From Candidatus Electronema aureum (lineage in GTDB: Bacteria > Desulfobacterota > Desulfobulbia > Desulfobulbales > Desulfobulbaceae), in NCBI GenBank assembly GCA_004284765.1, contig NQJD01000002.1, positions 180,001-212,000 of the forward strand: 32,000 nucleotides of DNA, read 5' to 3'. Below, piece by piece: positions 1 through 32,000 of this stretch (positions are counted from its first letter, which is position 1; each line of letters starts with the position of its first letter). Both the position numbers and the translations under genes were made by a program. A model generated the notes under the pieces. It worked only from the letters and a program-made list of their open reading frames with translations, did no database searches and had not been told where the DNA came from.

Positions 1-1
1 G

Positions 2-736
2 CCTTCGCGTCGCCCGACTGACGGACGCTACGGGGAGAACCCTAACCGCCTCCAGCACTATTATCAATATCAGGTAGTGATCAAGCCCTCGCTGCGCAAC
101 ATTCAGGAGCTGTATCTCGGCAGCCTGCGGGAATTCGGCCTCAACCTGCTGGAGCATGACATCCGCTTTGTCGAGGACGACTGGGAATCGCCCACGTTGG
201 GCGCGTCTGGCCTCGGCTGGGAAGTCTGGTTAGACGGCATGGAAGTGACGCAATTTACCTATTTCCAGCAGGCTGGCTCGCTGGAGTTGTATCCGGTGAC
301 GGTGGAAATCACCTATGGTTTAGAGCGACTGGCGATGTATCTTCAGAAAAAGGAATCAGTTTACGACATCCAATGGAATCGCGATGTGACGTATGGCCAG
401 ATATTCCTTCAGGCGGAGCGTGAATTTTCGGCTTTCAACTTTGAAGAGGCGAATGTTGCTGATCTGATCGCCAACTTCAACAACTACGAGCGCGATGCCC
501 TCAAGCTGGTGGAAAAAAATCTGATTCTTCCTGCTTACGATTATTGCCTCAAATGCTCGCACAGCTTTAACCTGCTCGATGCCCGCAAGGCAATCAGCGT
601 GGCCGAGCGGACGCGCTACATCGGGCGGATTCGCAACATTGCCCGCCAAGTGGCCCAACATTATGTAGCCCAGCGCGAGGCAATGGGGTATCCGCTACTG
701 GCCGAGCGGCAGGCAGTGATGGCGGAAGCTGCGTAA
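2..736 (+). CDS. glyQ: glycine--tRNA ligase alpha subunit, 5'-truncated by the window edge
   Basis: The frame is open from nt 2 and reads [30 protein letters not shown]..., the conserved GlyQ core. Track ORF 77..736 is only the part downstream of an internal GTG. TAA at 734-736. Confidence 0.95.
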
Positions 737-746
737 TCCCGGCGCA

Positions 747-795
747 CAGAACAGATGCCGTAGGCGACGCGGCATTTGTTCTGATTCTTGTTTTG
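747..795 (+). terminator. rho-independent terminator after glyQ
   Basis: A 14-bp stem (cagaacagatgccg / cggcatttgttctg, one G-U) with a 9-nt loop is followed by the T-rich attcttgttttg. Confidence 0.7.
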
Positions 796-815
796 TCTCA
801 AAGAGGGAGGACTGC

Positions 816-2921
816 ATGGAGTGGTGCAAACAGCTTCTTGACGGATTGAGGTCTCTGTTGACTCGTCCAGATGTGGTTTGGAGCGGCATTGGAACCAGTT
901 TCCTTGTTGCTGCACTTACCTGGTTTTTCACTCGTCTCCGCAAACCAAACACCGCTTCCATCCAGCACGATGCCAGCGACTGGCTGGTCAAGAACCGGCG
1001 CAAATTCCTTGGTCGCTTTCAAAGAGAGCTGAAAGACCGTCGCCAGTCTTTCCTGCTTGGGCATACCGCGCTGGAGTTAGACAAAAACTTGGCTCCGAAC
1101 CAAGTGAGCCGACCTTATTCTTTTCAGGACAGGACAGATTGCATCTGGGAGCGGGACGGCGTGACCATCGCGACCACAGATCAGCCCATTGTCGATCTCT
1201 TTTGCCGTCCCGATGTGGGCGGGCAGTTAGTCATTTTGGGCAAGCCGGGCAGCGGCAAGACCGTCTGCCTGCTCACGCTGCTTGAGCATCTGCTGCAAAC
1301 AGCGCAGGACAATGACGCGGCCCCGCTGCCTGTGGTCTTTGAATGCTCGGAATGGGACGGGCGCGAGCTTTCCCTGTGGATGGCTGCGCAGCTGCATCGC
1401 AAATACCATTTCCCAGAGGACATGGCCCGCCATCTGGTGCAGGCGCATGACATCCTGCCCCTGCTCGACGGCTTGGATGAGCTGGCAACGGAAAAGCAGG
1501 GAAGTTTTGTCAGCCAGTTCAATCTCTTCGCCGACAACCGCCCCTTGGTGCTCTGCTGTCGGCTTGAAGAATACCGCCAACTTCGGGAAAGCGCAGGGCA
1601 GAAGCTGGCCCTCAGGAATGCAGCGATCCTTCAGGATATTACTCCGCAGCGGCTCAAGGGGCATCTGCTGCGGACAGGGCTGGAGGATATCTGGACCGTG
1701 CTTGAGCAGTCCCGGATTGAGGCCGGGCAGCAGCAGAGCCTGCTGGAATTGGCTCAAAGGCCCCTGTTTCTGGGCGTGATGATCGAGGTGGCCCAAGATT
1801 TGCGCCAAGGTTCAGGGCGGCAGCCGGGTGAGACTTGGGAGGACTTCCTTTGGCGGAACTATCTCGACAAGCGGCTGAATGTGTCCCCGCCCGCGCACGG
1901 CAAGAAATACAGCCAGCAGCAGTCCCTGCACTGGCTGCGCTGCTTGGCAAAGTGGATGCAGGCGGAGCAGAAAGTGGAATTGTGGATAGATGAACTTCAG
2001 CCGAGTATGCTGAAGGGCTATTGGCGGTTTGGGCTGCTTTATGGGCTGTTTGTCGGCTTGACTGTGGGGCTGATGGGGTGGCTGTTCGCAACGCCGGTGC
2101 TCGCAGCGTCGGTCGGGCTGGCTGGGTGGCTGCTCATCGGCCTGCCCGGTGTCCTGCCGTGGCAATGGGCAGTCAAAATTATCGCAGGTCTGGCTTGGGG
2201 AGTATTCGGCTGGCTGGCAAAGGGGCCGGTGGTCGGCCTGTTTTGCGGGCTGCTCGTCATGGTGGTAGCAGATAACGACCGCATCAGGATTGAAGCACTC
2301 CGCCCGCTCCGGCTTCCAGCTTCATGGCGAGATGGGAAGATATTCAGCGCAATGCTGGCGCTCTGGCTGTTTTTCAGTCTGGCTTTCGGCCTACTTGTTG
2401 GGCTGGTGCTTGAATTCGTTCAAGCGGGAAAAATCACGCCTAGGGCATCGATGGCTCACTGTTTGGTTGTCGGGCTGTTTGCAGGCTTGCTGGTAGGGCT
2501 TGCTGACGGCTTAAAGGCAGTTGCCGGGCCGCTCAACGAAACAGCTCATCCCCAGCAGCGGCTGAAGGATGCCCTGCGCAGCAGTCTGCTGCTTTTCCCG
2601 CTCTTTGTTCTTGCGGCTTTGCTGCTCTTTGTCCAAGTCCTGTTCTCATCGGAACAGCTGGGAATTGCTTTCAGGCCTTTGTTCAAGATGCAGAATTTTT
2701 ATTTGTTCTTGTTTGCAGCAGCAATCGGCAGCTTTATTGTCCTCGGCACCAATCAGGTGCTTCAGCATTACCTGCTACGCCTCTGTCTGCGCTGGGAAGG
2801 GCAGCTGCCCCTGCGCTTTGTGTCTTGGCTGGAGGCCATGCAGCAGCGCAAAGTCTTACAGCAGGTGGGCGGCAGCTACCATTTCCTGCACAAGCAGCTT
2901 CAGGAATATCTGGCAAGATAG
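816..2921 (+). CDS. NACHT-like STAND P-loop NTPase with an N-terminal TM helix and a block of about 8 TM helices
   Basis: GGAGG lies 6-10 nt upstream of the ATG. Walker A is GKPGSGKT (nt 1239-1262) and Walker B is LLDGLDE (nt 1461-1481). A NACHT-type terminal motif, YHFLHKQLQEYLA, sits at the C-terminus. Hydrophobic Gly/Leu/Trp-rich helices span aa ~403-655 (nt ~2020-2780). Confidence 0.8.
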   Translation: MEWCKQLLDGLRSLLTRPDVVWSGIGTSFLVAALTWFFTRLRKPNTASIQHDASDWLVKNRRKFLGRFQRELKDRRQSFLLGHTALELDKNLAPNQVSRPYSFQDRTDCIWERDGVTIATTDQPIVDLFCRPDVGGQLVILGKPGSGKTVCLLTLLEHLLQTAQDNDAAPLPVVFECSEWDGRELSLWMAAQLHRKYHFPEDMARHLVQAHDILPLLDGLDELATEKQGSFVSQFNLFADNRPLVLCCRLEEYRQLRESAGQKLALRNAAILQDITPQRLKGHLLRTGLEDIWTVLEQSRIEAGQQQSLLELAQRPLFLGVMIEVAQDLRQGSGRQPGETWEDFLWRNYLDKRLNVSPPAHGKKYSQQQSLHWLRCLAKWMQAEQKVELWIDELQPSMLKGYWRFGLLYGLFVGLTVGLMGWLFATPVLAASVGLAGWLLIGLPGVLPWQWAVKIIAGLAWGVFGWLAKGPVVGLFCGLLVMVVADNDRIRIEALRPLRLPASWRDGKIFSAMLALWLFFSLAFGLLVGLVLEFVQAGKITPRASMAHCLVVGLFAGLLVGLADGLKAVAGPLNETAHPQQRLKDALRSSLLLFPLFVLAALLLFVQVLFSSEQLGIAFRPLFKMQNFYLFLFAAAIGSFIVLGTNQVLQHYLLRLCLRWEGQLPLRFVSWLEAMQQRKVLQQVGGSYHFLHKQLQEYLAR

Positions 2922-2958
2922 CAGGCCACCCGCGCCACCGCTACAGCACCGCAGTGAC

Positions 2959-3033
2959 ATGTAGCCCAGCGCGAGGCGATGTGGCCGCTGCTGGCCGAGC
3001 GGCAGATGAGATGATGGCAGAGGCGGCTTTTAA
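2959..3033 (+). pseudogene. degenerate duplicate of the glyQ 3' end (relic)
   Basis: It aligns to 663-736. The first 19 nt (atgtagcccagcgcgaggc) and a 15-nt block (ctggccgagcggcag) are identical. It encodes VAQREAMWPLLAERQMR* versus genuine Gly[24 protein letters not shown], with indels and a premature stop. Confidence 0.85.
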
Positions 3034-3043
3034 CTCGTCAGAA

Positions 3044-4120
3044 TTACGAGCAGGCGGGTGGACTTGCGGCAAAAGAAAAGCTCATCATTCGATTGATTGA
3101 TTCCACTGCCCGAACTCGGATGCTTTCCTCAACGTGAATCTCGTTGCTGCCATCATTGAGCACGGTGAGCAGGTTTTTGAGTCCATTCATCGCCATCCAC
3201 GGGCAACGGCTGCATGATTCGCAAGTAGCACCTTCCCCTTCTTTTGGAGCTTCCAGAAAGAGCTTGTCCGGCATAGCCTGCCGCATTTTGTAGAATATGC
3301 CTGGCTCAGTGGCGACAATGAAGACTGATGCTTTGCTATTCTTAGCCGCATTGAGCAAATTTGTGGTCGAGCCGACATAATTTGCCAGCTTAATGATGTC
3401 CATCGGCGATTCTGGATGCACTAACACTTCCGCCTGTGGATATCGTTCTTTTAGCCTGATCAATGCACTGGCCTTGAATTTCTCGTGGACAATACACGAG
3501 CCAGGCCAAAGCAGCATGTCCGCTCCCGTTTCCCGCTGAATATAATCGCCGAGAAATCTGTCCGGTGCCCACAGTATCTTCCGGCCTTCTTGTTTCAAAT
3601 GAGAGACGATTTTCAGCGCATTGCTGGATGTCACCACCCAGTCCGCCTCTGCTTTCACCGCCGCACTGGTATTGGCGTACACTACTGCGGTTCGATCTGG
3701 ATATTTATTTCGCACTTCTCGGAACAATTCTGCTGGGCAGTTCAAATCAAGCGAACACTCCGCCCGCAAGGACGGCATCAGCACTCGCTTTTCAGGGCTT
3801 AATATTTTGGCCGTCTCGCCCATAAAACGGACACCAGCGACAATCAAAGTCTGCGCAGAGTGATCCCGTCCAACGCGGGCCATTTCAAGCGAATCTGCCA
3901 CACAGCCGCCCGTGCTTTCCGCAAGCTCTTGGATGTCATCGGCGGTGTAGTAATGCGCAATCAGCACTGCATTTCTTTTTTGCAAAAGTGCTCTGATTTC
4001 TGCAACGAGCCGCGCTTTCTCATCCTCCTGAAAGAGGGCTGAGGCCTCCAGCGCATCTCTCTGCGCCTGCTCAATAGCAGCGGAATTCACTTTGGGATAA
4101 TCAACGTCAAGAGTGTTCAT
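3044..4120 (-). CDS. nadA: quinolinate synthase
   Basis: 358 aa with E. coli-type NadA motifs: [45 protein letters not shown]. Confidence 0.93.
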
Positions 4121-4206
4121 TTACATTTTTATTGCTGCGAAGTTATGAACTGCTTGGCAAGCCTGTTCTGATCGGAATATCAAACCAGTTTTTCAGCGCA
4201 AAGACA

Positions 4207-4241
4207 ACAAAAAAGCCCCTGCCGTAAAGAGCAGAGGCTTT
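4207..4241 (-). terminator. rho-independent terminator after the HPF-CSD gene
   Basis: The minus strand reads aaagcctctgc-tctttac-ggcaggggcttt followed by tttttgttg. Confidence 0.7.
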
Positions 4242-4262
4242 CATTTTTTACTCAAGAAAAGA

Positions 4263-4805
4263 TTAGGCTGCTACTTTCACCCAAGCGGCCTGGAGACCTT
4301 TCTCGCCTTCCTCCAGAGCCAAGCTAACTGCTGCGCCTTCTGCAAGGTCGTTCATGCTCATATCCTTGAGAGCTTTGGCATGAAAGAAAACCTCCTGATT
4401 ATCCAGCGTCATGATGAAGCCGTACTCGTCAAAGACGCGCTGCACTGTACCGCGCGTATCGCCGCCGGGTGCGCCGCCTAAGACTTTGACGCTGGCCTCA
4501 TGCTTGTGGTTGTGTTTCTTCCTGACTATATCTTTGAGCTGTAGGCCGAGAACGTCGAAGGTCTCGACCAGCAGGGCGTGTACTTTCTCACCCCAGCGCT
4601 TGACGACCACCGTGTCATTGGGTACCGATGCCACTAAACTGACCTCATATCCGCCTTCTTTATAGCCGGGAGTGGCCTCGATGCTAACCCGCAGGTGAAG
4701 AACAAGATTTGCGTAATGCCGGATCAGTTTCTCGCGTTCTTCTTCGATTTTCTCCTGCCAGCCGGCGCGCATGTCAAGATTTCTGGTCTCAACTTTCAGA
4801 TCCAT
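4263..4805 (-). CDS. HPF/RaiA (S30AE) ribosome-associated protein fused to a C-terminal cold-shock-like domain
   Basis: The N-terminal ~100 aa follow the S30AE pattern (MDLKVETRNLDM...EVSLVASVP...QLKDIVRKKHNHKH). The C-terminus GTVQRVFDEYGFIMTLDNQEVFFHAKAL...GLQAAWVKV resembles a cold-shock domain. GGAGGA RBS. Confidence 0.7.
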   Translation of the reverse strand: MDLKVETRNLDMRAGWQEKIEEEREKLIRHYANLVLHLRVSIEATPGYKEGGYEVSLVASVPNDTVVVKRWGEKVHALLVETFDVLGLQLKDIVRKKHNHKHEASVKVLGGAPGGDTRGTVQRVFDEYGFIMTLDNQEVFFHAKALKDMSMNDLAEGAAVSLALEEGEKGLQAAWVKVAA

Positions 4806-5137
4806 ATTTCCTCCAAGTTTTCAGCGTCAGCGACCCCATGCCGCTGCCTTGTTGTGCAGCAGACTGCTGCCTCAGTGTGTCGTATTCATGACGATGCCCT
4901 CCTGATGTCTTAGCAGAGGAATGCAGAATCTGCGGAAAGGACGGAACAGGAAAGGATTGCGCGGCACTAACAGGAACAAGCGCGGTGCTCGCAGTGAAAG
5001 TCAGTCTTACCATAGAGTTATTATAGACATTGAACTGCGAATAGACAAGCCTTAAAAATGACATTTCCTTGACGGCAACAGCGAAATCCGTGTAGGCTTT
5101 TTATAGGAGCGATTCTCAAAAAATAAAGGGAGGAGAA

Positions 5138-6094
5138 ATGAGTAAAAAAATCGGAGTACTGCTGCTGAACATGGGCGGGCCGGAAAAGCAGGAAGATGTC
5201 CTTCCTTTTCTTTACAATCTTTTTTCTGACCGGCAGATCATTCGCCTTGGCCCGGCCTTCCTTCAGAAGCCGTTGGCAGCCCTAATTGCCCGGCGGCGTG
5301 CGCCCAAGAGTCGGGAGAATTACCAAAAAATCGGAGGCGGCTCGCCAATCAGCGCAATGACGGCTCAACAGGCTGAGGCAGTAGAACACGCTTTAGCCAC
5401 TGACGGTAATTTTCTTGTCCGCCCCTGTATGCGCTACTGGCATCCCTTTGCTGCTGCCTCGCTAATGGAGATGTCGGCTGCCGAGGTGACAGAACTCATT
5501 GCCCTGCCGTTGTATCCTCATTATTGCCAGGCCACCAGTGGCTCTTCGCTCCATGATCTGCGCGAACAGAACCGGAAGTTGGGCTTAAATTTGCCTATCC
5601 GAGAAATTCGCTCCTGGCCAACCGAACCAGACTACATCGCCAGTCTCGCGGCCAGAGTGCAAGAAGGACTAGCCCAATTTGGCAACGAAACAGTACAGGT
5701 CGTCTATAGTGCACACAGTCTACCGAAGAAATTCATTGCTGAAGGCGATCCTTATCTGGACGAAATTCGCCAAACTATGGCCGCGTTAGAGCAACAGACC
5801 GGCAAGCAAGGCCAACTCTGTTTCCAGAGTCGCAGCGGCCCGGTGCAGTGGCTGGAACCTTCGACTGAAGACATGCTGATTCAGCTCGCTGTTAAAGGCT
5901 GCAAGAACATCCTCATGGTGCCAATCTCCTTTGTCTCTGATCACATTGAGACGCTCTACGAGATTGACATGCTCTACAAAGGCCGGGCGAAGGAGCTGGG
6001 AATGCGGTTAGAATCGACCAGAGGCTTGAATGATGATCCGCAGTTTATCAGCGCGTTAAGGAACTTGGTACTGGAGCATATTCACAGATCATGA
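5138..6094 (+). CDS. hemH: ferrochelatase
   Basis: 318 aa. The N-terminus GVLLLNMGGPEKQEDVLPFLYNLFSD and the C-terminal VPISFVSDHIETLYEID are hallmark HemH motifs. Strong GGGAGGAG RBS. Confidence 0.93.
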   Translation: MSKKIGVLLLNMGGPEKQEDVLPFLYNLFSDRQIIRLGPAFLQKPLAALIARRRAPKSRENYQKIGGGSPISAMTAQQAEAVEHALATDGNFLVRPCMRYWHPFAAASLMEMSAAEVTELIALPLYPHYCQATSGSSLHDLREQNRKLGLNLPIREIRSWPTEPDYIASLAARVQEGLAQFGNETVQVVYSAHSLPKKFIAEGDPYLDEIRQTMAALEQQTGKQGQLCFQSRSGPVQWLEPSTEDMLIQLAVKGCKNILMVPISFVSDHIETLYEIDMLYKGRAKELGMRLESTRGLNDDPQFISALRNLVLEHIHRS

Positions 6095-6118
6095 GCTTGA
6101 GGTCTTGCTCAACGACAT

Positions 6119-6159
6119 GGAGTAAGTATCCACCGGCAAAGCCGGTGGCTTTACGATTG
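6119..6159. repeat. short hairpin motif, copy 1 (CCACCGGC-AAA-GCCGGTGG followed by CTTTACGATTG)
   Basis: 8-bp stem with a 3-nt loop. It is related to 6308-6343, with one compensatory base-pair change. Confidence 0.6.
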
Positions 6160-6190
6160 CGGCCCCCTCAAAGGGGGCTGACCGCAATCG
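6154..6190. other. nested stem-loop (cgattgcgg[ccccc-tcaaa-ggggg]ctga-ccgcaatcg)
   Basis: A 9-bp outer stem and a 5-bp inner stem are read directly from the sequence. Function unknown. Confidence 0.5.
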
Positions 6191-6307
6191 GTTAACAACA
6201 GCTCATCCCAAGCATTGAAGGTGGTTCAATATTCTGAGGCAAAAACTGTAACATGTAGAACACCAAACATATTTTTTAATGTCATACTCCCTGAACTGTC
6301 AAACTTT

Positions 6308-6343
6308 GGGAGTCCCCCGGCAGAGCCGGGGGTTTACCCATTG
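6308..6343. repeat. short hairpin motif, copy 2 (CCCCCGGC-AGA-GCCGGGGG followed by TTTACCCATTG)
   Basis: Same architecture and flanks (GGAGT...TTTAC..ATTG) as 6119-6159. The A-T pair in copy 1 is replaced by C-G. Confidence 0.6.
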
Positions 6344-6411
6344 AAATTAATTTTGTCACGATGTTGTGGACTGACGGTGAACGACATATTCCTGTAGACT
6401 GCCGTATCTAT

Positions 6412-6531
6412 TAGGAGTTACACAGTTGAAACGAGAAGTTTAACCATTACAGCAAGTTGTATTTTTGCCACATAAATCATCAGTTGAATAAAATCAACTG
6501 ATTGGCAATCGAACTGCGTAACTCACTCCTA
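6412..6531. mobile_element. MITE-like element, diverged copy A (120 bp)
   Basis: TIRs are TAGGAGTTACACAGTT ... AACTGCGTAA[CTCA]CTCCTA. By eye, most positions match copies B and C. There is no matching flanking duplication (TCTAT / AGTAA). Confidence 0.65.
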
Positions 6532-6875
6532 AGTAAAATAAATGTCATTTTTTTTGCAAAGCTATCCCATCCCAAAAAACACATTTTTTTACATGCAAAA
6601 TTGTGACACTTCCTCTTGCGGCTGAAGTTGACCTCAGCAAACTGTCACCTCCTGTCTCCACGCCCATATTTATTCACTGAAATTTAAAGACATCTTGCTG
6701 CGCAACTGCGCAGTTCCGTGCCATCACAGCCAAAACAGCAAACGCCAAAGCAGACATCCGCCTGCCCAGCTCAGATCGGGATGGCTTTTTTGCTTGATTT
6801 GCATGGAAAATTTTAGGAGAATAGGCTCCAAACAGGCCCTGATTTTCTCTTCCAACCAGCAGCCCCCATTCTCTC

Positions 6876-9800
6876 ATGACAGACTTCAGCATCGGTTCCA
6901 TTCATCATGGCTTCATCCTTAAACGCAAAGAACAGGTTGCTGAGATCAGCTCTGAAGTCTTTCTGTTCGAGCACCAGGTGCTTGGCACACCTGCCTTGGC
7001 GATAAAAAACAGCGATCCCAATAAGACCTTCTGCTTTGCCTTCCAGACTGTGCCGAACGATAACACCGGCGTGGCGCATATCTTGGAGCATTCCGTGCTG
7101 GTGGGATCGAAGAAATACCCTGTGCAGGACATCTTTGGCGAAATACATAAGGGCGGTCTGATGACCTTCCTCAACGCCATGACCGGTGCTGACACCACTT
7201 GGTATCCGTTCGCCACCCGCAATCTGAGCGAGTATTTCAGCATCATGGATGTGTATTGTGATGTGGTGCTCAATCCAATCTTGGCCCGCAGCACTTTCGA
7301 GCAAGAGGGCTGGCATTATCACAAGGAAAGTCAGGGTGCGCCCTTAGAGTTCCAAGGGGTGGTCTTAAATGAAATGAAAGGGGCATTTGGTGATCCTACC
7401 CGGGCACTCTTTCAGAACACCTTTGCCGGTCTGATGCCTGAATCAACCTATGCCCAAGAGTCGGGCGGCGACCCAGCCTGCATTCCTGCTCTGAGCTACG
7501 AGCAGTTTATCGAGTTTCATCGCAAGCATTATCATCCCTCCAACGGAATGCTGTTCTTCTACGGTGATGCTGATCTTGAGCAGGAGTTGGCAGCCGTGCA
7601 GGACAAGTTCCTCTGCACCTATACGAGCGCGGGCGAAAAGGCCAAGATTGTGCCGGGCCGCACGATTGCCAAGCCGGTGTTCATTGATGATACCTATGCA
7701 GTGCAGCCGGGCAGTAACCTCAAGGGCAAGACCTATTTGGCAGTAGGCACTGCAATTGGTACTCTGCTGGACCGAGAGCTTACCACCGCCTTTCAGATCA
7801 TTGCTAACATCCTCTACAATTCAGATGCGTCGCCGCTGAAGAAAGCCATTGTCGAGGCTGGCTTGGGCAAGGATTTCGGCGGGATGTTTATTACTGATCA
7901 TTGCTTTCAGACAGTGATGCTGACCTATCTGGTTGGCTCTGATGCGGACAAGCGCGACCGCTTCTTGGAGCTGCACCGGCAGGCCTTAACCCAGATTGCT
8001 GAACAAGGACTTGAGCATGATCTGGTGCTGTCTGAGCTGAACCATTACGAGTTCTCTGTCCGGGAAGAGCTGACTCATGCCCAGCGCGGCCTTGATCTGA
8101 TTGGCAAGGCACTGACTGCGCTCCAGCATGGTGCAGACCCATTTGCCGCTCTGGAGATTGACCAGCTCTTTGCCGCTGTCCGCCGCAAAGCGTTAGAGGA
8201 ACAGTACTTTGAGCAGCTGATCCAGAGCACCTTGCTGGATAGCCCGACCTTTGCTGCGGTCACACTGCGGCCTGATCCAGATAAGGCCACCCGCACTCAG
8301 CAGGAAGAGCAGCGCAGGCTGGCAGCGTATGAACAGACCCTTGACCCAGCCCAGGTACAGTCACTGATCGCCACTACTCAAGAACTGATGCGCTTGCAGC
8401 AGACCCCGAACACGGAAGAGCAGCTGGCCTTGGTGCCTCGGCTTGCCCGCAAGGATTTGGAATGCAGGCCACCGATGCACAGTGCCAGCACCGAAGTCTG
8501 CGGCTCGGTGGAGTGTATCAGCAGTGAATTAGATACCAACGGTATCACCTACGTCCAGTTTGGCTTGGACTGTGCAGCCATCGGTCCAGACCTGCTGCCA
8601 TACCTTGATCTCTTTGCCACCATTGCTACTGAGATTGGTACCAGCAAGCGTGATTACGTCCGTTTTGCTAAAGACATCAACATCTGCACCGGCGGCTTCA
8701 GCCATTCGTTCTCCACGTATCATCATCTTGAGAGCAAAGCACAGCTGCTGCCTTTGCTCTGGTTCCAGATCAAGGCCCTGTCCGGCTATTTACCCCAGGC
8801 TTTAGATTTAGTGCGCGAGGTCTTTGCTGATGTCAATCTCAGCAACCGGCAGCGGATTAAAGAAATAGTTTTGCGGGAATTCACTTGGGCCGAGCATTCA
8901 GTGCAAAGTGAGGGGTATCAGCTGGCAGCAAGCCGGGTCTTTGCCCATCTCAGTCGGGCCGGGATGATTAATGAACACGTCAACGGTGCGACTGCATATC
9001 TTACCCTGAAAGAGTTAGCAGCCAACTACGATAAGCAGGAAGAACAATTCCTTGCCAAAATAGAACGTCTGCGTCAGCTCGTCTTGCAGCCTGCGGATAT
9101 GAAAATTGCTGTCACTGGCTCTGCGGCAGATATTGGCACGATCAAGGCGCAGATCAACGAAATCAAGCAGAGCCTGCTTGGCAGCACCCCACAGCCTGCT
9201 GAGATGCTCTTCCCGCAGTTTGCCGAGCAGCAGGCGTTCACTACTTCAGCGGATGTGGTCTATAATGTTCAAGGCTGCAACCTGTTTACCAATCCTAAGC
9301 AATATGACGGCACCTTCGAGGTGCTGAAAACATGGTTGTCACGGGATTACCTGTGGAACACCGTGCGCCAGTTGGGCGGTGCTTACGGCTGTTTTGTTCA
9401 ATTTCATCCGGTGTCTGGCAATTTCGCCCTGATCAGCTTCCGTGACCCTCAAGTGAGCAAGACCTATGCGGCCTATGAGGCGATTGCCGCAGCAGTCAAG
9501 GAGCTTGATTTGAGCCATGCTAAGTTGGATCAGCTGATTATCGGTGCGTATGGTAGCCTGAATCCGTTGCGCTCCCCGGCGGCTGAAGGTGTGAAGGCCC
9601 GTGATGCGTACCTTTGTGGTATTACGCCAGAACACCGGCAGCAGATACTGGAGCAGCTGATCGACACAGAGGCAGCAGCACTACGTGGCTTTGCGCCGCT
9701 ATTTGCCCAGCTCACAACCAATAGCTTTAAGGCAACTATCGGCAGCAGCGAGAAGATTAGAGCCAATGCTGAATTGTTTAATGCGGTGGTGGAGTTGTAA
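6876..9800 (+). CDS. M16C family (PreP/insulinase-like) zinc metallopeptidase
   Basis: 974 aa. HILEHSVLVGSKKYPVQDIF is the inverted HxxEH zinc motif in M16C context. The size is typical of presequence-protease-like enzymes. Confidence 0.88.
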   Translation: MTDFSIGSIHHGFILKRKEQVAEISSEVFLFEHQVLGTPALAIKNSDPNKTFCFAFQTVPNDNTGVAHILEHSVLVGSKKYPVQDIFGEIHKGGLMTFLNAMTGADTTWYPFATRNLSEYFSIMDVYCDVVLNPILARSTFEQEGWHYHKESQGAPLEFQGVVLNEMKGAFGDPTRALFQNTFAGLMPESTYAQESGGDPACIPALSYEQFIEFHRKHYHPSNGMLFFYGDADLEQELAAVQDKFLCTYTSAGEKAKIVPGRTIAKPVFIDDTYAVQPGSNLKGKTYLAVGTAIGTLLDRELTTAFQIIANILYNSDASPLKKAIVEAGLGKDFGGMFITDHCFQTVMLTYLVGSDADKRDRFLELHRQALTQIAEQGLEHDLVLSELNHYEFSVREELTHAQRGLDLIGKALTALQHGADPFAALEIDQLFAAVRRKALEEQYFEQLIQSTLLDSPTFAAVTLRPDPDKATRTQQEEQRRLAAYEQTLDPAQVQSLIATTQELMRLQQTPNTEEQLALVPRLARKDLECRPPMHSASTEVCGSVECISSELDTNGITYVQFGLDCAAIGPDLLPYLDLFATIATEIGTSKRDYVRFAKDINICTGGFSHSFSTYHHLESKAQLLPLLWFQIKALSGYLPQALDLVREVFADVNLSNRQRIKEIVLREFTWAEHSVQSEGYQLAASRVFAHLSRAGMINEHVNGATAYLTLKELAANYDKQEEQFLAKIERLRQLVLQPADMKIAVTGSAADIGTIKAQINEIKQSLLGSTPQPAEMLFPQFAEQQAFTTSADVVYNVQGCNLFTNPKQYDGTFEVLKTWLSRDYLWNTVRQLGGAYGCFVQFHPVSGNFALISFRDPQVSKTYAAYEAIAAAVKELDLSHAKLDQLIIGAYGSLNPLRSPAAEGVKARDAYLCGITPEHRQQILEQLIDTEAAALRGFAPLFAQLTTNSFKATIGSSEKIRANAELFNAVVEL

Positions 9801-9858
9801 GAAGTTTTACGCAAGTATCATTATCAACATTCCAGTACAAGGAGAGGAGGGAGACAAC

Positions 9859-10851
9859 ATGGCCGGAGGATACACCCACGTCACGCTGGTGCAGCTGGCG
9901 ATTGAGGAGGCAGTTCATCGGAGATCGTTGCTGCACGATGAGGCAGCACAGGCTTTACAGCTATGGAAAAAATACGCTATCATTGGTTCAATGGGGCCGG
10001 ATTATCCCTATTTGGATGTTGCCGATACTTCTTCCGCAGCGTGGGCAGCAGCCATGCACAGCCGCCATGTGCTGGATTTCGTCCGAGAGGCAGCACGACG
10101 CATCCGTATCCTGCCTGATAAGAATATCCGCCAGAAATGCACGGCATGGCTCTTCGGCTTTGCCTCGCATTGTGTAACTGACGGCACCGTGCATCCGGTG
10201 GTGAATCGGAAAGTTGGCCCTTATGAACAGAACAAGACTGAACATCGTTGCTGTGAAATGTCCCAAGATGTGCTGGTTCATGCTCAACTCAATTTGGGCG
10301 CGATTGAGCTGAACGGGCAGATATCTTTTAATGTAGCAGAAACCTCTGACGGTAGCAACCGATTGAGAATAGATCACGATATTGCCGTACTCTGGCGTGG
10401 CGCGCTGAACGCTGTTTGGCGTGGTGGTCGCACTGACAATCCATTTTCGTTGAGCGGGGCAATGGACAGGTTGAAACAATGGACGGGTAGTACGCCAGCA
10501 GAAGGGCTACCTGCGCCTGATCCTGATCAGTGGCATCGGGCTATGTGGCGGATGTTGAAACTGGCTGAAAGCGGCGGTCAGCTGGTACCTTTTGCTCGCC
10601 ATGCAGCAGCTAATGCTGGGGTAACATATCCGGCCAAGCCTGAGTTACAATATGTCCGCAATTTGGAAGTGCCGGGGAATCGCAGGATGGACTTTGAGCA
10701 AGTTTTTGTCCACGCTAAACAGAACACGGTTGCATTTTGGGGCGACCTGTCGCTTTTCCTCCAAGGCAAGCCCTCGCCCTTGGACAACATGGCAGGCTGG
10801 AGCTTAGATGACGGCATTGATCACAACGAACATTATGTTTTCTGGAGCTAA
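9859..10851 (+). CDS. zinc-dependent phospholipase C family-like protein, with no signal peptide
   Basis: The start was moved to the ATG at 9859, behind AAGGAGAGGAGGGAG. His/Asp ligand pattern: GYTH, GSMGPDYPY, HSRH, FASHCVTDGTVHP, HRCCEMSQD. Confidence 0.65.
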   Translation: MAGGYTHVTLVQLAIEEAVHRRSLLHDEAAQALQLWKKYAIIGSMGPDYPYLDVADTSSAAWAAAMHSRHVLDFVREAARRIRILPDKNIRQKCTAWLFGFASHCVTDGTVHPVVNRKVGPYEQNKTEHRCCEMSQDVLVHAQLNLGAIELNGQISFNVAETSDGSNRLRIDHDIAVLWRGALNAVWRGGRTDNPFSLSGAMDRLKQWTGSTPAEGLPAPDPDQWHRAMWRMLKLAESGGQLVPFARHAAANAGVTYPAKPELQYVRNLEVPGNRRMDFEQVFVHAKQNTVAFWGDLSLFLQGKPSPLDNMAGWSLDDGIDHNEHYVFWS

Positions 10852-10853
10852 AC

Positions 10854-11282
10854 ATGACACCTGCTCGTAAAAAGATACTGCTTATTCTTGTTCTCGTTGC
10901 AGTGATCGATCTTCTCATCGCCGCTGGAATCTTTTTTTGGTGGAAAAACAGTCAATCTGATCTTCCTCATCAGAAAGACATCGCTGAATTAGCTACTCAG
11001 TTAGTTGATTTGAGTTCGAGGGTGGAAGGTCTCATAATTACGCAAGAAAACGAGGCAGAAATACTCCGCCAAACAGAGAAATTTGCACCCTATCAGCTCA
11101 AGGTGCAGTATCAACATCCTTATGCTGTCCTGCTGCTCTGCACACCAGATGGAAAACAGGCTCTACTGGAGGATGCAGGCTGCTCGGCCAAGTTAGATCG
11201 GAAGGTAAAGAATGAGGCTCCCTGCGAATTCACCTTACGAGTTAAAGAAAACTGCCAAGTGCAGGGCGCAGATATGCAGTAA
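10854..11282 (+). CDS. small membrane-anchored hypothetical protein with 4 Cys in the exported part
   Basis: The ATG is 2 nt after the upstream stop, which suggests translational coupling. N-terminal TM helix ILLILVLVAVIDLLIAAGIFFWW. Confidence 0.6.
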   Translation: MTPARKKILLILVLVAVIDLLIAAGIFFWWKNSQSDLPHQKDIAELATQLVDLSSRVEGLIITQENEAEILRQTEKFAPYQLKVQYQHPYAVLLLCTPDGKQALLEDAGCSAKLDRKVKNEAPCEFTLRVKENCQVQGADMQ

Positions 11283-11294
11283 GAACGTTTTTCG

Positions 11295-12107
11295 TTAGTT
11301 CCCAGCTTGAAGCCGCCACTGGAGGGCCTGTAAATCCTCCCAAGCGGCTTTTTTCATTTCGGTATGCTGAAGCAGCAAGCGAGGGTGATAGGTGGGCAAT
11401 ACCTGTGCAATGCTGTCGGAAGGGCAGCAGCAGGGATGAAATTTTTTCTGTAGTCGAAGTCGTGCCAAGGGTGTGTTTCCGCCTATCAGAACGCGAGCAG
11501 CAGTTTCACCCAGAGCGCAAATGAGCTGAGGACGGATAGCTTGCAGCTCTGCTTCCAGCCAAGGGCGGCAATTTTGTTCAGCTTTACTGGTGGACTGAGG
11601 CAATTCCCTCTGTGCGCATTTGAACACATTGGTGACATAAACCGTTTCTCGACTCAGGCCGATGGCCGTCATCATCTTCCAGAATAGCTCGTCCTCCTCT
11701 CTGCCCCAAAGTACGTTCTGTCCGCGTTCTGCGCCGATGAAGTAATCACCAACCACCACCAAACGGGGTGCGGCACTACCAAACCCAAGTATTGGGGGAG
11801 CAGCAGCGTCAGGGCAGCGGCGACACTGAGCAAGCTGTTCCGCGATTTCTGCTCTGCTCGATATCGGTGCTTGCGGTTTCTTTTCAGCAGCGGGAAGGGA
11901 TTGCGCAGTGGACGGCAGCTTGTCGGATTTTCTGCTTTGTACGACTGGAGAAACAGGACGATGAGCGGCAAAATGGCGGAGTTCCGGCGTGGCTGGATAG
12001 TTGATGATGCCTATCTCTACATGGCAGGCCAACACGCTGCGGGTCTGACGGAGCAACTGGGCCAACGCTGCGGGATCAGGCGTTTTATGTTCGCAAGAGA
12101 GTGTCAC
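11295..12107 (-). CDS. uracil-DNA glycosylase superfamily protein, family-4-like with 4Fe-4S cysteines and a variant motif A
   Basis: It carries CRRC and KC-x16-C cysteines, VYVTNVFKC, and motif B TYHPRLL. Motif A reads VVGDYFIGAE rather than GEAPG. The GTG start overlaps the ftsB stop (GTGA). Confidence 0.65.
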   Translation of the reverse strand: MTLSCEHKTPDPAALAQLLRQTRSVLACHVEIGIINYPATPELRHFAAHRPVSPVVQSRKSDKLPSTAQSLPAAEKKPQAPISSRAEIAEQLAQCRRCPDAAAPPILGFGSAAPRLVVVGDYFIGAERGQNVLWGREEDELFWKMMTAIGLSRETVYVTNVFKCAQRELPQSTSKAEQNCRPWLEAELQAIRPQLICALGETAARVLIGGNTPLARLRLQKKFHPCCCPSDSIAQVLPTYHPRLLLQHTEMKKAAWEDLQALQWRLQAGN

Positions 12108-12463
12108 TGTACTGTTTCTTCGGTTTCGATCTCTGACGACTGCTCCGCAGACTCAATTGGTTGAGTATAATACACCTCTTCATTCTTCTTGAGCATTCCG
12201 TATTTTTCTCGAGCAATCTTCTCTAAATATTGGTCATCATGCTGAAGCAGCTTAATCTCCTCATTCAGCTGTACGGTTTCTCGTAGCAGCAGTCGGTTCT
12301 CGGCCTCTACAATTGCAATCTTTTTCTTGACGGAAAAATACGAATGCAAACTACGGCCCGGCGTAACAGCAAGAAATAACAGGGCCAGAACAAAAGCGGC
12401 CAGCAGAATGCGGGCAAGTGCTCTTTTTTCTCTCCTGTTTAAGTTCTGTCTCTGCTGCTGCAC
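12104..12463 (-). CDS. ftsB: septum formation initiator (FtsB/DivIC family)
   Basis: 119 aa with a single TM helix, then a coiled coil, then the signature YLEKIAREKYGMLKKNEEVY. Confidence 0.8.
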   Translation of the reverse strand: MQQQRQNLNRREKRALARILLAAFVLALLFLAVTPGRSLHSYFSVKKKIAIVEAENRLLLRETVQLNEEIKLLQHDDQYLEKIAREKYGMLKKNEEVYYTQPIESAEQSSEIETEETVQ

Positions 12464-12562
12464 CGTACCCCCGTCTCCTTGCGGACAAGCGAATGATTTG
12501 ACTGGATTATATCATCAAGAACGATTATATTCTTCTACGCCGTGCTCTTTCACTACTATATC

Positions 12563-12979
12563 ATGCCTGTCAACAAACCTGAACAGTGCATCGTTAGCAG
12601 CTGCTTGATTGGTCTCTGTACCCGCTATGACGGACGCAGTAAGCCAGACTGCAATTGCTTGGAGATGCTGAAAAATTACCAGTACATTCCGGTTTGCCCG
12701 GAGCAGCTTGGTGGTCTATCCACGCCCCGCGTTCCAGCTCATTTAAGCGGCAGTGGCGACGAGGTGTTGGCGGGCCGAGCAGCGGTTATCACTCGTGAAG
12801 GAACAGATGTAACCCGGCGATTTATAGCCGGAGCTGAAGCGGTGTTGCAGATTGCTCAGGCGCAGAATATCCGGCTGGCTCTGCTCAAAGCCCGCAGCCC
12901 TTCTTGCGGCCTGACACCACAGCTTGGTGTAACCGCTGCCTTGTTGCTGGCTCACGGTATCCGGGTTATTGAGTTTTAG
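12563..12979 (+). CDS. DUF523 (YbbK/2-thiouracil-desulfurase-like) protein
   Basis: MPVNKPEQCIVSSCLIGLCTRYDG...PVCPEQLGGLSTPR...SPSCG. The start was moved to the ATG at 12563. Confidence 0.75.
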   Translation: MPVNKPEQCIVSSCLIGLCTRYDGRSKPDCNCLEMLKNYQYIPVCPEQLGGLSTPRVPAHLSGSGDEVLAGRAAVITREGTDVTRRFIAGAEAVLQIAQAQNIRLALLKARSPSCGLTPQLGVTAALLLAHGIRVIEF

Positions 12980-13691
12980 CCACTGCCTGTTTTTCGTCAA
13001 TTCGCAGCAGCCTAATGACCAAAATTCCAGCCTCATAGAGCAGATAAAGCGGTAGTCCCATCAAGGCCATGTTGACCACATCAGGCGTGGGGGTCAGCAT
13101 CGCCGACAGAATGGCAATGGCCAGCACAGCGAAGCGGCGATTTTTTTCATAAAAACGGTGAGACAATGCACCAATTTGGGCGGAGAAAACCATGAAGACC
13201 GGCAGCTCGAAAATCACCCCAAAGGCCAGCACTAAGATGGTCACAAAATTAACAAAGCTACCGATGGCGATGTAAGGCTTCAGGTGTTCCGACTGAAAAC
13301 CAAGCAGAAAACTCGCGCCGTAGGGCAGGGTAACAAAGGCGCAAAACACAGTGCCCACGTAAAAAAGCAGACACGTAGCGGCGGTGAAGGCGAAGAGCTT
13401 CTTGCCGGTCACGTCGAAAGGTTTGCCAAGAGCTTTCCAGAGGATGTGCATGAACAGGGGCATCAGGCAATAAATTGCGCCGAAGAAAGCAGCCTTGATG
13501 TGAGCGAGAAAGGGTTCGGCTACTGAAAAAAAGTAGAGCTTTTCATCCAGATGCTCTTGAAAGACCCCGATCAAGCCGGTTGACAGGCAAAAGATCACCG
13601 CTGTCAGCGCAAATAGGCTGATTGCCGCGAAACGAAGCGATTTGCGCAGCTCCGCTATGAAAACTATCAGGTTACTGAAATGTTCTTGCAC
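12966..13691 (-). CDS. tatC: twin-arginine translocase subunit TatC
   Basis: 241 aa, 6 TM helices, conserved SAMLTPTPDVVNMALMGLPLYLLYE. Confidence 0.88.
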   Translation of the reverse strand: MQEHFSNLIVFIAELRKSLRFAAISLFALTAVIFCLSTGLIGVFQEHLDEKLYFFSVAEPFLAHIKAAFFGAIYCLMPLFMHILWKALGKPFDVTGKKLFAFTAATCLLFYVGTVFCAFVTLPYGASFLLGFQSEHLKPYIAIGSFVNFVTILVLAFGVIFELPVFMVFSAQIGALSHRFYEKNRRFAVLAIAILSAMLTPTPDVVNMALMGLPLYLLYEAGILVIRLLRIDEKQAVAKTQ

Positions 13692-13869
13692 AAGATGTCG
13701 GGAAGTATGGTTCAGATTTTAAGCCGCCTTTTGCTGCGGACTTGCTCTATGTAACAAACCCGCAGAGCAAAATCAATTGAATACCCGTTGCAGAGCGGCC
13801 TCAGTCGTGCTAAAAAAGTAGACGGACAACTGACCTTGCAGCTTTCAACTTCTCCTTTTGGTTTCTATC

Positions 13870-15141
13870 ATGCTTGAATTACGCTTCATCCGGGAAAATA
13901 TCGACCTTGTTCGAGAAAAATGTCTCCGCCGGAGCATGAATACCGATCTGATCGACACCTTCGCTGCCATTGACTCCAAACGGCTGGCCCTGCTCAATCA
14001 GGTTGAGCAGCTCAAAAATCAGCGCAACACCGTCTCCAAGGACATCGCCCAGCTGAAAAAGGCGGGCGATGATGCAAAAGCCGAGCCGTTGATTGTTGAA
14101 ATGCGTGAAGTTTCTGACCGCATCGCTGCGCTGGATAAGGAGCTAATCGAAGTCGAGGCCCAGCTCATGGATGTGGTGATGTCCATCCCCAATCTCTGCG
14201 ACGACTCGGTTCCTGCGGGCAAGGACGACAAGGACAACATTGAGGTGAAACGTTGGGGCAATATTCCGGCATTTTCTTTTCAGCCGAAACCGCACTGGGA
14301 GATCGGCGAACAGCTTGGTATCCTTGATTTTGAAACGGCGGCCAAACTCTCTGGGGCGCGGTTCTGTTTGCTCAAAGGCTTTGCCTCGCGGCTTTCCAGA
14401 GCTTTGATCAATTTTTTCCTCGATCTGCACACCCAGAAGCACGGCTACACCGAGTTTCTGCCGCCCTTTATGGTCACGGCACAAACCATGACCGGCACCG
14501 GCCAATTACCTAAATTCAAGGAAGATTTGTTTAAGTTAGAAGGTCGCGATCTTTGGTTGATTCCGACCGCCGAGGTGCCGCTGACTAATATTCATGCTGA
14601 TGCCACGTTGACCGAGGCGGAATTGCCAGTCAAATATACCGCTTACACGCCTTGTTTCCGTTCTGAGGCTGGTTCTTACGGCAAAGACACACGCGGGCTG
14701 ATCCGTCAGCATCAGTTTGACAAGGTGGAGTTGGTCAAATTTGCTGCGCCGGAGACATCAGGACAAGAATTAGAATTCCTGCTGACTGATGCCGAGGAAG
14801 TGTTGCAGCTGCTCGAATTGCCGTATCGAGTGGTGGCTCTCTGCGCCGGCGATCTGGGTTTTTCCTCAGCCAAAACCTACGATATTGAAGTTTGGCTGCC
14901 GGGCCAGAATACCTACCGAGAAATATCTTCTTGCTCAAATTTCCTCGATTTTCAGGCACGGCGGGCGGGCATCCGTTACCGACCTGAAGGTGAGAAAAAA
15001 AGCCGTCTTGTACATACCTTGAATGGTTCTGGTTTGGCCGTTGGGCGCACTTTATTGGCGATTCTGGAAAATTATCAGCAAGCAGACGGCACGGTGCGCC
15101 TGCCCAAAGTGCTGGAGCCGTATTTCACCGACCGCTTCTGA
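13870..15141 (+). CDS. serS: serine--tRNA ligase
   Basis: [14 protein letters not shown] is a typical SerRS start (ATG 13870). Class II motifs are present: [43 protein letters not shown]. Confidence 0.95.
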
Positions 15142-15160
15142 GACGCGAATGCTTCCCTGC

Positions 15161-15189
15161 TTGACACCGTTCCTGTGGATTGGTATCAC
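15161..15189 (+). promoter_or_regulatory. candidate sigma-70 promoter
   Basis: TTGACA-N17-TATCAC lies about 40 nt upstream of the 15230 ORF. Confidence 0.4.
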
Positions 15190-15229
15190 TTAAGAAGCAC
15201 GAAACATAGTTGCGTTTCAGAAACTCTGC

Positions 15230-16135
15230 ATGGGATGGACGATGAGAAGATTTTTTTCTGCTGTTTTTGCGCTGGCCTTTGTCGTCAGCTGTTTATCTTT
15301 AGCATGGGCAGGCGAAAAGGAGGATGAGCTGCTCAAGGCGATGGAGGCAATTGTGCAGCAGTATAAGGCAGGCGAGGGCAATCAGCAGCAATCAAAGGAC
15401 GATACGCCTCCCGCCGTTGAGCAGCAGAAGAGCCAAGCATTGCAACAAACACCTGTTGAGGCGGCTTCTTCTTGGTTACAACCTCCAGCTGCCACTACGC
15501 CTCCAGTTCCAACAGAGCAGTTACAGAGTGTTGAGGAAGAAGCAGCGATTCCAGCAGAAATCGCCGATATCTTCCAACTGTCGCCATCTCCTGCGCAGGT
15601 GGCTAATAATGATGACATTATCACCACCATTGAAGAAGCGGTGCGCCAGTATCGGGCTAACGATTTTGCCGGAGCGATTTCCAATCTCGACTATGCCACT
15701 CAGCTGATCCGCCAGAAAAAAAGCGAACGAATGAAGGCTCTGCTGCCTGAACCTTTGCTCGGCTGGCTGGCCAAGCCCGCTTTGGCAAAATCTTTAGGTA
15801 CAGCGGTCTTTGGCGGTGGATCGACAGTCAGTCGCGATTACTTTATCGGTGGTGGTGCCGTCGTTTCTGTCGAAATCATCTCCGATTCCCCGGTACTCCA
15901 ATCGATCATCATGATGCTCAATAATCCGCTTTTTGCTGGAGCTTCGGGCGGGAACATTCAAACCATCAAACAACAGCGGGCCATGCTCAAATACAATGAG
16001 CAAGATCACAGCGGCGAAATTAATATTGTGGTTGCTGGGCGTTTCATTGTCACCGTTAAAGGCCGAGCTGTAGATCAAATTGTGCTGTTCCGCTATGCTG
16101 AAGCCGTTGATTTTGAAGCATTGGCGAAAAATTAG
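15230..16135 (+). CDS. hypothetical secreted protein or lipoprotein
   Basis: Signal peptide RRFFSAVFALAFVVSCLSLAWA, then a Gln/Pro-rich linker. The start could instead be the ATG at 15242. A strong terminator follows. Confidence 0.65.
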   Translation: MGWTMRRFFSAVFALAFVVSCLSLAWAGEKEDELLKAMEAIVQQYKAGEGNQQQSKDDTPPAVEQQKSQALQQTPVEAASSWLQPPAATTPPVPTEQLQSVEEEAAIPAEIADIFQLSPSPAQVANNDDIITTIEEAVRQYRANDFAGAISNLDYATQLIRQKKSERMKALLPEPLLGWLAKPALAKSLGTAVFGGGSTVSRDYFIGGGAVVSVEIISDSPVLQSIIMMLNNPLFAGASGGNIQTIKQQRAMLKYNEQDHSGEINIVVAGRFIVTVKGRAVDQIVLFRYAEAVDFEALAKN

Positions 16136-16190
16136 ACTGTCTAAAATTCTCCCAAGAAGTGCCTTTAAGGGTTTTTCCTGTGTGAGATGA

Positions 16191-16241
16191 CCTCAGCCAC
16201 CCGAACTGAACTGGCCTTCTTCCGGGTGGCTGAGGTTTTTT
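16191..16241 (+). terminator. rho-independent terminator
   Basis: cctcagccacccg ... cgggtggctgagg followed by tttttt. Confidence 0.8.
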
Positions 16242-16259
16242 CCTTTTTACGGCAAAAAT

Positions 16260-16445
16260 ATGTCTGAACAAAAAATTGTCCGGCCCGTGACTGACGAGGC
16301 GGTGCTGAAAGCGGCCAAAGAAATCATGGTCAAATTCATCGAAATCGGCAAGGTGACTCCGGCGAATTTCGAGGAGCATTACGAGCGGATTTTCAACACC
16401 ATCAAGAAGTCGGCGCAAGAGTTGAACGATGACAGCCCAGCTTGA
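16260..16445 (+). CDS. small hypothetical protein (61 aa)
   Basis: The sequence looks helical and is not low-complexity. Its 3' end overlaps the mpl start by 17 nt. No clear SD. Confidence 0.45.
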   Translation: MSEQKIVRPVTDEAVLKAAKEIMVKFIEIGKVTPANFEEHYERIFNTIKKSAQELNDDSPA

Positions 16446-17910
16446 TCCGCAGCTCAATTGTGCGCCGGAGAACATCCATCACATTCATCTGATGGGCATC
16501 TGCGGCACGGCGATGGCCGCCTTGGCCGGAATGCTCAAGGAAAGCGGCTACGTGGTCAGCGGCTCAGATCAGAACGTGTATCCACCGATGTCGGATTTCC
16601 TCGCGCAGGCTGGCATTGCGGTCATGCAGGGCTACAAGCCGGAGAATATGGAGCCGCGCCCGGATTTGGTCATCGTCGGCAACGTCATCCGGGCCATTTA
16701 CCCGGAAGCCGAGCGGCTGGCCGAGCTGCGCATTCCTTACCTGTCCATGCCCCAAGCACTTGGGCATTTTTTCCTGCGCAGCGCAATCAAGCCGTTAGTG
16801 GTGGCGGGAACGCACGGCAAAACAACGACTTCCTCGCTCTTGGCCACGGTTCTGCACCGCGCCGACCGCTCGCCCGGCTTTTTCATCGGCGGGATTGTCG
16901 AGGCATTTGGCAGCAATTACCGCATCGGCACCGGCGACTGTTTCGTGATCGAAGGCGACGAATACGACACCGCCTTTTTCAACAAAGTTTCCAAATTTCT
17001 GCACTACCGGCCTTTCTGCGCCATTGTCACGTCAATTGAGTTCGATCACGCCGACATTTTCGCCGATCTGGAGCAGATCAAGGCTTCGTTCCGCCAGTTT
17101 GTCCGTTTGATTCCGAATGAAGGCGCGTTGGTCGCCTGCATGGATGATCCAGTTGTGGTGGAAATTGCCGCGCTTTGTCCCGGCCAAATAATCAGCTACG
17201 GCACAGGTGCAAACTGCCGCTGGCAGCTCAGGGATTTTGCCGCAAATGGGCTTGGCTCGACCTTTGCCGCTTGGAAAGACGGCAGCCTGTTCGGCGCATT
17301 CAGCCTGCCCATGCCGGGCAAGCACAACGCGCTCAACGCCTTGGCCGTGATTGCCTTGCTGGAGCATCTTGGCCTCAGCCGCGAGGAAATACGGCGCGGG
17401 CTGGCTTCTTTTGAGGGCGTGAAGCGACGGCAGCAGGTGCGCGGCGAGGTCAACGGCATCACGGTGATTGACGATTTTGCTCATCATCCCACCGCAGTGC
17501 GCGAGACGATCAGCGCGTTGCGGCTGGCTTGGCCGGAACGCCGCCTGCTGGTCGTCTTTGAGCCGCGCACCAACACCAGCCGCCGGGCGGTGTTTCAGCG
17601 GGATTACGAAACCGCCTTTGCGGGCGCAGACATGGTGGTGGTGCGTGAGATTCTGCCGCTTGACCACGCCGCGCCGGGCGACAGCTTTTCCTCGCGGCAG
17701 CTGACTGCGGCTCTGAACGGCCAAGGCATTCCGGCGGAGTATTTCCCGAACACCGATGCCATTCTTGCTTTTCTACTCAAGCAGGCTCGGCCCGGCGATG
17801 TGATCGCCATTCTTTCCAACGGCGGATTTGACAACATTCATGCGCGGCTGCTGGAAGGGCTGCGCCTTGTCGGCCTGACCGCAAAGTCTGGCGGCAACTC
17901 TGCGCCGTAA
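16429..17910 (+). CDS. mpl: UDP-N-acetylmuramate:L-alanyl-gamma-D-glutamyl-meso-diaminopimelate ligase
   Basis: HLMGICGTAMAALAGMLKESGYVVSGSDQNVYPPMSDFL...VVAGTHGKTTTSS closely parallels the E. coli Mpl N-terminus and Mur ligase P-loop. Confidence 0.9.
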   Translation: MTAQLDPQLNCAPENIHHIHLMGICGTAMAALAGMLKESGYVVSGSDQNVYPPMSDFLAQAGIAVMQGYKPENMEPRPDLVIVGNVIRAIYPEAERLAELRIPYLSMPQALGHFFLRSAIKPLVVAGTHGKTTTSSLLATVLHRADRSPGFFIGGIVEAFGSNYRIGTGDCFVIEGDEYDTAFFNKVSKFLHYRPFCAIVTSIEFDHADIFADLEQIKASFRQFVRLIPNEGALVACMDDPVVVEIAALCPGQIISYGTGANCRWQLRDFAANGLGSTFAAWKDGSLFGAFSLPMPGKHNALNALAVIALLEHLGLSREEIRRGLASFEGVKRRQQVRGEVNGITVIDDFAHHPTAVRETISALRLAWPERRLLVVFEPRTNTSRRAVFQRDYETAFAGADMVVVREILPLDHAAPGDSFSSRQLTAALNGQGIPAEYFPNTDAILAFLLKQARPGDVIAILSNGGFDNIHARLLEGLRLVGLTAKSGGNSAP

Positions 17911-17982
17911 AGAAAAAATTTCAACCACTGCCCCCGAATCAATCTGGCAGATCAACTCATATTTGCGGCAGATGAAATTTAA

Positions 17983-18098
17983 TAGGACTTACGCAGTTGA
18001 AACGAGAAATTCAACTATTACAGCAAGTTGTCTTTTTGCCGCATAAATCGCCAGTTGAATAAAATCAACAAGTTGGCAATGGAACTGCGTAACTCCTA
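17983..18098. mobile_element. MITE-like element, copy B (116 bp)
   Basis: TIRs TAGGACTTACGCAGTT / AACTGCGTAACTCCTA (16 of 17 complementary when the adjacent A/T is included). Flanked by TTTAA (17978-17982) and TTTAA (18099-18103). Identical to copy C. Confidence 0.75.
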
Positions 18099-18223
18099 TT
18101 TAATTTGCCTCGGACGCAATGTTGTTTGAGGCAAAACATATGTCGTCTGCCATAATTACAAAATTATTTTGGCGAGAAACATTTCGTTCGTTGTTTTCAA
18201 CTAAGAACAGCGGCTTTTTCTAA

Positions 18224-18339
18224 TAGGACTTACGCAGTTGAAACGAGAAATTCAACTATTACAGCAAGTTGTCTTTTTGCCGCATAAATCGCCAGTTGAA
18301 TAAAATCAACAAGTTGGCAATGGAACTGCGTAACTCCTA
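18224..18339. mobile_element. MITE-like element, copy C (116 bp)
   Basis: Base-for-base identical to copy B. Flanked by TCTAA (18219-18223) and TCTAA (18340-18344). Confidence 0.75.
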
Positions 18340-18439
18340 TCTAAGTAAAAATCGTGCCGTTTTAGTGAACAGGAGATAATTTTGTTCGGAGCAAAGAAGA
18401 AATGAGCAGGCTGCTGCCTCTTGCGGCGGCAGCGTTTTT

Positions 18440-18563
18440 CTGGCACCGCTGCCATTTTTGCTTTTCTGCTGGCGCAGGCGAAATCATCGCCATTTTTTCA
18501 AACGGCGATTTTGACAACATTCATGCAAGGTTACTGGATAAAATAACCATTCAAGAAAGATGA
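18440..18563 (+). pseudogene. frameshifted relic of a second mpl 3' end
   Basis: It encodes TAAIFAFLLAQ, then after a 10-nt deletion (frameshift) AGEIIAIFSNGDFDNIHARLLDKITIQER*. Genuine Mpl reads TDAILAFLLKQARPGDVIAILSNGGFDNIHARLLEGL. Its TGA overlaps the ATG of the next ORF. Confidence 0.8.
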
Positions 18564-20299
18564 ATATTTTTATATTTTCAATTTTTGTTTCTCTCGTTCT
18601 CTATTTAACACTTACGATCTCTTTTGCTGGGTACGGAAAAGCTATATATCTGATAATTAACGACAGATATAAAAAAGAAGTGAATCACCAAATATCCTTC
18701 TTGGTATGGACTGGATTTTGCTGTTTTATTTTCATTATGAGCATTATTCATCTATTCTTTTCTCTTGATTTATATGTAGTTGTCCCGACTCTTACTTTTG
18801 GAATCATCCTTTCAATAATATTTTTTATCAAAAACTTTAATTATTATTTACAAATTGTCTTGTCAGTACCAACTTGGTTGTTGGTTGTGATGTTTTTCGC
18901 ACTCTCCTTGGTCTCCACGTGGCTTGCATTACGCGCCATGTTACCTCCAACAAATTACGATTCTGGACTTTATCATTTCAACTCAATAAAATGGTTAAAT
19001 TCTTTCCCAATAACATATGGGATTGGAAATTTACATGGAAGATTATCGTTTAATCAATCTTTTTTTGCATACGCAGCATCTCTTAATTTTTATCCATTAT
19101 TTAATCACGGACGTTCTATAGCAAACAGCTTTCTTATTTTGCTATCTTTTGCAACCTTAGTTGAATTTAGTTTTCGATTAAGAAGTAAAGATAAATTTAA
19201 AAATTTAAATTTTGTTTTATCTATTTTTACAATCCCAGTACTTGCATACTGGTCACTCACATCAGACGGAATGCAGTCTCCTTCTCCTGATCTAACATCT
19301 AATCTTATTCAAATAATAATTTTTTTCTATTTTGTAGAGTTTCTAAATACAGAAAAAAATTCAACAAAATCAATATACTTATTGTCTCTTCTGACTGCAA
19401 CAGCAATAACGATAAAATTAAGCAATTTATTATTTTGCATGTCAATTATTTTTTTATTATTTTTTATATCTTCTTTGCGTAAAAACTTTTCTGTTAAAGG
19501 GTATTTACTATCTACATTTATTATATTTGCAATATTGGCAGTCTGGTGTATTCGCGGATTTATTATGTCAGGAGCGCCTCTTTATCCTTCAACGATTGGC
19601 TATATCAACGCAGAATGGTCTGTCCCTGTGGACGAAATAAATGAAATGGAAAAATGGGTTTACAGCTGGGCGCGACAGCCAAAAATGCACTGGAGTGTTG
19701 TGCTGGGAAACTGGAACTGGTTTACACCTTGGATTAATGTAATAACAACAAAAAGAAATATAGAAGTAGTTTTTCCATCTTTTGTTTTTTTATCGTTAAC
19801 TATAATTAATATAGTATTATATTTCAGATCGAAAAATATCTTTAGACTATATTTTCTATCTAAATTAACAATAATTATACCTCCAGCTATTGGGTTGTTG
19901 TTTTGGTTTTTTACTGCCCCTGATCCAAGATTTGCGCAGGGACTTTTTTTCTTACTGCCAATTTCTTCAGCTCTTTTTATGCTTTACTTGACAAGAGAAC
20001 TGCTAAAACGTACCACTTATATAATAACTATATGCATTCTTTTTTTATTTTGTAGCTTTAACTTAATAAGGTTTATGGTAAACAACATGTCGACATTTAG
20101 ACAAATTTCAATGATTGGCTGGCAAAATATCAAAAATGTTGAGATAGAAAGAAAAATTACAAAACATGGTGTTGTTATATTTAAGCCCTTACACGGAGAT
20201 CAGTGCTGGGACTCTCCTATTCCTTGTACTCCATACTTTAACGAAGAACTACGCATGAGAAACCACAAGGTAGTGTCATCAGGGTTTTCAATAAAATAA
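18560..20299 (+). CDS. AT-rich polytopic membrane protein with at least 12 TM helices (GT-C glycosyltransferase- or O-antigen-polymerase-like, uncharacterised)
   Basis: A 579-aa uninterrupted ORF in DNA that is roughly 30% G+C by eye, with Ile/Phe/Leu/Asn/Lys-rich usage. The loop motif PPTNYDSGLYHFNSIKW after the early TM helices resembles the first-loop acidic motif of GT-C enzymes. Confidence 0.8.
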   Translation: MNIFIFSIFVSLVLYLTLTISFAGYGKAIYLIINDRYKKEVNHQISFLVWTGFCCFIFIMSIIHLFFSLDLYVVVPTLTFGIILSIIFFIKNFNYYLQIVLSVPTWLLVVMFFALSLVSTWLALRAMLPPTNYDSGLYHFNSIKWLNSFPITYGIGNLHGRLSFNQSFFAYAASLNFYPLFNHGRSIANSFLILLSFATLVEFSFRLRSKDKFKNLNFVLSIFTIPVLAYWSLTSDGMQSPSPDLTSNLIQIIIFFYFVEFLNTEKNSTKSIYLLSLLTATAITIKLSNLLFCMSIIFLLFFISSLRKNFSVKGYLLSTFIIFAILAVWCIRGFIMSGAPLYPSTIGYINAEWSVPVDEINEMEKWVYSWARQPKMHWSVVLGNWNWFTPWINVITTKRNIEVVFPSFVFLSLTIINIVLYFRSKNIFRLYFLSKLTIIIPPAIGLLFWFFTAPDPRFAQGLFFLLPISSALFMLYLTRELLKRTTYIITICILFLFCSFNLIRFMVNNMSTFRQISMIGWQNIKNVEIERKITKHGVVIFKPLHGDQCWDSPIPCTPYFNEELRMRNHKVVSSGFSIK

Positions 20300-20348
20300 C
20301 AAGATATTTTTTTATAACAAGTAAGCAATATTTTGACTGTAAATTTTA

Positions 20349-20435
20349 ACGGCATCAATCACCTTGCATTAGTGACTGGCGACATGGAGGCCACCATCCA
20401 CTTTTGGCGCGATCTACTATGAATGCGCCTGATAA
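20349..20435 (+). pseudogene. fragment of a VOC (glyoxalase/dioxygenase) family gene
   Basis: NGINHLALVTGDMEATIHFWRDLL*MRLI. A typical VOC N-terminus, but with no start codon and an in-frame TGA at 20421-20423 where Gly is expected. Confidence 0.5.
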
Positions 20436-20804
20436 AATATGTGTTTCTAACCAGTCGCTATTCAAGACAAGAAAAAATGTAAGGGACGTGGCACCGAGTC
20501 GTAGCTTTGGCGTGTCGGTTGGTTGCCCCTTGCGTCGGCCATTTTTTATTTGCAATTTTAGCGGCATTATGTCATAATTATGTCGTGCTTTTAAGCCGTT
20601 GTTTGTCAGTGTCAAAGACAAGCTGTCTCATCGTTTTTTCTGATATCTTTGACCCTTTCTGGGTCTGAATGTTCTTCCACAGTTATGGCAGATGGGCGAT
20701 AAAGCCACCCGCTCTGCTTTCATTAAGTTCTTATGGCCTGCGTTCAGGGGGCTATCCGCCAACCTTTCCTGATTTTGTCGGCCTGAAACATTACGGAGAA
20801 GAAA

Positions 20805-21413
20805 ATGTCTGACTATCAACCGAAAATCTTGGGGTTTCTCTGCAACTGGTGCTGCTACACCGCCGCTGACTCCGCTGGCGTGGGCCGCTATCAGTATCCG
20901 CCCAACCTGCGGGTAATCCGCATGATGTGCACTGGCAGGCTCGATCCGTCGTTCCCGCTGGAAGGGCTGGCGAATGGGGCTGACGCAGTCTTTGTCGGCG
21001 GCTGTCATCCGGGCGAGTGCCACTATATCGACGGCAACTACCACGCTTTGGTCTCAGCCGCTTTGGTGCATGAGACCTTGGCGCGTCTGGGCATCAGCAA
21101 AGACCGCTTCCTGATTGATTGGGCCTCTGCTGCCGAAGGGCCGAATTTTGTCAAGATCATCACCAAGTTTACCCAACGGGCCGCCGAGCTGGGACCGCTG
21201 GGCAAGGCTGAAGGGTTGAACGAAGCCGAGCTGCGCAAGAAGCTGGTCGAGGCGGCAGAGGTCTCCCGCAATGCCAAGGTACGCACCGGCTTGATCAGTG
21301 CGAGCAAAGAGATGATGAAGAGCGGCGACTATTCCCGGCCCGCCATCGCTGCCTTGGTGGCGGCCAAGTGCGACAAAAACCTGACTGAACTCCTTGGAGG
21401 ACGACCTGTATGA
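20805..21413 (+). CDS. MvhD/FlpD-like hydrogenase iron-sulfur subunit with a ~60-aa C-terminal extension
   Basis: KILGFLCNWCCYTAADSAGVGRYQYPPNLRVIRMMCTGR...VFVGGCHPGECHYIDGN is the MvhD signature. Its stop overlaps the next ATG (ATGA). Confidence 0.85.
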   Translation: MSDYQPKILGFLCNWCCYTAADSAGVGRYQYPPNLRVIRMMCTGRLDPSFPLEGLANGADAVFVGGCHPGECHYIDGNYHALVSAALVHETLARLGISKDRFLIDWASAAEGPNFVKIITKFTQRAAELGPLGKAEGLNEAELRKKLVEAAEVSRNAKVRTGLISASKEMMKSGDYSRPAIAALVAAKCDKNLTELLGGRPV

Positions 21414-24400
21414 GCAAGACCGCAACCCTGACCATCAACGGCCAGCAGTTCAGCCTTGCCCCTGACCAGACCATTCTGGCAGCGGCAGATCAGGCGGGCA
21501 TCCGCATTCCTCGCCTCTGTCATCTGCCGGGCCACCGCGATGCCGACCAGCCCTGTCTGCTCTGCCTCGTCGAGGTGAACGGCAAGAGGGCGCGGGCCTG
21601 TCAGACCAAGATCGCTGACGGCATGGTGATCGAGACGGAGACCGCCGAGCTGATCGCCCACCGCAAGGAACGGCTGACTCAGCTCGCCGCTGTTCATTAC
21701 GGCGACTGCAAGGCCCCCTGCAACCTGACTTGTCCCGGTTCGATCAACGTGCAGGGCTACATCGGCCTGATCGCCCAAGGCCAGCACAGCGCGGCCCTTC
21801 GCCTGATCAAGGAAGTGAACCCGCTGCCAGGCATCGTCTGCCGCGTTTGCCCGGCTTTCTGCGAGAGCCGCTGCCGTCGTTCGCTCTTGGATGACGCGAT
21901 TGCCATCAACAATCTGAAGCGTTTCGCCTCAGACTACGCGGTGCAGCATCCGCTGCCGCAAGAGCCAGTTGCCCCAGCTACAGGCCGCAAGGCTGCTGTT
22001 ATCGGTGGCGGCCCAGCAGGTTTGAGCGCAGCGTGGTTCCTGCGCAAGCAGGGCCACAGTGTCACCATCTTTGAAGCAGCTGCGCAGCTCGGCGGCCTGC
22101 CGCGCACGGCCATGCCCGCCTACAAGATGCCCAAAGATGCGCTGGACCGGGAGATTGCCACTGTCCTCGCTTTAGGCGTGGAAGCGAAGACCGGCACAGC
22201 TTGGGGCAAGGATTTCTCGCTCGCTGATCTTCAGCAGCAGGGCTACGAGGCTATTTTCATCGCCGCTGGTTTGTCTGGCCGGAAGAAGCTGACTGTGCCC
22301 GGCTCTGAGCTGGCGCAGGATGGCATGGACTTCCTTGCTCAGGTCAATGCAGGAGCAGCGAAGCAGCTTTCCGGCAAGATACTGATCATCGGCGGCAGCA
22401 AGGCAGCAATTGAGTCGGCCCGCTGCGCTGTTCGCATGGGCGCAAGCGAAGTGACGGTAGTCTTTGACCGCCCGACTGAGGAAATGAGTGCCTACGAGAA
22501 GGACGTGTCCATGGCCATGCGGGAGAAAGTGCGCTTCCTGCCCATGACCGCGCCGCTCTCCATCCGGCAGGAGCAAGACGGTTTCGTGGTTGAGCTGACC
22601 AAAATGGTCTTCTTGGAAGCAGATCAGCGCGGCCAGCGGCAGACTGTGCCTGCGGACGGCTCGCTCCTGCGCTGGGAAGGCGCGGCAGTGTTGAGCTGCT
22701 TGGGCCAAGAAGGCGACGATGCCTTCCGCAGCTTCGGCGAGCTGGAAGGCAAGCTGGCGGTCAATCCCAACAAGACGATCAAAGTCAGCCCCTCCACCTT
22801 GCATACCAATCTGCCTGGCATCTACGCGGGCGGTGAGATTGCCAGCGGTGCCAAGGCGGTGATTCAGGCGGTGAACGCGGGCCGCAAGGCTGCTGAAGCT
22901 ATACACCGGCAGTTCGGCGGGACAGAGACCGAGCTGGCTGACGGCACCTTCAACTTCAGCAAGGGTAAGAAGTTTGATGACGTTGACCTGCGCAACTACA
23001 GCGGCATGACTGTCCAGCCGCGTCTGCGCCTGCCCGTGCGTCCGGTCGCTGACCGCAGCCGCGACTTCCGCGAGAGCGAGCTGGGCTACACCGAGGAAAC
23101 AGCTGTGCGCGAGGCGCAACGCTGCCTGTCCTGCGGCTGCACCGGCCTGAGCAAGTGTGAGCTGCGCCCGCTCTGCCAGGAGCACAAAGTGCCGCTCTCT
23201 GCTGCCCCCAACAAGCAGCAGGCCGCGCCGGACAGCTCGCATCTCTTCATCACTGTTGATGTGAACCGCTGCACCGCCTGCCAACGCTGCGAGCGGGTCT
23301 GCGAGTTCGATGCCTTCGCGTTTTCCTGCGAGCGCGGCAAGGACGGCGGCATTGCCAGTATCAGCCTGAAGATCAAGGAAAACTGCGTCTCCTGCGGGGC
23401 CTGCGTGGATGCCTGCCCGACCGGCGCACTGACCAAGAAAGAGCTGGCTGTGCCGCTCCTGCCCGGCGAGGCGGAAAGCACCCGCAGCGTCTGCACCTAC
23501 TGCGGCACCGGATGCAGCATTGACATTCAGGCCAAGCACGGTGCTATTCTGGAGGTCAAATCCTTTGCCGACGCGCCGCCTAATCAAGGTGACCTCTGCG
23601 TCAAAGGCCGCTTTGGCTGGGACTTCTACCGGCACAAAGAACGTCTGACCGTGCCGCTGATCCGCGAGAGCCTTGATCAACCTTTCCGCAAAGCCACATG
23701 GCCGGAGGCTCTGGCCTTTGCCGCTGCGGGCTTCAAGCGTATTCAAGAACAGCAAGGCCCGGCAGCGCTGGGCGTGCTCTCCTCCTCGCGCTGCGAGAAC
23801 GAGGTGAACTACCTCGCTCAGAAGTTCTGCCGCACCGTCTTCCACAGCAACTCGGTGGACAACTGCGCCCGCGTCTGCCATGCGCCGTCAGTGAGCGGCC
23901 TGCGCATTGCTCTTGGCAGCGGCGCGGCGACCAACTCGCTCGCCGACATCGAAGGCGCGGAGGTGCTGCTGATCAGCGGATCCAACACCACTGAGGCGCA
24001 TCCGGTGGCGGGCATGAAGGTCAAACGCGCTCTTGGCAAGAAGGGAGCCAAGCTGATCGTCATTGATCCGCGCAAGACCGAGCTGGCAGCGCGGGCGGAC
24101 ATCCATCTCCAGCTCATTCCCGGCACCAACGTTCTTCTGCTCAACTCCCTGCTCAGCGCCATCTTCGACGAAGGCTTGGAGGACAAGGACTTCATCGCCA
24201 ATCGGACGGAGAACAGCGAGGCAGTGCGCCAGCATCTCGCCGCGTATTCGCCTGAAGTGATGGAAGCGCAGAGCGGGGTTCCCGCCGCGCTGGTGCGGCA
24301 GGCGGCCCGGCTCTATTGCAGCACCAAAAAGGGCATGATCCTCTACGGTCTCGGCATGACCGAGCACCGCAACGGCACTCAAGGCGTAATGGGGCTGGCG

Positions 24401-25510
24401 AACATCGCACTGGCTTCAGGCAATGTGGGCAGGCCGAGCGCGGGCATCTGTCCGTTGCGTGGCCAGAACAACGTCCAAGGCTCTTGCGACATGGGCGCGC
24501 TGCCCTATGTCTATTCCGGCTATCAGGACGTGGCGGATGATGCCGCCCGCAGCCGGATGGAGCAGCTCTGGCAGTGCGGCCTGTCCGACGTGCCTGGCAT
24601 GACTGAGCCGGAGATGTACGAGGCGGCCCGCGCCGGTCAGTTCAAGGGCCTGTACTGCATCGGTTATGACCCGGTGCACACACAGGGCGATGTCAACAAC
24701 GTGCAGGCCGCCTTCCGGCAAATGGACATGGTGGTGGTGCAGGACATCTTCCTGACCAAGACAGCGCAGATGGCGCACGTGGTGCTGCCCGCCTCCTGCT
24801 TCTACGAGAAGGATGGCACCTTCACCAACGCCGAGCGGCGCATCCGGCGCATCCGCAAGGCCGTGGAGCCGCTGAGTGAGTCGCGGCCTGACTGGAAGAT
24901 CGTCTGCGATTTGGCGCAGGCGATGGGGCACAGCATGGATTATGCGGATGCCGCAGCGGTGATGGACGAGATTGCCGCCTGCTCGCCAATGCTCGGCGGG
25001 GTGAAGTACGACCGCCTCGAAGGCGACGGCCTGATCTGGCCCTGCCCGACCGCTGATCATCCCGGCACGCCCATCCTGCACAAGGAGAGCTTCACACGGG
25101 GCAAGGGCTACTTCTCCGTGCTTAAGAACGTGGAGACGCTGGAGAAGCCGGATGCTGAATACCCGCTCATCCTCGTCACCGGCAGGCGGCGTGAGCACTA
25201 CAACAACGGCTCCATGACCCGCCGCTGCTCCGGCCTGCTGGCCCTTGTGCCGGAAGAGCTGGTGGAAATCCACCCGGATGACGCGGCCTGGCTCGGCATC
25301 GTGGATGGCCAGCGGGTGTCAGTCAGTTCGCGGCGCGGCGCAATTGAGCTGACCGCTTGGGTGACTGAGCGCAGCCGTCCCGGCGCGATCTTCATGGCCT
25401 TCCACCACGAAGAGCCATTGACCAACACCCTCACCAGTCCGGGCGTGGATGAGATCGCTCTTACGCCTGAGTACAAAGCCTGCGCGGTGCGGGTGGCTCC
25501 GGCGGCATAA
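21410..25510 (+). CDS. multidomain formate dehydrogenase alpha-like fusion: 2Fe-2S, GltD-like NAD(P)H/FAD module, 2x[4Fe-4S], and a Mo/W-bisPGD catalytic domain
   Basis: aa 1-80 hold a NuoG-type 2Fe-2S Cys pattern. aa ~95-520 are GltD-like (CPGSINVQGYI, VCPAFCESRC, AAVIGGGPAGLSAA). CTACQRCERVC and CVSCGACVDACP start at nt 23261. CTYCGTGCS, CVKGRFG and the active site NCARVCHAPS follow from nt ~23490. Confidence 0.88.
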   Translation: MSKTATLTINGQQFSLAPDQTILAAADQAGIRIPRLCHLPGHRDADQPCLLCLVEVNGKRARACQTKIADGMVIETETAELIAHRKERLTQLAAVHYGDCKAPCNLTCPGSINVQGYIGLIAQGQHSAALRLIKEVNPLPGIVCRVCPAFCESRCRRSLLDDAIAINNLKRFASDYAVQHPLPQEPVAPATGRKAAVIGGGPAGLSAAWFLRKQGHSVTIFEAAAQLGGLPRTAMPAYKMPKDALDREIATVLALGVEAKTGTAWGKDFSLADLQQQGYEAIFIAAGLSGRKKLTVPGSELAQDGMDFLAQVNAGAAKQLSGKILIIGGSKAAIESARCAVRMGASEVTVVFDRPTEEMSAYEKDVSMAMREKVRFLPMTAPLSIRQEQDGFVVELTKMVFLEADQRGQRQTVPADGSLLRWEGAAVLSCLGQEGDDAFRSFGELEGKLAVNPNKTIKVSPSTLHTNLPGIYAGGEIASGAKAVIQAVNAGRKAAEAIHRQFGGTETELADGTFNFSKGKKFDDVDLRNYSGMTVQPRLRLPVRPVADRSRDFRESELGYTEETAVREAQRCLSCGCTGLSKCELRPLCQEHKVPLSAAPNKQQAAPDSSHLFITVDVNRCTACQRCERVCEFDAFAFSCERGKDGGIASISLKIKENCVSCGACVDACPTGALTKKELAVPLLPGEAESTRSVCTYCGTGCSIDIQAKHGAILEVKSFADAPPNQGDLCVKGRFGWDFYRHKERLTVPLIRESLDQPFRKATWPEALAFAAAGFKRIQEQQGPAALGVLSSSRCENEVNYLAQKFCRTVFHSNSVDNCARVCHAPSVSGLRIALGSGAATNSLADIEGAEVLLISGSNTTEAHPVAGMKVKRALGKKGAKLIVIDPRKTELAARADIHLQLIPGTNVLLLNSLLSAIFDEGLEDKDFIANRTENSEAVRQHLAAYSPEVMEAQSGVPAALVRQAARLYCSTKKGMILYGLGMTEHRNGTQGVMGLANIALASGNVGRPSAGICPLRGQNNVQGSCDMGALPYVYSGYQDVADDAARSRMEQLWQCGLSDVPGMTEPEMYEAARAGQFKGLYCIGYDPVHTQGDVNNVQAAFRQMDMVVVQDIFLTKTAQMAHVVLPASCFYEKDGTFTNAERRIRRIRKAVEPLSESRPDWKIVCDLAQAMGHSMDYADAAAVMDEIAACSPMLGGVKYDRLEGDGLIWPCPTADHPGTPILHKESFTRGKGYFSVLKNVETLEKPDAEYPLILVTGRRREHYNNGSMTRRCSGLLALVPEELVEIHPDDAAWLGIVDGQRVSVSSRRGAIELTAWVTERSRPGAIFMAFHHEEPLTNTLTSPGVDEIALTPEYKACAVRVAPAA

Positions 25511-25522
25511 CCAAGCCTGCCC

Positions 25523-25556
25523 GGTTTGGGGGTGAGCAGTCGCTCATCCCTAAACC
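25523..25556 (+). terminator. strong hairpin just after the fdh-like stop, with no U-tract
   Basis: 15-bp stem (two G-U pairs) with a 4-nt loop. No T-run follows, so intrinsic termination is uncertain. Confidence 0.4.
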
Positions 25557-25722
25557 AGCTGCCTTCCGCGTACTTCCCTGCCTTGGCCATCACCCAGCGC
25601 ATGAATGAGCATCCTCTGCATCCCTCTTCCAAGCCAGCTGCCCAGCCAGATCATTCAATTACTTCCATAGTGGTTGCGGCGCAGAATATAGGGTGGTGTG
25701 AGGAGCGAACTCCGGCACAAGG

Positions 25723-26747
25723 CTACTTCTTGAGAAACTCTTGTTTCCTCTCTTCGACGACTGCGCAGAAATCAGAGTTGTTTACATTGAAGAAGTCCTG
25801 AATCTCTTGCGAAAAACCGAAAACAGCCCATGGCGCAGACTCTGCGGCCAAGGACAGGCTACGGTCAGTCGCAATCTCACTGCCCTGAATTTCAGCTATT
25901 CCGCCCCGGCAGATCAAGCGTACACTATAGGTCTTGCCGGTTGGGATGTGAAATTGGTACTGTGCTTGGTGACTGTCTTATATGCCCAGAGCAAGTCACT
26001 GAACTGCAAGATATCAAACGTGAACCATGTTGACTTGATCAAAAAGTCTTTTGTAAGAGTCCAGCTGCTACCTGTGAAGCGAGGCGAAGAAGACTGCCTT
26101 TCTGCCGCTGAGGCGATAAGGATTGGATTGCCCCAGCGACTGATCCTTTTCATCAGCGGGTGCAGAGCTGGGTTCCGCCAATACCTCCACGCTGGAATGC
26201 CAATGTAGGCTAAGAAACCGCCTAAGCACACCAGCACGACTATTGCGAAGTATCCAATGGAACGGAAGGGCTGCGTTTCGAGATAAAAGGGATAGAACTG
26301 GCTGCGAATCTCCAGCATTTCCCTGCTGGAAAAAAGATGATTGCTCACCTCAGCAGGCATCTCCGCTAATGCGCCCTCAACAGTTGTCAGCGGGGTATAA
26401 TCGCCCTCATAGATGAGGAACTTTTCTCCTATAACCAGTCCATAGTACTTTGCTGACACCGACCGATCTGTTTCAACACCGTTCCGCGTGTGGACAGCAA
26501 ATTTTTGGATTCCTGTATCTATCGCTTTAGAGCCGGATATTCTGGCAAAGTACCGTGGTGTTTGCGACACATCACGAATAAGGTCGAGGTCAGCGGCACT
26601 AAGATCATAAGGCCCGTTGATAAAATTCTGAATGTAACGCTTCTGCACGAAGAGAAGCAGCGCAATACAGACGGCTATGACCGCACAGACTGTGATTCGA
26701 CGGATGCTTTTCTCTTTGATCATCCTGTAAATCCATGTATCCATCAC
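25723..26747 (-). pseudogene. two-TM membrane protein gene interrupted by a 1-nt frameshift
   Basis: Track ORF 25914..26747 ends ...WAYKTVTKHSTNFTSQPARPIVYA*. The adjacent frame continues FHIPTGKTYSVRLICRGGIAEIQG...EERKQEFLKK* down to 25723. The switch maps to the AAA run at 25951-25953. Confidence 0.6.
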
Positions 26748-26897
26748 TTTGATCTCCTGCTTGTTTTTTCATGCGCACATCCGGTTATGCCGCCTCCTGC
26801 GTTCAGATGGCAACGTAAACTGATCTTTCCCAAAAAGCAACCAAAACTTGCTGTGTTGCCAAAGTATTGCGAACTGCCCACCTCCCCCTCCCCCGCC

Positions 26898-26938
26898 GAT
26901 CATGCCTCGCACATCGGCGAGATGTGCGAGGCATGATC
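26898..26938. repeat. perfect 18-bp inverted repeat with a 5-nt spacer
   Basis: gatcatgcctcgcacatc-ggcga-gatgtgcgaggcatgatc. There is no adjacent T-run. It lies about 160 bp upstream of the candidate -24/-12 promoter. Confidence 0.7.
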
Positions 26939-27097
26939 TTGACAAAGTCCTACCGCAGCTCTACGCTGGCGAGCGCATAGCATAACCTGGGCAGACAAAG
27001 AGAGCTGCCCCTATCGGCAGGGCGAACCAAGGTGTCCGCCCTGATCTCTTCCGTTTGGCCTTTTGTTTATTTGTTCCTTTCCCATCCGCACTATTTT

Positions 27098-27114
27098 GGG
27101 TAAACTGACTGCAA
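27098..27114 (+). promoter_or_regulatory. candidate sigma-54 (-24/-12) promoter
   Basis: gGGtaaactgacTGCAa: GG at 27099-27100 and GC at 27111-27112 at the canonical spacing, with TGCA at -12. Other consensus positions match poorly. It is about 54 nt upstream of the ATG at 27166. Confidence 0.3.
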
Positions 27115-27165
27115 ACCCTCTTTGTGCCGTGTCCTTGCGGCCTGCAATCCAAACAGGAGAACACT

Positions 27166-27519
27166 ATGCTTGAAGTAACTGATTCAGCAGTTAAAAACGT
27201 TAAAGAGTATCTGAGCCAGCACAGCATCGAGTCTGCTGTCCGGGTCAGCATGATTTCTGGCGGCTGCTCTGGCCCCAGCCTGAGCTTGTCCATCGACGAA
27301 GCAAAAGACAGCGACCTGACCGTAGAGAAAGACGGGGTTAGCTTTGTTATGGACAAGGGCCTGTCAGCTACCTGCGGCGCAGTGAAGGTTGATTTCATTG
27401 AATCATCCGGTGGCTGTGGCTGCTCCGGTGGTGGTTTCACTATCACCTGCGAGAACCCCTTGCCCGGCGCACGGAGCGGCGGCTGTGGCGGTTCTTGCTC
27501 CTCTGGTTCCTGCTGTTAA
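27166..27519 (+). CDS. HesB/IscA-like Fe-S cluster insertion protein with a Cys/Gly/Ser-rich C-terminal tail
   Basis: The start was moved to the ATG at 27166, behind AGGAG. ISGGCSGPSLSLSID and GGCGCSGGGF supply the three canonical IscA cysteines. The extra tail is TCENPLPGARSGGCGGSCSSGSCC. Confidence 0.75.
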   Translation: MLEVTDSAVKNVKEYLSQHSIESAVRVSMISGGCSGPSLSLSIDEAKDSDLTVEKDGVSFVMDKGLSATCGAVKVDFIESSGGCGCSGGGFTITCENPLPGARSGGCGGSCSSGSCC

Positions 27520-27538
27520 TCTCCGTTCAAGGAGATGA

Positions 27539-27570
27539 GGGGTTACGGTGCGCCGTAACCCTGCTCGTTT
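27539..27570. terminator. hairpin between convergent genes
   Basis: gggttacgg-tgcg-ccgtaaccc followed by tgctcgtttc. Confidence 0.5.
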
Positions 27571-27587
27571 CAAGACAGTACGTCACC

Positions 27588-29207
27588 TCACTTCACCTTA
27601 TACTTCTTCGGCTCAATCCCATAGTTGTGAATTTTGTAGTTGATGATCCGCAGGCTGGTGTCTAAGCGTTCCGCCGCCTTGGTCTGGTTGCCATTGCATT
27701 GCTTGAGTGCTTCGATGATCAGGTCGCGCTCGAAATGCTCCACAGCGGAAGCTAAGGACAGCGGACTGCCGTTGCCGCTGCTGCCCACGCTCTCTGCGCT
27801 TTGCAAAGTAGGTGGCAGATGCACCGAGCTGACCGTACTGGAATCGCAGATCAGCACCGCCCGTTCCATACAGTTCTGCAATTCGCGCACATTGCCTGGC
27901 CAGTGGTATTTGATCAGCAGGTCAATCGCCGAGGTGGAGATGCGTTCGATCTTCTTACCGTTCTCTCGGCTGTACTGTTCGAGGAAATAGTCAGCGAGCA
28001 AGAGAATATCGGTGCGTCGCTCGCGCAAGGGCGGCAGATAAAGGGGAAAGACGTTGAGGCGATAATAGAGGTCTTCGCGGAACTTACCCTCGCGTACCGC
28101 TGCTTCCAAATCGCGATTGGTGGCCGCGACAAGGCGGATGTCCGCCTTGATCAGCTCTGCACCGCCGAGTCGCTGAAAGGTGCGTTCCTGAATCACATTT
28201 AACAGCTTCACCTGCACCGCCGTGCTGATCTCACCGATTTCATCGAGGAAGAGCGTGCCGCCTTGGGCTTGCTCGAAGCGGCCTGCCTTGCGTTCTACTG
28301 CGCCGGTGAAGGCTCCTTTCTCATGACCAAACAGCTCGCTTTCGAGCAAAGTTTCCGGCAGTGCCGAACAGTTGACGATCACAAAAGGCTTCTTCGCCCG
28401 GCCTGAGTTCTGATGTAAGGCTTTGGCCACCATGGATTTGCCCGTGCCAGATTCACCGCGCAGCAGCACCGTGGCGTTGGAGTTCGCCACCCGATGCACC
28501 ATCGCAAAGACCTCTTGCATCCTTGAGGAATTGCCGATAATCTCCTCAATCCGGTTCTTGGCAGATAGCTCACGTCGGAGCTGCTGATTCTCGTGGTGCA
28601 ATGCCTCCTTTTCTCGGCTGACGCTTTGAATGCGATGCACAGTCTGAGCAATCAGAGCACTAACTATGGTGAGAAAGCGGAGATCGCGCTCTGATTGCAG
28701 CCCGAATTCTTTTTCATAACAGCGGTCAATCGACAGCGCACCGATGGCGAGGCTTTCCGTCTGCATCCGCTGGCTATCAGCAGAGCTTTCTACTGCTGTT
28801 TTGATCGGCACACAGATGAACGAGCTTTTCCGCTTCTGCTCCTCAGTGCGCATCCCGGTACGGTTGAGGAAAAGCGGCTCCTCAGCGATCTGCGGCACAA
28901 TGACTGGCTCACCGGTAGCAACGACTCGCCCAGTGATGCCCTCACCTAATTTGTAGCGACCTTTTTTCCGAGCAGCAGGTGTGCTGCCACAAGCCACCTC
29001 AATTTCTAACTCCCGCGTCACCGGATTAACAATAGTGACAGTGCCGTTCTGCATTTTTTTTAGGGCAGCGAGAATGCTGACCACCTTATCTAAGGCCTCC
29101 TGAAGATCAGTGGCAGCAGCAAGATTTCTGGTAATTTCATAGAGACAGGAGAGGTCTTGCAAGGCAAGTTCCTGGTCAGCCGAGGAAGTTCCGGCATCAG
29201 CATTCAT
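27588..29207 (-). CDS. sigma-54-dependent transcriptional activator with a GAF sensor (NifA-like architecture: GAF, AAA+, HTH)
   Basis: [15 protein letters not shown] (Walker A), [15 protein letters not shown] (the GAFTGA motif), the C-terminal Fis-type [23 protein letters not shown], and an N-terminal GAF-like [18 protein letters not shown]...GEGITGRVV. Confidence 0.9.
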
Positions 29208-29230
29208 AGCGAATCAGAGACAAGAGATTG

Positions 29231-29259
29231 TTGACAAGAATCGTGCTGCATGGTATATC
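29231..29259 (+). promoter_or_regulatory. candidate sigma-70 promoter for the tRNA-Ser pair
   Basis: TTGACA-N17-TATATC, with its 3' end about 18 nt upstream of the first tRNA. Confidence 0.55.
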
Positions 29260-29276
29260 CTTCTTGCGTAGAAGCT

Positions 29277-29362
29277 GGAGGAATGGCCGAGCGGTTGAAG
29301 GCGGCGGTCTTGAAAACCGTTGTGCGAAAGCACCGTGGGTTCGAATCCTACTTCCTCCGCCA
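29277..29362 (+). tRNA. tRNA-Ser (anticodon UGA)
   Basis: Manual cloverleaf: acceptor GGAGGAA/TTCCTCC, anticodon loop CTTGAAA, long variable arm GTGC-GAAA-GCAC, T-loop GGTTCGAATCC, encoded CCA. Confidence 0.92.
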
Positions 29363-29377
29363 AAATCGACGTATCCC

Positions 29378-29469
29378 GGAGAGATGACCGAGTGGCCGAT
29401 GGTGCTCGCCTGCTAAGCGAGTGTAGGGGTAAAACCCTACCGAGGGTTCAAATCCCTCTCTCTCCGCCA
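29378..29469 (+). tRNA. tRNA-Ser (anticodon GCU)
   Basis: Acceptor GGAGAGA/TCTCTCC, anticodon stem CTCGC/GCGAG with loop CTGCTAA, long variable arm TAGGG-GTAAAA-CCCTA, T-loop GGTTCAAATCC, encoded CCA. Confidence 0.92.
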
Positions 29470-29484
29470 TCATCAAGTGCAAAA

Positions 29485-29517
29485 AACCCGTTCCTGCATA
29501 AGGAACGGGTTTTTTTA
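29485..29517. terminator. bidirectional rho-independent terminator
   Basis: aacccgttcc-tgcataa-ggaacgggtt is flanked by an A-run and a T-run. It lies between the tRNA operon (+) and the SH3 gene (-). Confidence 0.8.
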
Positions 29518-29547
29518 TCTGCTGCTTTGTGCTGGCAGTCTGCCGCA

Positions 29548-29994
29548 TCAAAATCCCCAGAGCAAGTCATCGTTCACCCAGCCGGTCACGCTGCCTTGCC
29601 TGACCTTAACCCAGCCTTTTTTCTTTTCCAGCGTTTTAAACACCACGCCATAACTGGCTTTGGCCACGATGTTACTGCGGGTATGGGGACGGCTACGGAG
29701 ATTGATTGTTTTCTTTTTAACAATCATGTGGCCCTGTTTACCCGCTACAGATGTGTGAACCCAACCAGAAGCACCCTCGAAATCCCGCACGTTGAGCCAT
29801 TTACCAGAACGCTTCTGCACCTTCAAGGGAAAACCTTGATCAAGTCGCCACAGCACTTTTCCTTTCTTGTCTGGCTTAGACAACATACTCACGTTATTAC
29901 GGTTAACGGCCACCATTTCGGCACGTGCTGCTGCTGTATTCAGGAACAGCAGAGATAATGCAAGCAGCAGAATGAAACAAGATGATTTCTTCAT
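29548..29994 (-). CDS. secreted protein with tandem bacterial SH3-like domains
   Basis: The start was moved to MKKSSCFILLLALSLLFLNTAAARA (a signal peptide). Two repeats follow the V..L..R..P....V...L..G.....K..G.W..V pattern and end with GWV. Confidence 0.7.
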   Translation of the reverse strand: MKKSSCFILLLALSLLFLNTAAARAEMVAVNRNNVSMLSKPDKKGKVLWRLDQGFPLKVQKRSGKWLNVRDFEGASGWVHTSVAGKQGHMIVKKKTINLRSRPHTRSNIVAKASYGVVFKTLEKKKGWVKVRQGSVTGWVNDDLLWGF

Positions 29995-30017
29995 GACGCT
30001 CCAGTTGAGTTGTTGAG

Positions 30018-30932
30018 TTATATCTTTTGAATCTTCCTTGGCCAGATACACTTCTTGGTTTTACCCAAATCAGGGCCGAACATCGGGAAGCCAGCTACTT
30101 CCACGGAAATGGCATCAAAGGCGCAGGCTTCAGTCATGCACTTCATACAGTTGACGCATTCGCAGCTGTTCGGATTTTCGTTAAACTTGATATCAACCGG
30201 ACATACTTTGTGACAGACTCCGCACCCGGTGCAGTTATCCTTATTCAGTTGGAGCCTGATCAGCTGAAAGCGGCTAAACAGGGCATAAAAGGCTCCCAAT
30301 GGACAAGCAGTGCGGCAGAACGGTCGAGAGGCAAAGACTGACCACGTTGTAAAGCCAAAGGCGATGATCAGCTTATTGACAAAAAGCCAGCCAACCGCGC
30401 CGCGTAGATTAGGATCAAGAAGCAACATGGGAATACCGGCCTGAAACGTACCTGCGGGGCAGACGTATTTACAGAACCAAGGCTGGCCCATGCCAGAATT
30501 ACTAACAAAGATCAACGGAAAAACGATGACCAGTAAAAGCAGGACAGCGTATTTTAGCCAGCGGAGCTGATCAGGAATCGAGAGCTTGCGCGAAGGTATC
30601 TTGTGCAGCAGTTCTTGAAAAAAGCCAAAAGGACAGGCCCAGCCGCAGATGAAGCGGCCAAAGACTGCTCCTAACATGCCGATAGAGCCGAGGACAAAGG
30701 CACCAAAATAATGTTGCCCGCTCTGGATGGAAAAACGGATATTGGCTAAAAGTTGCTGAAGCGTACCAATTGGGCAGAACGCGGTTGATGAAGGGCAGGA
30801 ATAGCAGTTAAGGCCGGGAGAACAAACCACCTTCATCGGTCCCTTGTAGATAGTGCGGGTCCAAGGAAAGGCCCAGTAGCCGTTCACTAAGAAAAACCAA
30901 ACTCCCTGTACCCACTTTCGCGCACGTTCCAT
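30018..30932 (-). CDS. NapH/MauN-like polytopic 4Fe-4S binding membrane protein
   Basis: Repeated membrane-edge CxxCP/CP(F/A/L)G motifs (CYSCP, CPFG, CPAG, CPLG), plus a C-terminal ferredoxin CTGCGVCHKVCP and CECVNCMKC. Confidence 0.8.
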   Translation of the reverse strand: MERARKWVQGVWFFLVNGYWAFPWTRTIYKGPMKVVCSPGLNCYSCPSSTAFCPIGTLQQLLANIRFSIQSGQHYFGAFVLGSIGMLGAVFGRFICGWACPFGFFQELLHKIPSRKLSIPDQLRWLKYAVLLLLVIVFPLIFVSNSGMGQPWFCKYVCPAGTFQAGIPMLLLDPNLRGAVGWLFVNKLIIAFGFTTWSVFASRPFCRTACPLGAFYALFSRFQLIRLQLNKDNCTGCGVCHKVCPVDIKFNENPNSCECVNCMKCMTEACAFDAISVEVAGFPMFGPDLGKTKKCIWPRKIQKI

Positions 30933-30934
30933 AA

Positions 30935-31084
30935 TTATCCTATGCCGATACAGCTCAGGCAGATGGATTTAGCCTGCTCCAGCACTCGCGCTGGCTCGTT
31001 CAGGGTCACCCCGACTATCCAAAGAAGGAGGAAAAACACCAATAACACAAAAGGGGTCTTACGAATTTCGATTTTCTTTCTCAT
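30935..31084 (-). CDS. 49-aa TM peptide with a C-terminal CxxC motif (not in the supplied ORF track)
   Basis: My translation of the minus strand: MRKKIEIRKTPFVLLVFFLLLWIVGVTLNEPARVLEQAKSICLSCIGIG*. GGAG lies 7 nt upstream. The stop is 2 nt before the ATG of the NapH-like gene. Confidence 0.6.
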   Translation of the reverse strand: MRKKIEIRKTPFVLLVFFLLLWIVGVTLNEPARVLEQAKSICLSCIGIG

Positions 31085-31113
31085 TACCGTCTCCACCTGA
31101 AAAGTATTGTACT

Positions 31114-31142
31114 GGTATAAAAACTGTAGCCGCTGCTGTCAA
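31114..31142 (-). promoter_or_regulatory. candidate sigma-70 promoter for the CXXC, NapH-like, SH3 operon
   Basis: The minus strand reads TTGACA-N17-TATACC about 30 nt upstream of the 49-aa ORF. Confidence 0.45.
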
Positions 31143-31273
31143 GTATTTTCGGGCGTTGTTCGTCCGCGCTCATAGAACGGTAGCCTGATTTTTTTCTATG
31201 CAATTCCAGCTTGGGCGGGGTAGAGTGCGGCTTTCGGTATTCTTCGTTTCAATCTCAGCCCGCAGAGACAGAC

Positions 31274-32000
31274 ATGTTTTGCACCGATATCCTCGTCATC
31301 GGCAGCGGCGTGGCAGGCTTGTCCTTCGCCCTCAAGATTTCCGCCTTTGCCCGCGTCACCCTGATCACTAAGAAGAAAAAGGCCGACAGTGCCACCAACT
31401 TGGCGCAGGGCGGTGTGGCAGCAGTGCTGTCTGCTGAAGATCGATTGGAGGATCATGTCAATGATACCCTCATTTCTGGCGACGGTCTCTGCAATGAAGA
31501 AATCGTCCGCTTGGTGGTGACTGAAGGGCCAGAGCGGGTACGAGAGTTAGCCCTTCTTGGTGTGAACTTCCAGCGCGGCAAGGCAGGCGGGGAATTTGAT
31601 CTCGGCATGGAGGGCGGTCATTCCGCCCGGCGGGTGGCGCACGCCAAAGACCTGACTGGTCGCGAGATTGAGACTGCCCTGCTTGCTCAAGTTTATGCCA
31701 ACCCGCAGATCGAGGTGCTGGAAGATCACATGGCTATCGATCTGCTCATAGAATCGAAGGCCACGGGCTGGAAAGAGGGCAATGACCGCTGCCTCGGTGC
31801 CTACGTCCTCAATCGCAGCACCGGCGAGGTCGAAACGTGGCGGGCCAAAGTGACGGTGCTGTGCAGCGGCGGTTGCGGCAAGGTCTATCGTTACACGACC
31901 AACCCGGATATTGCCACGGGCGACGGCGTGGTCATGGCGTGGCGGGCAGGCGCACAAGTAGCAAACTTGGAGTTTGTCCAATTCCACCCCACGTGCTTCT
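31274..32000 (+). CDS. nadB: L-aspartate oxidase, 3'-truncated by the window edge (not in the supplied ORF track)
   Basis: My translation: MFCTDILVIGSGVAGLSFAL...ATNLAQGGVAAVL...DTLISGDGLC...EGGHSARRVAHAKDLTG...CSGGCGKVYRYTTNPDIATGDGVVMAWRAG...EFVQFHPT. These are canonical NadB motifs. Confidence 0.9.
   Translation, partial: MFCTDILVIGSGVAGLSFALKISAFARVTLITKKKKADSATNLAQGGVAAVLSAEDRLEDHVNDTLISGDGLCNEEIVRLVVTEGPERVRELALLGVNFQRGKAGGEFDLGMEGGHSARRVAHAKDLTGREIETALLAQVYANPQIEVLEDHMAIDLLIESKATGWKEGNDRCLGAYVLNRSTGEVETWRAKVTVLCSGGCGKVYRYTTNPDIATGDGVVMAWRAGAQVANLEFVQFHPTCF

Follow-up and report, generated by a model that had tools for sequence, protein, structure and literature searches.

A predicted membrane-embedded NACHT-clade STAND NTPase of Candidatus Electronema aureum with probable exchange of its intramembrane cassettes

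To our knowledge, the characterised bacterial and eukaryotic NLR-type switches all sense through soluble domains. The closest described counterparts of the protein analysed here are bacterial NACHT proteins with inserted transmembrane (TM) segments, which form category 4 of Kibby et al., defined by several TM regions within the NACHT module. This class was found to be enriched in cyanobacteria and multicellular bacteria, and intramembrane sensing was predicted for it; the same study noted that among close relatives effectors vary, not sensors. H443 of NLRC4 is cited there as a residue that contacts ADP and keeps the protein in the off state, and mutation of the equivalent histidine hyperactivated bNACHT25 and bNACHT16 (Kibby et al.).

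The gene analysed here lies in a window of 32,000 nucleotides of the Candidatus Electronema aureum genome (contig NQJD01000002.1, positions 180,001 to 212,000), and all positions below refer to this stretch. Its product has eight modelled helices within the NACHT module (aa 402-642) and falls into category 4. The TM-inserted NACHT layout is already catalogued in bacteria and is not new. What appears to be new, judging from allele comparisons, is that two parts of the protein, its N-terminal helix and its membrane block, are cassettes that can be exchanged and whose separate ancestries are much older than that of the core.

The gene is a complete open reading frame at 816 to 2921 (+, the strand of all features given here) with an ATG start, and encodes a 701-aa product identical to the NCBI 'NACHT domain-containing protein' of Candidatus Electronema aureum. 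A Shine-Dalgarno-like GAGGGAGG (803 to 810), read directly from the sequence, is located 5 nt 5' of the ATG. Sequence and structural modelling together indicate a membrane-embedded NACHT-clade STAND NTPase. The first variable module (816 to 950, aa 1-45), a cassette, consists of an amphipathic helix and a hydrophobic one (aa ~20-41), with RLRK directly after the latter. The predicted cytoplasmic core (951 to 2015, aa 46-400), conserved and under purifying selection, comprises the nucleotide-binding domain and helical domain 1, preceded by a pre-NACHT helical region and followed by the first winged-helix helix (aa 367-383), and is closed by a conserved ELQP motif. The second variable module, a cassette of type A (2016 to 2750, aa 401-645), contains the predicted eight-helix intramembrane block, and the strongest conservation is seen in the connecting helix together with the remainder of the winged helix (2751 to 2918, aa 646-701).

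The NACHT/STAND assignment proposed in the first-pass annotation of this DNA was confirmed by profile and structure searches. Pfam NACHT PF05729 matched aa 138-229 with 42.6 bits (E 7.5e-11), above its gathering score of 26.7, and the best Foldseek matches in the PDB were NOD2 (5irm, E 6.6e-7), NLRP7, NLRP14 and NLRC4 (4kxf). Both nucleotide-binding motifs named in that annotation are intact: Walker A GKPGSGKT (1239 to 1262, aa 142-149) has the form GxxxxGK[ST], and Walker B LLDGLDE (1458 to 1481, aa 215-222) contains the NACHT signature DGLDE (aa 218-222), of the form D[GAS]hDE. Residues G142, G145, G147 and K148 of Walker A, D218 and G219 of Walker B, as well as F690 and H692, are invariant across 67 relatives, and the NTPase appears to be catalytically intact. 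The searches also agreed with the first reading that the 701-aa protein lacks effector domains and sensor repeats, as none was found with Pfam, NCBIfam (which returned only noise) or PADLOC.

Hydrophobic segments were detected by the Kyte-Doolittle method at aa 20-38 and across aa 405-649. AlphaFold2 predicted an N-terminal helix at aa 24-41, eight block helices (402-424, 427-445, 450-469, 471-484, 504-535, 542-569, 579-614 and 625-642) and a connecting helix after the block (645-660), with pLDDT 83.7 and pTM 0.76 for the full protein and pLDDT 86.6 and pTM 0.76 for the block modelled alone. These predictions agree with the approximately eight TM helices and the extra N-terminal one initially reported, and the transmembrane nature of the block is supported by the model. 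Arg-rich block loops fall on the predicted inner side, a placement based on hydrophobicity and AlphaFold2 and not on a dedicated topology prediction, and the number of block helices is even by inspection, 8 in type A and 6 in type B. The outward-facing loops comprise just 1-12 residues and thus offer no periplasmic ligand-binding surface.

The motif YHFLHKQLQEYLAR indeed forms the C-terminal end (aa 688-701 of 701). The block had been placed before the winged helix, whereas in the model it is located inside this domain (aa 367-383, block, aa 668-700): helix 367-383 precedes it, and helix 668-677, hairpin 681-690 and helix 693-700 follow. According to the model, an eight-helix, almost purely intramembrane bundle splits the winged helix after its first helix, and such an insertion would put the bundle mechanically in series with H692 (codon at 2889 to 2891). 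In a 67-sequence profile alignment the family motif Y.F.H pairs with Y439-H443 of NLRC4, a stretch that is weak when taken alone (1.9 bits). The family-invariant H692 thus aligns with the ADP-contacting H443 that holds NLRC4 off, as its probable counterpart. Leucine or proline in place of this histidine hyperactivates NLRC4 and bNACHT25/16.

The half of the protein that follows the NTPase, used alone as a query, retrieved 1,574 representative clusters, for which filamentous cyanobacteria and Chloroflexota are the main sources, and at least 86 of 120 homologues retain the NACHT domain, the block and the C-terminal motif. With the layout also catalogued before, the architecture is, contrary to the first reading, not unusual. 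Filamentous, multicellular bacteria are enriched among the matches listed (genome-collection scan with the cable-bacteria alignment). Family members were found on 69 plasmids, and none of the phage records carried a relative. No reported phenotype for any member was found in the literature, and the supplementary tables of Kibby et al. contain neither matching architecture strings nor cable-bacteria entries; among the tested bNACHT proteins no homologue was identified. The region preceding Walker A spans 87 to 576 aa in the homologues and includes TIR, CHAT, trypsin, kinase, SARP or XRE domains. In 45 of the 203 full-architecture relatives the same block is found alongside an extended N-terminal region such as those that carry TIR, CHAT, protease, kinase or HTH modules. 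Since the block coexists with N-terminal effector-type modules, it seems to occupy the sensor position. Membrane disruption and membrane-level sensing had been offered side by side in the first-pass annotation; this arrangement favours sensing and leaves disruption by the block as the less likely option.

The block might nevertheless be the effector, with the switch triggered elsewhere (e.g., in the cytoplasmic core) and oligomerisation building a pore from the bundle. The subtype without an enzymatic effector, the richness of the block in Gly-x-x-x-Gly-type helix-packing motifs, and outward loops too short for periplasmic ligands are consistent with this possibility, and the block varies sharply between close relatives, as effectors do according to Kibby et al. 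We consider it unlikely, however, as the block keeps its position in relatives already bearing N-terminal TIR, CHAT, protease or kinase effectors, and is wired into the winged helix beside the nucleotide-sensing histidine, a site at which one would expect regulation and not output. Moreover, no fold similarity was detected between the block and any solved channel or pore.

The gene is solitary, as initially noted: it is convergent with nadA and separated from glyQ by an intrinsic-terminator-like hairpin (747 to 783, a 15-bp stem followed by a T-run) that lies 3' of glyQ within the inserted segment, and no sigma-70-like promoter was found in the interval between glyQ and the gene. The insertion scar described at the outset is also present. 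The 3' end of glyQ (663 to 736, the last ~24 codons and the stop) constitutes the left direct-repeat copy flanking the inserted segment, and its last ~72 nt recur at 2959 to 3030 as a decayed duplicate with a 3-nt deletion and a 2-nt frameshifting insertion, which abuts the nadA stop codon at 3044; the chance expectation for such a repeat is 0 matches. The right copy was also detected in the sister genome L087, and no flanking duplications were found at seven other cable-bacteria loci. The scar thus appears to be specific to the E. aureum/L087 lineage.

The proposed accessory status of the gene was only partly sustained. In its favour are the scar and the movement of the gene into this locus. 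Against it are the neighbours in the window, all of the housekeeping type (glyQ, nadA, hemH, serS, tatC, Mur ligase and similar), the lack of a defence island within the window, and a native composition, a compositionally foreign origin being rejected at a GC3 of 0.68 within the neighbours' range of 0.55-0.79. Orthologues are also present across both cable-bacteria genera, Electronema and Electrothrix, and the gene order is kept in three Electrothrix species beside housekeeping genes and an ion-channel gene. The sole PADLOC match was a weak one of the NTPase region to the candidate PDC-S60 (E 1.1e-5), and no Avs model was matched.

STAND proteins also serve as regulators. The orthologues in both genera, the conserved gene order, the native composition and the lack of mobile-element genes in the window would suit a membrane-associated signalling ATPase that is specific to the cable-bacteria lineage and has no part in conflict, its variable helices being weakly constrained. 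We regard this as quite improbable, as the NACHT gene has changed locus between cable-bacteria genomes, its relatives bear death-type effectors (TIR, CHAT) and occur on plasmids, and weak constraint does not explain the divergence of its modules, as shown by the allele comparison below.

No paired partner gene was found at the cable-bacteria loci examined. An fn3 gene of 202 aa adjoins the orthologue in three Electronema-like loci; it was rejected as a partner, as no homologue of it occurs in the window, where the ORF of 202 aa encodes an FlpD protein. Small toxin-antitoxin-like genes adjoin the orthologue in two other genomes.

Alleles with 89-93% identical cores have blocks that are only 20-76% identical. 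On the other hand, the block of allele P0007 is 88-92% identical to those of P0015 and P0016, while the corresponding cores share only 64-67% identity. The breakpoints at aa ~400 and ~645 are exactly the insert boundaries, and three modules reassort among the alleles. The dS values reach 1.15-1.19 in the block and 1.36-1.83 in the N-terminal helix, compared with 0.09-0.26 in the core. Weakly constrained helices of a signalling ATPase would not produce this pattern, as a 5-10 fold rise of dS in two of the gene's modules cannot come from relaxed constraint, and neither can a 90%-identical block on 66%-identical cores. The dN/dS ratio is 0.87 within one cassette lineage and 0.2-0.4 in the core for all allele pairs, and the latter indicates that the gene is functional.

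At its own, syntenic glyQ-nadA locus the sister genome L087 has a hyperdivergent allele, with a core 74% identical and a block unalignable at the DNA level, between flanking genes that are 91-98% identical. The dS values are 0.07-0.35 for the flanks, 0.78-1.18 for the NACHT core and 1.33 for the block. Relative to Ca. Electronema sp. JC, nadA is 81% and the NACHT core 92% identical, whereas for L087 the figures are 96% and 66%; the gene tree therefore appears to contradict genome relatedness. Assembly chimeras were rejected as the source of the mosaics, since the same core/block combinations, in the form of distinct alleles, recur across data from NCBI, UniRef, Logan, ENA and JGI; one combination was found in four independent assemblies. 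No silent donor cassettes of the block were found within 6-8 kb of eight copies. Divergent syntenic alleles, dS far above that of the flanks and modular exchange, all seen at this locus, are features of polymorphic recognition loci, which are a functional class and not a homology family. Old, swappable cassettes of this kind typically mark recognition genes that take part in an arms race. The cassette exchange, the hyperdivergent syntenic alleles and the family members on plasmids thus lend indirect, though strong, evolutionary support to a conflict or recognition role.

A recognition role could also mean that the gene determines self versus non-self (kin or allorecognition) in the multicellular filament, much as the fungal HET NLR loci do, with incompatible cassettes in neighbouring or fusing cells triggering the switch. 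Deep divergence of the alleles that sister genomes keep at a syntenic locus, purifying selection on both of these alleles, the sharing of alleles across species, reassorting cassettes, and a family concentrated in filamentous bacteria among the matches listed would all be expected of such a determinant. Host-parasite arms races give the same signatures, however, and with loops of 1-12 residues no part of the protein extends past the inner membrane toward another cell; a paired partner gene is also missing from the loci examined. We give this explanation little credence.

The most likely role suggested by sequence and model is that of an intramembrane sensor gating an NLR-like switch. In its full form, which we advance tentatively and rate slightly short of evenly balanced, the protein would be an inner-membrane-embedded NLR relative with the bundle as the sensor gating the switch, membrane damage as the output of the effector-less subtype and the cassettes as specificity parts. 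The trigger would act inside the membrane, either as a phage or mobile-element membrane protein docked on the bundle or as a perturbation of the bilayer; Kibby et al. likewise predict intramembrane sensing for the TM-inserted class. Such a change may move the C-terminal part of the winged helix away from the nucleotide, upon which ADP would be swapped for ATP and the protein might oligomerise within the membrane plane. Relatives would rely for their output on the module at the N-terminus (TIR, CHAT, protease, kinase or HTH). In the effector-less subtype the N-terminal helices and bundles would most likely cluster and damage the membrane of the affected cell, giving an abortive-infection-type response that stays within a single cell of the filament. 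Specificity would then reside in the membrane-embedded cassettes, which lineages swap and which remain diverse. Such swapping is as compatible with an effector as with a sensor, since effectors, not sensors, were reported to vary between close relatives (Kibby et al.). The all-housekeeping window, the weak PDC-S60 match, the absence of a relative from phage records, the lack of a reported phenotype in the family, the short outward loops and the weak H692-H443 stretch also count against the sensor-gated switch. A bolder version seems doubtful to us: the split winged helix would represent a distinct mode of NLR activation, in which the bundle gates release of the histidine, and the cable-bacteria cassettes would be under balancing selection as the counterpart of a polymorphic NLR locus directed at intramembrane events in the multicellular filament, either infection or non-self.

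If the bundle gates the switch, the family would show how an NLR reads an intra-bilayer event. The insert beside the ADP-contacting histidine provides a concrete and mutable hypothesis, addressable through H692, K148 and cassette swaps, and natural variants for studies of specificity are supplied by the two ancient alleles that sister genomes carry at a single locus, together with three reassorting modules. Cable bacteria form long multicellular filaments, in which one infected cell endangers the whole, so a cell-autonomous suicide or containment switch would bear on the survival of these organisms under phage attack. The family is large (more than 1,500 representative clusters) and entirely uncharacterised, and Nostoc PCC 7120, a model strain, carries copies on its plasmids.

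With category 4 of Kibby et al. the E. aureum protein shares a D[GAS]hDE NACHT module with inserted TM segments, the cyanobacterial and multicellular enrichment and the predicted intramembrane sensing; unlike that class, it has a single hydrophobic helix instead of an enzymatic or adaptor N-terminal domain. Kibby et al. devote one sentence to the class, with no analysis of the insert position and no description of cassette polymorphism. Cyanobacterial two-gene units, for example WP_010994161.1/WP_010994162.1 of Nostoc PCC 7120 (pCC7120epsilon), combine a pentapeptide-repeat protein with a TM-inserted NACHT protein of the same family and architecture (~28-31% identity over aa 59-701), but the pentapeptide-repeat gene lies directly upstream on the same strand, a partner that the cable-bacteria genes lack. 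The animal NLRs NLRC4 (4kxf), NOD2 (5irm) and NLRP3 have the same nucleotide-binding, helical and winged-helix fold, and F-x-H pairs with NLRC4 H443; in the E. aureum protein, however, the winged helix is broken by ~260 residues of predicted membrane helices, LRRs, CARD and PYD are missing, and sequence identity is 10-20%. Avs proteins are STAND switches that serve as single-gene defence sensors, a role that the E. aureum protein may share, and bind phage proteins through soluble TPR-like sensors; the E. aureum protein matched no Avs model in PADLOC and contains no repeats according to Pfam. In plant CC-NLR resistosomes such as ZAR1, which belong to NB-ARC, a different STAND clade, and are soluble before activation, an N-terminal helix enters the membrane after oligomerisation; the likeness in N-terminal-helix output would be an analogy only. 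The fungal HET-E and HET-D NLR loci join a NACHT switch to hypervariable soluble WD40 repeats and a HET or other death-domain output. Their variable module is soluble and there is no homology beyond the NACHT module, yet they share with the cable-bacteria locus the combination of a NACHT switch with a hypervariable recognition module and the maintenance of divergent alleles.

The 701-aa ORF at 816..2921 on the + strand of the window encodes a product 100% identical to a protein of the freshwater cable bacterium Candidatus Electronema aureum, annotated by NCBI as "NACHT domain-containing protein". The Pfam search supported the NACHT assignment, as the match to PF05729 (42.6 bits, E 7.5e-11) exceeds the gathering score of 26.7. 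The Walker A (GKPGSGKT, aa 142–149) and Walker B (LLDGLDE, aa 215–222) motifs are intact, and the latter contains DGLDE, a form of the D[GAS]hDE signature used by Kibby et al. to distinguish NACHT from other STAND clades. Hydrophobicity analysis revealed a hydrophobic segment at aa 20–38 and an uninterrupted hydrophobic stretch at aa 405–649; the C-terminal end reads YHFLHKQLQEYLAR. All sequence features listed in the first-pass annotation were thus found in place. Both Walker motifs, P316, P665, F690 and H692 are invariant in an alignment of 67 sequences. The NCBIfam scan of the query gave no meaningful match, and PADLOC returned only a weak one, of the NTPase to candidate PDC-S60.

The AlphaFold2 model built from this alignment (mean pLDDT 83.7, pTM 0.76) places a helix (367–383) after the nucleotide-binding and helical domains, then eight long helices within aa 402–642, a connecting helix (645–660) and, C-terminal to the membrane block, a helix (668–677), a beta-hairpin (681–690) and a last helix (693–700). 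In this model, helix 367–383 and the three C-terminal elements form one winged helix. Since they flank the block on both sides, the block is an insertion inside the winged-helix domain and not, as initially proposed, a segment preceding it. Modelled alone, the block gave the same helices (pLDDT 86.6, pTM 0.76). The Foldseek comparison of the whole model pointed to NLR proteins, with NOD2, NLRP7, NLRP14 and NLRC4 as the best PDB matches. In the 67-sequence profile, the family motif Y.F.H aligned to NLRC4 residues 439–443; this stretch alone is weak (1.9 bits) but collinear with the rest of the match. NLRC4 becomes hyperactive on mutation of H443, and so do bNACHT25 and bNACHT16 on mutation of the equivalent residue (Kibby et al.). 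With both block ends cytoplasmic and eight helices between them, just 1–12 residues would be left for each outward-facing loop, and the Arg-rich loops 485–503 and 570–587 would face inward, making the block, as modelled, almost purely intramembrane. Structure searches with the block turned up nothing similar, whether among solved structures (best E 0.23) or among predicted viral ones.

The claim that this architecture is unusual was weakened, as the class of TM-inserted NACHT proteins is large and already catalogued, and the literature yielded no experimental work on a protein of this kind. The full layout, i.e., both Walker motifs followed by several hydrophobic segments and then, within 13–66 residues of the C-terminus, Y.F.H..L.EYFA, is shared by at least 86 of the 120 top homologues. 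The region preceding Walker A spans 87–576 aa in these proteins and in many of them contains TIR, CHAT, trypsin, protein kinase, SARP or XRE domains. Residues 365–701 alone retrieved 1,574 representative clusters (50% identity) at E <= 1e-3, 91 of them at E <= 1e-10, and nearly all the matches listed extend to the C-terminus of the protein. Among the matches listed in species-representative genomes, relatives occur overwhelmingly in filamentous cyanobacteria; Chloroflexota account for some of the others, Chlorobiaceae for two and a Thiotrichales genome for one. A single genome often holds several paralogues. Family members were found on 69 plasmids and in no phage record. The N-terminus is short in 158 of 203 full-architecture proteins, and 54 of these 158 resemble the query in having one or two hydrophobic helices at the N-terminus, which indicates that the layout of the query represents a regular subtype.

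What is new here is the modular, anciently diverged nature of the membrane cassettes. Among 16 cable-bacteria orthologues, the mean pairwise identity reaches 77% in the second half of the winged helix and 68% in the NTPase, and only 38% in both the block (189–294 aa long) and the first 45 residues. Six Electronema-type proteins have blocks just 20–76% identical despite cores 89–93% identical. Conversely, homologue P0007 is 88–92% identical to P0015 and P0016 in the block and 64–67% in the core, and P0009 is 70% and 49% identical, respectively, to P0023. The breakpoints located by sliding windows, aa ~400 and ~645, coincide exactly with the borders of the insert. The N-terminal helix reassorts independently, being 96% identical in P0003 and P0015 (cores 63%) and in P0004 and P0009 (blocks 28%). 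Assembly chimeras were ruled out as the source of these mosaics, because the module combinations were seen repeatedly, as distinct alleles, in data from NCBI, UniRef, Logan, ENA and JGI. That the modules differ in ancestry is evident from their synonymous divergence: dS between the window and Ca. Electronema sp. JC (L004) is 0.16–0.26 in the core, 1.15 in the block and 1.83 in the N-terminal helix, and between the window and L005, a locus with the same block type, 0.09–0.18, 0.155 and 1.36. In the latter pair, with block ancestry in common, dN/dS is 0.87 for the block and 0.33–0.43 for the core.

The surroundings of the gene in the window, housekeeping and metabolic only, record its arrival. 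glyQ (77–736) is followed by a strong terminator hairpin (747–783) and by the NACHT gene, which has a good ribosome-binding site and is convergent with nadA. The last ~72 nt of glyQ (663–736) are repeated at 2959–3030, just before the nadA stop codon, in a copy decayed by the loss of 3 nt and a frameshifting insertion of 2 nt; a 17-mer of the repeat occurs exactly twice in the window versus zero expected. The insertion scar noted earlier is therefore real: the glyQ–nadA interval gained a ~2.3-kb segment composed of a glyQ 3' end, the terminator and the NACHT gene. GC3 of the gene (0.68) falls within the range of its neighbours (0.55–0.79), so either the segment came from a related genome or it was inserted long ago.

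The gene order hemH, CSD gene, nadA, NACHT gene, glyQ is retained in the sister genome L087, a JGI metagenome contig confirmed by the independent Logan contig L088. DNA identity to the window is 93% in glyQ, 98% in the NACHT–nadA spacer including the scar, 94% in nadA, 98% in the CSD gene and 91% in hemH, versus 74% in NACHT codons 46–400 and 87% in the last 74 codons, the membrane block being not alignable. Accordingly, dS rises from 0.07–0.35 in the flanks to 0.78–1.18 in the core and returns to 0.33 in the last 74 codons; core dN/dS of 0.21–0.28 reveals purifying selection. As the scar is common to both genomes, the insertion is older than their split, and the NACHT alleles predate the genomes carrying them. 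The gene tree is also at odds with genome relatedness: the window shares 81% identity in nadA and 92% in the NACHT core with strain JC, versus 96% and 66% with L087. A role of such alleles in allorecognition within the filament is a rival explanation of function.

In both the window and L087, glyQ is followed by the terminator and the NACHT gene, not by glyS, and no glycyl-tRNA synthetase beta-subunit family was detected among the Pfam-scanned window ORFs of >=150 aa. An IS1-family DDE transposase fragment (154 aa; L087 7276–7740, locus coordinates) lies ~1 kb beyond glyQ; its counterpart falls outside the window, upstream of position 1. Elsewhere in the window, five sizeable ORFs of 301, 579, 155, 161 and 212 aa (15230–16135, 18560–20299, 25741–26208, 26961–27446 and 29320–29958) have no Pfam match at E <= 1e-4; the last is probably no gene, as two tRNA-Ser genes (29277–29362 and 29378–29469) overlap it. 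At 20805–25510, a FlpD-like gene (202 aa) precedes, with overlapping stop and start codons, that of a 1,366-aa fusion of 2Fe-2S and 4Fe-4S clusters, pyridine-nucleotide-disulphide oxidoreductase and formate-dehydrogenase-like molybdopterin oxidoreductase.

Orthologues of 41–81% identity are present in many Electronema and Electrothrix assemblies, and the closest relatives outside cable bacteria are cyanobacterial (~30%). The neighbours of the gene are constant across three Electrothrix species, where it is preceded by a 2-hydroxyacid dehydrogenase and followed by an ion-channel gene and aconitase. In Electronema-like genomes it occupies at least three further sites: after a prepilin peptidase, beside mod and nadC genes (strain JC), and between glyQ and nadA (the window). 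The gene also lies between glyQ and nadA in L087. In Ca. Electronema sp. PJ neither it nor glyQ adjoins nadA. The term "accessory" captured this mobility but not the wide occurrence; "lineage-wide but mobile and highly polymorphic" fits better. 

No conserved partner gene was found at the cable-bacteria loci. Toxin-antitoxin-like small gene pairs lie immediately downstream of the orthologue in Electrothrix GW3-4 (160-aa and 59-aa ORFs; L001 10268–10926) and in an Electronema-like MAG (DUF4160 protein and 131-aa ORF; L006 5811–6485), the latter with a phage-type integrase gene ~6 kb away. In three Electronema-like genomes (L004 6937–7545, L005 10150–10758, L006 6555–7163), a conserved 202-aa fn3-domain gene adjoins the orthologue and is encoded on the other strand; it has no homologue anywhere in the window. 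In Electrothrix sp. Rat3, a downstream 123-aa ORF of degenerate GNPPVT/DDPLVT-type short repeats (L003 10105–10476) is unlike the same-position ORFs in GW3-4.

The cassette exchange, ancient alleles and inter-locus mobility strengthen the earlier proposal of a conflict gene over its rival, a signalling ATPase outside any conflict. We favour a function as an intramembrane sensor, in which a membrane event perceived by the block would gate the NLR-like NTP switch. The block might instead be a pore-forming effector; it keeps its position, however, in relatives already equipped with N-terminal death-type effectors, is wired beside the nucleotide-sensing histidine and evolves like a recognition module, all of which argues for the sensor. 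As the likeliest output in the effector-less subtype, the N-terminal helices and bundles would cluster and damage the membrane.

At ~20 cyanobacterial loci a pentapeptide-repeat gene lies directly upstream of the NACHT gene on the same strand, as confirmed by the RefSeq annotation for two Nostoc PCC 7120 plasmids (L090 1652–3691; L091 919–3826). Further such loci include L012, L015, L017, L019, L026 and L044; each locus has one or two pentapeptide-repeat genes, some with C-terminal hydrophobic helices. The pentapeptide-repeat and TM-inserted NACHT genes of cyanobacteria look like a two-gene unit, whereas all cable-bacteria loci lack this partner.
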